Assembly: GCF_032116555.1 (NCBI RefSeq) | Contig: NZ_CP134949.1 | Location: 1,922,001-1,986,000, forward strand | DNA: 64,000 bases | Source of the DNA: Halorarum halobium | GTDB lineage: Archaea > Halobacteriota > Halobacteria > Halobacteriales > Haloferacaceae | Direction: 5' to 3' | Part shown: positions 1 to 64,000 of the stretch, piece by piece | Layout: each line of letters opens with the position of its first letter | Numbering within the stretch: the first letter of the stretch is position 1 | Notes under the pieces: model-generated | Databases searched by the model: none | Seen by the model: the letters and a program-made list of their open reading frames with translations, nothing else | Told to the model about the DNA's origin: nothing | Program-made: the position numbers and the translations under genes

Positions 1-1260
1 CGCGTCGGTCCGCCGGTCGCCGAGTCTGGCGTCGTACAGCCCTCCCTCGTGGCCCCACTTGTGGAAGTTCGGCTGCATCGACGCGACGACGCCGAGGTCG
101 GCGAACCGCCGGACGGCATCCTCGCCGGCGAGTTCACAGTGCTCGACGCGGTGGCGCATTCCGCCGGGGTCCTCGGTCTCGGCGTAGGCGTCGAGCGCGA
201 GGTCGACCGCCTCGTCGCCGATGGCGTGCAGCGTCACCTGGAAGCCGGCGTCGTCGGCGCGGGAGACCAGGTCGTGGACCTCCTCCGGCGGGACGACCCA
301 CTGGCCCGTCTCCCCCTCGTCGGTGCCGTCCGCGGCGTCGGTGCCGTCCGCGGCGTCGGCATAGGGCGAGGAGAGCTTCGCCGTCCGTCCGCCGAGGCTG
401 CCGTCGGTGAACGACTTCACCGCCCCCACCCGTACCATCTCGCTCCCGTGGTTCGTGCGCAGGCCGAGATCGATCAGTTCCGCAAGGTGGTCCGACCAGT
501 AGTTGAGTCGCACCCGGAGCGTGAGCTCGCCCGCGAGGTCCAGTTCCCGGTACACTTCCGGTGCCTTCGACTGCCGGACCATGTCGTGGACCATCGTCAC
601 CCCGCGCGCGTTCGCCTCGCGCTGGGCGGCCTCGGCGAGTTCCCGCGCCTCGGCCGCGTCCGGCTCGATCGCGTCGTACACCGGATCGACGGCCGTCTCG
701 ACGAGCACGCCGGTCGGCTCGCCGCCGTCGGTCGCGTTCCCCGTGTCGGTCCGGACGTCCTCGTCGGGCATGGCGTCGCGGTAGCGGTCGAGCACGACCC
801 GATTCACCGAGGCGACGTGCATGTCCTCGCGGAACGCGGCGACCGGTGCGGTCTCCGAGACGGCGGCGAGGTCCGCCGCGGTCAGGTAGCGCGACTCGGC
901 CCAGGTCGACTCGTCGTAGCCGAACCCCAGCACCCACTCGCCGTCCTCGACCGCGGCGGCGCGCTCGCGGAGCAGCGAGACGGCCTCGTCGGGTCCATCG
1001 GCGGCCGAGAGGTCGGCGTGGACCAGCGACCGGCCGACCGCGAGCAGGTGGGTGTGGGCGTCGATGAACCCGGGAAGGACGACGCGGCCGCCGGCGTCGA
1101 CGACGTCGGTGTCCGCGCCGGCCAGGAACTCCACGTCGTAGGCCGCGCCGGTGCGGACCACGTCGCCGTCGCGCACCGCGACCGCCTCGACCGTCTCGTC
1201 GGGGTCGGCGAGCGTGTGGACCTCGGCGTTCGTGACGACCAGGTCGGCGGCTTCGGTCAT
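1..1260 (-). CDS. Amidohydrolase (YtcJ-like, amidohydrolase 3 family), runs off the window start
   Basis: Manual translation from the ATG at 1260: MTEAADLVVTNAEVHTL...AVAVRDGDV...VVDAGGRVVLPGFIDAHTHL, which has the PGFIDxHxH metal-binding motif. Not in the ORF track because the stop lies outside the window. Confidence 0.9.
   Translation of the reverse strand, partial: MTEAADLVVTNAEVHTLADPDETVEAVAVRDGDVVRTGAAYDVEFLAGADTDVVDAGGRVVLPGFIDAHTHLLAVGRSLVHADLSAADGPDEAVSLLRERAAAVEDGEWVLGFGYDESTWAESRYLTAADLAAVSETAPVAAFREDMHVASVNRVVLDRYRDAMPDEDVRTDTGNATDGGEPTGVLVETAVDPVYDAIEPDAAEARELAEAAQREANARGVTMVHDMVRQSKAPEVYRELDLAGELTLRVRLNYWSDHLAELIDLGLRTNHGSEMVRVGAVKSFTDGSLGGRTAKLSSPYADAADGTDAADGTDEGETGQWVVPPEEVHDLVSRADDAGFQVTLHAIGDEAVDLALDAYAETEDPGGMRHRVEHCELAGEDAVRRFADLGVVASMQPNFHKWGHEGGLYDARLGDRRTDA
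318..359. repeat. In-frame 18-bp tandem duplication inside the amidohydrolase
   Basis: CGTCGGTGCCGTCCGCGG at 318-335 and 336-353, plus a partial third copy. Confidence 0.85.
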
Positions 1261-1421
1261 GCGTTCGACGGGGTGTGGGAGGGGGAAAACGGTTCGGGAA
1301 GCCGAACGAGGTCGGGGGCGACGCCGGGAACGAACCGAACCCCGGGAGGCGGCGAACGGTCGGTGAAATCGACGCTACCGTTTCGCCAAGGTACTTGCCG
1401 GCCCCTCCGGAACGCCCCACC

Positions 1422-1900
1422 ATGGTCCCCGAACGCACGACGCGACGAGCGGCGCTCGCGCTCGCCGGCGGTGGAAGACCGAGTGGCCCGGCAACGCCGT
1501 CGTCCGGCCGCCGGTCGCCGACGGGGTCGCGTACGTCGCGGGACTCACCGGCCACGTCGCCGCCTTCGACCTCGCGGACGGCGGCGAGCGGCTGTGGCAC
1601 GAACGCCTCACACCGGAACGGTACGCGCAGGGGACCGTAGCCACCGTGACCGAGCGGGCCGTCCACGTCCTCCGCGTCGACGCCGACGCCCGCGAGGTCC
1701 GGGCCGTCGCGCTCGACCGGGCGGACGGGGCGATACTGTGGGATCTCCAAACGGCCGGCACGCGTGCACGCGGCGTCGTCCCCGCCGGGGGAACGTACCT
1801 GTTCACGTCTGAGTCAACGCCCGAGGAGCAGCGCCGGGAGTCGACGCTGGGTGCGGGACAGGACACGACCGCGACGCTGTGGGCGTACGAACCCCGGTGA
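1422..1900 (+). pseudogene. Remnant of a Tat-exported PQQ-like/BamB beta-propeller protein (internal deletion and frameshift)
   Basis: The ATG at 1422 gives a Tat-like leader MVPERTTRRAALALAGG. The propeller-like sequence WKTEWPGNAVVRPPVADGVAYVAGLTGHVAAFDLADGGERLW...VALDRADGAILWD...LWAYEPR is in another frame with no start of its own until 1646. Confidence 0.65.
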
Positions 1901-1991
1901 CGCCCGACCCGGACGCCGATCGCCCGGGATCCGTCCGGAACGGACCGTCCGAACCGACACGACTTAGCGGACGCCACCACCAGGTCGACCC

Positions 1992-3215
1992 ATGACCGAC
2001 ACGGACCCCGAGACGCTCGCCGGCCGGGTTCGGGACGGCGACCTCCGACTGTACGAACTCGAGGACCACGCCGACGCCGACACCGCGGTCGCGGCGCGTC
2101 GGCTCCTCGTGGAGGAACAGTCGGGTGCGGAACTGGACGCGACCGGCGAGTACACCCTCCCCGCCGGGCAGGCGACCGACACGAACATCGAGAACATGAC
2201 CGGCGCGGTGCAGATTCCCGTCGGCGTCGCCGGCCCGGTCCAGATCGACGGCGGCGCCGTCTCGGGCGAACGTTACCTGCCGATGGCGACGACCGAGGGC
2301 GCGCTGCTGGCCTCCGTCAACCGCGGCTGTGCGGCGCTGAACTCGGCCGGCGGCGCTGGCGCGCGGGTGCTGAAGAACCGGATGACGCGCGCGCCGGCCT
2401 TCCGCGTCGCGGGCGTGGCAGAAGCCGAGGCGCTCGCCTCGTGGGCCCGGGACAACGTCCCGGCGCTGCGGGACGCGGCCGAGTCGACGACGAGCCACGG
2501 CGAACTCCGCGAGGTGACACCGTACGTCGTCGGCAACAACGTCTACCTGCGGTTCGCCTACGACACCAAGGACGCGATGGGGATGAACATGGCCACCATC
2601 GCGACCGAGGCGGCCTGCGAGGTCGTGGAGGCGGAGACCGCGGCCAGTCTGGTCGCGCTCTCGGGCAACCTCTGTTCGGACAAGAAACCCGCCGCGATCA
2701 ACGCGGTCGAGGGGCGCGGCCGGACGGTCGCGGCCGACGTGACAGTCCCGCGCGAAATCGTCGCGGAGACGCTGAAGACGAGCCCCGAGGCCGTCGCCGA
2801 GGTGAACACCCGGAAGAACCTCGTGGGCAGCGCGAAGGCCGGCGGCCTCGGGTTCAACGCCCACGTGGCAAACGCGGTCGCCGCGATGTTCCTCGCGACG
2901 GGCCAGGACGCGGCGCAAGTCGTGGAGGGCGCCAACGCCATCACGACCGCGGAAGTCGACGACGAGGGCGACCTGTACGTCTCGGTGACGCTCGCCTCGC
3001 TCGAAGTGGGCACGGTCGGCGGCGGAACCAAGCTGCCGACCCAGGCCGAGGGCCTCGACGTGCTCGGCGTCCGTGGCGGGGGCGACCCGGCCGGGAGCAA
3101 CGCCGACGCGCTCGCGGAGGCGGTCGCGGTCGCGGCGCTGGCAGGGGAACTCTCGCTGCTCTCGGCGCTCGCGTCGCGGAACCTCTCCTCTGCGCACGCC
3201 GATCTGGGTCGGTAA
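1992..3215 (+). CDS. hmgA: Hydroxymethylglutaryl-CoA reductase (NADPH, class I)
   Basis: Motifs PMATTEGAL, DAMGMNM, GNLCSDKK, GQDAAQ, VGTVGGGT and GELSLL. Confidence 0.97.
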   Translation: MTDTDPETLAGRVRDGDLRLYELEDHADADTAVAARRLLVEEQSGAELDATGEYTLPAGQATDTNIENMTGAVQIPVGVAGPVQIDGGAVSGERYLPMATTEGALLASVNRGCAALNSAGGAGARVLKNRMTRAPAFRVAGVAEAEALASWARDNVPALRDAAESTTSHGELREVTPYVVGNNVYLRFAYDTKDAMGMNMATIATEAACEVVEAETAASLVALSGNLCSDKKPAAINAVEGRGRTVAADVTVPREIVAETLKTSPEAVAEVNTRKNLVGSAKAGGLGFNAHVANAVAAMFLATGQDAAQVVEGANAITTAEVDDEGDLYVSVTLASLEVGTVGGGTKLPTQAEGLDVLGVRGGGDPAGSNADALAEAVAVAALAGELSLLSALASRNLSSAHADLGR

Positions 3216-3257
3216 CGCGGGTCGGCGATCCGTCGGTCGGCGAGCCGCACTGCCCGC

Positions 3258-3620
3258 TCAGGAATCCGCTCCCGCCCGCTCGGCCACCGCTCCCACGAGC
3301 CGGCGAGTTCGCGGCCAGAGGCGGAGCGGATCGCCCCAGAGGCGGGCCGCGAGCGGGAACTGGAACGCGGCCGCGAGAAAGAAGAACCCGCCCAGCACCG
3401 GCTCGACGTACACCCACGTCACCACGCCCGCACCGCCCTCCCAGAGCAGGAGCGTGTACGCGGCGGCACCGTGGTTAGCGAGGATGAACCCGGCCAGCGC
3501 GAGGAACGTCGCCAGGAACAGCAGTCCCCGGTAGTCGGTCGCGCCGGGCTCGGCGCGAAGCTGGAGGACCGAAAGCTCGATGGCGAGCCCCAGCGTCGTC
3601 CCGGCGGTCGTCGGCGACAC
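3258..3620 (-). CDS. Small hypothetical membrane protein
   Basis: 120-aa ORF with hydrophobic segments; no family recognised. Confidence 0.5.
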   Translation of the reverse strand: MSPTTAGTTLGLAIELSVLQLRAEPGATDYRGLLFLATFLALAGFILANHGAAAYTLLLWEGGAGVVTWVYVEPVLGGFFFLAAAFQFPLAARLWGDPLRLWPRTRRLVGAVAERAGADS

Positions 3621-3680
3621 GCGCCCACCTGTCGCGGGAACCAGAATAAACCCATCGGGCGGCGAGCGGGACGAATCTCG

Positions 3681-4208
3681 CTACAGGAGGCGATACTCGC
3701 CGCGCGACTCGCTCACCTCTCCGCGTCTCGTGAGCCGTTCGAGCAGGTCCCTCGCGGCCGCCGCGGGCACGCCGTGTTCCGTGGCGTACTCGACCACGCT
3801 CGACTCCGTCGTGTTTCCCTCCCGGAGCGCGTCCCGGACCACCTGATCGCGTGACCGGGACCCGGACGACCCGCTGTCCTCGGTCGCGGCCGCGACCTCG
3901 TCCGCGTCGAGGCCCGAACCCTCCAGGTACTCCCGATCCGAAACCATCCGATCGGCGTCCTCGACGGCGCGCTCGTGGTCAGCCGCTGTGCCGACCGCGT
4001 CGAACGCGTCCGCGTCCCCCCGCTTCTCGGCGAGCAACTGGGCGCGAGCCCCGACGGCCGCCGACCGGTCCTCGGATTCGAAGAAGCGTCTGAGCCGCTT
4101 CGTCCGGTGGACGGTGCCACACCGGGTGCACGTCGCCGACTTCTGCTCGTCGGGGTCCGAGAGCAGCCAGTAGGCTCCACAGTCCGTACAGCCGACGACC
4201 GCGTACAT
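3681..4208 (-). CDS. Haloarchaeal conserved Zn-ribbon protein (DUF5817-like)
   Basis: MYAVVGCTDC...CTRCG gives two CxxC pairs; possible C-terminal winged-helix-like region. Confidence 0.8.
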   Translation of the reverse strand: MYAVVGCTDCGAYWLLSDPDEQKSATCTRCGTVHRTKRLRRFFESEDRSAAVGARAQLLAEKRGDADAFDAVGTAADHERAVEDADRMVSDREYLEGSGLDADEVAAATEDSGSSGSRSRDQVVRDALREGNTTESSVVEYATEHGVPAAAARDLLERLTRRGEVSESRGEYRLL

Positions 4209-4321
4209 GGTCGCGCTTCCGCGCTATCGGCCTTGAACCTGTCCCCCGAGGCCGCGGGAGCAGGACGGACGGGGACGGCAGCCCCCGTAGATGTAAGTAC
4301 CGAGCCGACGCGAGTGGTCCC

Positions 4322-4666
4322 ATGGAGCACGTTCCACACGGCCCGGACGAGGACGTCGAAGCGGTCGCTGGCGTCCACCTGTCGCAACTGGCCGCGGGCG
4401 AGGAGATGAACGTCCAGCACTTCACGATCGACCCCGGCGCGGAGGTGCCGTCACACAGCCACCCCCACGAGCAATCGGGCATCATCACCGCCGGCACGCT
4501 GACGTTCAGACTCGACGACGGCGAGACCGTCACCTGTGAGGCGGGCGACTCCTACGTGCTCGCGGGCGGCGAGACCCACGGCGTCGTCAACGACGGCGAG
4601 GAACCCGTCACCGGAGTCGACGTGTTCTCGCCGCCGCGGACCGACCCGGACTGGGCGGACTCGTAG
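4322..4666 (+). CDS. Cupin domain protein
   Basis: PSHSHPHEQ...GTL...GDSYV...HGVVN cupin motifs. Confidence 0.9.
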   Translation: MEHVPHGPDEDVEAVAGVHLSQLAAGEEMNVQHFTIDPGAEVPSHSHPHEQSGIITAGTLTFRLDDGETVTCEAGDSYVLAGGETHGVVNDGEEPVTGVDVFSPPRTDPDWADS

Positions 4667-4735
4667 CCGGACCGGGTGAACCCGCAGCCGGGCGGGAAAG
4701 CGGTCGTCCGGCTCGGTTTCGACGCGGGCCGGGAC

Positions 4736-5023
4736 TCACTCGACGGCGAAGCCGCGCTCGCCCAGCAAGTCTCCCACCCGGTCGCGGTGGTCGCCCTGCA
4801 GTTCGATCGCGCCGTCGTCGACGGTGCCTCCGGTGCCGAGCGAGCGCTTCAGGTCCGAGGCGACCTCCTTCAGGTCGACGGCCGTCTCGTCGAACCCCTC
4901 GACGATGGTGACGGGCTTGTTGTACGTTCGACGCTCGACGCGGACGGTCAGCCGTTGTTCGGCGCGCGCGAGGTCCTCGGTCGGGTCGTCCGGCAGGTCG
5001 GCGAACGGGTCGTCGTCGCTCAT
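4736..5023 (-). CDS. Translation initiation factor SUI1/aIF1 (YciH-like)
   Basis: KPVTIVEG...LKRSLGTGGT...IELQGDHR. Confidence 0.93.
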   Translation of the reverse strand: MSDDDPFADLPDDPTEDLARAEQRLTVRVERRTYNKPVTIVEGFDETAVDLKEVASDLKRSLGTGGTVDDGAIELQGDHRDRVGDLLGERGFAVE

Positions 5024-5128
5024 GGGAGCCGTACGTGCCGCGCGCTGAAAAAGTGGGAGGCGAGTCCGGCGGGTCGGAGCGGGTCGGCGGCGACCCGTCC
5101 CGGTCAGTCGGCCGACGTGCCGCGTCGT

Positions 5129-6391
5129 CTACGCCAGGTCGTGGATCCGCTCGACGACCTCGTCGGCGAACTCGGAGGTGGCGAGCTTCGTGGCGCCCTC
5201 GCGCTGGCGTTCGAGGTCGTAGGTGACGCGACCCTCGGAGATCTGTGCCTCGACGGCGTCGCGGACGAGGTCCGCGGCGTCGGTCCAGCCGAGGTACTCC
5301 AGCATCTCGCGGCCCGAGAGGATCATCGCGGTCGGGTTCACCTTGTCCTCGCCGGCGTACTTGGGCGCGGAGCCGTGGACCGGTTCGGCGAGCGCCTTGC
5401 CGTGGCCGTAGTTGACGCCCGGCGCGATGCCGAGCCCGCCGATCTGTGCGCCGGCGGCGTCGGACATGTAGTCGCCGTTCAGGTTCATCGTCGCGATGAC
5501 CGAGTAGTCGCTCGTCCGCGTGAGCAGCTGCTGGAGCATGTTGTCGGCGATGCGATCCTTCACGACGACGGTGCCGTCGGGCTGCTCGCCGTCGTGCTCC
5601 TCCCAGAGCTCGTCCTCGGTGATGACGTCCTCGCCGTACTCCTCGGCCGCGACCTCGTAGCCCCAGTCGCGGAAGGCGGCCTCGGTGAACTTCATGATGT
5701 TCCCCTTGTGGACCAGCGTGACCGAGTCCCGGCCGTTCTTGATCGCGTAGTCGATCGCCTCGCGGATGAGCCGCTTCGAACCGAACTCGGTGATCGGCTT
5801 GATGCCGATGCCGACCGGGCCGTCGTGGATGACGCCGTCCGCGCCCATCTCGTCCTCGACGAACTCGCGGACGCGCTCGACGTCGTCGGTGCCGGCCTCC
5901 CACTCGATGCCGGCGTACACGTCCTCGGTGTTCTCGCGGAACGTGACCATGTCCATCTCCTCGGGGCTCTTGACGGGCGACGGGACGCCCTCGAGGTGGT
6001 AGGTCGGGCGGACGTTCGCGTAGAGGTCGAGCCGCTTTCGGAGCGCCACGTTGAGCGATCGGAAGCCCGCGCCGACGGGCGTCGTCAACGGGCCCTTGAT
6101 GGCGACGCGGTGCTCGCGGATGGCGTCGACGGTCTCCTGCGGGAGGTTCTCGTCGTAGCGGTCGCGCGCGCTCTGGCCGGCGTAGACGCGCATCCAGGCG
6201 ATGGAGCGTCCGGTGGCCTCGGCTGCCGCGTCGAGTACCTTCTGGGCGGCCGGGCCGACGTCGGTCCCGATGCCGTCCCCGTGAATGATGGGGATGATCG
6301 GATTGTCCGGCACCGTGAGCTCGCCGGTGTCCTCGTCGGCGACCGTGATCCGTTCCCCGTCCGCGGGAACCTCGGTAATATCGTAACTCAT
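5129..6391 (-). CDS. icd: Isocitrate dehydrogenase (NADP+)
   Basis: GDGIG, IKGPLTTPVG, SLNVALR, FRENTED, VHKGNIMK, NLNGDY, EPVHGSAPKY. Start re-picked at MSYDITEV. Confidence 0.97.
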   Translation of the reverse strand: MSYDITEVPADGERITVADEDTGELTVPDNPIIPIIHGDGIGTDVGPAAQKVLDAAAEATGRSIAWMRVYAGQSARDRYDENLPQETVDAIREHRVAIKGPLTTPVGAGFRSLNVALRKRLDLYANVRPTYHLEGVPSPVKSPEEMDMVTFRENTEDVYAGIEWEAGTDDVERVREFVEDEMGADGVIHDGPVGIGIKPITEFGSKRLIREAIDYAIKNGRDSVTLVHKGNIMKFTEAAFRDWGYEVAAEEYGEDVITEDELWEEHDGEQPDGTVVVKDRIADNMLQQLLTRTSDYSVIATMNLNGDYMSDAAGAQIGGLGIAPGVNYGHGKALAEPVHGSAPKYAGEDKVNPTAMILSGREMLEYLGWTDAADLVRDAVEAQISEGRVTYDLERQREGATKLATSEFADEVVERIHDLA

Positions 6392-6669
6392 TGGCGTGTC
6401 CCCGAGTTCCGACGGCGCAGTAAAATGCCTGCCGTTCTCCGGTGAACGCCCGCGGACCGCGACGAACGCGCCGAATCGCAGGGCGGCGGAACGACCAGTC
6501 GACAAACGGATGTCGACTGCACCCGTCCCCCCGTTCAGCATCGCGGGAGCGTGACGCCGTTCCCGCCGGGCAGTGCGCCACTGTTCACGCGCTCGGTAGC
6601 GCGCCAGGCGTCCCGGCGTGCCCGACCGATTCCCGGACGCTTTTCCCCCGACCGGCGAACTCACCGACG

Positions 6670-7527
6670 ATGCGCATCATCTGTCACGGCGGTGCCGGCG
6701 GCACGCCCGAGGAACCCGAGCCCAGACGGGCGGTCCTCGACGAGGCCGCCGAAACCGGAACTAGGGAGGCGAGCGTCGTCGACGCGGTCGTCTCCGCGGT
6801 CGCGGTGCTGGAGGAATCGCCCCGGTTCAACGCCGGCTTCGGCGGCGCGGTCCAGTCGGACGGGATAGTGCGGACCGACGCCGGAATCATGACCGACGGG
6901 CGCGAGGCCGGCGCGGTCGCCTCGATGCCCGGCGTCGAACACGCCGCCGCCGCGGCCCGCGTCGTCATGGAGGAGACGCCCCACGTGTTCGTCTCTGGCG
7001 TTCACGCGGTCGACCTGGCCGACGACTTCGGGATCGACGTCGAGCGCGACCTGCTCACGGCGGAGACCCGGGAGCGGTACGAGGACGTCGATCCGCCCGA
7101 CGGAGCTCCCGCCGAGCACCTCGCGTGGATCGAGGAGCGGTTCGGCGGCCACGACACGGTCGGCGCGGTCGCCCACGACCCGGACTCGGACGCCTTCGCC
7201 GCCTGTACCTCGACGGGCGGGCGGACGTTCGCGCTCGCGGGCCGCGTCGGCGACGTGCCCCAGATCGGCTCGGGCTTCTTCTGTGGGCCGGCGGGCGGCG
7301 CCAGCGCGACGGGCGCCGGCGAGGACATCGCGAAGGCGACGCTGACGCGCCGTGCGGTCCGCCACCTGGAGGACGGGCTGGACGCGCAGGCGGCGGCCGA
7401 CCGCGCGATCGCCGAGTTCGGCGAGCTGACCGACTCGTCCGCGGGAATCATCGTGCTGGACGGGGCGGGGGCCGGGTCGGCGTTCAACTCCGAGGGGATG
7501 CAGACCAGCGTCGCGACGACGGAGTAA
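6670..7527 (+). CDS. Isoaspartyl peptidase/L-asparaginase (Ntn hydrolase)
   Basis: HGGAG, FNAG, D-TVGAVA nucleophile site, TSTGG, GRVGD, TGAGEDI. Confidence 0.93.
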   Translation: MRIICHGGAGGTPEEPEPRRAVLDEAAETGTREASVVDAVVSAVAVLEESPRFNAGFGGAVQSDGIVRTDAGIMTDGREAGAVASMPGVEHAAAAARVVMEETPHVFVSGVHAVDLADDFGIDVERDLLTAETRERYEDVDPPDGAPAEHLAWIEERFGGHDTVGAVAHDPDSDAFAACTSTGGRTFALAGRVGDVPQIGSGFFCGPAGGASATGAGEDIAKATLTRRAVRHLEDGLDAQAAADRAIAEFGELTDSSAGIIVLDGAGAGSAFNSEGMQTSVATTE

Positions 7528-7615
7528 GCCGTCGCCGAAACCGGATTCCCGTGACGACTCTCGGCCGCCGGTTCGCGTCTCGACGGCGGCAACGTACGGC
7601 AGCGACACCGACCGT

Positions 7616-8428
7616 TCAGGGCGCGACGACCGCAAACAGCAGCGCGTTGTGGACGCCGGGGCCGAGCCCGACTGCCGTCACGAGCGCGAGGAGCGCGTTC
7701 CCCTCCGTCGGCTCCTCGCGAACGGTCGGCGCGATGGCGGCGACGACGAGGACGCCGACGGCGAGTTTCACGAGGACGAACAGCCAGCCGCCACCGAGGA
7801 CGGCCGCGGTGGGAAGTCCGTGTGCGAACTCGATGATGAGCCGGGAAAGCGGCGTGCGCTCGCCGAAGCCGAGGAGGTCGACGCCGACGGCCGTCGTCAC
7901 GCCGTCGATGCCGTGGGCGGCGACGGCGACGAGCCCGGCGGAACCGGCGGCGGTCGCGGGGCTGTACGCGCGGTAGAGGAGGAGCGCGAGGCCGACGCCG
8001 AGCCCCGCGCCGACGACGAGTCCGGCGGCCGGGAGCCAGGGGGAGAACGTGCCGGCGCCGGCACCGTACTCGAGCGTGCGGCCGACGCCGACGAGCAGCG
8101 CGAGCGTTCCCGCCGCACCGAGCACCCGCCGGTCGTCCGCGTCGCTCGCCAGCGCCGCGAGCCAGCAGGCGCCGGCGAGGGCGGCGGTCGTGAGGTAGGC
8201 CGACGGCGTTCCGAACAGCGGGTCGAGGGCGTCCGGGAGGACGCCGAGGACGAACAGGACGTGCCCGGCCGCGCCCGCACACATCCACGGGACGAGCGCG
8301 ATGACGTGGCCCGTCGTGAACGCTGGCCTGCGCTCGGAGAGCCCGTACGCCACCCCGCCGAGCGCCAGCGCCAGCACGAGCAGGTACGGGAGAGGCGGGA
8401 GCGCGAACCCCTCCGGGAGAATCGTCAT
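7616..8428 (-). CDS. DUF63-family membrane protein
   Basis: Multi-pass membrane protein with AHGIDGVTT and GLGPG motifs. Confidence 0.75.
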
Positions 8429-8544
8429 GTCCGGGACTCCGCCGTCGCGGGCAAAGATGTACCGAATCAGGCGAGGAGTCGGGGCGAACGGGACCGGGAT
8501 CGAACGGTCGAAAGCGTGTTGACGGTGGGGGTGCGTCTCCGGGT

Positions 8545-9180
8545 ATGGACCGAAGCGACCTCGCCGCGCGCATCGACCACACCGTGCTCGGCCCGGAGAC
8601 GACGCTCGCGGGCGTGGAGACCGTCCTCGATGATGCGGCGCAGTACGGCATGAACGTCTGTATCCCGCCGTGTTACCTGACCGAAGCCGCCGAGTACGAG
8701 CCCGACGTGACGCTGGCGACGGTCGTCGGCTTCCCCCACGGGCAGAACGCGACCGCGGCCAAGCGCGAGGAGGCGGTGTGCGCCTGGGAGGACGGCGCGG
8801 ACGAGCTCGACATGGTCATCAACGTCGGTCGCCTGAAGGCCGGCGACGACGACGCCGTGGAGGAGGACGTCGCCGCGGTCGTCGCCGCCGTTCCGGTCCC
8901 GGTGAAGGTGATCATCGAGACGGCGCTGCTGTCCGCGGACGAGAAACGCCGCGCCTGCGAGGCCGCCGCTGGCGCCGACGCCGCGATGGTGAAGACCTCG
9001 ACGGGCTTTGCCGACGGCGGCGCGACCGTCGAGGACGTGGAGCTGATGGCCGAGTACCTGCCGGTGAAAGCCAGCGGCGGCGTCGGCAGCTACGAGGAGG
9101 CGCTCGCCATGTTCGAGGCGGGAGCCGAGCGGATCGGTGCCTCCTCGGGCGTCGACATCGTCGAAGGCGCACCCGAGTAA
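8545..9180 (+). CDS. deoC: Deoxyribose-phosphate aldolase
   Basis: [48 protein letters not shown]. Confidence 0.97.
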
Positions 9181-9218
9181 CCCCGGCCGGACGGCCCGGG
9201 AGAGCGGGTCCCGGTTCC

Positions 9219-10376
9219 CTACTCCAGCGCGACGACGGTGGCCTCGTCGTCGAGGTCATCACACGCCGCGATCACGGCCCCGTCGGCCACCGCGGCGGCG
9301 CTGACGCTCGCCTCGTAGCTCCAGCGTTCGCTCCCGAACGAGAGTCCCTCGACGCCGGTTCCGCCGCCGAGCGCGAGCGCGCGGAGGGCCCCGTCGACGC
9401 CGACGTAGAGCGTGTCCCCCGCCGCTGCGGGCGCCGAGGGCTTCGAGGGAGCATCGACGGTCCGGCTCCAGTCGATTCCCCCGTCGCCCGCATCGACCGC
9501 GGTCGTCCGCTCGGCGTCGACGGTGAACGCCGCGTTCCCGGTCGCAACGATCGACTCGCTCGCCGTCGCCGCCCGCCGGGCGTGCCACTCCGTCCGCCCA
9601 GTCGCCGCGCCGCGCGCGAGTTTGAACAGTCCGCCGCCGAACGTGGAGGCGTACACGGCGTTGCCGTCGACGGCGAGGGCACGGACTGTCCCCGGGAGCT
9701 TGCGCCGCCAGAGCGGGGTGGCGTCCGCGCGGGGGGCGTGAAGCTGGTACGCCTCGCCGCCGGTGGTGCCGACGAACAGCGAGTCCTGGTCGGTCGCGAG
9801 CGAGTAGACCCCGGTGAAGGCGTCGAACCGCCACAGTTCCTCCCCCTCCCGAGTGCCGTACGCGGCGACGACGCCGCCGGTATCGCCGACGTACACGCGG
9901 TCCCCGGCTGGCGCGACGAGCGGTGCGGCACCGAACGACGATCCGTTCGAAACGCGCCAGCGTTCGGTGCCGTCCACGACGTCCCGCGCGACCGTCGCCG
10001 GCTCGTTCCGGAGCGTCGCGTACACCGTCCCCTCATGGACACAGACGCCGTACGTGTCTCCGCCCCCCGACCACCGTTGCTCCCCGGTCCGCAGATCGAT
10101 CGCCACCAGTCCGTCGCCGGTCGGCACCAGCACGGTGCCGTCCGCGACGACGGGCCGTCCGGTCGCGGGGCCGACGGGCTCCCGCCACCGTTCGATCGGG
10201 GGCGTTCGGGGGGCGGCGGCGTCGGCGACGTAGCTCGTCGCCTCGGGGGTCGCGGCGGGTGCCGGCCACTCCGTGCCGCCGTCGCTGCCGGGCGAGAAGC
10301 TGTTCCCCGTACAGCCCGCGAGCGCGACGGTCCCGACGGCCGCCAGCCCGGACAGCAGGTCTCGTCGGGTTCCCAT
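9219..10376 (-). CDS. Tat-exported PQQ-like beta-propeller lipoprotein
   Basis: MGTRRDLLSGLAAVGTVALAGC (twin-Arg plus lipobox); repeated AxDxxTGExxW-type blades. Confidence 0.85.
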   Translation of the reverse strand: MGTRRDLLSGLAAVGTVALAGCTGNSFSPGSDGGTEWPAPAATPEATSYVADAAAPRTPPIERWREPVGPATGRPVVADGTVLVPTGDGLVAIDLRTGEQRWSGGGDTYGVCVHEGTVYATLRNEPATVARDVVDGTERWRVSNGSSFGAAPLVAPAGDRVYVGDTGGVVAAYGTREGEELWRFDAFTGVYSLATDQDSLFVGTTGGEAYQLHAPRADATPLWRRKLPGTVRALAVDGNAVYASTFGGGLFKLARGAATGRTEWHARRAATASESIVATGNAAFTVDAERTTAVDAGDGGIDWSRTVDAPSKPSAPAAAGDTLYVGVDGALRALALGGGTGVEGLSFGSERWSYEASVSAAAVADGAVIAACDDLDDEATVVALE

Positions 10377-10548
10377 CGCCGGAGGGTGTTCCCGGCCGGG
10401 TTTAGCCGTTTCCCTCGGCCATTGGCGGTTCGGACGCTCCCGATCGCTCGGTCCGCGTGGCCCCACCGATCCGGAACCGGTCCCACGGGGCAGGCTCGCC
10501 CGCGACCGTACCCCTTAACCGCCCCTGCGAGTAACTCGGAGCAACCGC

Positions 10549-11835
10549 ATGGCGACGTACCACATCGAGACGTACGGCTGTACGTCGAACCGGGGTGAGA
10601 GCCGCGAGATCGAGCGCCGCCTGCGCGACGGCGGTCACCGCCCCGCCGACGGCCCGGCCGACGCGGACGTCGCCATCCTGAACACCTGCACGGTCGTCGA
10701 GAAGACCGAGCGGAACATGCTCCGCCGCGCCGAGGAACTGGCCGCGGAGACGGCGGACCTCGTCGTCACGGGCTGCATGGCGCTCGCCCAGGGCGAGCAG
10801 TTCCGGGAAGCCGACGTCGACGCGCGGGTGCTCCACTGGGAGGAGGTGCCGACCGCCGTGCTGAACGGCGAGTGCCCGACGCCGACGGCCGACACCGAAC
10901 CCGTCCTCGACGGCGAGGTCGGCATCCTCCCGATCGCTCGCGGCTGTATGAGCAACTGCTCGTACTGCATCACGAAGTTCGCCACGGGCCGGATCGACTC
11001 CCCGCCCGTCGCGGAGAACGTCGAGAAGGCCCGCGCGCTCGTCCACGCCGGCGCGAGCGAGATCCGGGTCACCGGCCAGGACACGGGCGTCTACGGCTGG
11101 GACGCGAGCGAGCGGAAGCTGCCGGAGCTGCTCGAACGGGTCTGTGCTATCGATGGCGAGTTCCGGGTCCGCGTCGGGATGGCGAACCCGGGCGGCATCC
11201 ACGGCATCCACGAGGAACTCGCCGAGGTGTTCGCCGAGAACGAGAAGCTGTACAACTTCATCCACCTCCCGGTCCAGTCGGGCAGCGACGACGTGCTCGC
11301 GGAGATGCGCCGCCAGCACCGGGTCGGCAAGTTCCGCGAGATCGTCGAGACGTTCGACGAGCGGCTCGACCACTGGACGCTCTCGACCGACTTCATCGTC
11401 GGCTTCCCCACCGAGACCGACGCGGACCACGAGCGGTCGATGGCGCTGTTGCGCGAGGTACGGCCCGAGAAGGTGAACGTGACGCGCTTCTCGAAGCGCC
11501 CCGGCACCGACGCGGCCGAGATGAAGGGGCTCGGCGGCACGGTGAAGAAGGAGCGTTCGAAGGAGATGAGCGAGGCGAAGCGGGCGATCGTCGGCGCGGC
11601 CTACGAGTCGATGGTCGGCGAGATCCACGAGGTCCTGGTCGTCGAGCAGGGGACCGGTGACTCGGTGAAGTGTCGCGACGAGGCGTACCGACAGATCATC
11701 CTCCAGCACGCCGACGAGCACGGCGTCGAACCGGGCGACGTGCTCGAACTCGAGATCACCGGCCAGAACACGATGTACGCGTTCGGGGAGCCGGTCCGGA
11801 CGGGCCGGCGGACCGCCGGAGCCGTGTCGTCGTAA
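10549..11835 (+). CDS. tRNA t6A37 methylthiotransferase (archaeal MtaB/CDKAL1-type radical SAM)
   Basis: ETYGC...NTC...VTGC (UPF0004 domain), CMSNCSYC radical SAM motif, HLPVQSGS, TDFIVGFP, C-terminal TRAM-like region. Confidence 0.9.
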   Translation: MATYHIETYGCTSNRGESREIERRLRDGGHRPADGPADADVAILNTCTVVEKTERNMLRRAEELAAETADLVVTGCMALAQGEQFREADVDARVLHWEEVPTAVLNGECPTPTADTEPVLDGEVGILPIARGCMSNCSYCITKFATGRIDSPPVAENVEKARALVHAGASEIRVTGQDTGVYGWDASERKLPELLERVCAIDGEFRVRVGMANPGGIHGIHEELAEVFAENEKLYNFIHLPVQSGSDDVLAEMRRQHRVGKFREIVETFDERLDHWTLSTDFIVGFPTETDADHERSMALLREVRPEKVNVTRFSKRPGTDAAEMKGLGGTVKKERSKEMSEAKRAIVGAAYESMVGEIHEVLVVEQGTGDSVKCRDEAYRQIILQHADEHGVEPGDVLELEITGQNTMYAFGEPVRTGRRTAGAVSS

Positions 11836-11952
11836 ACGGGCCGATCGGCCGACGGCTCCGGCGCTCGTTTTCACGTATATCACTCGTTTAACCGGCCGAA
11901 ACGGTCGGAACGTCCGTCCCGATTGATACGTCCTCCGCGAGGAGACGCGCCC

Positions 11953-12330
11953 ATGGTGAGTCCTGGGTGGGACGTGCCGGCGGACCTGGAGGACGTGAGG
12001 ACGAGGACCACGCTGCGGGACACGCTCCACGAGCTTCCGATCGACGCGATCGTCCCGGACGGGTGGCGGGTCGGGACCACGGTCGTCTCGTTCCGCGACG
12101 AGCTCCCCGCGGACGGCGTGACCGTCTCGCACCCCGCGTCGGCCCGGGAGCTCCTCCTCACGGACGCCGGGACGGAAGGGGAGACGCTCGGCGTGTACGA
12201 GCGCGACCGGCGGACGGGCCGACGCGTCCGGGTGGCGTCGGTGGCCGGACGCGAGGACGACCCCGGCGCGGTGCGCGCGGGGCTGGAGGAGACGGCCGAG
12301 CGGGCAGCACGTATCGAGCCGGACGTCTGA
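11953..12330 (+). CDS. Hypothetical protein
   Basis: Acidic 125-aa ORF with haloarchaeal codon style and an AT-rich promoter-like stretch upstream. Confidence 0.55.
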   Translation: MVSPGWDVPADLEDVRTRTTLRDTLHELPIDAIVPDGWRVGTTVVSFRDELPADGVTVSHPASARELLLTDAGTEGETLGVYERDRRTGRRVRVASVAGREDDPGAVRAGLEETAERAARIEPDV

Positions 12331-12380
12331 GTCGGCCTGGTCACGACCGGTCCCGTTCGGATGCCCGACGTCGGCGGCGG

Positions 12381-13151
12381 CTACGTGCTCGACATGCCGC
12401 CGTCCACGACGAGCGACTCGCCGTTGACGTAGGAACTCATGTCGCTCGCCAGGTAGACGGCCGCGTCGGCGACGTCGCCGGGCGTGCCGAACCGGCGGCT
12501 CGGGATTCCCCGCTTCATCCGCTCGCCCTGCTCGGTGCCGACGACGTGGACGTCGTCGGTCGTCATCGCCGTCTCGACGAAGCCCGGGTGGATCGCGTTC
12601 ACGCGCACGCCGTCGGGTCCGAGCGCGTCCGCGAGCGAGTAGGTGAGCAGGCGGACCGCCCCCTTCGAGTGCGAGTAGGTGACGAGCCTGCCGCTCCCCC
12701 GGATGCCGGCCGCGCTCGACATGTTGATGATGACGCCGCCGTCGGCCTCGACCATGCGCTTTGCCGCCGCCTGCGCCCCGAAGTAGACGCCCTTGGCGTT
12801 CACGTCCATGAGCCGGTCGTACTCCTCCTCCGTGACCTCGAGGAAGCTGTCGGGCTGGAGGATGCCAGCGTTGTTCACCATCACGTCGACCCCGCCGAAC
12901 GACTCGGCCGCGGCGACGGCTCGCTCCAGCGCCTCGGGGTCGCTCACGTCACAGTCCACGAAGGTCGCCTCGCGGTCCGTTTCCCCGGCGATCCGCTCGT
13001 GGGTGGGGACGCCGCCCTCGCGCGGTTCCTCGCGGACGTCCGCGACGACCACGTCGGCCCCCTCCTCGGCGAACCGGACGGCGATCTCGCGCCCGTTCCC
13101 GCTCGCCGCGCCGGTCACGACGGCCGTGTCGTCCAGCAACAGTTCGGACAT
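12381..13151 (-). CDS. SDR-family oxidoreductase
   Basis: TGAASGNG, NNAG, YSHSK (YxxxK), NAIHPG, VDGG. Confidence 0.95.
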   Translation of the reverse strand: MSELLLDDTAVVTGAASGNGREIAVRFAEEGADVVVADVREEPREGGVPTHERIAGETDREATFVDCDVSDPEALERAVAAAESFGGVDVMVNNAGILQPDSFLEVTEEEYDRLMDVNAKGVYFGAQAAAKRMVEADGGVIINMSSAAGIRGSGRLVTYSHSKGAVRLLTYSLADALGPDGVRVNAIHPGFVETAMTTDDVHVVGTEQGERMKRGIPSRRFGTPGDVADAAVYLASDMSSYVNGESLVVDGGMSST

Positions 13152-13201
13152 CACCCGCCCGCTCGTGCGGGGCTCGAAAAAGCGTTACTCGGCTGCAGGC
13201 G

Positions 13202-14128
13202 TCACTCCGGCGTGTCGTCGGGCGTCGTGACGCGCTCGTCCTCGGGCTTCCACTCGCCGAGTTCCTTCGGGTCGACGTGGACGAACACGTCGTCGACCGC
13301 CGGGAGCGCCCTGATCGACTCGACGACGTCGGTCTCGATGTCGTGGGCCCGGTTCAGCGACATCTCGCCCTCGACCTCGATGTGGATGCTCACGTCGACC
13401 TCGGGGCCGACGTAGTGGGCGACGACGTCGTGGGCGGCCCGCACCTCAGGGTGGTCGAGCGCGCGCGCGAGGATCTCCTCCCGGAGGTCCTCCGGCGGCG
13501 CTGCGCCGACGAGGTACGCGACGTTGTCCCGGACGATGTCCACGCCCGTGTAGAGGATGCCCACCGCGACGACCCCGGCCGCGAGCGGATCGAGCAGCGG
13601 ATAACCCGCGGCCGCACCCAGCACGCCCACGAGCGCCGCGCCCGCGGTCAACACGTCGTTTCTGTTGTCCAGCGCGGTGGCGACGATCGCGGGCGAGTCC
13701 TCGCGGCGTCCCACGCGGAGGCAGTAGCGATACAGCGTGTACTTGACGAGGCCGGCGACGACGAGGATGGCGACCGAGAGCGTTCCGCCGGTCGTCGGCC
13801 GGACCGGCCCCGGGGCGAGCACCGCCGAGCCCGCGCTGAAGATCACCGCACCGCCCGCCGCGAACACGCCCGCGGCGACGAACAGCGACACGAACGGCTC
13901 GATGCGCTCGTGGCCGTGCGGGTGTTCGAAGTCCGGCGGCTGGGTGGTGACGTACAGCCCCGCGAGCACGACCGCGGAGTAGGCGGTGTCCGCGAGCGAG
14001 TTGACCGCCTCCGACCCGACCGCGAGGCTGCCGGTCGTCCGCCAGACGGCCGCCTTTCCGAGCGCGAGCGCCAGGTTGGCGGCCAGCAGCAGGACGCCGA
14101 CGCGACGGACCGCGCTGCGGCGGCTCAT
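13202..14128 (-). CDS. Cation diffusion facilitator (FieF-like) transporter
   Basis: SEAVNSLAD, HPHGHERIE, DNRND, C-terminal FVHVDP. Confidence 0.93.
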   Translation of the reverse strand: MSRRSAVRRVGVLLLAANLALALGKAAVWRTTGSLAVGSEAVNSLADTAYSAVVLAGLYVTTQPPDFEHPHGHERIEPFVSLFVAAGVFAAGGAVIFSAGSAVLAPGPVRPTTGGTLSVAILVVAGLVKYTLYRYCLRVGRREDSPAIVATALDNRNDVLTAGAALVGVLGAAAGYPLLDPLAAGVVAVGILYTGVDIVRDNVAYLVGAAPPEDLREEILARALDHPEVRAAHDVVAHYVGPEVDVSIHIEVEGEMSLNRAHDIETDVVESIRALPAVDDVFVHVDPKELGEWKPEDERVTTPDDTPE

Positions 14129-14171
14129 GGCGACCGTGCGTGAACGACCGGGAAAATCGTGTCGGCTCGGA

Positions 14172-14444
14172 TCAGGACTGCTGGCGATCCTGGTAGGCCG
14201 CGCCGAGTTCGCGTGCGGCGGGGACGAGCACCCAGAAGGTGAGCCCGCCCAGGATGGCCGTCCAGAAGAACACGTCGTTCAGGAAGATGCCGACGGCGCC
14301 GAACGTCGTCGACGGCTCCGGCGGCGGGGCGATCAGCTGGTTGCTGCTCTCGAACGACTCGGTGCGGTACCAGCTCGCCAGCACCATCCAGGCGAGCCCC
14401 GCGCCGGTGAAGAGTCCGAGGCCCTTGATGAACTCGTCAGCCAT
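14172..14444 (-). CDS. Small membrane protein of the haloarchaeal cytochrome bc cluster
   Basis: MADEFIKGLGLF..., two TM segments; overlaps the upstream gene in operon style. Confidence 0.75.
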   Translation of the reverse strand: MADEFIKGLGLFTGAGLAWMVLASWYRTESFESSNQLIAPPPEPSTTFGAVGIFLNDVFFWTAILGGLTFWVLVPAARELGAAYQDRQQS

Positions 14445-14904
14445 TGGTTGACTCTTCGGCGTCGTCGTCTTGAGCGTTTCCCATTCCCTCGGCCCGGAAT
14501 CGGGTTCCGACGACGTAGACGCCGGCTCCGAAGGCGATGATCGCCAGCCCCAGCAGCGCGAACGTCACGGTGAGCGCTCCCGGGCCGGGCGAGAGACCGA
14601 CGACCCCGATGAGGTCGACGAGGAGATCCCGGACGAGCGAGACCTGCAGCGTGGCCGCGTCCAGCAGCGCGAACCCGACGACGACGCAGCCGACGGCGAT
14701 GAGCGTCGAGAAGACGGTGACCGTCTTGTAGAGGCGGAGCGGGACGACGACGTCGCGGCTCCCGCGCGTGTCGGTGGTCACGCGGACCCGACGGTCGTTC
14801 GCCCCGGCCCCCGAAGTGCTCCCCCCGTCGCCGGACTCCGTCGCGGGTTTCGGGCCTTCGTCCTCCCCCGCGGGTCCCGGAGCTTCGCCACCGTCCTCTG
14901 TCAT
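14437..14904 (-). CDS. Membrane protein of the haloarchaeal cytochrome bc cluster
   Basis: RDVVVPLRLYKTVTVFSTL, TM segments, TRFRAEGMGN; downstream of petD. Confidence 0.75.
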   Translation of the reverse strand: MTEDGGEAPGPAGEDEGPKPATESGDGGSTSGAGANDRRVRVTTDTRGSRDVVVPLRLYKTVTVFSTLIAVGCVVVGFALLDAATLQVSLVRDLLVDLIGVVGLSPGPGALTVTFALLGLAIIAFGAGVYVVGTRFRAEGMGNAQDDDAEESTNG

Positions 14905-15044
14905 GTCGGACGAATGGTGCCGGACCGACAACTATCCTGCGAAGGAGCATCGCCGGCGACGGTGCTGGAGGCCGTGCGTGAGACGGGTCGGTCGAAAGGA
15001 GACGGGACGACGAGCGGCGAACGAACGAAATCGGGTGTCGCCGG

Positions 15045-15803
15045 TTACTTCGGCGGGCGAAGCCGGTAGTAGCGCCGGTTGAGGTCATACATGTACCCCT
15101 CGCGCATCGTCTTGAGCACGGCGTAGGCGATACAGCCGGTGACGAACGGCGCGAGGAACGTCAGGTCCTGGAGGACCCGCAGGTCCATCGGGACGAGGTT
15201 CTGCACCGACAGCACCGAGATGGTCAGCGCGAACGTGATGCCGGCGATGCCGACCGCGCCCCAGAACGGCTGCTCGACGGGGCGTCGCGCGCTCCCCTTG
15301 TTGAGGAACGGCACCATCGCGATGAAGCCGACGACGACGACGTTCGCGAGCACCCCGTACGTCCGGTCGGCCATCAGCTTCTCGCCGCCGAGGATGGCCA
15401 GTTCGGGGTTGAGATAGCCCAGCTTCAACAGGCCGAACGACCAGTAGAGGTACCAGTCGGGGAGGATGACCGACGGCGTGACGTTCGGGTTCGCCGGGCT
15501 CCCGATGTGGGGCGGAAGCGTCGCCGAGAGGAAGATGATCATCCCGACGAAGAAGGAACTGATCGCCAGGTTTCGCACGATCTCGTGGGGCCAGGACGGG
15601 AAGCCGAGCACGTCGCGCTCGACGTAGTCCGACTCCCGGCGGAGGTCCTCGTCCTCGCGGCGGGCCCGCTCGAAGTACTCGTAGGTCAGCCGGGAGAGCC
15701 CCGTGGTGCGCTCCTTCCGCTCGCGCCACGTCGGCGTCTCGTCGTCCGGCGCGACGATGCCCGTTCCGCCGCCGTCCGTCCTGGTGGTGTTGTCGTCACT
15801 CAT
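15045..15803 (-). CDS. petD: Cytochrome bc complex subunit IV (PetD-like)
   Basis: WPHEI, PANPNVTPSVILPDWYLYW (PEWY-equivalent), VPFL, RRPVEQP. Confidence 0.88.
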   Translation of the reverse strand: MSDDNTTRTDGGGTGIVAPDDETPTWRERKERTTGLSRLTYEYFERARREDEDLRRESDYVERDVLGFPSWPHEIVRNLAISSFFVGMIIFLSATLPPHIGSPANPNVTPSVILPDWYLYWSFGLLKLGYLNPELAILGGEKLMADRTYGVLANVVVVGFIAMVPFLNKGSARRPVEQPFWGAVGIAGITFALTISVLSVQNLVPMDLRVLQDLTFLAPFVTGCIAYAVLKTMREGYMYDLNRRYYRLRPPK

Positions 15804-15807
15804 TGGC

Positions 15808-16614
15808 TTAGTGGGGTTCCGCGATGCCCTGCACCCAGACGATGCCGATGTGGAGCGCGATGAGCGCCGTCACGACGAACGGGAGCAGGAACACGTGCAG
15901 GATGTACATCCGTTGTAGCGTCGACTGGCTGAGCGAGAAGCCGCCGAAGATGAGCTGTGCGACCCACTCGCCCGCGAGCGGGATGGACAGCGCCATCTCG
16001 ACGCCGATCTGGCCGGCCCAGAACGCGAGCTGGTCCCACGGGAGCAGGTACCCCGTGTACCCGAACACCATCGTCAGCGAGATGAGGACGATGCCCAGCA
16101 GCCAGTTCAGTTCGCGCGGCTCCTTGTAGCCGCCGGTGAAGTAGACGCGGAGCATGTGCAGGAACACCGCGGCCGTCATCACCTGTGCGGACCACCGGTG
16201 GATCGACCGCAGCATGAATCCGAACTGGAGGTCCTGCATGATGTACGCGATGGAGTTGTACGCGACCGACGCCTCGCCGGGGGCCGCCCCGGCGGACGCG
16301 GGACTGTAGTAGAAGCCGAGTAGCGCGCCCGAGACCGCCGCGACGAGGTACGCCAGGGTGCTGAAAAAGCCCAGCGTGTACAGCGGGTACCAGTACCAGA
16401 ACTTGTTGTCCAGGTCGTACTGCTCGGTGTGGGACTTCGGCATCTGGAGGTTGACGCGGTAGTACAGCGTCTCGAGCAGCTCCAAGTAGTCGACGATGCG
16501 GAACCGCTGGTCCAGCCAGACGAGCGAGACGAGGAAGCCCCGTTCGACCGCCGTGAGATCCTTGTTCTGGAGCCAGGCGTCGTGGTCGTGGTCGTCTCGT
16601 TTTTGCAGGCTCAT
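15808..16614 (-). CDS. petB: Cytochrome b6-like subunit
   Basis: RSIHRWSA...FLHMLRV, PRELNW, TGYLLPWDQ, ILHVFLLP...ALHI; four heme-ligating His. Confidence 0.93.
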   Translation of the reverse strand: MSLQKRDDHDHDAWLQNKDLTAVERGFLVSLVWLDQRFRIVDYLELLETLYYRVNLQMPKSHTEQYDLDNKFWYWYPLYTLGFFSTLAYLVAAVSGALLGFYYSPASAGAAPGEASVAYNSIAYIMQDLQFGFMLRSIHRWSAQVMTAAVFLHMLRVYFTGGYKEPRELNWLLGIVLISLTMVFGYTGYLLPWDQLAFWAGQIGVEMALSIPLAGEWVAQLIFGGFSLSQSTLQRMYILHVFLLPFVVTALIALHIGIVWVQGIAEPH

Positions 16615-16615
16615 G

Positions 16616-17002
16616 CTATCTCTTGTAGTAGGGGTAGACGGCGCGTTTGACCTGTTCCCACGCGTCGACGCCGAACTCCGCGCCGTCGGCGTCCTCCTCG
16701 CGGACGTAGAGGTCCTCCCACTTGCGCCGCCGCTTCTTGACGATCATCACGTCGGGGAGGAACTCCTTGCGGTACAACACGAGGATGAAGGCGAGGTCGA
16801 CGAACACCACAGCGAGAATGGCGCCCAGGAACATGTTCCCCGTGTCCGAGAGCCCCCAGCCGTTCACGAGTCCGTACGTGAACATGAATACGAACACGAC
16901 CTCGATGACGGTGAGCAGCACGATGGCGAGCGTCGCCGCCGTGCTCTCGCGGGCCGGTTCGTACCGGTGGATGTCGCCGTAGGTGGAGCCGGAACTGGAC
17001 AT
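16616..17002 (-). CDS. Two-TM protein of the cytochrome bc cluster
   Basis: MSSSGSTYGDIHRYEP...LYRKEFLPDVMIVKKRRRKWEDLY; tightly packed between halocyanin and petB. Confidence 0.8.
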   Translation of the reverse strand: MSSSGSTYGDIHRYEPARESTAATLAIVLLTVIEVVFVFMFTYGLVNGWGLSDTGNMFLGAILAVVFVDLAFILVLYRKEFLPDVMIVKKRRRKWEDLYVREEDADGAEFGVDAWEQVKRAVYPYYKR

Positions 17003-17004
17003 GG

Positions 17005-17640
17005 TCAGCGCCCCCTCCCGGTGTTGGCCGATTCACCGTACTTCAGCACGTAGAACGTGAAGATGATGCTGACGATGATGCCGAGCACCGTCGCCGAGCC
17101 GACCCAGTGGGCCTGAATCGGCACGCCGAGTTCGTGGAGCTCCTTCGGCCCGCCGCCGCCGGTCGACACCGTGGGGACGTCCTCGCCGACGGCGATGCCG
17201 CCGACCATCCCCGACTGGAGGTGCGGCTGGCAGTAGTACTCGTAGATGCCGCCGGTGTCGAACGTGACGGAGAACGAGAACCCTTCGCTCTCCAGCGGTT
17301 CGTGGCCGCTCACGCTCGCGTCCGAGGGCGCCGACTCGAACAGGACGTTGTGGCCGCCCGAGACCCACTCGAACGTCACCGTCGTCCCGCTGTCGATCCA
17401 GACTTCCGTCGGAATGAACGCGAGGCCGTCCCCGCCGCCGACGTCGATGGTGACCTCGGACTCGCCACGGAGGTCCTGGTAAGTGCCTCCCTTGGCGCCG
17501 TCGGTCCACCCGGCGAAGTCGGGTTTCTGCCCCCCGCCACCCCCTTCCTGTGCGGCGGCGGTGCCGGCGCTAGCGGACGCGCCGGCCCCGAGGGCGGCGG
17601 TCGCTCCGCCGGCGTTTCGAATAAAGTCCCGCCTCTTCAT
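17005..17640 (-). CDS. Halocyanin-type blue copper protein, Tat-exported, C-terminal membrane anchor
   Basis: MKRRDFIR Tat motif; type-1 Cu ligands HNV...YYCQPHLQSGM; C-terminal TM helix. Confidence 0.92.
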   Translation of the reverse strand: MKRRDFIRNAGGATAALGAGASASAGTAAAQEGGGGGQKPDFAGWTDGAKGGTYQDLRGESEVTIDVGGGDGLAFIPTEVWIDSGTTVTFEWVSGGHNVLFESAPSDASVSGHEPLESEGFSFSVTFDTGGIYEYYCQPHLQSGMVGGIAVGEDVPTVSTGGGGPKELHELGVPIQAHWVGSATVLGIIVSIIFTFYVLKYGESANTGRGR

Positions 17641-17718
17641 CTGTACTGTGGAGTCGGGGGTCGCTCTGCTTAAAGCCACCGACCTTTCCCGCCCGTCCGA
17701 ACCACCAGCATCGAACCG

Positions 17719-18657
17719 CTATCCCTCGGTTTCGGCAGGTCCGTCGGCGTCCCCTCCGAGCCCGGAAGTCGTCCGGTCCTCGGCGCGGCTCTGGCGCTCT
17801 CGTGCCTCGGCAAGCGCCTCCTCCGCTACCTCCTCGAAGGACGCGAACTCGGGGCCGTCGCCGTCGGTGATCCCCGCCGCCCGCAGCCGATCGCGGTACT
17901 CCTCGGATCGGAAGCGATCCGAGAGCCGGGCGTTGGCGACGACCGCGAACAGGAACACGCCGACGACGAGGAAGAACGTCGCCATCACGGGTGCCACGAT
18001 GGTCGTGAGGGAGAACTCCGGGAGGAACGGAATGAAAGCCAGTGGGCTGCCGGGCAGCAGGCTGACCAGCCACGCCGCCGCCAGCCCGAGGCCGGCGAGG
18101 ATCTGGCCGGCCGCGACCGCCTGGAGCATCCGGTTCCCGAACTCGCCCGTTCCCGACTCCACCTCATCGGGCGTCGGCAGTTCGTACTCCTCGGGCGGCT
18201 CCCGGACCTCGTAGGAGTCCATCGAACAGAGGGCGACGGACGGCTTGACGTCCCTGAGGACCGTCCCCTCGCCCTCGACGCTGCCGTCGGGGTAGACGAT
18301 CGCGTACCCCTCGTCGGAGTAGGCGACGATCGATTCGGGGTCACGTCGCCGCTCCAGCACGGCGAACACCGTCCGATCCGCGATTCGCAACTGGAGGTCC
18401 TTCTCGACGCGGTCGAGCAGGTCGCGCCCGGTGATCCACGAGTCCGCGTCGAACGCGGCCTCCCACTCCGCGCCCGTCATCTCGGCCATGTCGGCCGGGG
18501 AGAAGTCGTCGAAGTCGTACTTCTCCTCCACCTCGGCGCGAAGCGCGTCGAGGTCGGGGTCGGCGGTTGCTGCCGCGCCGCCCTGCTCGTCCCGGACCGC
18601 CGGGGATGCCGACCGCTCATCGCGGTCCTCGGCCGGCGCGTCGGCGGGGTCGCTCAT
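17719..18657 (-). CDS. Haloarchaeal conserved membrane protein
   Basis: VEEKYDFDDF..., YSDEGYAIVYPDGSVEGEGTVLRDVKP, two C-terminal TM segments. Start re-picked at MSDPAD. Confidence 0.8.
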   Translation of the reverse strand: MSDPADAPAEDRDERSASPAVRDEQGGAAATADPDLDALRAEVEEKYDFDDFSPADMAEMTGAEWEAAFDADSWITGRDLLDRVEKDLQLRIADRTVFAVLERRRDPESIVAYSDEGYAIVYPDGSVEGEGTVLRDVKPSVALCSMDSYEVREPPEEYELPTPDEVESGTGEFGNRMLQAVAAGQILAGLGLAAAWLVSLLPGSPLAFIPFLPEFSLTTIVAPVMATFFLVVGVFLFAVVANARLSDRFRSEEYRDRLRAAGITDGDGPEFASFEEVAEEALAEARERQSRAEDRTTSGLGGDADGPAETEG

Positions 18658-18801
18658 CGTCCGACGGTAGCTCTCGTGGCCGGATATGCGTTCCGACACT
18701 CGTTCGGGGTGAACGGGTTTGCGATGGGTTGACGGTTCGAACGTCATGTGATGGGTCCGAAAACCCTCCAGGCCACGACGCTCCGTCAATTTGTTCGGGC
18801 G

Positions 18802-18921
18802 TCGACAGCCCCGCGGCTGTCGGCTCCGGGGCCCCGCTGCGCTCCTCGGCCTGCGGCCTGCGGTGCTCGTCCCTCGCACGCGTCCGCTCGCACTCCTCGG
18901 GGTTCACCGTCACGCGCGCCA
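18802..18921 (+). repeat. Short (internally deleted) copy of the intergenic hairpin-repeat family
   Basis: TCGACAGCCCCGCGG...CCGCTGCGCTCCTCG...GGCCTGCGGTGCTCGTCCCTCGCACG (identical string at ~55255-55280)...CGCGCGCCA. Confidence 0.8.
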
Positions 18922-19009
18922 CCTCGACCGGGTTCGACCGATCGGAGCCGACACACGGGGCATCGCCGTATCGGGGGGCTTTACCACCGACCGGCCGTAG
19001 CGGGCGGCG

Positions 19010-19495
19010 ATGGTCGCAGACTGGGTCGTGGCCACCGTCGCGCTGCTGCTGGTCACGGCGAGTTTCCCGTTCTACCTCTACGGCGCGTGGATCCTGCTCG
19101 ACCGTGACCAGGACAACGTGACCTGGGAACTGCTGGTTCGCCACCTCTCCGTTATCCTTCCCGGGCTGGTTCTCACGACGATTCCGGTCGCGCTCTGGAT
19201 GGCACCGCGCCTGCCCGGCCAGCTCGGCGGGCTGTCGGCCGTGCACGCCTTCCTCGGCCTCCAGGCGTACGCGCTGCTCGTGTTCGGGCTCACGGGAATC
19301 GTGCGCATCTTCCAGGTGAAACGCGAGGCCGACCTCTACCGGGACCCGGGCCCCGACGTGAACCTGAACGACCTCCACGAGCACATGGGCGCCTGGCGCG
19401 GCCGGTTGCGCCTCGGCGTGTTCGGCTACACGCTCTTCTGGCTCTTGGCGTACCTCGTCGGCCTGTATCGGTACTACCTCCGGTACGTCGCCTGA
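19010..19495 (+). CDS. Haloarchaeal conserved membrane protein
   Basis: 161 aa, four TM segments, SFPFYLYGAW. Confidence 0.75.
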   Translation: MVADWVVATVALLLVTASFPFYLYGAWILLDRDQDNVTWELLVRHLSVILPGLVLTTIPVALWMAPRLPGQLGGLSAVHAFLGLQAYALLVFGLTGIVRIFQVKREADLYRDPGPDVNLNDLHEHMGAWRGRLRLGVFGYTLFWLLAYLVGLYRYYLRYVA

Positions 19496-19540
19496 GGCTG
19501 CCGCGGGGGCGTCGCGTTCGCCGAACCCCGACCCGTGGCC

Positions 19541-19789
19541 TCAGGACTGGTACGGCTCCTCGTCGCGGTGGGCGTCCGGGTTCTCCTGTTCTGCCGCGTC
19601 GCCCTCGCGCATCTCGCCGTCGGCGTCCTCGCGCGTCTCGCCGTCGGCGTCCTCGCGGCCGACCTCCTGATCGGGCGTCGGGTCCTCCCCCTCGGGTTCG
19701 GGCCCGTCGTCGTCCTGCACGTCGACGTCGGTGTGCTCGTCGACGTCGATGCCGTGCTCGTCCCCCCCATCCGACTCGTCACGTGCCAT
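19541..19789 (-). CDS. Small highly acidic hypothetical protein
   Basis: MARDESDGGDEH...; internal repeat REDADGE twice. Confidence 0.6.
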   Translation of the reverse strand: MARDESDGGDEHGIDVDEHTDVDVQDDDGPEPEGEDPTPDQEVGREDADGETREDADGEMREGDAAEQENPDAHRDEEPYQS

Positions 19790-19878
19790 GCCCCGAGGTA
19801 CGTGCTCGCGCCGAGTAAGTTCGCTGGCCACCTCGCGTTCGACTGGTTACCCGCCGCCTCGCCGGGCGCGTCGTCCGT

Positions 19879-20562
19879 CTACCACGCCTCGCCGTTCGCC
19901 AGGTCGACCGCCGAATCGCCGCGCTCGGACGGACAGATGTCCGCGAGCACGCAGTCCTCGCAGTCCGGGTTCCGCGCCGTACAGGTCGCCCGGCCGTGGC
20001 TGATGAGCAGATGGGTGAACATCCGCCAGTCCTCCTTCGGGACGACGTCGACCAGGTCACGCTCGATCGCGTCGGGTCGCTCCTCCCCCGTGATGGCGAG
20101 CCGCCGCGAGAGCCGCTGGACGTGCGTGTCGACGACGATTCCCTCGACGACGTCGTGGGCGTGCTGGAGGACGACGTTCGCCGTCTTGCGACCCACGCCC
20201 GGCAGGTCCGTGAGCGCCGACATGGTGTCCGGCACCTCGCCGTCGTGCTCCTTGGTCAGGATCTCGCCGATCCCCTTCAGGTAGCCAGCCTTGCTGTTGT
20301 GGAACGTGATGCCGTAGATGTCGTCGGCCAGTTCCTGCTCGTCGGCCGCGGCGTAGTCGGCGGCGGTCGGATACTTGTCGAACAGTTCCGGCGTCGTCTC
20401 GTTCACCCGTTCGTCGGTACACTGGGCCGAGAGGACGACCGCGACGAGCAGTTCGAGCCGCGTCGAGAAGTCGAGCGAGATGTCCGTGTCGGGGTACGCC
20501 TCGTAGAGCCTGTCGAGCAGTTCGGCGACCTGGTCCTCGCGCGAGTCGAGCGCCGTTCCCAT
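19879..20562 (-). CDS. nth: Endonuclease III
   Basis: LSAQCTD, HhH LPGVGRKTANVV, VDTHV, 4Fe-4S motif CTARNPDCEDCVLADIC. Confidence 0.97.
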   Translation of the reverse strand: MGTALDSREDQVAELLDRLYEAYPDTDISLDFSTRLELLVAVVLSAQCTDERVNETTPELFDKYPTAADYAAADEQELADDIYGITFHNSKAGYLKGIGEILTKEHDGEVPDTMSALTDLPGVGRKTANVVLQHAHDVVEGIVVDTHVQRLSRRLAITGEERPDAIERDLVDVVPKEDWRMFTHLLISHGRATCTARNPDCEDCVLADICPSERGDSAVDLANGEAW

Positions 20563-20719
20563 GGCCCGGCCATCGGCGTGGCCGGTGTTGAGTGGTCCGG
20601 TCTCACCCGGCGGCGAGCAGGGGAGCCGGTCGGAAGGCAAGCGTGGGAGTAAGCCGGAAAGCGAGCGGGAGATCCGGACGGAGGGCAACGGTTTTGTCCC
20701 GGCAGGCGGATCTGATCGT

Positions 20720-20839
20720 ATGAACCTCGAACACGAGTCGTTCCGCGCCGCGCTCGGCACCGCGGCGGGCTACGGGCTCATCCTGGCGCTCATGACGGTC
20801 CTGCTGTTCGGCGTTCCGTACCTCATCTTCTCGCTGTAG
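20720..20839 (+). CDS. 39-aa single-TM small protein
   Basis: MNLEHESFRAALGTAAGYGLILALMTVLLFGVPYLIFSL fills the nth-pan gap. Confidence 0.6.
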   Translation: MNLEHESFRAALGTAAGYGLILALMTVLLFGVPYLIFSL

Positions 20840-20881
20840 GCGATCGGCGTCGGGTGGGCCGAAAAGGGAACGAACGACGAG

Positions 20882-22099
20882 TTACGCGAACGCGAGCGAG
20901 TCGCCGCCGGAACTCTCCTCGGTCCGGGAGATCTTCTCCCAGGCCTCGCGGAAGTCGGCCATCCTGACCTCGGTCCGATCCTCGCGGATGGCGAACATCC
21001 CGGCCTCGGTACAGACCGCCTTCACGTCCGCGCCGGAGGCCTCCGAGGCCATCTCGGCGAGCCGCTCGAAGTCCACGTCGTCGGCGACGTTCATGTCGCG
21101 GGTGTGGATCTTGAAAATGATCTCGCGGCCCTCGTAGTTCGGCTTGGGCACCTCGATGAGGCGGTCGAAGCGGCCGGGGCGGAGGATGGCCGGGTCGAGC
21201 ATGTCGAACCGGTTCGTCGCCGCGATGATGCGCACCTCGCCGCGCTCGTCGAACCCGTCCATCTCCGAGAGCAGCTGCATCATCGTGCGCTGGACCTCGG
21301 CGTCGCCGGACGTCTTCGAGTCCGTCCGCTTCGAGGCGATGGCGTCGATCTCGTCGATGAACAGGACGGCGGGCTCGTTCTCGCGCGCGACCTCGAACAG
21401 GTCCCGCACGAGCTTCGCGCCCTCGCCGATGAACTTGTGGACGAGTTCGGAGCCGGCCATCTTGATGAACGTCGCGTCCGTCTGGTTGGCGACCGCCTTC
21501 GCCAGCAGGGTCTTGCCCGTGCCGGGCGGGCCGTGGAGCAGGACGCCGCTCGGCGGCTGGATGCCGACGTCGGTGAACATGTCGGGGTTCTTGAGCGGCA
21601 TCTCGACCGTCTCGCGCACCTCGTTCATCTGCTCCTCGAGGCCGCCGATGTCCTGGTAGGTGACGTCCGGCGAGTGCTCGACCTGCATCACGCGGGCCCG
21701 CACGTCGGTCTCCTTCTCCAGCTTCTTCACGACCGAGAGGGAGTTGTTGACCGCGACGCGGTCGTCCGGGTCGAGGTCCTCGCGCATCTCGTCGGTGACC
21801 TCGGTGAGTGCCTCCTGGTTGTTGCCGTGCTGTTTGATCACGACGCCGTCGTCGTTCAGTTCCTGGACCGTCGCCACGAATAGCGGCGACTGCTTGAGCT
21901 TCTTGTTCTCGTGGGTCAGCCGCTCCAGTTTCTGTTGGTACTTGTTGTTCTCCGCGTTCGCATCCAGGAGCTTGTCGCGCATCTCCTCGTTCTGGTCCTC
22001 GAGGACTTCGAGCCGTTCCTCGAGTGCCTCGATCTGCTCCTGACGCGACGTCGACTCCTCGTCGAACGGCAGGTCGACGTCGTCAACCGTGTCGGTCAT
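20882..22099 (-). CDS. pan: Proteasome-activating nucleotidase
   Basis: N-terminal coiled coil, [28 protein letters not shown]-terminal HbYX-like AFA. Start at MTDTVDD. Confidence 0.97.
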
Positions 22100-22222
22100 C
22101 GACGGTGGTAGGGCAGACGGTAATAAGAGGCTTCGGGTGGGGGCGACCAGCCGGTAGATTCCCTGCAGTAATGATTTGAGATGAGAAGTATTATCTAACA
22201 GCATCCCATTGCCCGAACTACG

Positions 22223-22492
22223 ATGGGTGTTTCCGACACGGAGGCCGTGACGACCGGCGAGGGCGAGGGAGTCGGCTGGGAGGCGGTCGAGGAGCTTCCC
22301 CCCAGCGCGAAGCTCGTGGCAAAGGTGCTCGAGTACGAGGACACGCTGACCCAGAGTCAGCTCGCAGAGGAGACGCTGTTGCCGCCCCGGACGGTGCGAT
22401 ACGCGCTCTCCCGGCTCGAGGACGCCGGCGTTGTCGAGTCCCGCTTCTCGTTCTCGGACGCGCGCAAGCGCCTCTACACGCTGAAGCTCTGA
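22223..22492 (+). CDS. Winged-helix (MarR-like) DNA-binding protein
   Basis: LPPSAKLV...[24 protein letters not shown]...DARKRLY. Confidence 0.88.
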
Positions 22493-22604
22493 ACCAGGCA
22501 CGCCGTTCTCGCCACCGCTACTGACTCGGTGAACGGTCGCTCCGAGCGGCGATTCCGGACCAGCCACGGGAAGGTTTTTTCCGTGATACCGCACCAGACG
22601 TCCC

Positions 22605-22943
22605 GTGAGCGATGACGTCGAGGCGGTGAAACGAGCTCTCAGAGCGCTCGTCGACGACAACGAGCGGCAATCTACCGGGGAGTTCGACGAACTGGTCCTG
22701 CGAGCCGAACGGGCCCTCGAAGACGTACGTGCGGCCGCCGAGTTCGCCGACGCCGACGGGTTCGCCGCGCTCGAATCCGCAACATCGGAGGTGGGGCCTG
22801 TCGGCGACCCGGAGACGACCGACCGAGCGCGCGCGGTTCTGGACGCCGTCGGCGAGTACAGGGCGACCGCGGCCGACCACTTTCACGCCGGTCACGAGGG
22901 GCTTATGCCGGGTGACCCAGTATCCTCCGACGAGACTACATGA
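22605..22943 (+). CDS. Hypothetical protein upstream of mre11
   Basis: Acidic helical 112-aa ORF with an ATGA overlap into mre11. Confidence 0.65.
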
Positions 22944-24193
22944 CGCGGGTCATCCACACCGGCGACACCCACATCGGCTACCGGCAGTACCACTCGCCGG
23001 AGCGTCGTCGGGACTTCCTCCGTTCGTTCGAGCAGGTCGTCGCCGACGCGGTGGAAGAGGAGGTCGACGCGGTGATCCACGCGGGCGACCTGTTCCACGA
23101 CCGTCGTCCGGAACTGCCGGACCTGCTCGGCACGCTCTCCGCGCTCCGCGACCTCGACGACGCGGGCGTCCCGTTCCTCGCCATCGTCGGCAACCACGAG
23201 TCGACGCGTGGCGGCCAGTGGCTCGACCTGTACGAGTCGCTCGGGCTGGCGACGCGACTCGGCTCGGAGCCGATTACGGTGGGGAACACGGCGTTCTACG
23301 GCCTCGACCACGTCCCCGAATCGCGACGCGACCGGCTGGAATACGAGTTCGAGCCACACGAGGCGGACCACGCCGCGCTCGTCGGCCACGGCCTGTTCGA
23401 ACCGTTCGCGCACGGAAACTGGGATACGGAGACCGTCCTGACCGAGGCGACCGTCGACTTCGATGCGATGCTGCTGGGGGACAACCACGCCCCGGACACG
23501 GCGGAGGTCCTCGACGCCCGGGTCACCTACTGCGGGTCGACCGAGCGCGCGAGCGCGACGGAACGCGACGGTCGGGGGTACAACCTCGTCGAGTTCGAGG
23601 CCGGCGAGGTGGACGTCCGCCGGCGCGCGCTCGACACGCGGCCGTTCGTGTTCGTCACGGCCGGACTGGGGCCGAGCGAGGGCGTGAGCCGCGTCAGGGA
23701 CCGCGTGCGCGAGCACGACGTCGAAGACGCGGTCGTCGTCGTCGAAATCACGGGCGAGGGTGAGCCGGTCGCGCCCGCGGCCGTCGAGGAGTTCGCCGAC
23801 GAGCGGGGCGCGCTCGTCGCCCGGGTGAAGGACCGACGCGAGATCGACACCGAGACGGAAGTGTCGGTGAGCTTCGCGGACCCGGACGCGGCGGTGCGCG
23901 AGCGGGTGAGCGAACTCGGCCTCTCGACGGTGGCCCGCGACATCGACGACGTGGTACGCGGGGAGGCGGCCGACTCGAACGTTCGCGCCGACGTGAAACG
24001 TCGCGTCGCGGAACGGTTCGAGGGCGACGAGTTCGAGGCTGCCGTCGAACGGGCAGAGCCCGACGACGGGGACGACGGCGACGACGGCCCCGCCGAACCG
24101 GACGCCGACGGCGACGCCAGCACGGCCGCCGAGGACGACGAGCCGACGACCGACTCCGACACGGACCGGCAGGTCACCATGGAGGACTACTGA
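22940..24193 (+). CDS. mre11: DNA double-strand break repair nuclease Mre11
   Basis: DTHIG, GDLFH and GNHE phosphoesterase motifs; YCGSTER; coupled to rad50. Confidence 0.96.
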   Translation: MTRVIHTGDTHIGYRQYHSPERRRDFLRSFEQVVADAVEEEVDAVIHAGDLFHDRRPELPDLLGTLSALRDLDDAGVPFLAIVGNHESTRGGQWLDLYESLGLATRLGSEPITVGNTAFYGLDHVPESRRDRLEYEFEPHEADHAALVGHGLFEPFAHGNWDTETVLTEATVDFDAMLLGDNHAPDTAEVLDARVTYCGSTERASATERDGRGYNLVEFEAGEVDVRRRALDTRPFVFVTAGLGPSEGVSRVRDRVREHDVEDAVVVVEITGEGEPVAPAAVEEFADERGALVARVKDRREIDTETEVSVSFADPDAAVRERVSELGLSTVARDIDDVVRGEAADSNVRADVKRRVAERFEGDEFEAAVERAEPDDGDDGDDGPAEPDADGDASTAAEDDEPTTDSDTDRQVTMEDY

Positions 24194-26883
24194 TGCGCTT
24201 CGACCGTATCCGGCTCCGGAACTTCAAGCCGTACGCCGACACGGACCTGCGGCTCTCGGACGGCGTGACGGTCATCCACGGGCTGAACGGGAGCGGGAAG
24301 TCCTCGCTGCTCGAGGCGTGTTTCTTCGCCCTCTACGGGTCGAAGGGATTGGACGGGACCCTGGAGGACGTGGTGACGAACGGAGCCGAGGAGGCCGAAG
24401 TCGAACTCTCGTTCTCCCACAAGGGGGACGCCTACCACATCCGCAGGGATCTGAAGCGATACGGCGACCAGATCCAGACGACGGCCTGCACGCTCGAAGC
24501 GGAGGACGGCGACCTCGCGCGCGACGGTGCGACCGAGGTCCGCGCGTTCGTGACGGACCTGCTGCGGATGGACGCGGAGGCGTTCGTCAACTGCGCGTAC
24601 GTCCGGCAGGGCGAGGTGAACAAGCTCATCAACGCCACGCCGACCGGTCGGCAGGACATGATCGACGACCTGCTTCAGCTCGGCCGGCTCGAGGAGTACC
24701 GCGAACGCGCCGCTGACGCGCGGCTGGGGGTCGAGGACGTGCTCGGCGAGAAACGCGGCGCGCTCTCGTCGGTCGCGGAGCAACTGGACGAGAAGGAGGA
24801 AAAGGACCTCCACGAGCGGCTGAACGGACTTCAGTCGGAGCTGCGCGAACTCGACGAGAAGGTCGAGAACTACGAGGAGCAGCGAGCGAAGGCCGAATCG
24901 ACCCGCGACGACGCCCGCGAGATTCTGGAGGAGTTCGAGGAGCGACGCGATGAACTGGAGTCGATCGAGGCCGACATCGACGAGCTGGAATCCGACGTCC
25001 GGGAGGCCGAATCCGAGCGCGAGGAGTTCGGCACGCAGGTGGCGGAAACGCGCGACGAACTCTCGAATCTGCGGGAGAGGCTGGACGAACGGCTCGCGGA
25101 GATGGAGCTCGATGGGGCGTCCGCCGACGAGATCGAGGCCAGGCGGTGCGCCCTCGACGACCGGGAGGGCGAACTCCGGGAGGAGCGCGACGAGGTCCGG
25201 AGCGAAACCACCGCGTTCGAGAACCAGTCGGAGAACCTCGAATCGAGCGCCGACGAGTACGCCGAGCGCGCCGAAACGAACCGCAAGACGGCGGCCGATC
25301 TGGAAGTGGAGATCGAGTCCGCACGCGAGACGCTCGCCGACCGGGAGGACTCGCTGACCGAACTCGAAGCGGAGCGGGCGGAACGCGAAGCCGAGTTCGA
25401 GGACGCGCCGGTTTCGGTCGGGGAGGCGGCCGCCCACCGGGACGACCTCCGGGAGCGACTCGAAGCCCTCAGGGACGAGAAGACGGAGCTGACGGCCGAA
25501 CTCTCGACCGTCCGTGCGAGCGTCGAGGAGGCCGAAGCGCTGCTCGACGAGGGGAAGTGCCCGGAGTGTGGACAGCCCGTCGAGGACTCTCCCCACGTCG
25601 ACACGCTCGCGGCGGACCGCGAACGGGTGGCGGAACTCGAGGACGAACTCGCTGAGCTTCGGGAACGGGAAGACGAGCGGGAGGACGACCTCGACCGCGC
25701 CGAGGCGCTCCTGACCGCCCAGAACCGGCTCGACGAACTCGAGAGCACCCGGAGCCTGGTCGAGGACGGGATCGACGAGAAGCGGAGCGAAATCGAGGCG
25801 AAGGAGGGGCGGATCGAGTCGCTCCGCGAGGAAGCCGAAGAACTCGAGCAGGAGGCGGCAGAGAAACGCGAGATCGCGGAGCGGAAGGCCGAACAGGCGG
25901 GAGAGGCACGCGAGCGGGCCGAGGAGATCGAGTCGGGCCTCGCGGAACTGGACGAAGCCCGCGACCGGATCGACGCGGTCGAATCGACCGCCGAGGCGAT
26001 CGAGGACGCCGAAACGAGGATCGAACGACTGGAGGAGCGTCGCTCCGACCTCGCCGAGAGGAACGACGAACGCCGCGAGTTCCTGAGCGAGAAACGCGAC
26101 CGGCGCGACGAACTCCGCGACGCGTTCGACGAGGAGCAGGTCGAAACCGCGCGCCAACGGCACTCGAACGCCGAGGAGTACGTCGAACAGGTGTCGGAGA
26201 CGCTGGCGTCGCTCGCGGAGGAACGGGACGAACTCACCAGCGCGATCGGCGCGACGGAACGGGAGCTCGAAGAACTGGAGGAGTTGCGGGACCGACACGA
26301 GCACCTGTCGGCCCGCGTCGAGGCGCTCGAATCCGTCCACGAGGAATCGGAGGAACTGGAGACGATGTACGGCGACCTCCGCGCTGAGCTCCGGCGGCGG
26401 AACGTCGAGAGCCTCGAACGGATGTTGAACGAGACGTTCGAGCTGATCTACGCCAACGACGCGTACTCGCACATCGAACTCGACGGCGAGTACGCGCTGA
26501 CGGTTTACCAGAAGGACGGCGAACCGCTCGACCCCGAACAGCTCTCCGGCGGCGAGCGCGCGCTGTTCAACCTCTCGCTCCGGTGTGCGATCTACCGCCT
26601 GCTCGCCGAAGGGATCGAGGGGGCCGCACCGACGCCGCCGCTCATCCTCGACGAGCCGACCGTGTTCCTGGACTCGGGCCACGTCTCCCGACTGGTCGAT
26701 CTGGTCGGCGAGATGCGTGGGTTCGGCGTCAGACAGATCCTCATCGTGAGCCACGACGACGAACTCGTCGGCGCCGCCGACGACCTCGTTCGCGTGGAGA
26801 AGAACCCCACGACGAACCGGTCGTCGGTCGAGCGGACCGACGCGGCCTCGCTCGCCGATCTCGACGCGTTCGCGGACGACTGA
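24193..26883 (+). CDS. rad50: DNA double-strand break repair ATPase Rad50
   Basis: GLNGSGKSS, long coiled coil, CPECG zinc hook, LSGGE, LILDEPT, IVSHD. Confidence 0.97.
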   Translation: MRFDRIRLRNFKPYADTDLRLSDGVTVIHGLNGSGKSSLLEACFFALYGSKGLDGTLEDVVTNGAEEAEVELSFSHKGDAYHIRRDLKRYGDQIQTTACTLEAEDGDLARDGATEVRAFVTDLLRMDAEAFVNCAYVRQGEVNKLINATPTGRQDMIDDLLQLGRLEEYRERAADARLGVEDVLGEKRGALSSVAEQLDEKEEKDLHERLNGLQSELRELDEKVENYEEQRAKAESTRDDAREILEEFEERRDELESIEADIDELESDVREAESEREEFGTQVAETRDELSNLRERLDERLAEMELDGASADEIEARRCALDDREGELREERDEVRSETTAFENQSENLESSADEYAERAETNRKTAADLEVEIESARETLADREDSLTELEAERAEREAEFEDAPVSVGEAAAHRDDLRERLEALRDEKTELTAELSTVRASVEEAEALLDEGKCPECGQPVEDSPHVDTLAADRERVAELEDELAELREREDEREDDLDRAEALLTAQNRLDELESTRSLVEDGIDEKRSEIEAKEGRIESLREEAEELEQEAAEKREIAERKAEQAGEARERAEEIESGLAELDEARDRIDAVESTAEAIEDAETRIERLEERRSDLAERNDERREFLSEKRDRRDELRDAFDEEQVETARQRHSNAEEYVEQVSETLASLAEERDELTSAIGATERELEELEELRDRHEHLSARVEALESVHEESEELETMYGDLRAELRRRNVESLERMLNETFELIYANDAYSHIELDGEYALTVYQKDGEPLDPEQLSGGERALFNLSLRCAIYRLLAEGIEGAAPTPPLILDEPTVFLDSGHVSRLVDLVGEMRGFGVRQILIVSHDDELVGAADDLVRVEKNPTTNRSSVERTDAASLADLDAFADD

Positions 26884-26915
26884 CCCGCTCGGAAACGGCC
26901 CCGCGAGCCGATCGC

Positions 26916-27335
26916 TTACCCCCGAAGATGCCCGACCGCGTTCCGTGCCGCATCCGTCGGTTCGTACCCCCGTTCGCCCGCAACCTCGGCCTCCTCGATG
27001 AACCCCGCCGCCCGGAACTCGGCGAGGAGTCCGTGGAGGTCGGACTCACAGAGGTCGTAGCCGTCGAGGAGTGCACGGACCGACAGCGGGCCGCGGTCGA
27101 CGAACTCGACCAGCAGTCCGAGCGAGCGCTCGTCCCGACACGCCAGCACCGCGCGACGGACGTCCTCCGGGAGTCCCCCAGCGGCGACCGCGAGCGGGGA
27201 GTCCCCCTCGGGCGTGAGTCGCTCGTTCGGCAGGTACCGCTCCTCGCCCGTCTCCGGGTCGCGGACGCGGCTCGACCCCGAAGAGCGCTTCAGGCGGATG
27301 TACCGGGTCCCGTCCTCGTCGCGGACTGACTGCAC
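26916..27335 (-). CDS. Haloarchaeal conserved protein with a C-terminal winged-helix-like region
   Basis: GTG start, VQSVRDEDG...KRSSGSSRVRDPETGEERY...CESDLHGLLAEFRAAG. Confidence 0.75.
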   Translation of the reverse strand: MQSVRDEDGTRYIRLKRSSGSSRVRDPETGEERYLPNERLTPEGDSPLAVAAGGLPEDVRRAVLACRDERSLGLLVEFVDRGPLSVRALLDGYDLCESDLHGLLAEFRAAGFIEEAEVAGERGYEPTDAARNAVGHLRG

Positions 27336-27390
27336 GGTCGGAACGAGGCGGGTCGGGCAAAAAGCGGTGTCGGTCAGGGAGCGATGTTGG

Positions 27391-27879
27391 TCAGGGAGCG
27401 GTGTCGATTTCGGCGTCCTCGCCCTCCGCTTCGACGCGCTCGTCGGTGTCGGAACCGGCGTTGGGTTCGTCGTCACCGTCGCCGTCCTCCCCGCCCGTGT
27501 CGCGCCGTTTGAACGCCCTGTGAGTCTGATAGACCCGGACCCCTGCGAGCAGGCCGACGAGTATCGCCGCCCCGCCCCAGCGCCACTGGGCGCGGAAGCC
27601 GATCAGCATGAGGCCGAACGAGACGCCGAACAGGGCGACGTTCGCGTAGAGCACCGCCGTCCAGAACGCCGTGAGCACGTCGGCGTCGACGTCGGCCGGG
27701 TCGGTGAGGTCATCCGCGGGGTTCCGGACCGTCGGGGGGTCGACCTCCCGGGTCCGCACGCTCGGCGGGTCCACCTCCGGGATGTCGACGTACTCCTCGG
27801 CGGGGTTCGGTCCGGACTCCTCGAGACCGAACCCGACCTCCTCGTCGTCGTCGTGCGGCACGGGACTGGATACGGACAT
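27391..27879 (-). CDS. Haloarchaeal conserved membrane protein
   Basis: Acidic N-terminus, FWTAVLYANVALFGVSFG, two TM segments. Confidence 0.75.
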   Translation of the reverse strand: MSVSSPVPHDDDEEVGFGLEESGPNPAEEYVDIPEVDPPSVRTREVDPPTVRNPADDLTDPADVDADVLTAFWTAVLYANVALFGVSFGLMLIGFRAQWRWGGAAILVGLLAGVRVYQTHRAFKRRDTGGEDGDGDDEPNAGSDTDERVEAEGEDAEIDTAP

Positions 27880-27909
27880 CGCGTTCAAAAGGGTTCGTTC
27901 CCGACCCGC

Positions 27910-28086
27910 TCAGACCTGTTCGGAGACCGGGACGGCGAGGCTCGCCTCGACCCAGGCCAGCGGGTTCGCCGCGTCGTACAGTACCACCCGGCCGTCGTCC
28001 TCGTACGCCTCGACCGTGTCGACGGCCTCGTCCGAGCGCGCGTCCGCGCTCGTGCTGTCCCACGATGAGTCGGTTGGGTGGCTCAT
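27910..28086 (-). CDS. 58-aa haloarchaeal small protein (not in ORF track)
   Basis: MSHPTDSS...DTVEAYEDDGRVVLYDAANPLAWVEASLAVPVSEQV; resembles small proteins typically divergent from haloarchaeal polB. Confidence 0.7.
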   Translation of the reverse strand: MSHPTDSSWDSTSADARSDEAVDTVEAYEDDGRVVLYDAANPLAWVEASLAVPVSEQV

Positions 28087-28229
28087 GGGGTATCCCGTGG
28101 TATACTTTCACATGGTATAGGCCTTTCCGTCGCGGCGGTCGTCGCCGGGCCGGACCCCCGACCTCGGCCGTTCGGACCGTCGGGGGGCGAACGGTTGGCT
28201 TTTTAGCCGGCACCGCCGAAGCCGCGACC

Positions 28230-31004
28230 ATGACAAACGCGAGCCTCACGGACTTCGGTTCGGGTGACGCCGACGGGGGGGACGGCGACCGGCCGGACGA
28301 GGAGGCCGCCCACGTGGCCGGCGACGGGACGGGCCACGTCAGCGAGGTCGTCGACGCCCAGGACATCCGCGTTCCCGACTCGACCGGGACGCTGGAGCTG
28401 ATGGTGACGGCCGTCGATTACACTGTCGAGGGGAACGGCGCGACCGAGTACCCCGTCGTCAACGTGTTCGGCAGGACGAGCGATGACGAGACCGAACACG
28501 TCCGGGTGCTCGGGACCGAGCCGTACTTCTACGTCCCGACGGCCGACCTGGAAGGTCGGGACCTCGCCGACGAGTACGACGTCGTCGTCAGCACGCGCGA
28601 GCATCCCCGGGGTGGCGGTGATGATGCCGGGGTCGAGAACGGCGAGCCGGGGGACGAGACCGGCGGGTTCGAGAGCATCCGCGGCGAGGACGTCACGAAG
28701 GTCATCGCGAGGACGCCCCGCGACGTGGGGCAGATCCGCGACGACTTCGAGCGAACGTACGAGGCCGACATCCTGTTCCCGAACCGCTTTCTCATCGACA
28801 ACGGCGTCAGCTCCGGGATCCGCGTCGAGGAGCGCCGCCTCGACGACGGCCGTCTCCAGGTGTTCCCCGGCCACCTCGAAGCCGCGGACGTGGACGCGAA
28901 CCTCCGGGTAAACACGTTCGACATCGAGGTCGACGACCGGCGCGGGTTCCCCGAGGACGGCGAGGAGCCCATCGTCTGTCTCACCAGCCACGACTCCTAC
29001 CGCGACGAGTACGTCGCCTGGCTCTACGAGTCTCCCGACGCGGAGGTCGACTCCCCCGAAGAGCTCAGGGGGTACGAGCCGTACCGCGACGGTCCGGACC
29101 TCGACGTCAGGACGTTCGCCGCGGAGGACGCGATGCTCGACGCGTTCCTCGCGTACGTCAGCGAGACGGACCCCGACGTGCTCACCGGCTGGAACTTCGA
29201 GGACTTCGACGCGCCGTACTTCCTCGACCGCTGTGAGGAACTCGACCGCAAGAGCGAGTACGACCTCTCGCCGGACCGCCTCTCGCGGGTGAACGAGACG
29301 TGGCGCTCCGGGTGGGGCGGCCCGGACGTGAAGGGCCGGGTCGTCTTCGACCTGCTGTACGCCTACCAGCGCACCCAGCGCTCGGAACTGGACTCCTACC
29401 GGCTCGACGCGGTCGGCGAACTCGAACTCGACGTTGGCAAGGAGCGCTACTCGGGCGACATCGGCGACCTCTGGGAGCAGGACCCCGAACGGCTCCTCGA
29501 GTACAACGTCCGCGACGTGGAACTGTGCGTCGAGATCGACAGGAAGCAGGACGTCGTCACGTTCTGGGACGAGTCCCGGAAACTCGTCGGGTGTCAACTG
29601 GAGGACGCGACGACGCCCGGGGACGCCGTGGACATGTACGTCCTCCACAAGGCGTTCGGCGAGTTCGTGCTCCCGACGAAGGGCCAGCAGGAGGGCGAGG
29701 AGTTCGAGGGCGGCGCGGTGTTCGAGCCGATCACGGGCGTCCGGGAGAACGTCACCGTGCTCGACCTGAAGTCGCTGTACCCGATGTGTATGGTGACGAT
29801 CAACGCCTCGCCGGAGACGATCGTCGAGGACCCCGACGCCTACGACGGCGAGACGTACCGCGCGCCGAACGGCACCCGGTTTCGGAAGGAGCCGGACGGG
29901 ATGATGCGCGAGATGGTCGACGAACTGCTCGCGGAACGCGACCAGAAGAAGGCCGCCCGCGACGAGCACGACCCCGGCTCGGACGCCTACGAACAGTACG
30001 ACCGCCAGCAGGCGGCCGTGAAGGTCATCATGAACTCGCTGTACGGCGTCTCCGGCTGGGAGCGGTTCCGCCTGTACGACAAGGAGAACGCCGCGGCCAT
30101 CACCGCGATGGGCCGGCGCGTTATCGAGTTCACCGAGGAGGCCGCCAACGAGATCGACCACGAGGTCGCTTACGGGGACACCGACTCGGTGATGCTCGAA
30201 CTCGGCCCCGACGTCTCGACCGGGGAGGCGATCGAGCAGTCGTTCGCCATCGAGGAGCACATCAACGGCCGGTACGACGACTTCGCCGCGGAGGAACTCG
30301 ACGCCGAGCAACACCGCTTCCAGATCGAGTTCGAGAAGCTCTACCGCCGGTTCTTCCAGGCGGGCAAGAAGAAGCGCTACGCCGGACACATCGTCTGGAA
30401 GGAGGGGAAGGAGGTCGACGACGTCGACATCACCGGCTTCGAGTACAAGCGCTCCGACATCGCGCCCGTCACGAAGCGGGTCCAGAAGGAGGTCATCGAG
30501 AAGATCGTTCACGGGGAGGACACCGGGGCCGTCAAGGAGTACCTCCACGGCGAGATCGCCCGCTTTTCCGACGGCGAGGTCGACCTCGAGGAGGTGGGCA
30601 TCCCGGGCGGCATCGGCAAACGGCTCGACGCCTACGACACCGACACCGCGCAGGTCCGGGGCGCGAAGTACGCGAACATGCTGCTCGGGACGAACTTCCA
30701 GCGCGGGTCGAAGCCGAAGCGGCTCTACCTTGAGAAGGTCCATCCCGACTTCTTCCGACGGATGGAGACCGAGGAGGGGTTCGACCCGGCGGCCGACGAC
30801 CTCTACCGGGAGTTCAAGCGGACGCCCGACGTCATCTGCTTCGAGTACGCCGACGAGATTCCCGACGAGTTCGCGGTCGACTGGGCCAAGATGCTCGACA
30901 AGACGCTGAAGGGACCCATCGCCCGCGTCATCGAGGCGCTGGGCATGTCCTGGGACGAGGTGAAGACGGGTCAAGAGCAGACGGGACTTGGCTCGTTCAT
31001 GTGA
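28230..31004 (+). CDS. polB: Family B DNA polymerase, no intein
   Basis: Exonuclease motifs FDIEV and GWNFEDFD; polymerase motifs DLKSLYP, KVIMNSLYG, YGDTDS, KKRYAG. Start at MTNASLTDF. Confidence 0.97.
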   Translation: MTNASLTDFGSGDADGGDGDRPDEEAAHVAGDGTGHVSEVVDAQDIRVPDSTGTLELMVTAVDYTVEGNGATEYPVVNVFGRTSDDETEHVRVLGTEPYFYVPTADLEGRDLADEYDVVVSTREHPRGGGDDAGVENGEPGDETGGFESIRGEDVTKVIARTPRDVGQIRDDFERTYEADILFPNRFLIDNGVSSGIRVEERRLDDGRLQVFPGHLEAADVDANLRVNTFDIEVDDRRGFPEDGEEPIVCLTSHDSYRDEYVAWLYESPDAEVDSPEELRGYEPYRDGPDLDVRTFAAEDAMLDAFLAYVSETDPDVLTGWNFEDFDAPYFLDRCEELDRKSEYDLSPDRLSRVNETWRSGWGGPDVKGRVVFDLLYAYQRTQRSELDSYRLDAVGELELDVGKERYSGDIGDLWEQDPERLLEYNVRDVELCVEIDRKQDVVTFWDESRKLVGCQLEDATTPGDAVDMYVLHKAFGEFVLPTKGQQEGEEFEGGAVFEPITGVRENVTVLDLKSLYPMCMVTINASPETIVEDPDAYDGETYRAPNGTRFRKEPDGMMREMVDELLAERDQKKAARDEHDPGSDAYEQYDRQQAAVKVIMNSLYGVSGWERFRLYDKENAAAITAMGRRVIEFTEEAANEIDHEVAYGDTDSVMLELGPDVSTGEAIEQSFAIEEHINGRYDDFAAEELDAEQHRFQIEFEKLYRRFFQAGKKKRYAGHIVWKEGKEVDDVDITGFEYKRSDIAPVTKRVQKEVIEKIVHGEDTGAVKEYLHGEIARFSDGEVDLEEVGIPGGIGKRLDAYDTDTAQVRGAKYANMLLGTNFQRGSKPKRLYLEKVHPDFFRRMETEEGFDPAADDLYREFKRTPDVICFEYADEIPDEFAVDWAKMLDKTLKGPIARVIEALGMSWDEVKTGQEQTGLGSFM

Positions 31005-31136
31005 ACCGACGCGACGTCGAGCCGACCGGGTTTCCCGAATCGGAAAGAAATTTTGGTGTGGGACGACCTCTCACGCGCGCATGCGAAAGGATTAACCCCC
31101 GAAGTCCCCCATTCCCGCGCACGAGGAATTCATACG

Positions 31137-32051
31137 ATGGCAACACTCGAACTTCGCAATCTCAAGGCCGAGGTCGCCGAGACGGGGGAAGGGATCCTTC
31201 ACGGCGTCGACCTCAAGGTTGAAAGCGGCGAGATCCACGCGCTGATGGGACCGAACGGCTCGGGCAAGTCCACGACCGCGAAGGTCATCGCGGGCCACCC
31301 GGCCTACGAGGTCACGGGCGGCGAGGTGCTGCTCCACCTCGAGGACGCCGACGTCTCGGACCTCGACGTCGACCTCGACGACGAGGACTACACGTGGGAC
31401 CTGCTCGATCTGGAGCCGAACGAGCGCGCCGCGCTCGGCATCTTCCTCGGCTTCCAGTACCCGGCCGAGATCGAGGGTGTCACGATGACGAACTTCCTCC
31501 GCCAGGCACTCAACGCCAAGCTCGAGGAGCGCGAGGAGCTGTTCGAGGACGAGGAGGAGGCCGAGGCCGACGACGAGGACGACGCGGGCTACGACACCTC
31601 GCCGATGGAGGGCAACGTCGATGAGGGCGAGGTCGGCGTCGCCGAGTTCCAGCAGCTCCTGAAGGAGAAGATGGAGCTGCTCGACATGGACGAGAAGTTC
31701 GCCTCGCGCTATCTCAACGCCGGCTTCTCCGGCGGGGAGAAGAAGCAGAACGAGGTGCTCCAGGCCGCGATCCTCGAGCCTTCCATCGCCGTGCTCGACG
31801 AGATCGACTCCGGGCTGGACATCGACCGCCTGCAGGACGTCTCGGAGGGCATCAACGCGCTGCGCGACGAGCAGGGCACGGGCATCCTGCAGATCACCCA
31901 CTACCAGCGCATCCTGGAGTACGTCGAGCCGGACCACGTCCACATCATGCTCGACGGCGAGATCGCAAAGAGCGGCGACGCCTCCCTCGCGCGCGAGCTC
32001 GAGGACGAGGGGTACGACTGGGTCCGCGAGGAAGCGTACGGCACCGCGTAA
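31137..32051 (+). CDS. sufC: Fe-S cluster assembly ATPase SufC
   Basis: MGPNGSGKST, FQYPAEI, GFSGGEKK, LDEIDSGLD, ITHYQRIL. Confidence 0.96.
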   Translation: MATLELRNLKAEVAETGEGILHGVDLKVESGEIHALMGPNGSGKSTTAKVIAGHPAYEVTGGEVLLHLEDADVSDLDVDLDDEDYTWDLLDLEPNERAALGIFLGFQYPAEIEGVTMTNFLRQALNAKLEEREELFEDEEEAEADDEDDAGYDTSPMEGNVDEGEVGVAEFQQLLKEKMELLDMDEKFASRYLNAGFSGGEKKQNEVLQAAILEPSIAVLDEIDSGLDIDRLQDVSEGINALRDEQGTGILQITHYQRILEYVEPDHVHIMLDGEIAKSGDASLARELEDEGYDWVREEAYGTA

Positions 32052-32109
32052 TCGGATTCGGGTACTGAACAGCCTAATAACCGTTCGACGGTAATCAACA
32101 GACAAGAAC

Positions 32110-33540
32110 ATGAGTTCGGATCAAGACCACCTGAAGCAGACGGACACCGAGGACCGCTTCGACTTCAAGAAGGAGGAGAAGTCGGCGTTCCGGAGCGAGA
32201 AGGGCCTGAACGAGGAGACGATCAGGGCCATCTCGGAGGACAAGGACGAACCGGAGTGGATGCTCGAGCGGCGCCTGCGCGCGCTCGAGCAGTACCACGC
32301 GATGCCCATGCCGACCGACTGGCCGGGCCAGCCCGACCTCTCGGAGATCGACGTGGACGAGATCGTCCCGTACATCCGGCCGGACGTCGACACCCGCGGC
32401 GGCGTCGACGACTGGACGGAGCTCCCCGACGAGATCAAGGACACGTTCGACAAGTTGGGCATCCCGGAGGCCGAGAAGAACGCGCTCTCGGGCGTCGGCG
32501 CCCAGTACGAGTCCGAGGTCGTCTACCAGAACATGCAGGAGCGCTGGGAGGAGAAGGGCGTCGTCTTCTGCAACATGGACGAGGCCGTGCGCGAGCACGA
32601 GGAGCTCGTCCGCGAGCACTTCATGACGACCTGCGTCCCGCCCAGCGACAACAAGTTCGCGGCGCTGCACGGCGCGGTGTGGTCCGGCGGGTCGTTCGTC
32701 TACGTCCCGGAGGACACGACCGTCGACATGCCCGTCCAGGCGTACTTCCGCATGAACTCCGAGGGGATGGGCCAGTTCGAGCACACGCTCATCATCGCCG
32801 AGGAGAACTCGGAGGTCCACTACATCGAGGGCTGCTCGGCCCCGAAGTACTCGGCGTTCAACCTCCACTCGGGCGGCGTCGAGGTGTTCGTCGGCGAGGA
32901 CGCACACGTCCAGTACTCGACGGTGCAAAACTGGTCGAAGAACACGTACAACCTGAACACGAAGCGCGCGCTCGCGGAGAAAGGCGGCCGCATGGAGTGG
33001 ATCTCGGGGTCGATGGGGTCGAAGGCGACGATGCTGTACCCCTCGACGATCCTCAAGGGCCGCGGCGCGAGCGACAACCACATCACCATCGCGTTCGCCG
33101 GCGAGGGCCAGAACATCGACACCGGGGCGAAGGTGTACCACAACGCCCCGAACACGAAGTCGACCATCGAGTCGAAGTCCATCTCGAAGGACGGCGGCCG
33201 CACGAACTACCGGGGGCTCGTCCACATCGCGGACGGCGCGGAGGACTCCTCGACCGCGGTCGAGTGTGACGCGCTGATGTTCGACAACGAGTCGACCTCC
33301 GACACGATGCCGTACATGGAGATCAACGAGTCGAAGGTCGACGTCGCCCACGAGGCGACCGTCGGCAAGATCGGCGACGAGGACGTGTTCTACCTCCAGT
33401 CGCGCGGTCTCGACGACGACGACGCGAAGCAGATGATCGTCTCTGGCTTCATCGAGCCGATCACGGAGGAACTGCCCATCGAGTACGCGGTCGAACTGAA
33501 CCGGCTCGTGGAACTGGAGATGGAGGGGTCGCTCGGATGA
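32110..33540 (+). CDS. sufB: Fe-S cluster assembly protein SufB
   Basis: GVGAQYESE, WSGGSF, GQFEHTL, YIEGCSAP, TVQNW, HEATVGKI. Confidence 0.97.
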   Translation: MSSDQDHLKQTDTEDRFDFKKEEKSAFRSEKGLNEETIRAISEDKDEPEWMLERRLRALEQYHAMPMPTDWPGQPDLSEIDVDEIVPYIRPDVDTRGGVDDWTELPDEIKDTFDKLGIPEAEKNALSGVGAQYESEVVYQNMQERWEEKGVVFCNMDEAVREHEELVREHFMTTCVPPSDNKFAALHGAVWSGGSFVYVPEDTTVDMPVQAYFRMNSEGMGQFEHTLIIAEENSEVHYIEGCSAPKYSAFNLHSGGVEVFVGEDAHVQYSTVQNWSKNTYNLNTKRALAEKGGRMEWISGSMGSKATMLYPSTILKGRGASDNHITIAFAGEGQNIDTGAKVYHNAPNTKSTIESKSISKDGGRTNYRGLVHIADGAEDSSTAVECDALMFDNESTSDTMPYMEINESKVDVAHEATVGKIGDEDVFYLQSRGLDDDDAKQMIVSGFIEPITEELPIEYAVELNRLVELEMEGSLG

Positions 33541-34757
33541 GCACGCAGGTGCCACTGAGCATCTCCGAGGACACCATCCACACCATCTCGGAGGAACGAG
33601 GCGAGCCCGAGTGGCTGCTCGAACGCCGCCTCGAAGCGTTCCGCGCGCTCGAGGAGCTCGACCTGCCGGACGTCATCCAGACGCCGGGCCGCCGGTGGAC
33701 GAACCTCGAGGACCTCGCGTTCGAGGAGTTCGTCGACCCGCTCGACCAGCGCGACGAGACCGAGCGCGTCACCGCCGAGGGCGCGGAGGTGCTCCCGTTC
33801 ACCGACGCGCTCGACGAGCACGAGGAGCTCGTCCGCGAGCGCTTCGGCTCGGTCGTCGACCCGGAGACGAACTACCTGACCGCGCTCTCGGCCGCGCTGT
33901 TCACCACCGGCACGGTGATCCACGTCCCCGACGGCGTCGACGCCGAGGACGTGAAGATCCGCGCCGAGATGAACAGCGGCTCGCTGTTCAGCCACACGCT
34001 CGTCGTCGCCGGGAGCAACGCCTCCGCGACGATCCTCGAGCGCGTCTCGAACGGCGAGGACACTCCCGCCGACGGCGACGACCGCCGCTACTTCAGCAAC
34101 GTCGTCGAGGTCGCGACCGACGAGAACTCGTACGTCCAGTACGGCTCGCTCCAGAACCTCGACGAGGACGTCTACACCTACTCGCTGAAGCGCGGCGACG
34201 CCGCCCGCTACGCGACGATCAGCTGGATCGAGGGCAACCTCGGCTCCCGCCTCACCCGCTCGGACATCGAGACGGAACTGGACGGCGACTCCTCGGAGAC
34301 GAAGATCGTCGGCGCCTTCTTCGGCCACGACGACCAGCACTTCGACGTCAACGCCCGCGTCTGGCACAACGGCGAGCACACGACCGCCGACCTGGTGACA
34401 CGCGGCGTGCTCGACGACGAGGCGCGCTCGGTGTACGAGGGCGTCCAGGACGTCGGCCGCGAGGCCTGGGACACCTCGAGCTACCAGCGCGAGAACACGC
34501 TGATGCTCTCGGACGAGTCCGAGGCCGACGCCTCCCCGAAGCTCATCATCCACAACCACGACACCGAGGCGTCCCACTCGGCCACCGTCGGCCAGGTCGA
34601 CCGCGAGGACCTGTTCTACATGACCTCGCGTTCGATCCCGCCGCGGACCGCCCGGAACATGCTCGTGGAGGGCTTCTTCGTGCCGGTGCTGGAGGAGGTC
34701 GAGGTCGACGAGCTTCGGGATGACATCCAGGAGCTCATCGCGCAACGGCTGGACTGA
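33537..34757 (+). CDS. sufD: Fe-S cluster assembly protein SufD
   Basis: SufB paralogue with PKLIIHN and HSATVGQVD...LFYM; ATGA overlap with sufB. Confidence 0.93.
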   Translation: MSTQVPLSISEDTIHTISEERGEPEWLLERRLEAFRALEELDLPDVIQTPGRRWTNLEDLAFEEFVDPLDQRDETERVTAEGAEVLPFTDALDEHEELVRERFGSVVDPETNYLTALSAALFTTGTVIHVPDGVDAEDVKIRAEMNSGSLFSHTLVVAGSNASATILERVSNGEDTPADGDDRRYFSNVVEVATDENSYVQYGSLQNLDEDVYTYSLKRGDAARYATISWIEGNLGSRLTRSDIETELDGDSSETKIVGAFFGHDDQHFDVNARVWHNGEHTTADLVTRGVLDDEARSVYEGVQDVGREAWDTSSYQRENTLMLSDESEADASPKLIIHNHDTEASHSATVGQVDREDLFYMTSRSIPPRTARNMLVEGFFVPVLEEVEVDELRDDIQELIAQRLD

Positions 34758-34841
34758 CGCGGGCGAATTTTCGTTTTCCGGGTTACGAGCTTCGGTTTGG
34801 TTGAGACGGTGCAACGTTACGGCCGCTGTTCAATCAGCGCC

Positions 34842-35196
34842 CTCGAAAGCCCCCTGCCGTGCATGGTTCAGTGGGCGGTGCTGGAGTCGCTGCGACTGCC
34901 TCGAAACCCCCCGCGGGGTTCGGCTCCCGCGAACCGCGATGCGCGCATCGGCTCACTACGTTCGCCTACGGTGCTTGCGGGTTCGGGGTTCGCCGAGCCC
35001 CGCGGCCCCTATCAGTCCCACCCAGACCGCACCGCACAGCCACACGCCTCCCTTACGTCGGAGCACGCTCCTCGGAACTCACCCTCGCTTCGCTCGCGTG
35101 AACAGCCGATTCGCTCGGTCGGCTCGCTCCGCTCGCCAGCTCTCACTCATCCCTCGCGCGATTCGGCCGCCCACGAGGGGCGGCCGCCGCGCGCCA
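34842..35196 (+). repeat. Full-length copy of the intergenic multi-hairpin repeat element
   Basis: Duplicated CTCGAAA(G/C)CCCC head, stem CGCGGGGTTCGGC...GCCGAGCCCCGCG, TCAGTCCCACCC, CCGCACAGC, TCGGAGCACGCTCCTCGGAACTCACCCTCG, TCCCTCGC, CGCGCGCCA; collinear with 54749-55313. Confidence 0.88.
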
Positions 35197-35221
35197 CTGC
35201 AACCGATCGGTCGAAGAAGCG

Positions 35222-36424
35222 TCAGTCCCCGGAGCCGAACACCGCGGTCCTCCCCGTCCGACGACCCAGCCTGAGCAGCGCCGGCAGCGTCGCCAGCGCG
35301 ACGAGCATCTCCAGCCCGCCCGCGACGCCGAACGCCGCGAGGTAGCCGTACGTCGCCGCGACGCCGCCGCCGACGAGCGACCCTGCCAGGAACCCGAGGC
35401 TGCCCGCGGCGTTGAAGCCGGCGACGGCCAGGCCGCGTTCGGTGTCGCCCGCGAGGTCGACCACGAGCGCCAGCGTCGCCGGGGCCATCAGCGCGCCGAG
35501 CACGCCGACCACGACCATGGCGACCGCCGCCCACGCCGCCGACGGCGCGAGCCCGACCGCGACCACGGCGACCCCGAACGTGAGCGAGCCGGCCGACACC
35601 GGGACGATACGGCCGACCCGATCCGAGAGCACGCCGAACGGGTACTGGAGGAGCGCGAACGGGGCGAAGAAGGCCGCGAGCATGAGCCCCGTCGCGGCCG
35701 GCCCGAGTCCGAACGCCTCCCGGAAGTAGAGCGTGCCGACGAGCGCGAAGAAGCCGGCCGTGAGCCGGTCGACGAACGCGAACGCGTACGGAACGGCGAG
35801 CTCCCGGCGCTCGCGGACGCCGCGGACGAGCGCCGAGAGGCCGCCCTCGTCGCTCTCTGCGGGCACCTGATCGGGGACGAGCAGCGCGAGCACGCCGGCG
35901 ACCGCGAGCAGGCCGGTGGCGAGATACAGCGGCGCGAACACGTCGTACTCGTACAGCCGTCCGCCGACCGGCGCGCCGATGGCCGTCCCGAGACCGATTG
36001 CGATGCCCGCCGCGCCCATGTTTCTCCCGTTCCCGCCCTCCAGGTCCGCGAGCGCACTCATGGCGAGCGAGAACGCACCGACCGTGAGCGCCCCCTGGAC
36101 CCCGCGGACGGCGAGCGCGCCGACGAACGAGAGGTCGACGAGGCTCGGCAGGACGGCGAGCGAGAGGTAGCCCGCCGCGCCGCCGAGCGCGCCGACCACG
36201 ATGAGCGGGCGTCGCCGGCCGGTCGAGTCGCTGAGCGCGCCCCAGCCCCCGACGAAAAGGACGAACGCCGCGAACTCGACCGAGAGGAACAGCGTCGGCG
36301 CAGAGACGCCCGAGCCACCGAGCTCGGCCGCCAGGAGGTCGACGCCGGGGTAGACGAGCGTCTGGGCCAGCATGACTGCGAACACCACGGCCGTGAGCGC
36401 GACCCGGTCGGCCCTGTCGGTCAT
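35222..36424 (-). CDS. MFS transporter
   Basis: About 12 TM segments; GALSDSTGRRR and GVLSDRVGR motif-A loops. Confidence 0.93.
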   Translation of the reverse strand: MTDRADRVALTAVVFAVMLAQTLVYPGVDLLAAELGGSGVSAPTLFLSVEFAAFVLFVGGWGALSDSTGRRRPLIVVGALGGAAGYLSLAVLPSLVDLSFVGALAVRGVQGALTVGAFSLAMSALADLEGGNGRNMGAAGIAIGLGTAIGAPVGGRLYEYDVFAPLYLATGLLAVAGVLALLVPDQVPAESDEGGLSALVRGVRERRELAVPYAFAFVDRLTAGFFALVGTLYFREAFGLGPAATGLMLAAFFAPFALLQYPFGVLSDRVGRIVPVSAGSLTFGVAVVAVGLAPSAAWAAVAMVVVGVLGALMAPATLALVVDLAGDTERGLAVAGFNAAGSLGFLAGSLVGGGVAATYGYLAAFGVAGGLEMLVALATLPALLRLGRRTGRTAVFGSGD

Positions 36425-36564
36425 CAGCGACGGTTGGCGGTCCCCGGGCTTGAGGGTTGGCGATTCGGCACGCGAGGGAACCGCTTAAGTCGCAGGTCCC
36501 CCGAGAAATCCCTAATGGATCACGCATCGAGACGGGAAAACCGAACGGCGCGCGGCCCGGGCCG

Positions 36565-37053
36565 ATGAGCGTCGGGCAGCGGGTCACCTCCGACCACCAG
36601 CTCGCCCGGCTGCTCCAGATCGGGGTGGTGCTGGAGGAGGTCGTCGAGGCGCGGGCGACCCAGCACTACCGCGAGATGGACGCGGCGTTCGACGACGAGA
36701 TCGTCGAGCTCCTCGACCACGCGGCCGAGGAGTCGGCCGAGCACCGCGACCGCCTGGAGGAACTCATCGAGGAACTCGACGCGGAGTCGGTGTCCTACGA
36801 GGAGATCGAGGCGCTCGTCGAGGCCCAGTACGGGCAGACGAAGCCCGAGGACTTCGACGGCGTGCTGTACGACCAGCTGTGCAACGAGGAGACGGCCTAC
36901 AAGTTCTACGACGACCTCATCCGCGCGGTCGAGGGGAGCGACGCGACGTACTCGATCGGGCGCGACCGCCTGCTCTCGACGCTGCGGGCGATCCGCGAGG
37001 AGGAGGCTGACGGCGTCGAGGACGTGACCGACGTGATGGAGCGACGAGCATGA
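36565..37053 (+). CDS. Ferritin-like domain protein
   Basis: EEVVEARA...EESAEH...EETAYKFY...EEEADG; four-helix di-iron-like ExxH pattern. Confidence 0.85.
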   Translation: MSVGQRVTSDHQLARLLQIGVVLEEVVEARATQHYREMDAAFDDEIVELLDHAAEESAEHRDRLEELIEELDAESVSYEEIEALVEAQYGQTKPEDFDGVLYDQLCNEETAYKFYDDLIRAVEGSDATYSIGRDRLLSTLRAIREEEADGVEDVTDVMERRA

Positions 37054-37484
37054 ACACGGCAGATCAGTACCTCAAGGCGATCTACCTGGTGCAGGAGATG
37101 GAAGACGGCCCGGCTTCGACCGGCGCCGTCGCGGACGCGCTGGACATCAGCCCCGCGAGCGCGAACGAGATGATTGGCAAGCTGGAGGATCGGGGCCTCG
37201 CGGAGCACGAGAAGTACAAGGGCGTGAGCCTCACCGAGGACGGTATCGTCCGCGCGCGCGACGCGATCCAGAACTACTGCATCATCGAGCGCTTCCTGGC
37301 CAACGTGCTCGAGGTCGAGGAGTTCCGCGCGGAGGCACACTCGCTGGAGGCCGTCATCGACGACACGGTAGCGGAACGGCTCGACACCATCATCGACCGC
37401 TCGTCGGAGTGCCCCGACTGCTTCGACGCCGGCACCGACGCCTGCCGCTATCTCGAAGTCGAACAGGAGAACATCGCCGACTGA
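37050..37484 (+). CDS. Metal-dependent transcriptional regulator (DtxR/MntR family)
   Basis: QYLKAIY...VADALDISPASANEMIGKL...YKGVSLT...IERFL...EAHSLE; C-terminal CPDC. Confidence 0.92.
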   Translation: MNTADQYLKAIYLVQEMEDGPASTGAVADALDISPASANEMIGKLEDRGLAEHEKYKGVSLTEDGIVRARDAIQNYCIIERFLANVLEVEEFRAEAHSLEAVIDDTVAERLDTIIDRSSECPDCFDAGTDACRYLEVEQENIAD

Positions 37485-37545
37485 CGCCGACCGAAACGAC
37501 CCACGGGAGTTAAGAGGTGGGACCGTTTCGGGCTACCCGTTCTAC

Positions 37546-37698
37546 ATGGGTGGGAGTGTAACGAAACGTCTTCGGCGGTTCGTCGGACTGGGTGCGGATT
37601 CGGCGGCCGCCTTCGAGTGCCAATCGTGTGGCGAGGGGTTCGAGATGGACAGACAGCAGTGTCCAGAGTGTGATGGGTTCGACATCCGTCGCGGGTGA
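37546..37698 (+). CDS. 50-aa zinc-finger micro-protein (not in ORF track)
   Basis: MGGSVTKRLRRFVGLGADSAAAFECQSCGEGFEMDRQQCPECDGFDIRRG*; two CxxC motifs; TTAAG TATA-like box at ~37510. Confidence 0.75.
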   Translation: MGGSVTKRLRRFVGLGADSAAAFECQSCGEGFEMDRQQCPECDGFDIRRG

Positions 37699-37752
37699 GG
37701 CCGTTCCGGAACCGCTTAGTTTCGCGCGCCGAGACGGTTTCCCGTGGCAAGC

Positions 37753-37825
37753 AGTCCCGTGGTGTAGCGGCCAATCATAATGGCCTTTGGAGCCATTGAC
37801 GGCGGTTCGAATCCGCCCGGGACTA
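37753..37825 (+). tRNA. tRNA-Gln (anticodon TTG)
   Basis: Acceptor stem AGTCCCG/CGGGACT, anticodon arm ATGGC-CTTTGGA-GCCAT, T arm GGCGG-TTCGAAT-CCGCC; no encoded CCA, no intron. Confidence 0.96.
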
Positions 37826-37900
37826 TGATTCTCCGAGACGCTCGGCGCGCTCACCGGCGAAGCTCACTAGCGAATTCGTCCGAACCGTCCTCGGCCACGG

Positions 37901-38905
37901 TTACGAACCGACGCGCGTCGGAAGCGGCGACCGCTCCAACCGCGACGAACCGGTACACAGGTCCTCGAAGGCCCGCCGGTGTTCGGCGACGCGTGCCGAG
38001 ACCGCAGCCTCGGGGAGCCCCTCCGTCTCGGTCGTCAGATGGCGGGCGAGTCGCATCCTGGCGAGCAGTTCACAGCAGTGCCACCGCTCGGAGTCCGCGT
38101 CCGGGGGGTCGCCGTACCCCTCCCAGAACGCCGTCCGGTAGGACCGCCCGGCGTCCGCGTCGACTCCGTACCCCTGCGTGAGCAACGCGAGCGTCGTCAC
38201 CGCGTCCCAGAGCGGGTCGCCCGCGGTCGGTAGTTCCCAGTCGAGGACGGCCGCGGTCACTCGCGACCCCTCGGGGTCGAGACGGAGGTTGTCGAGTCGG
38301 TAGTCGCCGTGGACGAACACCGGGTCGACGGCGTCGAGGTCGGCGCCGTCGAGCAGGTCGGATCCGAGGCCCCGAAGCCGATCACACCGGTCCGCGAACG
38401 GGGAGTCCCGGAGGTCACCGACCTGGCGATCGAGCGATCCGCGAAGCATCCGTTCGTACTTCCGCTCTTCGGCCACCGTCAGTTCGCCGTCCCGAACAGC
38501 GACGCGACCGAACGCGGGCAGGTCGAGCCGATGGAGGTCCGCGAGGTTGGACCCCGCCTCCCGGCAGAGCCGCTCGGCGGTCCGACGCGGGAGGTCTCGT
38601 ATCCGGCCGTGGCCCGAGCCAGCGACGAACTCGGACACGGCGAACGGGTAGCCGAGCGGCGCCTGGCCGGTCGCGTGGACCGCCGGAACGGGGACGTCGG
38701 TCTCGCGGCCGACGACCCGCATCGTAGCCGGTTCGGCGTCGAAGCGGTCCGGAAAGCGCGTCCCGACCTTGAGGAACCGTCGCTCGCCGTCCCGCGTCGT
38801 GATCCGATACGCGTGGTTCTTTCCGGCCTCGACGACGGTGGTCGTCCGAATCGAGTCGCCAGTCGCACGGGCGAACGCCCGACCGAGCGCAGTCCGAGTG
38901 AACAT
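37901..38905 (-). CDS. Phosphotransferase (APH/choline kinase-like) family protein
   Basis: FLKV, VPVPAV, HGDYRLDNL (Brenner motif), LDWE, GDPLWD. Confidence 0.88.
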   Translation of the reverse strand: MFTRTALGRAFARATGDSIRTTTVVEAGKNHAYRITTRDGERRFLKVGTRFPDRFDAEPATMRVVGRETDVPVPAVHATGQAPLGYPFAVSEFVAGSGHGRIRDLPRRTAERLCREAGSNLADLHRLDLPAFGRVAVRDGELTVAEERKYERMLRGSLDRQVGDLRDSPFADRCDRLRGLGSDLLDGADLDAVDPVFVHGDYRLDNLRLDPEGSRVTAAVLDWELPTAGDPLWDAVTTLALLTQGYGVDADAGRSYRTAFWEGYGDPPDADSERWHCCELLARMRLARHLTTETEGLPEAAVSARVAEHRRAFEDLCTGSSRLERSPLPTRVGS

Positions 38906-39079
38906 TGGGATCAGGTGGAAACCGCGTCGCACCGGTCCGTCCGGCTCACGGCTCGGGAGTCGGGACCCGCCGGGAAAAGTCGGACTGTTCGCCGCGAACG
39001 GTCGCGGGGCGGTTCCGGAGGACGGACGGGGAGAGATGGATGGCTCTCCTCACCCTGATCGCTCACAAAAATGAACCGG

Positions 39080-39493
39080 TCAGCGGCCCGCGGGCCGCCC
39101 GGCGTCCATCTCGCTCGGCTCCTCAGCCGACCGCTTCGCCATCGCGCCGACCCAGCCGCCGATGGCCCCCGGAATCGCGTAGAGACCGAGCAGCAGGAGG
39201 GAGACGAGCAGCAGTTCGAGGCCGATGGCGGCCGCGAGGAACGACCCGGCGGCACCCAGCACGACGAGCACCGCGAGCGCGCCGATTGTCGTGGCGAGCG
39301 CCCCGTGGGCCGCGCCGGTTCTCCGCCCGGCGTCGGCGACGTAGCCCGCCGCCGCACCACCGAGGATGCCGGCGACCACCCAGCTCGCCCCGGAGAGCGA
39401 GAGGTCGGCCACCGGGACGGTGAAGCCGGCCACCACGCCCGCGAGGAGTGTGACGACGAATCCGATGCCTACCGCACGCCAGTTGATTGTCAT
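39080..39493 (-). CDS. DUF5518-like membrane protein
   Basis: INWRAVGIGF...AGYVA...GAAHGAL...GAIGGWVG; four Gly-rich TM segments. Confidence 0.75.
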   Translation of the reverse strand: MTINWRAVGIGFVVTLLAGVVAGFTVPVADLSLSGASWVVAGILGGAAAGYVADAGRRTGAAHGALATTIGALAVLVVLGAAGSFLAAAIGLELLLVSLLLLGLYAIPGAIGGWVGAMAKRSAEEPSEMDAGRPAGR

Positions 39494-39714
39494 GGTTGCA
39501 GCCGTACGGACGACGTGTGAGATATTAATCTAGTATTGCTGAATTACTGCCCGTTCGTTGTCGACGTGCTCGTGTGAGCCAACACGTCCGTGGCTCGGGC
39601 GCACGATTACCGGTGTATCGTGGGGTCCGGGGTCGTCGTTCCCCGGCAGTCGCTCCCGACCGGCGAGCCACGGCCGCAAGCCGACTCACACCGACAGCCC
39701 CACATGGGTCGATC

Positions 39715-40146
39715 CTACGGCATCGGGGAGTCGACGATACCCAGCTGGTTCAGCATCCCGAACATGTCGGGCTGGACCCATCGCTCGACGATCTTCCCGT
39801 CCTCGATCCGCGTGAACACCGTGTTCTGGATCTCGAAGCTCCGATTCGTCGGCTCCACCCCCATGAAGAGGCCCTCGTGGGTGCCGCGTATCGTGACGCG
39901 CATGGCGACCCTGTCGCCCTCCGTGACGACGTCCTCGACGGTCGCCGTAACGTCGGGGAACCCCTCCAGGAACTGCTCGAAACTCCGACGGATCGCGTCG
40001 CGGCCGCGGTGGTCGCCCACCGGGTCGTGTTCGACCGCGTCCTCGGCGTACAGTTCCTCGACGAGGTCGAGGTCCCGCTCGGTCGCCAGTTCCTCGGGGA
40101 TGCGCCGTGCCAGTCGTTCGTTCTCCCGTGAGTGTGTAGTGGCCAT
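39715..40146 (-). CDS. SnoaL-like ester cyclase
   Basis: FPDV...EGDRVAMRVTIRGTHEG...PTNR...DGKIVERW...QLG. Confidence 0.9.
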   Translation of the reverse strand: MATTHSRENERLARRIPEELATERDLDLVEELYAEDAVEHDPVGDHRGRDAIRRSFEQFLEGFPDVTATVEDVVTEGDRVAMRVTIRGTHEGLFMGVEPTNRSFEIQNTVFTRIEDGKIVERWVQPDMFGMLNQLGIVDSPMP

Positions 40147-40343
40147 CGTTCTCCTCGAGGCCCTCGACCGTCCGGTTCCGTCGGTGGGCGGGAGAGCCTC
40201 GTCCGGGAGTTCGCCATCCGTCTCGGTAGCCGTTGTCACACATTGGTTGCCAGATTGGGGTGGCGCCCACCGGGGGTCCGTCCGGCGTGGTCGAGGCGCG
40301 CGGGATAGCCGCGCTTTTGGTGCCCGACGCGGACCCTCCACGC

Positions 40344-40805
40344 ATGACTCTCGAGGCGGCGGTCGCCGTCCCGTTCCGCGGGGCGGGCGCCGACAGGATG
40401 GGCGAGGGCGAGTTCGTCGTCGCCCTCTCGCTCGACCGCGACTGGTTCTCGCCCGACCAGGCGAAGCGGCTCGTCGACGTCGCGACCGGACGCGGACTCA
40501 TCGCGCAGGACGACGGCGACCTCGTCGCGCGGTTCGACCCCGCCGAGGTGTCGGTCCCGGCGGACTTCGTCCCCGACGAGTCGGTGCTGCGCGAACAGTC
40601 CACCTTCGAACAGGTGGTGGACGCACTCGTCGCCGGCGGCGTCGAGAAGCGCGAGGCCGTCGCCGCGGCGAACGAGCGCCAGCGGGACCTGGGTGTGACG
40701 CTCGAAGCCGCTGCCGTGCTCGTCGCCCGCGAACGCGGCGTCGACGTCGACGGCCCGGCTGCCGCCGCGCGCGCCGACCTGCTCGCGGGAGGGGAGGACC
40801 GATGA
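40344..40805 (+). CDS. DUF2240-family protein
   Basis: AVAVPF...EFVVALSLDRDWFSPDQAKRL...GVDV. Confidence 0.85.
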   Translation: MTLEAAVAVPFRGAGADRMGEGEFVVALSLDRDWFSPDQAKRLVDVATGRGLIAQDDGDLVARFDPAEVSVPADFVPDESVLREQSTFEQVVDALVAGGVEKREAVAAANERQRDLGVTLEAAAVLVARERGVDVDGPAAAARADLLAGGEDR

Positions 40806-40840
40806 GCCTCCCCCAGCAGCCTGACCGGGGCGAGTGAACG

Positions 40841-41257
40841 ATGGTCGAGGAGCGCACGACCGACGGCGTCCGCATCGCGCAGCTGCTCGCCTCCGAACTG
40901 ACCGGCGGGGGCGGGCACCTCGCGGACGTGACCGTCGCGGACGCCGACCCCGACGTGGCGCCCGCCCCGGACGGCGCGCTGGCGTACCGGGTGCGTCCGG
41001 GAACGGACGACGAACCGCTCGCGGACGCGTTCGTCCATCCGGACCGCGCCCGCGTCGAGTTCCGCGTCGCGCCCGACGTCGCAGCCGAGGAGGCGACCGA
41101 GGCCGGACTCAGGGTGCGACCGAAGGCGGTCAGGCCGCCCCGGACCGTCGTCTTCCTCGAGGACGGCGCGGAGGTAAAGCGGGTGCTCCCGGCGTTCGGA
41201 GCGGTCGTCCGTGCCGTCGCCGGCGACGCCGGCGATCGAGGTCCGGACGACGGGTAG
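40841..41257 (+). CDS. Haloarchaeal hypothetical protein
   Basis: TDGVRIAQLLASE...GLRVRPKAVRPPRTVVFLEDGAEVKR. Confidence 0.7.
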   Translation: MVEERTTDGVRIAQLLASELTGGGGHLADVTVADADPDVAPAPDGALAYRVRPGTDDEPLADAFVHPDRARVEFRVAPDVAAEEATEAGLRVRPKAVRPPRTVVFLEDGAEVKRVLPAFGAVVRAVAGDAGDRGPDDG

Positions 41258-41327
41258 GGAGACCTGCCGGACCATCCCGCCGGTAGGGACCGCACAGTTT
41301 TTGCACCGGCCGGGTAGTGACCCGATA

Positions 41328-42563
41328 GTGACGCTCGACCCCATCCACGTCGACACCATCGCGTATCTGGCCTCGGCCATCGCGGACGGGGTCGACGACG
41401 GGGATCACGACGACCTCGCGGGCACCGTCTGGACCGACTGGCTCGACCCGCTCCGGGACGACGGCAGACCGGTCATCGAACCGGTGGGCGAACACGAACT
41501 CCGGCGGGCGAGCGTCGAGGACGCCGCGCTCGCCGAACGACCGTTCCCAACCACCCACGGCGTCGACTCCGGGACGCTGAACCCGACGGCGTTCAAGAAC
41601 GGGCTGGTGCTCGACGTCGCACACGCCGCGATGGGGACCGAGCCGACGGACCTCGACGTCCACCAGTCGCGCTCGATCGTCGTCACCGTCCACGCCACCG
41701 ACGCCACCGTCCACCTCCCGGACGGCTGGAGCCGGTACGACGGCAGCAACAGCGAGCGACGGGTCCTGACGGTCCCTCGCACCCGCCGGTTCGCCGACGA
41801 GACGGTCCACGAACTCGCGCTCTCGCTCGCGGAGTCCCATCACGCGCTCCAGCACAGCCACGTCGTCGACGACCTGCTCGTGCTCGACGGGCCGCTCTAC
41901 CCGAAGCAGCTGCTCAACTGGGCGACGAGGGACCGCGAACTCCGGGACCTGGCGTACGGCGACGCGGTGACGGAGGCCGTCGAGAACTACGTCCGCCTCG
42001 TCGAGCGGCACGTCGAGCGCGAGGTCCCGCTGCTCGGGTTCGTGAAGAACTCGACGTCGCGGTATCTCACCCGGACGCTGGACGCGAAGGGGGTGGAGGC
42101 GCCGTGGCCGGACGACGCGGCGATGTTCACCCGGCTGCTCGAACGGCGGGCCGACGGGGAGCGGGTCACGGACGAACTCACGTTCACGTCCTGGCTGCAC
42201 TCCCGGGGCGGGTCGGACGAACCCCTCTCGGCCTCCGGCGACGCGCTCGGCGTGGAGCGGAACTTAGACCCGGCGCTGTACGAGGTGACGTTCATGTTCG
42301 TCTACGACCCCCGGGGGGACCTGCTGTTCAAGGTCGAGTCGCCCGCGGCGTTCACCGAGGACGAGGCGGTCCGGTCGGCGCTGACGACCCAGGTCGTCTC
42401 GGAGGTGGCAGCCGAACGCGGCCCGCCGCGGGCGGTGGACAAGGCCGACGAACTCGCGGCCATCGGCGTCGGCGAGAAGGAGTCGCTCCGCCGGAAGTTC
42501 GAGGAGCGGTTCGGCAGCGAGTTCCTCCACACGTACGACGACGTCCGGTGGGGCGAGGAGTAG
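41328..42563 (+). CDS. NurA-domain nuclease
   Basis: GTG start; HGVDSG, LLVLDGPLYP and LLGFVKNS RNase H-like NurA motifs; ADELA near the C-terminus. Confidence 0.8.
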   Translation: MTLDPIHVDTIAYLASAIADGVDDGDHDDLAGTVWTDWLDPLRDDGRPVIEPVGEHELRRASVEDAALAERPFPTTHGVDSGTLNPTAFKNGLVLDVAHAAMGTEPTDLDVHQSRSIVVTVHATDATVHLPDGWSRYDGSNSERRVLTVPRTRRFADETVHELALSLAESHHALQHSHVVDDLLVLDGPLYPKQLLNWATRDRELRDLAYGDAVTEAVENYVRLVERHVEREVPLLGFVKNSTSRYLTRTLDAKGVEAPWPDDAAMFTRLLERRADGERVTDELTFTSWLHSRGGSDEPLSASGDALGVERNLDPALYEVTFMFVYDPRGDLLFKVESPAAFTEDEAVRSALTTQVVSEVAAERGPPRAVDKADELAAIGVGEKESLRRKFEERFGSEFLHTYDDVRWGEE

Positions 42564-42612
42564 GCGACCGCCCCGGTTCGTTCGGTGGGGGAGCCGGCAG
42601 TCGGGGCCCTGC

Positions 42613-42948
42613 TCACTCGGGGTCCGCCTTCTCCACCGCGACGTCGACTTCGTCGGCCGCGACGCCGACTCGCGCGAACTGCGTCCTGATGTGCTCTTTT
42701 GCCGCCTCCACCGCCTGGTCGCGCGTGTCGAACCCCCGGGGCATCGGCGACTCGAAGGCGACCTGGATGGTTCGACCGCCGAGTTCGAGGCTCGACCCGC
42801 CGCTCTCCACCTCGTAGAACTCGTCACAGACCCAGACGTACGCCGCGTCCTCCTCGGGCGCGCCCCTGAATCGGGGCGCGTCCTCCCCCCGCTCGTACAC
42901 CGAGCCGGTCAGCTCGGTGCCCCAGGCTTCACCGCGGATGAGCAACAT
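42613..42948 (-). CDS. Haloarchaeal conserved small protein
   Basis: MLLIRG...YVWVCDEFYEVESGG...FESPMPRGF...HIRTQF. Confidence 0.75.
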   Translation of the reverse strand: MLLIRGEAWGTELTGSVYERGEDAPRFRGAPEEDAAYVWVCDEFYEVESGGSSLELGGRTIQVAFESPMPRGFDTRDQAVEAAKEHIRTQFARVGVAADEVDVAVEKADPE

Positions 42949-43047
42949 ACCGACGGTAGGGTTCGGAGCCGGAAAAGTCGCCTCCTCCCGGCGCGGCCCC
43001 CGAGCAGGTGAGCGGTCTTTTTGGTGGGCCCCGCCGTGGCCCGGGAC

Positions 43048-45030
43048 ATGGCCGACTCCGGCGACTCAGAGCTCGGGGACTTCCAGGACGTTTCCTCGTC
43101 CGTCGACGGCGGCTCCGACCACGACGGGTCCGGCGACGCGCACGGGAGCGGTGGGACGGACGAGCCCTCCGAGGGGTCCACCGATTCGGGGTCCGACGAC
43201 GGGGGATCCGGCTCAGTCGAGGGGGGCGCTGGCTCCGTCGACGAGGGATCAGGCTCCGTCGGCGACGACGATGAGGCGGCCGACGGGTTCGCCCAGTACG
43301 CGATGGACGCCGCCGCCGGTCCCGCGGCGACCGGCATCGGGACCCTCTCGGTCGCACAGGGGCTGTGCGTCTCCGAGGACGGCGAGGAGACGAGCCTGAA
43401 GGCGTTCGTCACCACCGGGAACCGCGAGGGGATCAGGCTCGGCACGTACCTGCTCGTGCCGTATCCGGACGGCGAGACGATGTTCTCGCGAATCACCGCG
43501 CTGGAGTACGCCCAGGAGTTCCACACGGACGACGCGACCGAACTCACCGCGCGCCGTCGCCTCCAGGGCAACGGCGACGCGTTCAGCGAGGCCGACTACA
43601 AGTTCGTCGCGGACCTCGACCCGACCGCCGTCCTGTTCTCCGATGACGGCGGCACCGCCGGCGACGGCGAGGGCCCCGACGACGACCTCAAGCGGCGGAT
43701 GGTCGACCGCGTTCCGAAACCGGGCGCGCCGATCAGGCAGGCGACCGACGCCGAGCAGATCAAGACCGGCCTCGCCATCCCGGAGGAGGGCGTGTTCCTC
43801 GGCCACCTCTCCGTTGGCGGCGAGAAGGTTCGGACCGCGGCCGAACCGCCGACGGTGGACTACCGGCTGAAGGACGACTACGCCGACGGCGACCCGCTGG
43901 TGTTCCGCCACACGCTCGTCGCCGGGGGCACCGGGTCGGGCAAGACCCACGGCGCGAAGAACGTCCTCCGGCAGTACCTCGGGCGCAGCTACGAGATGGA
44001 CGACGGCAGGGACGCGAAAGCGGCCGTCGTCATGTTCGACCCGCAGGACGAGTACGCCCAGATGCACGACGACAACCCCGCGTTCGACGGCGACTGGGCG
44101 AGGCGGCTGGATCGGGAAGGCATCGAACACGGTGGCCACGATGACACCGTCGCGCTCGTCCCGAAGGAGGCCGGCACGAGCTATCCCGGCGTGGGCCACC
44201 GCGCGGAACAGGTCGAGTTCACCGTCCCGTTCAGCATCGTCGACGAGTACGACATGCCGTGGCTCGTCGCCGGCGCGTCGCTGAACGACAACCAGTACCC
44301 GGCGCTCCTGACGCTGCTGAACCGGTTCTTCCGCAACTACGACGACGGCACCTACGAGCAGTTCCTCTCGTTCCTCGACGACCCGGCGCTGAAGGAGGAA
44401 CTCCACGAGTCCGGCCGGGTCCACGAGGCGACCTACGACGCCGTGAAGCGTCGGGTTCGGGGCATCCCCTCCGGCGTGTTCGATCAGGACGCGAAACCGA
44501 TCACGGAACTGGACACGACGCTCGTCCGCTCGGGCGGGCTGACGGTCATCCCGACGTACCACCTCTCCTCGGCCCGCGCGAAGGAGATGTTCGTGCTCGC
44601 CGTCTCCGCGATGCTCGTGGACGACAAGCTCTCGAACGACCCGAACAGCGCGCGCGTCGACGAGACGCCGCTCGTGCTCGGGATGGACGAGGCGCACAAC
44701 TTCCTCGCGGACGCCGAGAACGTGCAGGCCCAGAAGGTCGTCCAGAAGTTCACCGAGGCCGCAAAGCAGGGCCGGAAGGAACGGCTCGGCCTGTTCCTCG
44801 TCACGCAGGACCCCCAGGACGTCGCGGATCCGGTGTTCAAGCAGGTGAACACGCGGCTCGTCCTCAACCTCGGCGACGAGGACGCGATCCGGAGCGTGAA
44901 CATCCCGCCGGAGCTGACCGGGAAGGTGCCGTACATGGAGAAGGGCCAGATGGTCGTCTACTCGCCCGACAACTCGGAGCCGGTGGAGGTAACCGGCCTG
45001 CCGGTGTGTGTGACCAGACACGGCGAGTGA
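43048..45030 (+). CDS. HerA/FtsK-family ATPase (DUF87-like) with acidic disordered N-terminus
   Basis: RHTLVAGGTGSGKT, FDPQDEY, LGMDEAHNF, QGRKERLGLFLVTQ; HAS-barrel-like region before the ATPase. Confidence 0.88.
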   Translation: MADSGDSELGDFQDVSSSVDGGSDHDGSGDAHGSGGTDEPSEGSTDSGSDDGGSGSVEGGAGSVDEGSGSVGDDDEAADGFAQYAMDAAAGPAATGIGTLSVAQGLCVSEDGEETSLKAFVTTGNREGIRLGTYLLVPYPDGETMFSRITALEYAQEFHTDDATELTARRRLQGNGDAFSEADYKFVADLDPTAVLFSDDGGTAGDGEGPDDDLKRRMVDRVPKPGAPIRQATDAEQIKTGLAIPEEGVFLGHLSVGGEKVRTAAEPPTVDYRLKDDYADGDPLVFRHTLVAGGTGSGKTHGAKNVLRQYLGRSYEMDDGRDAKAAVVMFDPQDEYAQMHDDNPAFDGDWARRLDREGIEHGGHDDTVALVPKEAGTSYPGVGHRAEQVEFTVPFSIVDEYDMPWLVAGASLNDNQYPALLTLLNRFFRNYDDGTYEQFLSFLDDPALKEELHESGRVHEATYDAVKRRVRGIPSGVFDQDAKPITELDTTLVRSGGLTVIPTYHLSSARAKEMFVLAVSAMLVDDKLSNDPNSARVDETPLVLGMDEAHNFLADAENVQAQKVVQKFTEAAKQGRKERLGLFLVTQDPQDVADPVFKQVNTRLVLNLGDEDAIRSVNIPPELTGKVPYMEKGQMVVYSPDNSEPVEVTGLPVCVTRHGE

Positions 45031-45117
45031 CGACCGGGTCCCCCGACCGAACTTCGGGTGACTGCGGGGGACCGGTTCGCCGTCAGCATTTTGCGGTCGC
45101 ATATGCTACCATTCCGC

Positions 45118-45537
45118 ATGAAAAAGCGGATCCTCGTCGCCTTCGACGGCACCGAACAGTCGGCCGCCGCCCTAGAGTACGCGGCCGAGGAGTGGCCCGA
45201 CGCGGAGCTGGTCCTCCTCACCGTCATCGACCCCTCGGAGGGCTCGTTCAGCGCCGGTCGGGGCGTCCCCAGCGGGTCCGAGGAGTGGTACGAGACGATG
45301 AAAACCAGGGCGGAGGGGACCCTGGCCGACGGCGCGGCGCTCGTGGACCGGGACGTCGAGACCGTGACCGAGGTCGGCGGACCCGCCGGGGCGATCGTCG
45401 ACTACGCCGAGGAGGCCGACGTGGACGTCGTCGTGGTTGGGAGCCACGGCCGACGGGGCATCTCGCGGATGGTCCTCGGCAGCGTCGCGGAGCAGGTCGT
45501 CCGCACCTCGCCGGTCCCGGTGCTGGTCGTCCGGTAG
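45118..45537 (+). CDS. Universal stress protein
   Basis: ILVAFDG, VVVGSHGRRG...LGSVAEQVVR.SPVPVLVV. Confidence 0.95.
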   Translation: MKKRILVAFDGTEQSAAALEYAAEEWPDAELVLLTVIDPSEGSFSAGRGVPSGSEEWYETMKTRAEGTLADGAALVDRDVETVTEVGGPAGAIVDYAEEADVDVVVVGSHGRRGISRMVLGSVAEQVVRTSPVPVLVVR

Positions 45538-45671
45538 CGTACCGAGTCCCACGCCGTACCGCCTTCCGGTGACCGCCCCGAACCCGATCCGTCACGGCCC
45601 GCGCCACGACCGTTTTCAACGCCGATAGACGGGGCGAAGCGTTTAGGGTGGGCCACCCGCCCGACCAGAGT

Positions 45672-46208
45672 ATGGGAGCGAGGAGCGGAACGCTGGCGGT
45701 GCTGGTCGTGGTGCTCGTGGCCGCGCTCGCGGCGGGGTCGGTCGCGGGGGCCGAGGACACCCCGTGCGAGGCGGACGGGGAGAAGAAGTTCTGTCTCACC
45801 GAGGTCAGCCTCTCGACGGAGAGCATGACCGCCGGACAGTCGGCGACGCTCGACGTGACGGTGCGAAACGAGGGGAACGCGACGGCGAACGCGACGGTCG
45901 TGTTGAACACCGTCGACCCGAACAACGTCACCCAGTCGTACAACCTGCGGGAGCAGCGACTCGAACCGGGCGAGGAGGTGAGCCTCTCACAGCAACTCGA
46001 CGCGACGACGCCGGGGATGCACGGGATGCAGGTGCTCGTGTTCGGCGACTCCATTGGGCACCGCTACGACGCCTCCGCGGCGAAGACGCTCTCGGTCGAG
46101 GAACAGACGCCCGGGCTGGGCGGTCCGCTCGACCGCGCGGAGTTCGCGCTCGTCGCGCTGCTGGGCTCCATCGGCGTGCTGGGGTTCATGACCTACCGGA
46201 CCGACTGA
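45672..46208 (+). CDS. Secreted CARDB/Ig-like protein with C-terminal membrane anchor
   Basis: Signal peptide, VTVRNEGNAT...LEPGE Ig-like pattern, QTPGLG followed by a TM helix. Confidence 0.7.
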   Translation: MGARSGTLAVLVVVLVAALAAGSVAGAEDTPCEADGEKKFCLTEVSLSTESMTAGQSATLDVTVRNEGNATANATVVLNTVDPNNVTQSYNLREQRLEPGEEVSLSQQLDATTPGMHGMQVLVFGDSIGHRYDASAAKTLSVEEQTPGLGGPLDRAEFALVALLGSIGVLGFMTYRTD

Positions 46209-46217
46209 CACGGCTTC

Positions 46218-46270
46218 GCCGGGGTTCGACGAGCGAGCGAACGAAGTGAGCGAGCGAGGAGGACCCCGGT
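46218..46270. repeat. REP-like hairpin between convergent genes; possible terminator, possibly related to the larger repeat family
   Basis: CCGGGGT...ACCCCGG outer stem enclosing CGAGCGAGCGAACGAAGTGAGCGAGCG; the reverse strand GCTCACTTCGTTCGC resembles GCTCACTACGTTCGC at ~34951. Confidence 0.6.
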
Positions 46271-46283
46271 CAAAAGAGGTTCC

Positions 46284-47462
46284 CTAGAAGATGTTCGCCT
46301 GCCGGTAGACCGAGATTCCTTCGCCGGTGATCTCGTAGGGCTTCGTCTCGCGGGAGTGGTTCGCGTCGCGGATCTTCTGGATCTCAACCGCCAGCCGCGT
46401 CTCACGGAAGTCCGAGGGGCGGACGTACTGGAGGATGAACACCGCGTCCGTGAGATACTCCACGATGCCGTGCCGGGAGGCGTAGGCGTTCTCCTCGCTC
46501 GCCTCGGAGGTCAGCATCGTCGTCACGCCGGCGTCCTTTAGCGACCGCGCGAAGTCGAACACCTCAGAGCGCCGCTTCGACGGGTGGTCGTACATCATCT
46601 CCAGCAGGGAGACCGAGTCCAGGACGAGCCTGTCGGCGTCGAACTCCTCGACGAGCCGCGAGATGTCGTCCCGGATGGAGTCGAGCGAGTTCGCCATCTC
46701 GATCGGATCCATCGACACGACCGCGAGCCTGTCCTCCTCGACGTACTCGCGGTACGACCAGCCCTTCTCCTCGGCCGTCGAGAGGATCGCATCCCGGCAC
46801 TCCTCGAGGGTGATGTAGACGGCCTTGCCGTCGCTCGTCAGCGCCTCGTTGAGGAACTGGAGCCCGAACGTCGTCTTCCCGGTGCCGGCGCTCCCGATGA
46901 CCGTCATCAGCGACCGCCGGGGGACGCCCCCGAGGATCATCTCGTCGAGGCCGCCGATGCCGACGTCGATCCGCTCGATGTCGGAGTCGAACGCCTCCTC
47001 GTCGAACTCGACCCCGCCGCCGCCGAACCCGCCACCCTCCCCGGCCGTGCCGACGCCGCCGTCTCCGGTGCCCATGCCGAAGTCGTCGCTGCCCCCGGTT
47101 CCGAAGCCGCCGCCCCCGCCGAACCCGTCTCGCTCGCCGCCCGGGGAGGGGGCACCGCCCATCGCGTCGGCGAAGTCCTGTCCGAACGGGTCCGCCCCGT
47201 CGGACTCGGTTCCCTCGGCGTCCGCCGCACCGAACCCCGCGTCGGCTCCGGGTCCGTCGGGGCTACCGAACTCGCCGTCAGCCGCACCCGCGTCGAACCC
47301 GTCGGAGTCGTCACCGAACCCGTCGTCGGTTCGGCCACGCTCGGCCGCATCCGGACCGGCGGCGGAGCCGTCCTCGTCGTCGGCCGAATCGCCGTCCACG
47401 TCCTCCTCGTCGTCCTCGCGGAGCGCCCGCTCGAACCAGTCGTCCCCGTCCTCGTCGCTCAC
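46284..47462 (-). CDS. KaiC-domain (RAD55-like) ATPase with long Gly/Asp/Phe-rich N-terminus
   Basis: GLDEMILGGVP, GSAGTGKTT, YITLEE, LVLDS, IQKIR; GTG start VSDEDGDDWFE. Confidence 0.9.
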   Translation of the reverse strand: MSDEDGDDWFERALREDDEEDVDGDSADDEDGSAAGPDAAERGRTDDGFGDDSDGFDAGAADGEFGSPDGPGADAGFGAADAEGTESDGADPFGQDFADAMGGAPSPGGERDGFGGGGGFGTGGSDDFGMGTGDGGVGTAGEGGGFGGGGVEFDEEAFDSDIERIDVGIGGLDEMILGGVPRRSLMTVIGSAGTGKTTFGLQFLNEALTSDGKAVYITLEECRDAILSTAEEKGWSYREYVEEDRLAVVSMDPIEMANSLDSIRDDISRLVEEFDADRLVLDSVSLLEMMYDHPSKRRSEVFDFARSLKDAGVTTMLTSEASEENAYASRHGIVEYLTDAVFILQYVRPSDFRETRLAVEIQKIRDANHSRETKPYEITGEGISVYRQANIF

Positions 47463-47607
47463 GCGGGCCACCCCGGCAGGCGTGTCGCGGACGACCGACC
47501 GGCGTCGCGCGCCTTCATCACGGTGCAAGAGCGTGCCGGACGCCATGAATGTTCCCCAGCGGTTCGGGGTCGGCGGGGTTTTTGTCGGGGGCAGCCAACC
47601 TCGGGGC

Positions 47608-48429
47608 ATGGACGTCGGCATCGTCGCCCAGAAGGGGAACACCCGGGCAACGTACCTCGCGTCGGACGTGGCCGACCGCCTGGCGGCGGTCGACGTTCGC
47701 GTCCGCCTCGACGAGGTGACCGCCGACGCGCTCGACGCGTCCGGGATTTCGATGGACGAGATGGACGCGACGGACCTGGTCGTCTCCATCGGCGGCGACG
47801 GCACCTTCCTCTTCGCGGCGCGCGCGGCCGGCGGGACGCCGGTGCTCGGGGTGAACCTCGGGGAGGTCGGCTTCCTCAACGCGGTCCCGCCGGCCGAGGC
47901 GGTCGACGCGATCCTCGCCGAGGTCGAAGCGTTCCGGGACGGCGAGATGACGATCCGGGAGGCCCCCCGACTCGCGGCGACCTGCCGTGACTGGGAGAGC
48001 GCACACGCGGCCAACGAGATCGCCGTGCAGGGATCACGGCGGGGCCACGGCGGCGGCGTCGGCATCGAGGTGCGCGTCGACGGCTCGCTCTACTCGGGCG
48101 GGCACGCCGACGGCGTCCTCGTGGCAACCCCGACGGGGTCGACGGCGTATAACCTCTCCGAGCGCGGCCCGCTCGTCCATCCGAGCGTCGACGGCCTCGT
48201 CGTCAACGAGATGTGTGCGACCGGCGGAATGCCGCCGCTGGTCGTCGCGCCGGACGTCACCGTGAGCGTCACGCTCACCGACGCGGACGGAGCGGTCGTC
48301 ATCAGCGACGGCCGACGGCCTCACACGGTGGAGGTCCCGACGGAGGTCGTCGTCGAGCGCGCCGGCCCGCCGGTCCGGGTCGCCGGGCCGTCCTCGGACT
48401 TCTTCGAGGCGCTGAAGAAACTGGAGTGA
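47608..48429 (+). CDS. NAD(+)/NADH kinase
   Basis: GGDGTFL, GVNLGEVGFL, ANE, DGVLVATPTGSTAYNLS. Confidence 0.95.
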   Translation: MDVGIVAQKGNTRATYLASDVADRLAAVDVRVRLDEVTADALDASGISMDEMDATDLVVSIGGDGTFLFAARAAGGTPVLGVNLGEVGFLNAVPPAEAVDAILAEVEAFRDGEMTIREAPRLAATCRDWESAHAANEIAVQGSRRGHGGGVGIEVRVDGSLYSGGHADGVLVATPTGSTAYNLSERGPLVHPSVDGLVVNEMCATGGMPPLVVAPDVTVSVTLTDADGAVVISDGRRPHTVEVPTEVVVERAGPPVRVAGPSSDFFEALKKLE

Positions 48430-48441
48430 GGTCGGTCCGGT

Positions 48442-49461
48442 TCAGTCGAAGCGAACCGTCGCGGCCTCCGGATCGAGCGTCGCGGTCGCACCGAGCGGGA
48501 GCGGGAAGATCGGCGAGGTGTGCCCGAAGTCGACGTCGAAGGCGGCGGTCGCGTCCTCGCAGTACCGATCCAGTTCCCGGTTCACCGCTGCCCGGACGTT
48601 CGCACGATACTCGTCGAACTCGCGCGAGTAGTCCAGCGTGGGGTTGTTCGCCTGCGGGCGGGCCACGAGTACGCCCGCGAACCGCTCCAACCAGCCGCGC
48701 TCGCCGAGCGAGCGGAGCAGGTAGCCGACCTCGTCGGGGTCGGGCAGCGTTTCGGACGTCTCCAGGGCCAACACGGCGCCGTCCAGGTGCTCGGGCTCCG
48801 GCAGGTAGCGCTCCGTTTGGAGGTGCCATCCGACGATGGCGAGACAGCCGCCCCAGGTCGGCCCGGAAACCGTGCCGCGGTCGCGCCAGGTCCAGTCCGG
48901 GGCGTCGTGCCAGTCCCTGGACTCACCCGACTCGAAGTCGTACCAGTCGTCGGTCCACTCGGCCGCCGGCTCGACCGGGCCGAGCGCGTCGTCGAACAGC
49001 GCGCGGTCGAGGTACCGCGCGGTGTAGGGGTGCAACTCGGGGTCCACGACGAGGTCCGGCAGCGCGGTCGCGCCCCAGGACACCTGCCCCAGCGTCCAGA
49101 GCAGCAGCCGCAGGTTGTCGTTGTCCGAGTAGCCGAGGAATCGGGTCGGATTCGATCGGAGCCGCTCAGGGTCGAGATGCTTGAGGACGCGAAGCTGGTC
49201 GTCGCCGCCGGTCGCCGCGAGCACCGCGCCCACGTCGGGGTCCTCGAACGCGCCCATCAGCTCCTCGGCGCGCTCCGCCGGCGGTGCCGGGCCGTCCGCC
49301 GGGTCGCGGTCGGCGGTCGGGTAGCTGACCACGTCGAGGTCGAACCGGCCCGCGAGGCGACGCTCCGCGACGTCGATCAGTTCGTCCGGAATCGGCCGGG
49401 ACGGCGCGAGGATCGCCACCGTGTCGCCCGACGAGAGGGCGGGAGGGCGCGTGTGCTCCAT
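48442..49461 (-). CDS. S66-family peptidase (LD-carboxypeptidase/MccF-like)
   Basis: ILAPS, GGDDQ, GYSDN (Ser), LETSE (Glu), DFGHT (His). Confidence 0.92.
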   Translation of the reverse strand: MEHTRPPALSSGDTVAILAPSRPIPDELIDVAERRLAGRFDLDVVSYPTADRDPADGPAPPAERAEELMGAFEDPDVGAVLAATGGDDQLRVLKHLDPERLRSNPTRFLGYSDNDNLRLLLWTLGQVSWGATALPDLVVDPELHPYTARYLDRALFDDALGPVEPAAEWTDDWYDFESGESRDWHDAPDWTWRDRGTVSGPTWGGCLAIVGWHLQTERYLPEPEHLDGAVLALETSETLPDPDEVGYLLRSLGERGWLERFAGVLVARPQANNPTLDYSREFDEYRANVRAAVNRELDRYCEDATAAFDVDFGHTSPIFPLPLGATATLDPEAATVRFD

Positions 49462-49521
49462 GTATCCGGCAAAAGCGGCGGTGCGGACCAAAGGTCCATC
49501 GACGGTGTGTGAACCGTTGGC

Positions 49522-49536
49522 TTGCGAATTTCGCAA
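49522..49536. promoter_or_regulatory. Perfect inverted repeat in the divergent S66 peptidase/carB promoter region; candidate operator
   Basis: TTGCGAA-T-TTCGCAA lies ~35 bp upstream of the TATA-like CTTATTA (~49569) preceding carB. Confidence 0.5.
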
Positions 49537-49598
49537 ACTCGCTACGAATATCGAGGCGCTTCGCCGAGCTTATTACGATACGCGAACTCGTCCCGACA

Positions 49599-52500
49599 AT
49601 GAGTGGAGACGGCCGCACCATCCTCCTCATCGGCAGCGGACCGATTCAGATCGGGCAGGCCGCGGAGTTCGACTACTCCGGGGCGCAGGCCTGCCGCGCG
49701 CTTCGTGAGGAAGGGGCCCGAGTCGTGCTCGTGAACTCCAACCCCGCGACGATCATGACCGACCCCGAGATGGCGGACCGGGTGTACATCGAACCGATCA
49801 CGACCGACGCCATCGCGGAGATCATCCGGACGGAGCAGCCGGACGGCGTCATCGCCGGGCTGGGCGGACAGACGGGGCTGAACGTCACCGCCGAACTCGC
49901 GGAGGAAGGCGTGCTGGAGGAACACGACGTGGAGATCATGGGCACGCCGCTCGATACCATCTACGCGACGGAGGACCGGGATCTGTTCCGCCAGCGGATG
50001 GAGGACATCGGCCAGCCCGTCCCACGCTCGACGACCATCTCGCTCGACGAGGGCGAGTCGGTGACGGAGTTGACCGAGGACTCGATCCGCGAGCGCGTCG
50101 AAGCGGCCGCCGACGGCGTCGGCGGCCTGCCGGTCATCGCCCGGACGACCTACACGCTCGGCGGCTCCGGCTCCGGCGTCGTCGGCGAGATGGACGAGCT
50201 GATCGAGCGGGTCCGGACCGGCCTGCGTCTCTCGCGCAACAGCGAGGTGCTCGTCACCGAATCCATCTCGGGCTGGGTCGAACTCGAGTACGAGGTGATG
50301 CGCGACGCCGACGACTCGTGTATCATCATCTGCAACATGGAGAACCTCGACCCGATGGGCATCCACACGGGCGAGTCGACGGTCGTGACCCCCAGCCAGG
50401 TCATCCCCGACGACGGCCACCAGGAGATGCGCGACGCGGCGCTCGGGGTCATCCGCGAACTCGGCATCCAGGGCGGCTGTAACATCCAGTTCGCCTGGCG
50501 CGACGACGGCACGCCGGGCGGCGAGTACCGTGTGGTCGAGGTGAACCCGCGCGTCTCCCGCTCCTCGGCGCTGGCCTCGAAGGCGACCGGCTACCCCATC
50601 GCACGCGTCACCGCGAAGGTCGCGCTCGGCAAGCGCCTCCACGAGATCGACAACGAGATCACCGGCGAGACGACCGCGGCGTTCGAGCCGGCGATCGACT
50701 ACGTCGTGACGAAGGTGCCGCGCTGGCCCCAGGACAAGTTCGAGGACACGGACTTCACGCTCGGCACGGCGATGAAGTCCACCGGCGAGGCGATGGCGAT
50801 CGGCCGCACGTTCGAGGAGAGCCTCCTCAAGTCGCTCCGTTCCTCCGAGTACGACCCGGCCGTCGAGTTCGGCGCGCTCGAGGACGAGGAGCTGACCGAG
50901 GAGTACCTCGAACGCCCGAGCCCCGACCGCCCGTACGCGATGTTCGAGGCGTTCGAGCGCGGGTTCTCCGTCGAGGAGGTGGTCGAGGCGACCGGCATCT
51001 ACGAGTGGTACGTCGAGCGCTTCGCCCGCATCGTCGAGGCGAGCAAGGAGGTCGTCGACGGCGAGTTCACGCCCGCCGCCACGGCCGGGTTCACGAACGC
51101 CGAAATCGCCGCCCTCGCGGGCAACGAGTTCGAGGACAGCAGCCTCACCTGGCTGCCCGAGACCCGGGGTGCCTGGCGGACCGCGGAGGCGACCGAGGCG
51201 GTTGCGGGGGACGCGACCGGATCCACCGACGGCGAGGACCTCCCGGTCTCCGCGGCCCGCGCGGGCGTCGGCGAGGTGGAGGCCGCGGTGCCCGGCCGGA
51301 CGTACAAGCAGGTCGACACCTGCGCGGGGGAGTTCGAGGCGTCGACGCCGTACTACTACTCCTCGCGCAAGCCGGAGTGGTTCAGCGGCCCCTACGAGGG
51401 GGACGCGGCCGCGGGCGAACTGCAGGTCGACCGCGACGTCGAGTCCGTGGTGGTGGTCGGCGGTGGCCCGATCCGCATCGGGCAGGGCGTCGAGTTCGAC
51501 TACTGTGCGGTCCACGCGGTGCGCGCGCTCCGGGAGGTCGGCATCGAGGCCCACGTCGTCAACAACAACCCCGAGACGGTCTCGACCGACTACGACACCT
51601 CCGACGGGCTGTTCTTCGAGCCCATCACCGCCGAGGAGGTCGCCGACGCCGTCGAGGCGACCGGTGCGGACGGCGTGATGGTCCAGTTCGGCGGCCAGAC
51701 GTCGGTCGACGTCGGCGAACCGCTGAAGGACGAGTTCGAGCGCAGGGGGCTCGACTGCGAGATCATGGGCACGACCGTCGAGGCGATGGACCTCGCGGAG
51801 GACCGCGACCGGTTCAACCGCCTGATGGACGACGTCGGCGTCGCTCAGCCGGAGGGCGACTCGGCGACGAGCGAGGCCGAGGCGCTCGAACTCGCCCGCG
51901 ACATCGGCTACCCGGTGCTCGTGCGCCCGAGCTACGTGCTCGGCGGGCGCGCGATGCGGGTCGTCCACGACGACGACGAACTGCGGGAGTACATCACGGA
52001 GGCGGTCCGCGTCTCGCCGGACAAGCCGATCCTCGTCGACGAGTTCCTCACGGGCGCGGTCGAATTCGACGTGGACGCCGTCTCGGACGGCGAGGACGTG
52101 CTGATCGGCGGCGTGATGGAGCACGTCGAGTCGGCGGGGGTCCACTCGGGCGACTCGGCCTGCGTCATCCCGCCGCGCTCGCTGAGCGACGAGACGATGG
52201 CCCGCGTGCGCGAGGTGACGGCCGACATCGCCCGCGCGCTGGACACCGTCGGGCTGTTGAACGTCCAGCTCGCGGTCCGGGAGGGCGACGGTCCGGACGC
52301 GGACGTGTACGTGCTGGAGGCGAACCCGCGCTCCTCGCGCACGGTGCCGTTCGTCTCGAAGGCGACGGGCGTCCCCATCGCGAAGCTCGCGGCCCAGGTG
52401 ATGACGGGACGGTCGCTCGCGGACCTGGACGCGTCGGAGGCGATCCCCGAACACTTCAGCGTGAAGGAGGTCGTCCTCCCGTTCGACCGCCTGCCGGAGT

Positions 52501-52943
52501 CGGATCCGCGGCTCGGTCCCGAGATGAAGTCGACCGGCGAGGTGATGGGCACCGCGACCAGCTTCGGGAAGGCGTACGGAAAAGCGCTCGAGGCTGCCGG
52601 CCAGGGACTGCCCGAATCGGGGACGGTCACGTTCGCGTTCGTCGGCGACGCGCTACCGGACGCCGGGAGCGGGGCGGCAGCAAAACTCCGCGACGGCTTC
52701 ACGGAGTACTACGACGCGACCGAGTTCGAGGACATCCCGGCCGCGCTGCGCGAGGGCAAAATCGACCTGCTGGTCACCGACGAGCGGGACGCGCTCCGCG
52801 CCGCGGTGGACGAGGACGTGCCGTACGTCTCGACCGAGGCGGCCGCCCGCGCGTCGCTGGCGGCGCTGGCGAGCCGCGGGGACGACCCCGACATCCAGGC
52901 AGTCTCCGACCGGCCACACCGGGCGGCCGAGTGGGGTCGCTGA
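49599..52943 (+). CDS. carB: Carbamoyl-phosphate synthase large subunit
   Basis: GSGPIQIGQAAEFDYSG, NSNPATIMTD, EVNPRVSRSS; second half GGGPIRIGQGVEFDY, LGPEMKSTGE. Confidence 0.97.
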   Translation: MSGDGRTILLIGSGPIQIGQAAEFDYSGAQACRALREEGARVVLVNSNPATIMTDPEMADRVYIEPITTDAIAEIIRTEQPDGVIAGLGGQTGLNVTAELAEEGVLEEHDVEIMGTPLDTIYATEDRDLFRQRMEDIGQPVPRSTTISLDEGESVTELTEDSIRERVEAAADGVGGLPVIARTTYTLGGSGSGVVGEMDELIERVRTGLRLSRNSEVLVTESISGWVELEYEVMRDADDSCIIICNMENLDPMGIHTGESTVVTPSQVIPDDGHQEMRDAALGVIRELGIQGGCNIQFAWRDDGTPGGEYRVVEVNPRVSRSSALASKATGYPIARVTAKVALGKRLHEIDNEITGETTAAFEPAIDYVVTKVPRWPQDKFEDTDFTLGTAMKSTGEAMAIGRTFEESLLKSLRSSEYDPAVEFGALEDEELTEEYLERPSPDRPYAMFEAFERGFSVEEVVEATGIYEWYVERFARIVEASKEVVDGEFTPAATAGFTNAEIAALAGNEFEDSSLTWLPETRGAWRTAEATEAVAGDATGSTDGEDLPVSAARAGVGEVEAAVPGRTYKQVDTCAGEFEASTPYYYSSRKPEWFSGPYEGDAAAGELQVDRDVESVVVVGGGPIRIGQGVEFDYCAVHAVRALREVGIEAHVVNNNPETVSTDYDTSDGLFFEPITAEEVADAVEATGADGVMVQFGGQTSVDVGEPLKDEFERRGLDCEIMGTTVEAMDLAEDRDRFNRLMDDVGVAQPEGDSATSEAEALELARDIGYPVLVRPSYVLGGRAMRVVHDDDELREYITEAVRVSPDKPILVDEFLTGAVEFDVDAVSDGEDVLIGGVMEHVESAGVHSGDSACVIPPRSLSDETMARVREVTADIARALDTVGLLNVQLAVREGDGPDADVYVLEANPRSSRTVPFVSKATGVPIAKLAAQVMTGRSLADLDASEAIPEHFSVKEVVLPFDRLPESDPRLGPEMKSTGEVMGTATSFGKAYGKALEAAGQGLPESGTVTFAFVGDALPDAGSGAAAKLRDGFTEYYDATEFEDIPAALREGKIDLLVTDERDALRAAVDEDVPYVSTEAAARASLAALASRGDDPDIQAVSDRPHRAAEWGR

Positions 52944-53006
52944 ACCGAACTTCCGTCCTGACTTTTGAACCGGACTTCCGGACCGACCTTCCGAACCGAA
53001 CTCGCA
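52943..53006. repeat. Degenerate 12-13-bp tandem repeat, about 4.5 copies
   Basis: AACCGAACTTCCG / TCCTGACTTTTG / AACCGGACTTCCG / GACCGACCTTCCG / AACCGAACT. Confidence 0.6.
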
Positions 53007-53066
53007 GCCCGGGCCGACCAGCGAACCGCTGAACGCTTTTCACCCAGCCGTCCGTCGCGTCGGTCG

Positions 53067-53633
53067 ATGACCGACACGGGACCCGCCGACCTCGCGGAGA
53101 CGTTTCCGGCACTGGAGGACGTCACGAACCGCACGCTCCGCGATGGTGTTCGGGACGCCTGGGCCACCGCGCTCGCCGAGACCGAGTGGGACGACCTCGA
53201 TTCCGTTCCCTGGCTCCCCGACGAGCAGGAGCGACTCGGGCTGCCGGACGAGACGCTCGTCGCGCACGTGAACGACGTGGTCGAACTCTCGCGGGCGCTG
53301 ACCGAAACGCTGCGCGAACGTCGCGGCGACGTCGTCTCGACGGACCTCGTCGTCGCCGGCGCGCTGATCCACGACGTGAGTAAGCTGTACGAGTTCGCCC
53401 CGGACTCGCCGGGTGGAACGAAACGCTACGACCTGCTCGGGCATCCCTACGTCGGCGTCCACGTCTGCGAGGCGGCCGGCCTCCCGGTCGAACTCGCCCA
53501 CGTCGTGCTCTCACACACCCACCGGACGGCCGTCGACCCGGCGACGCTGGAAGCAACTCTGATCGCTCGCGCGGACCAGGTCGCCGCGGCCGCCATCCGC
53601 TCGCGGGCGCTCGACGACCTCCGGGACGCCTGA
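53067..53633 (+). CDS. HD-domain phosphohydrolase
   Basis: LVAHV...ALIHDVSK...GHP...SHTH...ADQ. Confidence 0.9.
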   Translation: MTDTGPADLAETFPALEDVTNRTLRDGVRDAWATALAETEWDDLDSVPWLPDEQERLGLPDETLVAHVNDVVELSRALTETLRERRGDVVSTDLVVAGALIHDVSKLYEFAPDSPGGTKRYDLLGHPYVGVHVCEAAGLPVELAHVVLSHTHRTAVDPATLEATLIARADQVAAAAIRSRALDDLRDA

Positions 53634-53681
53634 AACCGACCCGAACAGACGCCGAACCGTGGAACCGGGGAGACCGGAAAA

Positions 53682-54215
53682 TCAGACGTACACGTCGTCG
53701 GCGTCCAGGTCGCGCTCGGCCCGGTACTGCTCGACGAACTCGCCCACGTCGAACTCGAGCATCTGCTCCTCGAACTCCGTCATCGCGCCCTCGTCGTCGC
53801 TGTGTGAGACGGCGTGCTCCATCAGCTCCACGACGAGTTCGACGATGACCTCGTGGAGTCGTCGGGAGTCGAAGTCGGTCACCCACAGCATCGTGTAGCC
53901 GACGTCCTGGTCCTCGCTCACGTCCTCGGCGGCGACCGACTCGGGGAACTCCTCCAGCACGATGCCCATCAGGTGGGGCGTGCCGAACTCGGGCATCTCG
54001 TCGCTCGTCGTCTCGACGGCCTCACGGAGCAGCGAGACGAGGAACTCCGGGAGGAAGCGGTCCGGCGGGTTGACGTCGGTGACGACCGCGTGGGTCGCGC
54101 CGCAGTCGCACTCGAACTCCCGCATCCCCATGTCGAACTCGCGGACGCGGACGGTCTCCCCGCACGGGAGGTCGAACGCCTCGCCCCCGCCGCCGGGGAC
54201 GCGCGGTTGTGCCAT
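53682..54215 (-). CDS. Haloarchaeal conserved protein (DUF5815-like)
   Basis: PRVPG...LPCGE...CDCGATHAVV...RFLP...FGTPHLMG. Confidence 0.8.
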   Translation of the reverse strand: MAQPRVPGGGGEAFDLPCGETVRVREFDMGMREFECDCGATHAVVTDVNPPDRFLPEFLVSLLREAVETTSDEMPEFGTPHLMGIVLEEFPESVAAEDVSEDQDVGYTMLWVTDFDSRRLHEVIVELVVELMEHAVSHSDDEGAMTEFEEQMLEFDVGEFVEQYRAERDLDADDVYV

Positions 54216-54287
54216 ACCGGGGGGTAGTGGTCGGGGTCGGTTAAAAAGCGCGTTCGACGCCGACGGCGCCGACGGACCCGACAGGTG

Positions 54288-54620
54288 TTACTCGAAGTCC
54301 TCGTACTCCGGCTCCTCGCCCTCGGGAACCGCGTCGGTCTCGCCGGTCGGCTGGTCGAGGTTCTCCGCCTCGCTGCCGGCGTCCTCGTCCTCCTCCCAGC
54401 CGTCTGCGTCGTCTTCAGGGCCCCATTCGTCCGCTTCGGATTCGTCCGCTTCGTGTCCCTCCCCACCGTGTCGCTCCACCTCGACTTCGACCTCGATCCC
54501 GACGCCGTCGACCTCGAGTTCGGCCTCCGCCTCCGTGACGTCGCCGACCTCGATCTCGAGTTCGTCCTCGTCCACTTCGACCTCGACTTCCACGTCGACG
54601 CTGAGTTCCGCTTCCGACAT
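54288..54620 (-). CDS. Hyper-acidic low-complexity protein
   Basis: MSEAELSVDVEVEVEVDEDELEIEV...; GAG/GAC/GTC codon usage typical of the host. Confidence 0.65.
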   Translation of the reverse strand: MSEAELSVDVEVEVEVDEDELEIEVGDVTEAEAELEVDGVGIEVEVEVERHGGEGHEADESEADEWGPEDDADGWEEDEDAGSEAENLDQPTGETDAVPEGEEPEYEDFE

Positions 54621-54844
54621 GGATGCGAGTACGTGTTCATCACGCTTCAGCGTTTTCGCCGTGATTGGATTCAGGCGCCGGTGTAGGCTGTCGCTGTCGT
54701 CCTCACGGTAGTCGGGTTTCGTGTCCGTTCGGTCTCTGTGTCAATCGTCTCGAAAGCCCCCGCGGTTCTCGGCTTACGTGTTTGATCGCGGTCGGTTCGG
54801 CCACCTCGAAAGCCCCCGCGGCGCTCGACTCGGTGCGGCCGCTG

Positions 54845-54901
54845 TCGTTCGAAAATCGAAGAGTTTCGTGATGACGAAAGGCGCTCGCGCCTTTCGAACC
54901 A
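54845..54901 (+). mobile_element. 57-bp hairpin cassette (TCGTTCGAAA...TTTCGAACCA), putative tiny non-autonomous element
   Basis: Splits CCGCTG|CGCTCCTCG, which is intact at 18834-18848; an inverted relative lies at 55099-55214. Confidence 0.65.
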
Positions 54902-55098
54902 CGCTCCTCGTCACTCGGCTCGCTGCGCTCGCCTGCGGTGGTTGTCGGTCCGCGCCTGCGCCGACTTACGGGAGAGCACGCTCTCCTGAATTCACGGGCG
55001 CAAGCACCCGTGAACGCCGCGGCCCCTTTCAGTCCCACCCGCCGCACAGCACCTCACCCTCCCTTCCCTCGGAGCACGCTCCTCGGAACTCACCCTCG

Positions 55099-55214
55099 TG
55101 GTTCGAAAGACGCCAGGGCGTCTTTCGTCAGTACGGGAAACCGACGGTTCCCCGTCAGCGGTCGGATTCCGTCGGAATCCGACGGCATCACGAAACTCTT
55201 CGATTTTCGAACGA
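55099..55214 (-). mobile_element. 116-bp inverted copy of the same cassette with two extra hairpins
   Basis: The reverse complement matches both ends of 54845-54901; splits ACCCTCG|CTYCGCTCGCGTGA, which is intact at 35081-35101. Confidence 0.65.
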
Positions 55215-55464
55215 CTCCGCTCGCGTGAGCAGCCTCCTGCGCGTCTCGACCTCCGGCCTGCGGTGCTCGTCCCTCGCACGAGCGGCCGCGCTCCGCGCGA
55301 ACGTCGCGCGCCAGGTGGTTTAGTCGGGAAGAGGCGCGGGAATTCGGAGAGGTCAGGCCGGCGATTCGGATGGAAAGCCTCTGGCCGCCGTCCGGTGCAG
55401 GCGAGTGACCGCCACCGTTCCGGTACCCGGAGATACAAGCGTCCTGGCCGCCGTTCCTCGGAAC

Positions 55465-57372
55465 ATGTACCGACGCGACATGCGCGACACGAGCGCGGAC
55501 GACCTGCTCGCGGCGATGGCGAGCGCCGACGCGGTCGTCCAGGCGGCCCCCTCGCCCGACGGCGACTCGGTGGCCTACGCGAAGTCCCGCGAGGGGCGGA
55601 TCGACCTCTGGTGCTGGGACGGCGAGACCGACACGCGACTGACGAGCGAGGGGATCACGGCCCAGCGCTACGGCCGCGGCGACCCCGCGTGGTTCGACTG
55701 GCACCCCGACGGCGGCGAGGTCGCGTTCGTCGACGCCGACGGGTCGCTCTCGACGGTCGACGTCGACACCGGCGAGGTAACCGCGCTCACGACGGCCGAC
55801 GAACCGGACCTCGGCCTCGCGTACGGCCCCGACGGCGAGGAACTCGCGGTCGTGACGAACCGGTTCTCGCGCGCCTCGCTCGCGCTCGTCGCGGCCGACG
55901 GCTCCCGCGTCGAGGCGCTCGCGGACGACGAGTTCCTCTATCAGGACCCCCGATTCGCCGAGGACGGCACCGTCTACGCAGTGCGAGCGCGCCACCGGGA
56001 CCTGTTCGACTACGAGGCGGCGCTGGTCCGCGCGGACCGCGACGGCGTGACGGAACTGTTCGGCCCCGATGGCGTCCGCGTCCAGAACGTCCGCCCGCGA
56101 CCCGGGAGCGACGAGGTGGCGTTCGTCCACGACGCATCGGGATTCGACGCGGTCGCGGTACTTGACGGTGAGAGCGCGGCCCGCGACGGCGGCAGCGACG
56201 ACGACGGCGACGATATCGACGATGGCGACGGAAGGGTGGAGCCGGAGGAACTGTACGCGGTCGAGGGTGCGGAGGTCGCCGACCCCGCCTGGAGCCCGTC
56301 CGGGAAGTCGCTCGCGGTCACCGTCACCGAGGACGCCGCCGCGAACGTCCACGTGCTCGACCGCGACGGCTTCAGCGACGTCCTCACCGACGAGCGCGCG
56401 TTCCACACCGCGCCCCGGTGGCTCGACGGCGACGTGATCACGGTCCGCGACACGCCACACCGGCCGCCGACCGTCCGGAACGCGAGCGCGGGCGAGCGGG
56501 TGACCCCGACAGCCGCGCCCGACTTCGGCGCTCGAATCCCGACCCCGGAGACCATCACCTACCAGTCGGGCGACCGGGACGTCCAGGCGGTCGTCTACCC
56601 GCCGGGTCCCGAGTCCGGGGACGACTCCGTCCCGGTGCTCGTGAAGGCCCACGGAGGACCGACCTCCTTCGACCGCTTCCGCTTCGACCACCGCGCTGCG
56701 TACTTCGCCGCGCTCGGCTACTGCGTCGTCCTCCCGAACTACCGCGGCAGCGACGCGTACGGCCGCGAGTTCCGGATGGCGAACGACCGCGACTGGGGCG
56801 GGGGCGACCTCGAGGACGTGATCGGTGCCGCGGACGCGGCCGCGGCGGCCTACGACGCGGCCGATGGCGACCGCGCGGGCATCTACGGCGGCTCCGGCGG
56901 CGGGCTGATGACGGTGAACGCGCTCGGCAACTCGGACCGGTTCCGCGCGGGCGCAGCGTTCTACGGCGTCTACGACTACGAGACGTTCGTCGACGACACC
57001 GACGACGTCGGCTGGCAGCTGATGAAGCGCGAACTCGGCGACCTCTCGACCGACGTCGAAAACTACCGCGACGCCTCGCCCATCCGCACGGTCCCGGACA
57101 TCGAGGACCCGCTGCTCGTCCTCCACGGCGAGGACGACGCCCGCGTTCCGATCAGCCAGTCCGAACAGCTCTGCGATGAACTCGACAAGCACGGCAAGCG
57201 GTACGAGTTCCGCCGCTACGACGGCGAGCCGCACGGCTTCGGCGACCGGGAGAACGTCGTCGACGCCTACACGCGGGTCGCGGACCTGTTCGCGAAGTAC
57301 CTCGCCGTCGACCCCGACGACGGCTCCAGCAGCCCGCACGAGCCCGAGGAGCCGGACCGGTCGTCGAGCTAG
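55465..57372 (+). CDS. S9-family (prolyl oligopeptidase/acylaminoacyl) peptidase
   Basis: N-terminal propeller repeats, HGGP, PNYRGS, GGSGGG nucleophile, HGEDDARVP, GEPHGF. Confidence 0.93.
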   Translation: MYRRDMRDTSADDLLAAMASADAVVQAAPSPDGDSVAYAKSREGRIDLWCWDGETDTRLTSEGITAQRYGRGDPAWFDWHPDGGEVAFVDADGSLSTVDVDTGEVTALTTADEPDLGLAYGPDGEELAVVTNRFSRASLALVAADGSRVEALADDEFLYQDPRFAEDGTVYAVRARHRDLFDYEAALVRADRDGVTELFGPDGVRVQNVRPRPGSDEVAFVHDASGFDAVAVLDGESAARDGGSDDDGDDIDDGDGRVEPEELYAVEGAEVADPAWSPSGKSLAVTVTEDAAANVHVLDRDGFSDVLTDERAFHTAPRWLDGDVITVRDTPHRPPTVRNASAGERVTPTAAPDFGARIPTPETITYQSGDRDVQAVVYPPGPESGDDSVPVLVKAHGGPTSFDRFRFDHRAAYFAALGYCVVLPNYRGSDAYGREFRMANDRDWGGGDLEDVIGAADAAAAAYDAADGDRAGIYGGSGGGLMTVNALGNSDRFRAGAAFYGVYDYETFVDDTDDVGWQLMKRELGDLSTDVENYRDASPIRTVPDIEDPLLVLHGEDDARVPISQSEQLCDELDKHGKRYEFRRYDGEPHGFGDRENVVDAYTRVADLFAKYLAVDPDDGSSSPHEPEEPDRSSS

Positions 57373-60104
57373 GTTTCGGCGTCGAGCGCCTGTGCGATCC
57401 GGCGGTCCGCCTGTGCCACGCGGCGTTCCACGAGCGTCCCGAAGTTTCCGGGCAGATCATCGCCAGTTCGTTCGACGGCGTCCAGAACGGCAGAGAGCGC
57501 CGACCGAAGCTCGCGGAGCTGCCGGTCGGCCTCCTCCCCGTCGCCGTTCTCCGCCGCCGCGGCGGCGCGGGCCGCACGTGTGGTTGCCTCCCGGAGCGCG
57601 CCGAGCAGGTCCACGAAACCGCCGAACGGACCGCCTCCGGCGTCGCTACCGCCGTCCTCGGTTCCGTCACTCCCGCCGTCCTCGGTTCCGTCACTCCCGT
57701 CGTTTTCGGTTCCGTCACTCCCGTCGCCACCGTCTCCGGTGCTCGTCGTTCCGGTGCCCGGACTCGTTTCGGTCTCGGATCCGTCGGTCGGGGTGTCCTC
57801 CCGGAACGGACCGTCCTCGCCCCGGTAGTTCAGGTCGTCGAGCACGCCGCCGTCGCTCTCCGTCCCGTTGAGCAAACTCTCGGCCGTCCCTTCGGCGGTC
57901 GTCTCTCCGGCGGTCGTCTCTTCTGCGGTTCGAACGACGTCCTCGCCCGCGTCCGAGACGCTCGTCACGACGTCGCTCGTGTCGGTCGTCACCGCCTCGG
58001 TCGCGTCTGCGACGTCCGTCCCGTCGACCGCGTCGTCGGTCGTTCCGTTCAGGAGTTCGTCGCCGTCGGTGTCGTTCGGAAGATCGTCGCCGTCCGTCCC
58101 GTTGAGGATCCCGTCGTCCTCCGTCCCGTTGAGCAAATCGTCGCCGTCGGTCTCGTTCAGCAGGTCGTCGCCGTCCGTGTCGTTCGACACGCCGTCACCG
58201 CCGACGGTCCCGTTCGTCAGCATCTCGACCGTCGAGAGCGCGCCCTCGACGGCGTCGGTGGCCGCCTCGGTCGTCCGCTCGGCGGTGTCGTCGGGCGCCG
58301 CGGCCCCGTCGATGGCGTCGATGCCGTCCTCCGCGACCGCGACCGCCTGCACCAGCGTCTCCGAGAGGAGCGTGTCGAGAAAGTCGACGAGCGCCGCCTT
58401 GCCGGTCCGCAGGTCCTCGACCGTGGCGGTCGCCTGGTCCGCGTCCGGGTTCACCCGGAACGCGCCGACGTCGCCGTTCCGGTCGGTCACCTCCGCCGTG
58501 AACGCGCCGGCCCGGTGGACGTACAGGCCGAAGCCGCCGTCCTCGTCTTTCGGCGGGCTGCCGGCGTAGACGGCCCCGGCGAAGTCGTCCTCGACGGTGA
58601 CCGCCGCAACGGTGGGGTCGCCGGACCCGCCGCCGGCCCGTACCTTCACCGCGTCCTCGTTGGGGGCGAGGACGAGCGCGCCGTCGGCACCCGCGGCCGT
58701 CGTTCCGCCCTCGTCCCCGCGTTCGAACGTCTCTGCGTAGGGCGCGACGCCGGGCGCGTTCACCGTGAGCCGGTGGTCGCCGGCCGGGACGTCCCGGAAC
58801 GCGGCCACGCCGCCCCAGGTCGGGACGGCGACCGGATCCGACTCAAGCCGCGCGACGCCCTCCGTGCGCGGGCTCCGGGTGTCGACGCCGTTGCTGCCGG
58901 GCGCTTGCGTCGACTCGGTCGCCTCGCGGACGGCGCCGACGACGTTCCCGAGCGTCCCGGTGAGATCGAGATCGTAGCGCTCGGTGAGCGCGTCCCTGTG
59001 GATCGGGTCGGTCACGTCCGCCGCCGGGTTCTCGAACCGCGGCTGGGTCCACGGCGTACCCACCGAGGTGAGGTGTGAGGCGACGGCGTCCTCGGCGAAC
59101 CCCGGGACGGCGAACTGGAAGCTCAACTGTGGGCCGGTGAACGCCTCGACGTGGCTCACCTCCCCGACGTGGACGAGGGCGTAGGTGCCGTCCGCGGCGT
59201 CGGCCTCCGGGTGGCGTTCGGGGCGGAGGTGCAGGCCGTCCTCGCGGGTCGGGAGCTCCGAGGGCGGCGAGTCGTACTCGTCGAACGAGTCGACGGTCAA
59301 CTCGCCGGGAACCAGGTGCTCGCGCGTGACGTTCGGCAGCTCCGGCAGGTCGTACACCGGGGTCCCGTCGAGCTCCGGGACGGCGTACGGGAGCGGGATG
59401 CCCTCGTCGCGGGGCAGGCCGTAGGCCGCCGGGATGTCCACCAGGTCGAGCACGCTGTTCGTGATGTCGGCGATGCCGCCGTCGAGCGGGAAGCGCTGGA
59501 ACGTCTCCCTGTCCGCGTTCACCCCCAGCGCGCTGGAGTGGCTGCCGACCTCCGAGATGATCGCCGGCCGGTCGAGGTCGGGGTCGAGGAACTCGTTGTT
59601 GGGCACCTTCCGCGAGTGGGAGCTCGCGACGAACAGGACGGGCTCGTCGCGTTCCAGGTCGAAGAAGACGTGGAGCACCTCCCAGTCGTGCCAGTGGAAG
59701 TTCACCGAGAACTGGTCGAACGCCGAGTAGAACCAGAACTGCACGACGCCGAGGTCGGTTCCGGCGTACGTCCGGCCCTGATAGAACGACGTCGGTGCCG
59801 GCGGCGACCCGGATTCGGAGAGCTCCCTCGCGTAGCCGTCGAACGCGTCGAACCCGGTGACGACGGTCCGGCCGTCGTCGGTCTCGGACGCGTAGCGTCG
59901 CGGATCCGTCGGGTACCACGCCTCGCCCGCGCCGAAGTGCAGGTCGGGCGCGAACCGGTCGGCAAGCCGGCGCTCCCGCTCGGCGTCCATCGCCTCCGTC
60001 TCGGGCGCCTCGGACGTGCCCGTTCCCGAGAGCAGCACGCCGGCGCCGATGGCCGCCGCTCCCGCCGTTCCCCCCACCAGCAGCTTCCGTCGCGTAAGTT
60101 CCAC
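57369..60104 (-). CDS. Large Tat-exported protein with NPP1/Vps62-like N-terminal domain and NxT-rich acidic repeats
   Basis: GTG start, LTRRKLLVGG Tat leader; FAPDLHF...QFWFYSAFDQFSVNFHWHDWEVLHV; repeats DDLLN(E/G)TDG and DGGSDGTE. Confidence 0.75.
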   Translation of the reverse strand: MELTRRKLLVGGTAGAAAIGAGVLLSGTGTSEAPETEAMDAERERRLADRFAPDLHFGAGEAWYPTDPRRYASETDDGRTVVTGFDAFDGYARELSESGSPPAPTSFYQGRTYAGTDLGVVQFWFYSAFDQFSVNFHWHDWEVLHVFFDLERDEPVLFVASSHSRKVPNNEFLDPDLDRPAIISEVGSHSSALGVNADRETFQRFPLDGGIADITNSVLDLVDIPAAYGLPRDEGIPLPYAVPELDGTPVYDLPELPNVTREHLVPGELTVDSFDEYDSPPSELPTREDGLHLRPERHPEADAADGTYALVHVGEVSHVEAFTGPQLSFQFAVPGFAEDAVASHLTSVGTPWTQPRFENPAADVTDPIHRDALTERYDLDLTGTLGNVVGAVREATESTQAPGSNGVDTRSPRTEGVARLESDPVAVPTWGGVAAFRDVPAGDHRLTVNAPGVAPYAETFERGDEGGTTAAGADGALVLAPNEDAVKVRAGGGSGDPTVAAVTVEDDFAGAVYAGSPPKDEDGGFGLYVHRAGAFTAEVTDRNGDVGAFRVNPDADQATATVEDLRTGKAALVDFLDTLLSETLVQAVAVAEDGIDAIDGAAAPDDTAERTTEAATDAVEGALSTVEMLTNGTVGGDGVSNDTDGDDLLNETDGDDLLNGTEDDGILNGTDGDDLPNDTDGDELLNGTTDDAVDGTDVADATEAVTTDTSDVVTSVSDAGEDVVRTAEETTAGETTAEGTAESLLNGTESDGGVLDDLNYRGEDGPFREDTPTDGSETETSPGTGTTSTGDGGDGSDGTENDGSDGTEDGGSDGTEDGGSDAGGGPFGGFVDLLGALREATTRAARAAAAAENGDGEEADRQLRELRSALSAVLDAVERTGDDLPGNFGTLVERRVAQADRRIAQALDAET

Positions 60105-60241
60105 GGTCGGCTCCCCCCTGAGGTACCCGCTCGATTTCCGCTCCCGGATGAAAGGTCCATCGGCGTGGCGCGGCGACGAACCGGAGCCGGGCGATGGCGG
60201 CAACCGACGGAGTGATGGGCGACGGGAAGCAGTTGGTTCCC

Positions 60242-61786
60242 ATGAAGGCCGCGCTCGTGATCCTCGACGGCTGGGGCCTCTCCGCCGAGGAGTCCCCCCA
60301 GCACCGCGACGCCGTTCGCACCGCCGAGACGCCCACCTTCGACCGGCTCAGGGAGACCGGCGCGTTCGGAACCCTCACCGCGTACGGCCGGGACGTCGGC
60401 CTGCCGGACGACCAGATGGGCAACAGCGAGGTCGGTCACGTCAACGTCGGGGCGGGGCGGACCGTCTACCAGGAGTACACGCGGATCAACGACGCCATCG
60501 AGTCCGGCGCGTTCGCCGAGAACGAGGCCATCGCGGCCGCGCTCGACCACGCCGCCGACGCCGGCGGCCGCGTCCACTTCACGGGGCTAGTCAGCGACGG
60601 CGGGGTCCACTCCGATCGGGCACACCTCGCCGCGCTGATCGAGGCCGCCGCCGAGCGCGGCGTCGATGCCGTCACCCACGCGTTCACCGACGGGCGCGAC
60701 ACCGCGCCGAAGTCGAGCGCGGGCTTTCTCGCCGACCTCGAACCGGTCGTCGCTCAGCACGGAACCGGCGACGTCGCCACCGTGTCGGGCCGCTACTACG
60801 CGATGGATCGCGATCGGAACTGGGAGCGGACGAAGCGGGCCTACGACGCCATCGTGAACCGCGAGGCCGACCACGAGACTCCCACCGCCGTCGGGGGGGT
60901 GGAGGAGAGCTACGAGCGCGGCGACACGGACGAGTTCCTGGAGCCGACGCTCGTCGCGGGCGGGCCGGCGCTCGCCGACGGGGACGCGGTCGTGTTCTTC
61001 AACTTCCGGGCGGACCGCGCCAGACAGCTCACCCGGATGCTCGCCGACATCCGCCCGGCGGACTGGGAAGCCGACGGCGTGGCGACCGACCCGCCGGACG
61101 TCCACGTCACGACGATGACCGAGTACGACGCGACGTTCGGGCTGTCGGTCGCCTTCCCGCCCCAGCAGCCCGAGGACACGCTGGGGGAAGTGCTCTCGGA
61201 GGCCGGGCTCACCCAACTTCGCATCGCGGAGTCCGAGAAGTACGCCCACGTCACCTACTTCCTCAACGGCGGGCGCGAGGTGGAGTTCCCGGGCGAGCGC
61301 CGCGAGATCGTCGAGTCGCCGGACGTGCCGACCTACGACATGCGCCCCGAGATGAGCGCCGTCGAGGTGACCGACACGGCGCTGTCGGTGATAGAACGCG
61401 ACGACCCGGACGTGCTCGTGCTCAACTACGCGAACCCGGACATGGTCGGACACACCGGCGACTTCGACGCGGCGGTCGAGGCCGTCGAGGCGGTCGACCG
61501 CGAACTCGGTCGGCTCGTCGAGGGCGTCCGCGCGGCTGGCGGTCACTTGCTCGTCACCGCCGACCACGGCAACGCAGACGACATGGGGACCCCGGAGAAC
61601 CCACACACCGCACACACGTTCGCGCCGGTGCCGTTCGTCCACGTCGCGCCCGATTCCGCGCGTTCGGACGGACCGGCCCGGCGGGTCCGCCAGGGTGGGT
61701 CGCTCGTCGACATCGCGCCGACGCTGCTCGAACTGGTCGGCGTGGAGAAACCGGCCGCGATGACCGGAACGTCGTTGCTAGAGTGA
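60242..61786 (+). CDS. gpmI: 2,3-bisphosphoglycerate-independent phosphoglycerate mutase
   Basis: ILDGWG, MGNSEVGH, SDGGVHS, DGRD, GRYYAMDRD, NFRADR, ESEKYAHV, DMVGHTG, TADHGNA. Confidence 0.97.
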   Translation: MKAALVILDGWGLSAEESPQHRDAVRTAETPTFDRLRETGAFGTLTAYGRDVGLPDDQMGNSEVGHVNVGAGRTVYQEYTRINDAIESGAFAENEAIAAALDHAADAGGRVHFTGLVSDGGVHSDRAHLAALIEAAAERGVDAVTHAFTDGRDTAPKSSAGFLADLEPVVAQHGTGDVATVSGRYYAMDRDRNWERTKRAYDAIVNREADHETPTAVGGVEESYERGDTDEFLEPTLVAGGPALADGDAVVFFNFRADRARQLTRMLADIRPADWEADGVATDPPDVHVTTMTEYDATFGLSVAFPPQQPEDTLGEVLSEAGLTQLRIAESEKYAHVTYFLNGGREVEFPGERREIVESPDVPTYDMRPEMSAVEVTDTALSVIERDDPDVLVLNYANPDMVGHTGDFDAAVEAVEAVDRELGRLVEGVRAAGGHLLVTADHGNADDMGTPENPHTAHTFAPVPFVHVAPDSARSDGPARRVRQGGSLVDIAPTLLELVGVEKPAAMTGTSLLE

Positions 61787-61799
61787 GTCCGGTCCCGAA

Positions 61800-63269
61800 C
61801 TACTGCAACAGCGCGTCGGCGGTGAGCACCCGGACCGACGTCGGGCGCTTCACGTACTCGCCCTCGCTCTCCGCGACGATCCGTTCGACTCCCCGCTGGG
61901 CAGCCACGTCGAGCACTCGCTGGGTGAGTTCGCCGTCGAGCACGAGCGTCACCGGCCGCTCGTCGGCGTCCGAGAGCGCGTCGAACGCCTCAGCCGCGGG
62001 GACTTCCGCCACGACGCCGTACTCACCGTCGAGCACGCGAGCCCGGTTCGAGCCGTCGCCGATCACCTCCCGCACGTGGTCCTTGAGCGTCCGCGGCGTG
62101 TCGTCGGTCGGGCCCGCGTCGGCCGTCGCCGCGCTCGACGCCGCACCGTCGGGTGTCGATTCCGGGTCCGGGTCCGCCGCCGGCTCCGGTTCCCCTCCCT
62201 GCTCCGACTCCGGATCCGACGCTGACTCCGGCTCCGGTTCCGCTCCCGACGTTTGCGGGGGGTCTGGACCGTCGGGCCCCCTCGTCGTCTCTGGACTCTC
62301 CGTCCCGGCCCTCGTGGAGTCCGTGTCGGGGGCGGGGTGGGCGCTCCCGTCGGTCGCGGCCACCGAGTTCGACTCCGACCCGGAGCTCCGGTCCGTGCCC
62401 GGACTGACGGTCGAGTCCGGTTCGGACGGCAGGTCGCCCGTCGTGGGATCGAAGCGGTACTCCTCCAGGTCGACCGTGTCGAACGGGACCTTCTCCCTGA
62501 GCGCGGCCATCACGTCGCGGCGCGGCAGGTCCTCGACCGACCGGCCTGCCGGGGCGAACGCGACGTAGTCCACGTCCCCGACCTGGGCCAGTTCGCGGAG
62601 GATGAGCTTCCCGCCGCGGTCGCCGTCGAGAAACGCCGTGACGGTTCGTTCTGCCGAGAGGTCCGCCACCGCGTCGGGGACGTTCGTCCCCTCGACCGCG
62701 ACCGCGTTCTTGATGCCGAACTGCAGGAGCGTGAGCACGTCGGAACGGCCCTCGACGACGATGATGGCGTCGGAGTCACGGACGCGGGGACCGGCCGGCA
62801 GCCCCTCGTACTCGTCGATGCGTTCGACCCGCTGGGCCTCCCGCACCTCCTCGAGAATTTCGGCCGAGTCCATGATCGACTCGTCGAAGGAGTCGGCGAG
62901 CAGTTCCTTGGCCCGGTCGACGACCTCGCGGCGCTTTGCCGCGCGCATGTCCTCGATGGTCCGCACCTCGATTCGGGCCTCGCAGGGCCCGACGCGGGTG
63001 ATCGATTCGAGGCTCGCGGCGAGGATGGCGGTCTCGACCCTGTCGAGGCTCGAGGAGATGGTGATCTGTCCGAAGCTCTGACCGTTCTCGGAGCCGACGT
63101 GGACGTCGATGCGACCGACCTTGGAGGACTGCTGGAGGTCCCGGAGATCGAGTTCGTCCCCGAGCAGGCCCTCCGTCTGGCCGAACACCGCGCCGACGAC
63201 GTCGCTCCGTTCGACGACGCCGTCCGCGGTGATTCGCGCGTGGATGAGGTATTTGGCTGAATCGTCCAT
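61800..63269 (-). CDS. dnaG: Archaeal DnaG-type (TOPRIM) primase-like protein
   Basis: DVVGAVFGQTEGLLG, IIVVEGRSDV, FLDGDRGG; acidic linker; C-terminal LDGELTQR. Confidence 0.95.
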   Translation of the reverse strand: MDDSAKYLIHARITADGVVERSDVVGAVFGQTEGLLGDELDLRDLQQSSKVGRIDVHVGSENGQSFGQITISSSLDRVETAILAASLESITRVGPCEARIEVRTIEDMRAAKRREVVDRAKELLADSFDESIMDSAEILEEVREAQRVERIDEYEGLPAGPRVRDSDAIIVVEGRSDVLTLLQFGIKNAVAVEGTNVPDAVADLSAERTVTAFLDGDRGGKLILRELAQVGDVDYVAFAPAGRSVEDLPRRDVMAALREKVPFDTVDLEEYRFDPTTGDLPSEPDSTVSPGTDRSSGSESNSVAATDGSAHPAPDTDSTRAGTESPETTRGPDGPDPPQTSGAEPEPESASDPESEQGGEPEPAADPDPESTPDGAASSAATADAGPTDDTPRTLKDHVREVIGDGSNRARVLDGEYGVVAEVPAAEAFDALSDADERPVTLVLDGELTQRVLDVAAQRGVERIVAESEGEYVKRPTSVRVLTADALLQ

Positions 63270-63511
63270 GTGAATCCCCTCCCGGGGGTGATGTATGTGG
63301 TGAGACGGTGACGGTGGTCACCAGTTGATATATAAGCGTTCCACCGTGGAAATACCTGTCGTACCACGCGGCCGACGCGTGTACACGTGGGGGCCACCGA
63401 GCACGTTCCCGACCGAAGTGAAACGCCGCCTCGTCCCCCTCCAAAGTGGATGAACGGTCGGTCCCGCGACCCGTGCGAAAGACACATCGTACCCGGAACG
63501 TATCGGACAGT

Positions 63512-64000
63512 ATGAACGAACCGGGGCTGTCGTCGCTGCTCGACCAGTCGACGATGGCCGAGCGCGTCGTGCGGTCCGGGTCGCCGGCGTGGGCCCGTCG
63601 GCACTTCGAGACGTTCACCGACGGGCTGACCGGCGAACGAAACGGGTCCCCGTTCCCGTGTCACTTCGGCACGAACGCGGTCCAGCGCGGCGACCTGCTG
63701 TTCACCGCGGTCCCGTCGCTCACGGCCCCCGATGCGCTGTTCGACCTCCGGGACGCGATGCTGGAGTACCTCGACGCGTACGACGAGCACGCCGACCTCG
63801 CGCCGCTGGTGGCGTTCTTCGCGCCGCCAGAGGGGGCGTTCGCTGAGGCGGACTGGCACGAGGCGCTCTGGCACGTCCTGCAGTTCCTCCACGTCAACGA
63901 CCCGGAGCCGTGGCCCGACGACATCCCGACCGACCCCGACGACGCGCGCTGGGAGTTCTGCTTCGGCGGGGAGCCGCTGTTCCCGACCTCGCGCGCGCCG
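63512..64000 (+). CDS. YqcI/YcgG-family protein, runs off the window end
   Basis: Manual translation MNEPGL...PFPCHFG...WHVLQFLHVNDPEPWPDDIPTDPDDARWEFCFGGEPLF. Confidence 0.88.
   Translation, partial: MNEPGLSSLLDQSTMAERVVRSGSPAWARRHFETFTDGLTGERNGSPFPCHFGTNAVQRGDLLFTAVPSLTAPDALFDLRDAMLEYLDAYDEHADLAPLVAFFAPPEGAFAEADWHEALWHVLQFLHVNDPEPWPDDIPTDPDDARWEFCFGGEPLFPTSRAP

Follow-up and report, generated by a model that had tools for sequence, protein, structure and literature searches.

Three loci within a 64,000-nt stretch of the Halorarum halobium genome (hereafter, the window) carry the same sequence blocks in the same order and lack a transposase gene, raising the question of what kind of element they represent and how their copies came to be spread and reshaped. 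A sequence-only reading of the window had described them as a non-coding, nested, modular family spread in trans, and our analyses support that description.

Structure and distribution of the family

Every block was found where the sequence-only reading had placed it. In window positions, heads lie at 18802 in copy A, at 34843 and 34903 in copy B, and at 54750 and 54806 in copy C, the head at 34903 being the variant GAAACCCCC. The two long copies, B and C, are the only ones to carry TCAGTCCCACC (at 35012 and 55029), and CCGCACAGC occurs at 35032 and 55042. Each of the three copies has one TCCCTCGCRCG (at 18870, 35150, and 55270) and one CGCGCGCCA (at 18913, 35188, and 55305). Codon-model gene calls confirmed that all three are intergenic; copy C lies between a divergent gene for an acidic protein (start at 54620, minus strand) and a gene for an S9-like peptidase (55465, plus strand), and copy B between convergent genes ending at 34757 and 35222. 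The idea that the copies differ in length through whole modules was borne out by exact empty and filled junctions. The TCAAT seen ahead of each copy turned out to be a matter of chance; it occurs no more than 60 nt upstream in just 5 of 96 copies and was rejected as a target site. The features of the three copies, with the evidence used to delimit them, are as follows.

54749..55313, plus strand: copy C, whole composite (head array, core with two inserts, linker, and unit U with nested inserts); blastn, sequence, and junctions
54752..54807, plus strand: extra head unit of copy C, 56 bp, consisting of GAAAGCCCC, the start of a stem arm, and a GT-rich leader; member of a polarised array of ~57-bp units; head-spacing census
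54808..55040, plus strand: core rod of copy C; covariation on 48 cores and loop census
54845..54901, plus strand: insert S1, short form, 57 bp, with inverted termini and two small hairpins, at GCTG^CGC without duplication; junction comparison
54966..55014, plus strand: insert S3', about 49 bp, with TTAC...GTGAA ends and two hairpins, in the 3' arm of the core; 8 genome copies and unfilled arms in other units
55041..55057, plus strand: C/A-rich unpaired linker from core to unit U; sequence
55058..55313, plus strand: unit U of copy C, CCTCCC...stem...TCCCTCGCRCG...stem...GCGCGCC; profile HMM loci
55064..55229, plus strand: insert S2, here carrying S1 (empty copies measure about 50 bp), placed in unit U at CCC^CAG; comparison of 20 genome copies
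55099..55214, minus strand: insert S1, long form, 116 bp, in opposite orientation, at GGAG^CGA beside a GCGGAGC mini-hairpin motif; junction comparison
55130..55189, minus strand: third-level insert S4, about 57 bp, two hairpins, within the long S1, borders approximate; short versus long S1
34842..35196, plus strand: copy B, consisting of a 58-bp extra head unit (34845-34902), an uninterrupted core (34903-35023), a linker, and unit U with an empty S2 (35053-35102); sequence, head spacing, and junctions
18802..18921, plus strand: copy A, with a deletion of the linker and the 3' core arm that leaves the head joined straight onto the right half of unit U; sequence and junctions

The family is thus built from two unit types. 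The core starts at GAAAGCCCCC, continues as a long stem, and ends at GGCCCCTTTCAGTCCCACCC; in copy C, its order is GAAAG, CCCCC, stem, internal loops, apical hairpin, stem, GCCCC, and TTTC, followed by AGTCCCACCC, with cGNAg loops on the purine-rich minus strand. CCTCCCCAGCC opens unit U, which continues with a stem, TCCCTCGCRCG, and another stem and closes with GCGCGCC; this unit also exists without a core, including as tail-to-tail doublets. Nesting in copy C is three deep and involves S1 twice, S3', S2, and S4.

A search by blastn with the three window copies identified 159 loci in the genome, 156 on C1, 3 on C3, and 0 on C2. Profile HMMs of both unit types found 136 loci (39 with core and unit U, 31 with the core only, 36 with unit U only, and 30 others, mostly doublets) that together span 29.9 kb, i.e., 0.8% of the H. 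halobium genome. Gene overlap was absent in 95 of 96 motif-anchored units, and orientation to neighbouring genes was near random, with the upstream gene pointing away in 63/96 and the downstream gene in tandem in 54/96. No copy lies in two 100-kb chromosome bins of low GC content (56% and 61%). GC skew of the chromosome showed no clear origin. By exact match, a 19-mer of the core is present in 109 of 301 Halobacteria genomes and 46 of 80 genera, at 0 to 64 copies each, while the reversed-pattern control gave 0 in every genome; hence, the family occurs in at least a third of the sampled Halobacteria. Recurrence on this scale greatly exceeds chance. A GTDB-wide scan gave at least 80 matches, Halobacteria throughout among the matches listed. 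Viral and phage collections yielded no match to the family, and a close strain was not found among public sequencing runs (best share 0.14), nor was an RNA dataset listed with them.

The duplicated head that had been reported for the long copies is real in that second heads are present, but it belongs to a polarised tandem array of ~57-bp units. Of 96 units, 29 have a second head between -50 and -64, with 17 of these at exactly -57; further heads occur 65-79 bp upstream in 6 (5 of them at 72) and 107-121 bp upstream in 5, whereas the six remaining control windows hold 0 or 1 head each, and the array decays outward. In the genome G225, seven or more units repeat at a period of about 52 bp, and beyond the other stem foot there are arrays of 25-26 bp. 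At an orthologous site in genus g31, a 25-bp flank unit is present in 1 to 3 copies depending on the species. Such arrays would arise by slippage or by self-insertion at the stem foot.

Coding and array-type explanations were considered and rejected. Protein coding was rejected on the spacing between the head and the 3' motif, which falls in every class modulo 3; together with array periods that range from 44 to 72 bp across lineages, this also led to the rejection of a 19-codon repeat. A CRISPR-like array was rejected since the spacers between heads are homologous to one another and fall into subfamilies. Spurious ORF calls do occur over these hairpins, e.g., Halar_0093, which covers a core, and even if none of the readings discussed below should hold, the family would still be useful annotation against such calls.

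IS6-type ends and the origin of the copies

In other haloarchaea, e.g., the genome G171, the family is an IS6-type MITE, because its copies carry the 17-bp TIRs of intact IS6 elements at fixed spacing together with 8-bp TSDs. At one locus (L303), inverted repeats enclose a core and are themselves flanked by an exact 8-bp direct repeat, and two intact IS6-family loci (L334 and L343) have the same 17-bp termini as the core-bearing elements, again with exact 8-bp TSDs. ISH29 and ISHarch12 are listed with 17-bp TIRs starting with GG and 8-bp TSDs (PMC6807381, Table 5), and the end values for haloarchaeal IS6 given in the accessible text of a second source also agree (PMC7986276). TIR-like sequence was found upstream of the head at 31 of 114 loci in other genomes compared with 88 of 2130 background windows, with offset peaks at -52 (9 loci) and -39 (6 loci). 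TIR-like ends were present on both sides at 30 of 120 sampled loci, the other 90 lacking a TIR pair; among those 30, the 8-bp TSD was exact in 4 (L053, L157, L158, and L303) and had one mismatch in 3. In G171, both TIRs were found in 16 of 25 sampled copies, and the head was exactly 52 nt from the left end in 15. TSDs of these 16 copies had 0 to 6 mismatches, 2 being exact and 3 having a single mismatch, a spread that would be expected if the copies are ageing. In addition, one core lies within an IS6 remnant (L025) and another abuts an intact IS6 end (L339). The TIR-bounded elements are 129-490 bp long and contain hairpins only, with no transposase gene inside.

In their GG-starting 17-bp TIRs, 8-bp TSDs, lack of a transposase, and typical length of 215-219 bp, the copies of G171, G138, and several named genomes resemble IS6 MITEs of the ISH14/ISH29 group. 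IS6-family MITEs named in ISfinder include MITEBth2 (227 bp) and MITEHarch3 (336 bp), according to the parts of two reports that are accessible (PMC6807381, PMC7986276); MITEHarch3 may be a member of the family. Two differences from such MITEs are that H. halobium copies have no detectable TIRs or TSDs, and that the interior, with its covarying rod, also exists without IS6 ends. The accessible text of the literature on haloarchaeal repeats and MITEs (including PMC7002104 and PMC13343696, with ISfinder and most subscription papers outside this scope) describes the family nowhere beyond the PATE and SMR categories of Haloquadratum and MITEHarch3 by name. What is new, then, is the presence of IS6-type 17-bp TIRs and 8-bp TSDs around the core in other haloarchaea; IS6 MITEs and SMR-A-like inserts are known kinds. 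These ends supply a concrete candidate transposase, which is testable in Haloferax volcanii, a species with a core on its pHV4.

The claim that the window copies have no TIR holds for H. halobium as a whole, but not for the family in other haloarchaea. No TIR pair was found in the H. halobium genome, where 10 of 96 upstream windows scored above 8, at scattered offsets, compared with 4% of background. HMM-anchored loci of this genome showed no TIR peak either, and a weak TIR-like stretch at -42 occurs only in a 7-copy leader subclass. No TIR pair was present in 62 sampled copies from four further genomes (G001, G002, G182, and G225). When the right arms of 19 solo H. halobium cores were compared with a model built from 21 training sequences, they resembled neither the arm of the G171 MITEs (-25.9 versus -26.6 for shuffled sequence) nor the TIR (-17.0 versus -17.8). 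Because the TIR and TSD signal does not exceed background, we do not class the copies of the window's genome as intact MITEs. IS6 transposase (PF13610) had no match in the H. halobium genome, which is 99.9% complete. An IS6 gene is found in 11 of the 17 copy-rich genomes and in 8 of the 15 zero-copy genomes, with none in G171; its presence thus does not follow copy number.

The copies in H. halobium are old and mostly inherited. Ten of 30 loci in the genus mates G001 and G002 are syntenic with H. halobium; 6 of these sites are occupied, 3 hold a head remnant (judged by eye), and 1 is empty. Thus, 9 of the 10 syntenic sites are shared. Occupied orthologous pairs differ by collapsed cores and different inserts. 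At the orthologous g31 site, compared across 7 species, the core is 98.8% identical, whereas the adjacent 70 and 45 nt are 64% and 79% identical and 500-nt windows in the neighbouring genes are 94.5% and 87.5% identical. The G334 site, which at first sight looked empty, retains a right-end remnant. A 1.8-kb insert present at the g31 site in G166 and G052 was set aside, as it contains none of the element's motifs. Loss of the ends would be expected in old copies whose flanks change fast, and descent of the H. halobium copies from MITEs is therefore plausible.

We consider it about an even chance (~50%) that the family is a single-stranded DNA hairpin core that was amplified long ago as an IS6-type MITE moved in trans, and that is now without ends in H. 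halobium and remodelled in place. In a weaker part of this reading, the core may first have been a single-copy, single-strand signal upstream of an OB-fold gene on plasmids of conjugative type and may then have been captured by IS6 ends. An IS6 transposase acting in trans would then have spread the core as a miniature transposon, and fast turnover of the flanks would have erased TIRs and TSDs in the H. halobium lineage, so that the present copies would be descendants of IS6-type MITEs. Orthologous copies differ by inserted modules, by deletion of the core between repeated CGCGG arms, and by tandem head units at the stem foot. Remodelling in place is of three kinds: small modules with inverted ends insert at fixed hairpin positions, cores collapse by deletion between the CGCGG arms, and head units duplicate in tandem at the stem foot, which would occur by slippage or self-insertion.

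A possible, more tentative explanation is a TIR-independent spread of the core and unit U, in the manner of REP/BIME or PATEs, as single-strand hairpins that were nicked and re-inserted by a putative enzyme, with IS6 capture a secondary event in a few lineages. Five copy-rich genomes without TIRs, right arms in H. halobium that are unrelated to the MITE arm, and insertion of S1 without duplication are consistent with such a process, as are BIME-like inverted doublets and mosaics. In the accessible descriptions of REP/BIME and REPIN-RAYT systems (PMC8266576, PMC6006769), there is likewise a large number of intergenic copies, together with doublets in inverted orientation whose linkers vary, mosaics of two unit types, conserved stem mismatches, and long vertical persistence. 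Units of the present family, however, are 110-150 nt rather than the 20-65 nt given for REP, their foot is GAAAG rather than a GTAG/CGTC tag, and they have no linked Y1 gene and no preference for gene 3' ends. The REP/BIME-like character suggested by the sequence-only reading therefore stands for the BIME architecture (two unit types, inverted doublets, and short linkers), but this is not a REP/RAYT system, because a Y1 transposase is neither present in the genome nor linked to the repeats. For Y1 TnpA, the search of the H. halobium genome returned none, and one lone tnpB. Moreover, TnpA is carried by 6 of the 15 copy-rich genomes and by 7 of the 15 zero-copy ones, and, as far as the accessible text of the surveys goes, only the IS200-type subclass of Y1 enzymes has been seen in archaea (PMC6006769) and RAYT-type subclasses have not been reported there (PMC6006769, PMC8266576, PMC3733652).

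The foot of the stem bears on the same explanation. AAAG, which lies 5' of the stem foot, is the left guide of IS608 (PMC3201880, in the part accessible), and haloarchaeal IS605 ends begin with AAAG or CAAG followed by CCCC; in this family, however, AAAG is paired with CTTT, unlike an unpaired guide. A core was found near only 4 of 78 tnpA/tnpB loci, and in the two that were inspected it lay outside the IS's own ends, such that an origin of the core from IS605 ends was rejected. Judged by cluster sequences, 418 neighbouring proteins include no recurrent nuclease or transposase family, their sole large cluster being an OB-fold family of plasmids. A RAYT-like linked gene was rejected, as the 14 genes with motifs on both sides look like housekeeping genes by sequence. 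The PATEs of haloarchaea, as described in the accessible text (PMC3119063), offer a parallel in some respects: they are palindromic, carry no gene, have 20-50 variable nt beyond the palindrome, are targeted by SMRs, and undergo repeat-mediated core deletion to terminal-only forms. The present family differs from them in that no locus checked has its core as an end of IS605 and that TnpA does not co-occur; PATEs also lack TIRs and TSDs, which here are absent in H. halobium but present, as TIRs with 8-bp TSDs, in G171 and others.

The core rod and its plasmid form

Covariation was assessed on 48 cores of similar length, selected out of 65 found. Results showed a rod of ~110 nt in which 94.9% of cells are paired and 140 are compensatory, compared with 41.9 in shuffles and 24-61 with slid partners; hence, covariation, which had been proposed as a check, is strong. 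One-sided (wobble) changes account for 19 cells versus the 140 double changes. Compensatory changes in DNA inverted repeats can arise by template-switch repair without selection. The cGNAg type accounts for 35 of 163 triloops on the minus strand, compared with 11 of 163 for the plus strand and 71 of 3812 for the rest of the intergenic DNA, an enrichment of about 11-fold on one strand, while cUNCGg tetraloops number 1 of 124 and GNRA tetraloops 7 of 124 versus 152 of 3960 in background. The loops point to folding of DNA rather than RNA type, and single-stranded DNA is the likely folded form of the core rod. DNA and RNA could not be told apart by folding energy. Relative to shuffled sequences, copies A and B are not more stable (z of -1.1 to +1.3), whereas copy C has z of -6 to -9. 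IS6 mobility does not explain the conservation of the core, since a DDE MITE needs no covarying internal rod.

The core also has a plasmid form. In other genomes, 8 loci lie 437-1178 bp upstream of genes of one OB-fold family (SSB-like, with an OB-fold match that falls short of the Pfam cut-off), seven of them within 437-558 bp, and both full-length OB-fold homologues in H. halobium have a core variant 0.5 kb upstream. Three of 8 annotated plasmid regions have the core upstream of the OB-fold gene, and two of these three are typed MPF_T. The core of H. volcanii pHV4 has the same flank as the OB-fold plasmids, broken by an IS110, and four other plasmid regions lie elsewhere. In the accessible text of the respective reports, GCGNAGC is described as an exceptionally stable, nuclease-resistant DNA mini-hairpin that is found at single-strand origins of phages and plasmids and in the N4 promoter (PMC13037366), and Frpo2 is placed upstream of ssb on F (PMC9849209). 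In layout, the plasmid form of the core resembles Frpo/ssi elements, being a long, single-copy hairpin with GNA mini-hairpins that is situated some 0.5 kb upstream of the OB-fold gene; the core differs in being also a chromosomal repeat with more than 100 copies.

It could be argued that the core is a selected single-strand DNA signal, putatively a priming site or promoter, that came from conjugative plasmids and was copied without a transposase, through integration of plasmids or ICEs and gene conversion. A single-copy form upstream of the OB-fold gene in many genera would fit, as would the mini-hairpins and the greater conservation of the core than of neighbouring genes at the g31 site. We nevertheless consider this unlikely: 192 of 301 genomes lack the 19-mer and counts range from 0 to 64, orthologous copies lose the whole stem and tolerate inserts, 5 of 8 annotated plasmid regions are not upstream of the OB-fold gene, and, in other lineages, copies bounded by TIRs and TSDs are evidence of transposition. 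Should the plasmid form act as a promoter or priming site on single strands, it would provide a handle on early haloarchaeal conjugation.

Least probable of all, to the point of being very unlikely, is an RNA role for the core, as a structured non-coding RNA or in cis regulation, possibly through tandem G-A motifs rich in purines, with copies spread across the genome; strong covariation, strand asymmetry of the purine-rich internal loops, and high conservation at the g31 site would suit an RNA, but the scarcity of wobble changes and the tetraloop counts given above for cUNCGg and GNRA, together with the near-random orientation to neighbouring genes, argue against one, and Rfam gave only a tRNA at gathering threshold over the window, with chance matches to copy C at E of 2.5 and 9.2. 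The structured-RNA option left open by the sequence-only reading is disfavoured by the same Rfam and tetraloop results and by the cGNAg enrichment.

Inserted modules

The inner modules are separate insertion elements rather than parts of the host units. S1 is present in 29 copies in both orientations and measures 55-60 bp, or 111-116 bp with S4 inside. Its target was WG^CG without duplication in 28 of 29 copies, and by inspection 28 of 29 lie inside copies of the family. The corresponding empty 16-nt junctions were found unfilled elsewhere in the genome for 23 of 29, a raw count without a shuffle control. S2 has 20 copies, 15 empty and 5 with S1; S3 has 7 copies and duplicates CG at insertion; and S3' has 8 copies. 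In four other genomes, related modules are located either within IS605 ends or within tnpA (L225, L231, L237, and L245).

A similar behaviour has been described for SMR-A of Haloquadratum walsbyi, which, in the accessible text, is about 110 bp long, has inverted termini unrelated to known transposons, generates no duplication, and lies in palindromes of PATEs and IS605 elements (PMC3119063). By comparison with the descriptions of HqIRS42, 43, and 55 in that report, the long form of S1 (111-116 bp) likewise has inverted termini and inserts without duplication into the palindromes of other elements, and modules related to S1-S4 are also found within IS605 ends. Differences, again by description only, are the additional 50-60-bp forms, third-level nesting, and the CG-duplicating type S3 seen here. 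The inner modules would thus be parasites of SMR-A type, recognising DNA in its folded form and relying on a putative enzyme for their movement. Neither TnpA, IS110, nor IS6 was found in H. halobium; for IS110, none was found in 5 of 5 genomes including this one.

Taken further, the core could conceivably be an archaeal counterpart of Frpo/ssi from the leading region of conjugative plasmids that was captured by IS6 and then became a niche for hairpin parasites at three levels, which would insert at folded GNA mini-hairpins without duplication and be moved by an undescribed ssDNA-hairpin recombinase (not IS200/IS605 TnpA, IS110, or IS6). We regard this full scenario as doubtful. Mobilisation of SMR-A was called enigmatic in 2011 (PMC3119063, in the accessible text), and the exact target rule of S1, i.e., WG^CG in hairpins without duplication, makes it testable. 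Separately, three matches to IS4/IS5-type transposases are present in the H. halobium genome, 2 of them with stops.

Gene gaps occupied in several families

Copies of the hairpin core lie in shared gene gaps that are filled in different families of Halobacteria, namely the gap at G000:C1:3151814 of the Halorarum halobium chromosome together with locus L122, the gap common to loci L044, L121 and L148, and that common to L050, L054 and L064. Such occupancy across families indicates either that the insertions are very old or that these sites are preferred. Within one genus (g31), the gap between carboxypeptidase-like and M20 peptidase-like genes (L072-L093) is a hotspot for inserts of unrelated kinds: some species have the hairpin element there, G318 and G319 instead have a small gene, and G166, G052, G231, G069 and G320 contain foreign DNA of 1.8-5 kb. 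Three more single-copy cores (L161, L167, and L180) each adjoin one large conserved protein, which from its appearance we take to be a candidate conjugation ATPase.

IS6 ends and transposase genes

In g31, the 25-bp tandem unit 3' of the core at L072-L078 includes GTGTTCAG, the central part of an IS6 terminus, oriented away from the core. At L339:1180-1420 (G297), the head, i.e., the 5' block at the stem foot, begins 37 nt past the end of an intact IS6 element, whose TIR is oriented opposite to that of the MITE form of the core.

No tnpA was found in the H. halobium genome, and its sole tnpB (L001; G000:C1:487290-490490) lies in a low-GC stretch adjoining a tRNA gene. Small double-hairpin modules interrupt the tnpA coding sequence in G171 (L236/L237) and G178 (L245), and their insertion position, near the N-terminus, is identical in both genomes.

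Tandem and inverted repeats

At L421 (G225:C1, around 454300-454650), one core is preceded by at least seven near-identical head units of ~52 bp each, in which two types alternate; head arrays of this kind could be mis-called as CRISPRs. In H. halobium and its genus mate G001, many solo cores are followed on their 3' side, after about 30 nt, by a recurring inverted module, GACTACC...GGTAGTC. Tandem repeats also occur within one coding sequence of the window:

57369-60104, minus strand: acidic protein of 911 aa with tandem repeats of 27 bp and 24 bp near its C-terminus

These repeats correspond to repeat families D5 and D13.

Follow-up and report, generated by a model that had tools for sequence, protein, structure and literature searches.

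A double-hairpin cassette inserted precisely, in fixed orientation and without target duplication in haloarchaeal hairpin repeats, with joined ends complementary to its own linker

How does a non-coding DNA of some 57 nt, consisting of little more than two hairpins, come to lie twice and in opposite orientations within one intergenic repeat? The question arises at positions 54749..55320 (no strand assigned) of the window, the 64,000-nt stretch of the Halorarum halobium genome that we analysed. This composite, modular repeat has conserved outer motifs at 54749-54765, 54805-54821 and 55017-55040, is flanked by divergent genes (a 110-aa open-reading frame with no Pfam match and an S9 peptidase), and hosts both cassettes alongside a C-type two-hairpin module of the same composite repeat (54964..55015, no strand assigned). 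The short cassette (57 nt, 54845..54901, forward strand) runs from TC-GTT through a first hairpin (54850-54868), the linker TGATGA (54869-54874) and a second hairpin (54875-54896), all on the forward strand, to AAC-CA, and the target motif CGNNG, here CGCTG, remains 5' of it (54840..54844, forward strand). The long cassette (116 nt, 55099..55214, reverse strand) has the same scaffold and carries a nested 57-nt double-hairpin unit, module B (55131..55187, reverse strand), inserted at GA^TG of its linker, where the caret marks a junction; the boundary of module B is ambiguous by 2 nt, as 55129-55185 fits equally well. The target motif 5' of the long cassette is CGGAG, a C[GGA]G loop (55215..55219, reverse strand), and the host that it splits is module D (55064..55229, reverse strand), 50 nt when empty and itself a two-hairpin unit with clean junctions. 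The only Rfam match in the window is its one tRNA gene, at 37753-37825.

In cassette orientation the short cassette is bounded as CCGCTG^TCGTTC..AACCA^CGCTCC and the long one as GCGGAG^TCGTTC..AACCA^CGAGGG. Both have an empty sister site in the window: that of the short cassette (18834..18848, forward strand, junction 18839/18840) is an exact join, and that of the long cassette (35081..35101, reverse strand, junction 35087/35088) differs from the filled flank by one base, three bases from the junction. Coordinates, orientations and both empty sites agree with the original prediction of two cassettes placed in opposite orientations at clean G^C junctions. The long copy, which it had called an inverted relative, is one, and can be described more exactly as a copy of this cassette whose linker contains another double-hairpin unit, of 57 nt. 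The repeats of the host family examined in the window lie at 54749-55320, 18800-18930 and 34840-35200.

Copies elsewhere share an invariant scaffold, TC-GTT-[CG hairpin CG]-T-GATG-A-[CG hairpin CG]-AAC-CA, filled with variable hairpins. The 153 copies compared hold 99 and 106 different hairpin sequences in the two slots, stems are nearly all 6-13 bp, and the two slots and the two polarities have hairpin types in common, the loop polarities of hairpin pairs being RR 25, RY 26, YR 16 and YY 24. Triloops account for 337 of 357 loops, 113 of them C[GNA]G and 115 its complement, with no GNRA or UNCG loop; this points to folded DNA, not RNA, and GNA minihairpin loops are stable in DNA. The basic unit is 53-66 nt, long forms across the order measure 109-117 bp and carry 51-57-nt inserts, and the terminal inverted repeat has 11-nt arms that are 91% complementary when the target G and C are counted in. 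Each cassette half also closes on itself: past a 3x1 internal loop, the bases of which vary among subfamilies, two further pairs form.

The 3.68 Mb host genome (68% GC, 99.9% complete) contains 30 complete copies, every one within a repeat locus, and the exact scaffold pattern occurs in 176 of 301 genomes of the order, compared with none for a reversed-pattern control, so the cassette is not a product of chance. A wider cassette pattern was found in 44 of 54 genomes of the order versus 0 of 247 other genomes of the phylum. Scanning genomes of all species gave at least 120 matches, and among the 80 listed 78 carry halobacterial names and two the phylum name only; the named relatives with the same element are Halobacteria. 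The cassette had no match in 2.9 million viral contigs or in a phage collection, and none of the six matches in a metagenome scan had a real hairpin. Gene order around the orthologous locus is not conserved in either same-genus genome. No RNA run was listed, and four low-share DNA runs contained relatives only, with no piece crossing the locus; no circle or excision product was seen. One genus (g20) has the exact cassette pattern in 0 of 10 genomes, yet at least two of these have TnpA, making it a natural negative control.

The cassette is a precise, oriented insertion without duplication in many unrelated hosts. A target-site duplication is absent in 124 of 135 distinct sites, equal to the shuffled expectation (122), which bears out the predicted lack of duplication; the duplication that marks a DDE-driven MITE was not found. 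An exact 10+10-base empty join is present elsewhere in the genome for 16 of the 30 copies, rising to 22 of 30 if one mismatch is tolerated, and joins shifted by one base were found for 0 of 30 in the Halorarum halobium genome; the ends are thus not ragged. An unbiased indel scan of repeat loci returned the cassette as its top cluster (17 loci, 0-nt junction ambiguity), and most other indel clusters listed in that scan have direct repeats of 1-9 nt. When 226 sites were grouped into 68 flank clusters, 59 clusters had G^C and 36 had CGNNG^C, and 44 single-member clusters had base-exact cassette junctions. For a third subfamily, which has other loop bases, 19 of 20 sites show CGNN(G/A) before the cut, and the base after it is A or C; nested units enter the cassette linker at CGTGA^T. 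Together these place the target determinant only 5' of the cut. Flanks had been expected to read G^CG without duplication: the second half of that expectation held, and G^CG gave way to CGNNG 5' of the cut. Targets that form a perfect hairpin, a stem capped by C[GNN]G, number 7 of 68 clusters versus 1.8 in shuffled sequence, an enrichment that still leaves them in the minority, and module D has no CGNNG 5' of its insertion.

Hosts comprise REP-like repeats, end palindromes of IS200/IS605 elements, tRNA-like inverted repeats, and the coding sequences of tnpA and tnpB. Among sites in IS200/IS605 ends, which were called IS605 on the basis of adjacent tnpA/tnpB, 41 of 44 matches begin with TCGTT, i.e. 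lie in one orientation (overlapping loci counted twice). At the palindromes of one end the junction is base-exact, with 11 rows filled and 24 empty out of 35, a split that takes account of two mutated copies scored empty by the script and in which filled rows were selected for; the other end has 14 filled and 21 empty rows of 35, filled rows again being selected for. Five tRNA T-arm-like (by eye) inverted repeats serve as hosts (L034, L067, L129, L285 and L311), one 54-nt cassette lies in frame inside tnpA (L501:1462-1515) and another inside tnpB (L505:2163-2216). In IS200/IS605 tnpA genes (L124, L492-L497, L506 and L507) another double-hairpin family, 51 nt long, interrupts the PKYR motif between K and Y without a frameshift and adds 17 residues; its first hairpin swaps and flips between copies with the frame kept, and the same family also enters the cassette linker (L366 and L456).

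The composite host repeats themselves occupy about 194 loci and about 50 kb of the Halorarum halobium genome. They form a REP/BIME-like modular family with one strand rich in tandem G.A-compatible stems and GNA loops, and are slightly commoner between convergent (45/391) than co-directional genes (87/1303) by a crude gene call. The most frequent 16-mers of this genome belong to a 93-copy repeat that is probably a CRISPR array. The 30 copies of the cassette in this genome are limited to a few flank types between them and some of these flanks are chimeric, so most copies are not independent insertions, and whichever model applies, recombination has probably spread them secondarily. At C1:925134 and C1:579198 left and right flanks derive from different host modules, the cassette marking points of module shuffling.

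The ends of the cassette bear a relation to its centre. Joining the 3' end to the 5' end creates CATC, the complement of the linker core GATG. Among the rows listed by a search that left these positions free (80 distinct rows, two non-hairpin matches dropped, hand count), 72 of 78 real copies have a junction that is reverse-complementary to the core of their linker. A further search gave 27 of 29 copies (45 rows, 16 non-hairpin matches dropped). Five junction-linker combinations occur, CA^TC-GATG, GA^TC-GATC, CA^TG-CATG, GA^TG-CATC and CG^TG-CACG, the last in one copy only; this covariation appears, from the sequences compared, to rest on about three evolutionary events, and a head-to-head copy of the left half could yield the GATC form in a single step. 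Throughout the order a C.C mismatch persists in the terminal repeat of the commonest form, which pairing with the linker explains and plain inverted-repeat pairing does not. Because the joined ends are complementary to the linker, a nicked dumbbell is the fold predicted for an excised strand, and a T-shaped junction that for the integrated element. Of 222 real circles, 203 have both junction bases paired with the linker, versus 62 when shuffled. Folding energy does not separate the two, shuffled linkers being as stable as real ones (mean difference -0.12 kcal/mol), and the minimum-energy circle has all four expected pairs in 1 of 169 copies, one pair being shifted. In nested module B and in family E the closure on the linker is imperfect. 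The IS608 cross-pairing rule was considered and rejected, as it would give different targets to subfamilies with a common target.

We infer that the cassette moves as one strand; its fixed orientation and one-sided target fit a single-strand, strand-specific reaction, as far as sequence evidence goes. The reading that we favour, with a probability of roughly 0.55, is that the cassette is a non-autonomous, SMR-A-like element of Halobacteria, built from two extended hairpins that abut, and is mobilised by single-strand cutting and rejoining through a dumbbell circle by a putative trans-acting enzyme. This enzyme would cut the folded strand at both ends and join them; the product would be a closed dumbbell, with the linker GATG as splint across the new junction CA^TC, and the empty site would be restored. 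In the reverse reaction the circle would be joined, after CGNNG, into a target that is single-stranded and often a hairpin. Most copies in a genome would afterwards be carried along passively as recombination or gene conversion spreads their host repeats, processes that may also swap and flip hairpins. The chemistry could resemble IS200/IS605 peel-and-paste of the HUH type, an analogy to which we give somewhat less than even odds.

Copying without any dedicated enzyme would be another account: template switching or short-patch gene conversion between hairpin-rich loci, with CGNNG^C as microhomology in the donor flank. It would suit the copies in the genome that travel with their host flanks, some of them chimeric, the hairpins that flip and swap independently, and the enzyme searches of the genome, which gave no candidate. 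We nevertheless consider it unlikely, since unrelated hosts share only about three bases and the junctions are still base-exact with no flank carried over, exact junctions recur in IS200/IS605 ends, in tnpA/tnpB coding sequence and in the 44 single-member flank clusters, and indels of the copy-choice type in the same repeats have longer direct repeats. That a longer ancestral repeat lost sequence at the empty sites is barely credible: filled and empty forms do coexist, but the same cassette occupies many unrelated hosts and the IS200/IS605 ends of other genomes are commonly empty, both of which answer the proposal, anticipated in the original prediction, that the empty versions are deletions.

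A double-stranded route, in which a MITE or recombinase substrate with terminal inverted repeats of 8-11 bp is moved by a transposase that makes no duplication, or by an IS110 or tyrosine recombinase, would draw on the inverted repeat formed by the ends and extended by the target G and C, on nine tyrosine-recombinase matches in the genome and on a 2-nt TG repeat at module B. That TG repeat arises because module B starts with TG and enters GA^TG, and a unit starting with TC uses the same spot. Orientation is fixed on an asymmetric target, element ends and target have no common core, the genome has no IS110 transposase, and the inner hairpins remain perfect while their sequence changes, all of which make this route improbable. 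Still less probable is an RNA-level element (a hammerhead-like three-way junction, bulge-helix-bulge intron or C/D-box-like RNA) reinserted via reverse transcription. The linker GUGAUGA does resemble the hammerhead core or box C when compared with their consensus, and relatives of the cassette lie in frame within tnpA and tnpB; by eye, however, the hammerhead C3 and one A of GAAA are absent relative to the consensus, the GATC and CATG subfamilies break the motif, and no bulge-helix-bulge forms with the flanks. Moreover the loops are DNA-type, the tRNA is the window's sole Rfam match, the genome has no reverse transcriptase, and one locus holds both orientations. Hammerhead, box C/D, bulge-helix-bulge and integron attC structures were each tried as candidates and rejected by eye against their consensus.

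For the single-strand, dumbbell-circle reading an enzyme was sought in several ways. The 99.9% complete genome contains no Y1_Tnp (PF01797), no REP-associated tyrosine transposase (NF047646), no IS110 transposase (PF02371) and no reverse transcriptase (RVT_1), and a six-frame search with a profile of 25 haloarchaeal TnpA stretches found no TnpA remnant in it; Y2_Tnp had no match in this genome, and its control likewise matched nowhere. The genome has one TnpB without TnpA, and tyrosine-recombinase profiles matched nine times. Across 121 genomes TnpA is present in 56 of 89 cassette carriers versus 18 of 32 non-carriers (Fisher p 0.53; counted by hand, with kin treated as independent). At 103 loci TnpB is the only adjoining open-reading frame product to recur across genomes, because IS ends are targets. 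Gene-bearing versions of the cassette were sought among 30 + 30 listed loci and 20 stretches, which held only 51-57-nt nested units or composites, and the 13 genes with repeats on both sides carry no HUH motif. Divergent TnpA matches, considered as a candidate enzyme, were ordinary IS genes split by a double-hairpin insert. The original prediction of a minimal HUH-mobilised element that targets another repeat stands as to a mobile unit with strand-specific orientation and a preference for hairpin repeats, and is still hypothetical as to HUH/Y1 mobilisation, there being no Y1_Tnp, RAYT or TnpA remnant in the genome; the TnpA/RAYT-like gene that it expected between cassette hairpins was looked for and none was found. 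That copies concentrate in the ends and genes of IS200/IS605 elements could reflect a role for TnpA or just a need for single-stranded targets, and TnpA may conceivably have been supplied to the genome in the past; we consider IS200/IS605 TnpA itself a doubtful candidate for the enzyme. A broader and tentative proposal, possible though clearly short of even odds, is a class of mobile DNAs, about 55 nt long and found across the order, that would excise as self-splinted, covalently closed single-stranded dumbbells, would be served by a host or mobile enzyme that is neither IS200/IS605 TnpA nor RAYT, and would nest mutually, build a REP-like landscape and parasitise IS200/IS605 ends and transposase genes.

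Literature searches with four cassette hairpin motifs returned 0 papers, the available portions of PMC7002104, PMC13107129 and PMC4478555 hold nothing on the cassette family, and no description of the scaffold, target motif or order-wide spread was found in the literature searched, most subscription papers lying outside it. The scaffold, one-sided motif and end-linker pairing make SMR-type mobility testable, with a 57-mer substrate, a predicted dumbbell and compensatory mutants. If the favoured reading is true, the cassette would be among the smallest mobile DNAs known, accepting nested cargo in its linker, would point to a further single-strand recombinase in haloarchaea, and would bear on the restraint of IS200/IS605 elements and their TnpB guide-RNA ends.

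Several known systems resemble the cassette in part. The mitochondrial double-hairpin elements of Allomyces (Paquin et al. 2000) are reportedly tiny, non-coding, mobile two-hairpin units whose enzyme is not known; they belong to a eukaryotic organelle, and the likeness is by analogy only. REP, BIME and REPIN sequences with their RAYT likewise form modular hairpin repeats at hundreds of intergenic loci, and the cut site in TnpA and TnpA-REP systems is chosen, in the available part of PMC8266576, by pairing with a tetranucleotide 5' of the hairpin, another point of likeness. In contrast, the cassette has no fixed GTAG tag, its cuts are not C^T, it is a two-hairpin unit with defined ends, and its genome has no RAYT, whether bordered by these repeats or elsewhere. 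IS200/IS605 elements and PATEs (TnpA, Y1 HUH) resemble it in making no duplication, in strand polarity and in a one-sided determinant 5' of the cut; in IS200/IS605 as in the cassette, cut sites are apparently set by DNA-DNA pairing, with a circular single-strand intermediate that for the cassette is proposed. Unlike in IS200/IS605, the hairpin sequence is free to vary, the target is GC-rich and degenerate, the ends pair directly with the inner linker, TnpA does not co-occur, and IS200/IS605 elements are its victims. PATEs have IS200/IS605-homologous ends without inverted repeats and TnpA in trans; the cassette ends are inverted, by inspection its hairpins differ from the IS end palindromes that it enters, and the Halorarum halobium genome has no TnpA. 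In genome G322, where cassette copies at IS605 ends measure 53-66 nt, there is also an unrelated abundant repeat of 110-130 bp; it ends in inverted repeats, occurs as many as 11 times within 400 kb and was seen inside no PATE.

The closest match is SMR-A of Haloquadratum walsbyi (HqIRS42, HqIRS43 and HqIRS55), described in 2011 in PMC3119063, a precedent that the original prediction did not mention; the available part of that paper calls its mobilisation enigmatic, proposes it as a defence, and gives a length of about 110 bp with inverted ends, no duplication and a location within near-terminal palindromes of IS605-type elements and PATEs. As far as that part goes, the two share terminal inverted repeats, absence of target duplication and of coding capacity, and insertion in IS605/PATE palindromes, and the length of about 110 bp compares with 109-117 bp for the long cassette forms and 53-66 nt for the basic unit; the cassette family also lies at IS605-end palindromes in the Haloquadratum walsbyi J07HQW1 record. 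The same part of PMC3119063 does not mention scaffold, target motif, end-linker pairing or nesting, the end-linker pairing appearing as a new structural rule, and compared with SMR-A as described there the cassette spans the whole order and also targets REP-like repeats and coding sequence. Likened by described features and not by sequence, the cassette is best regarded as working like SMR-A and probably belongs to it.
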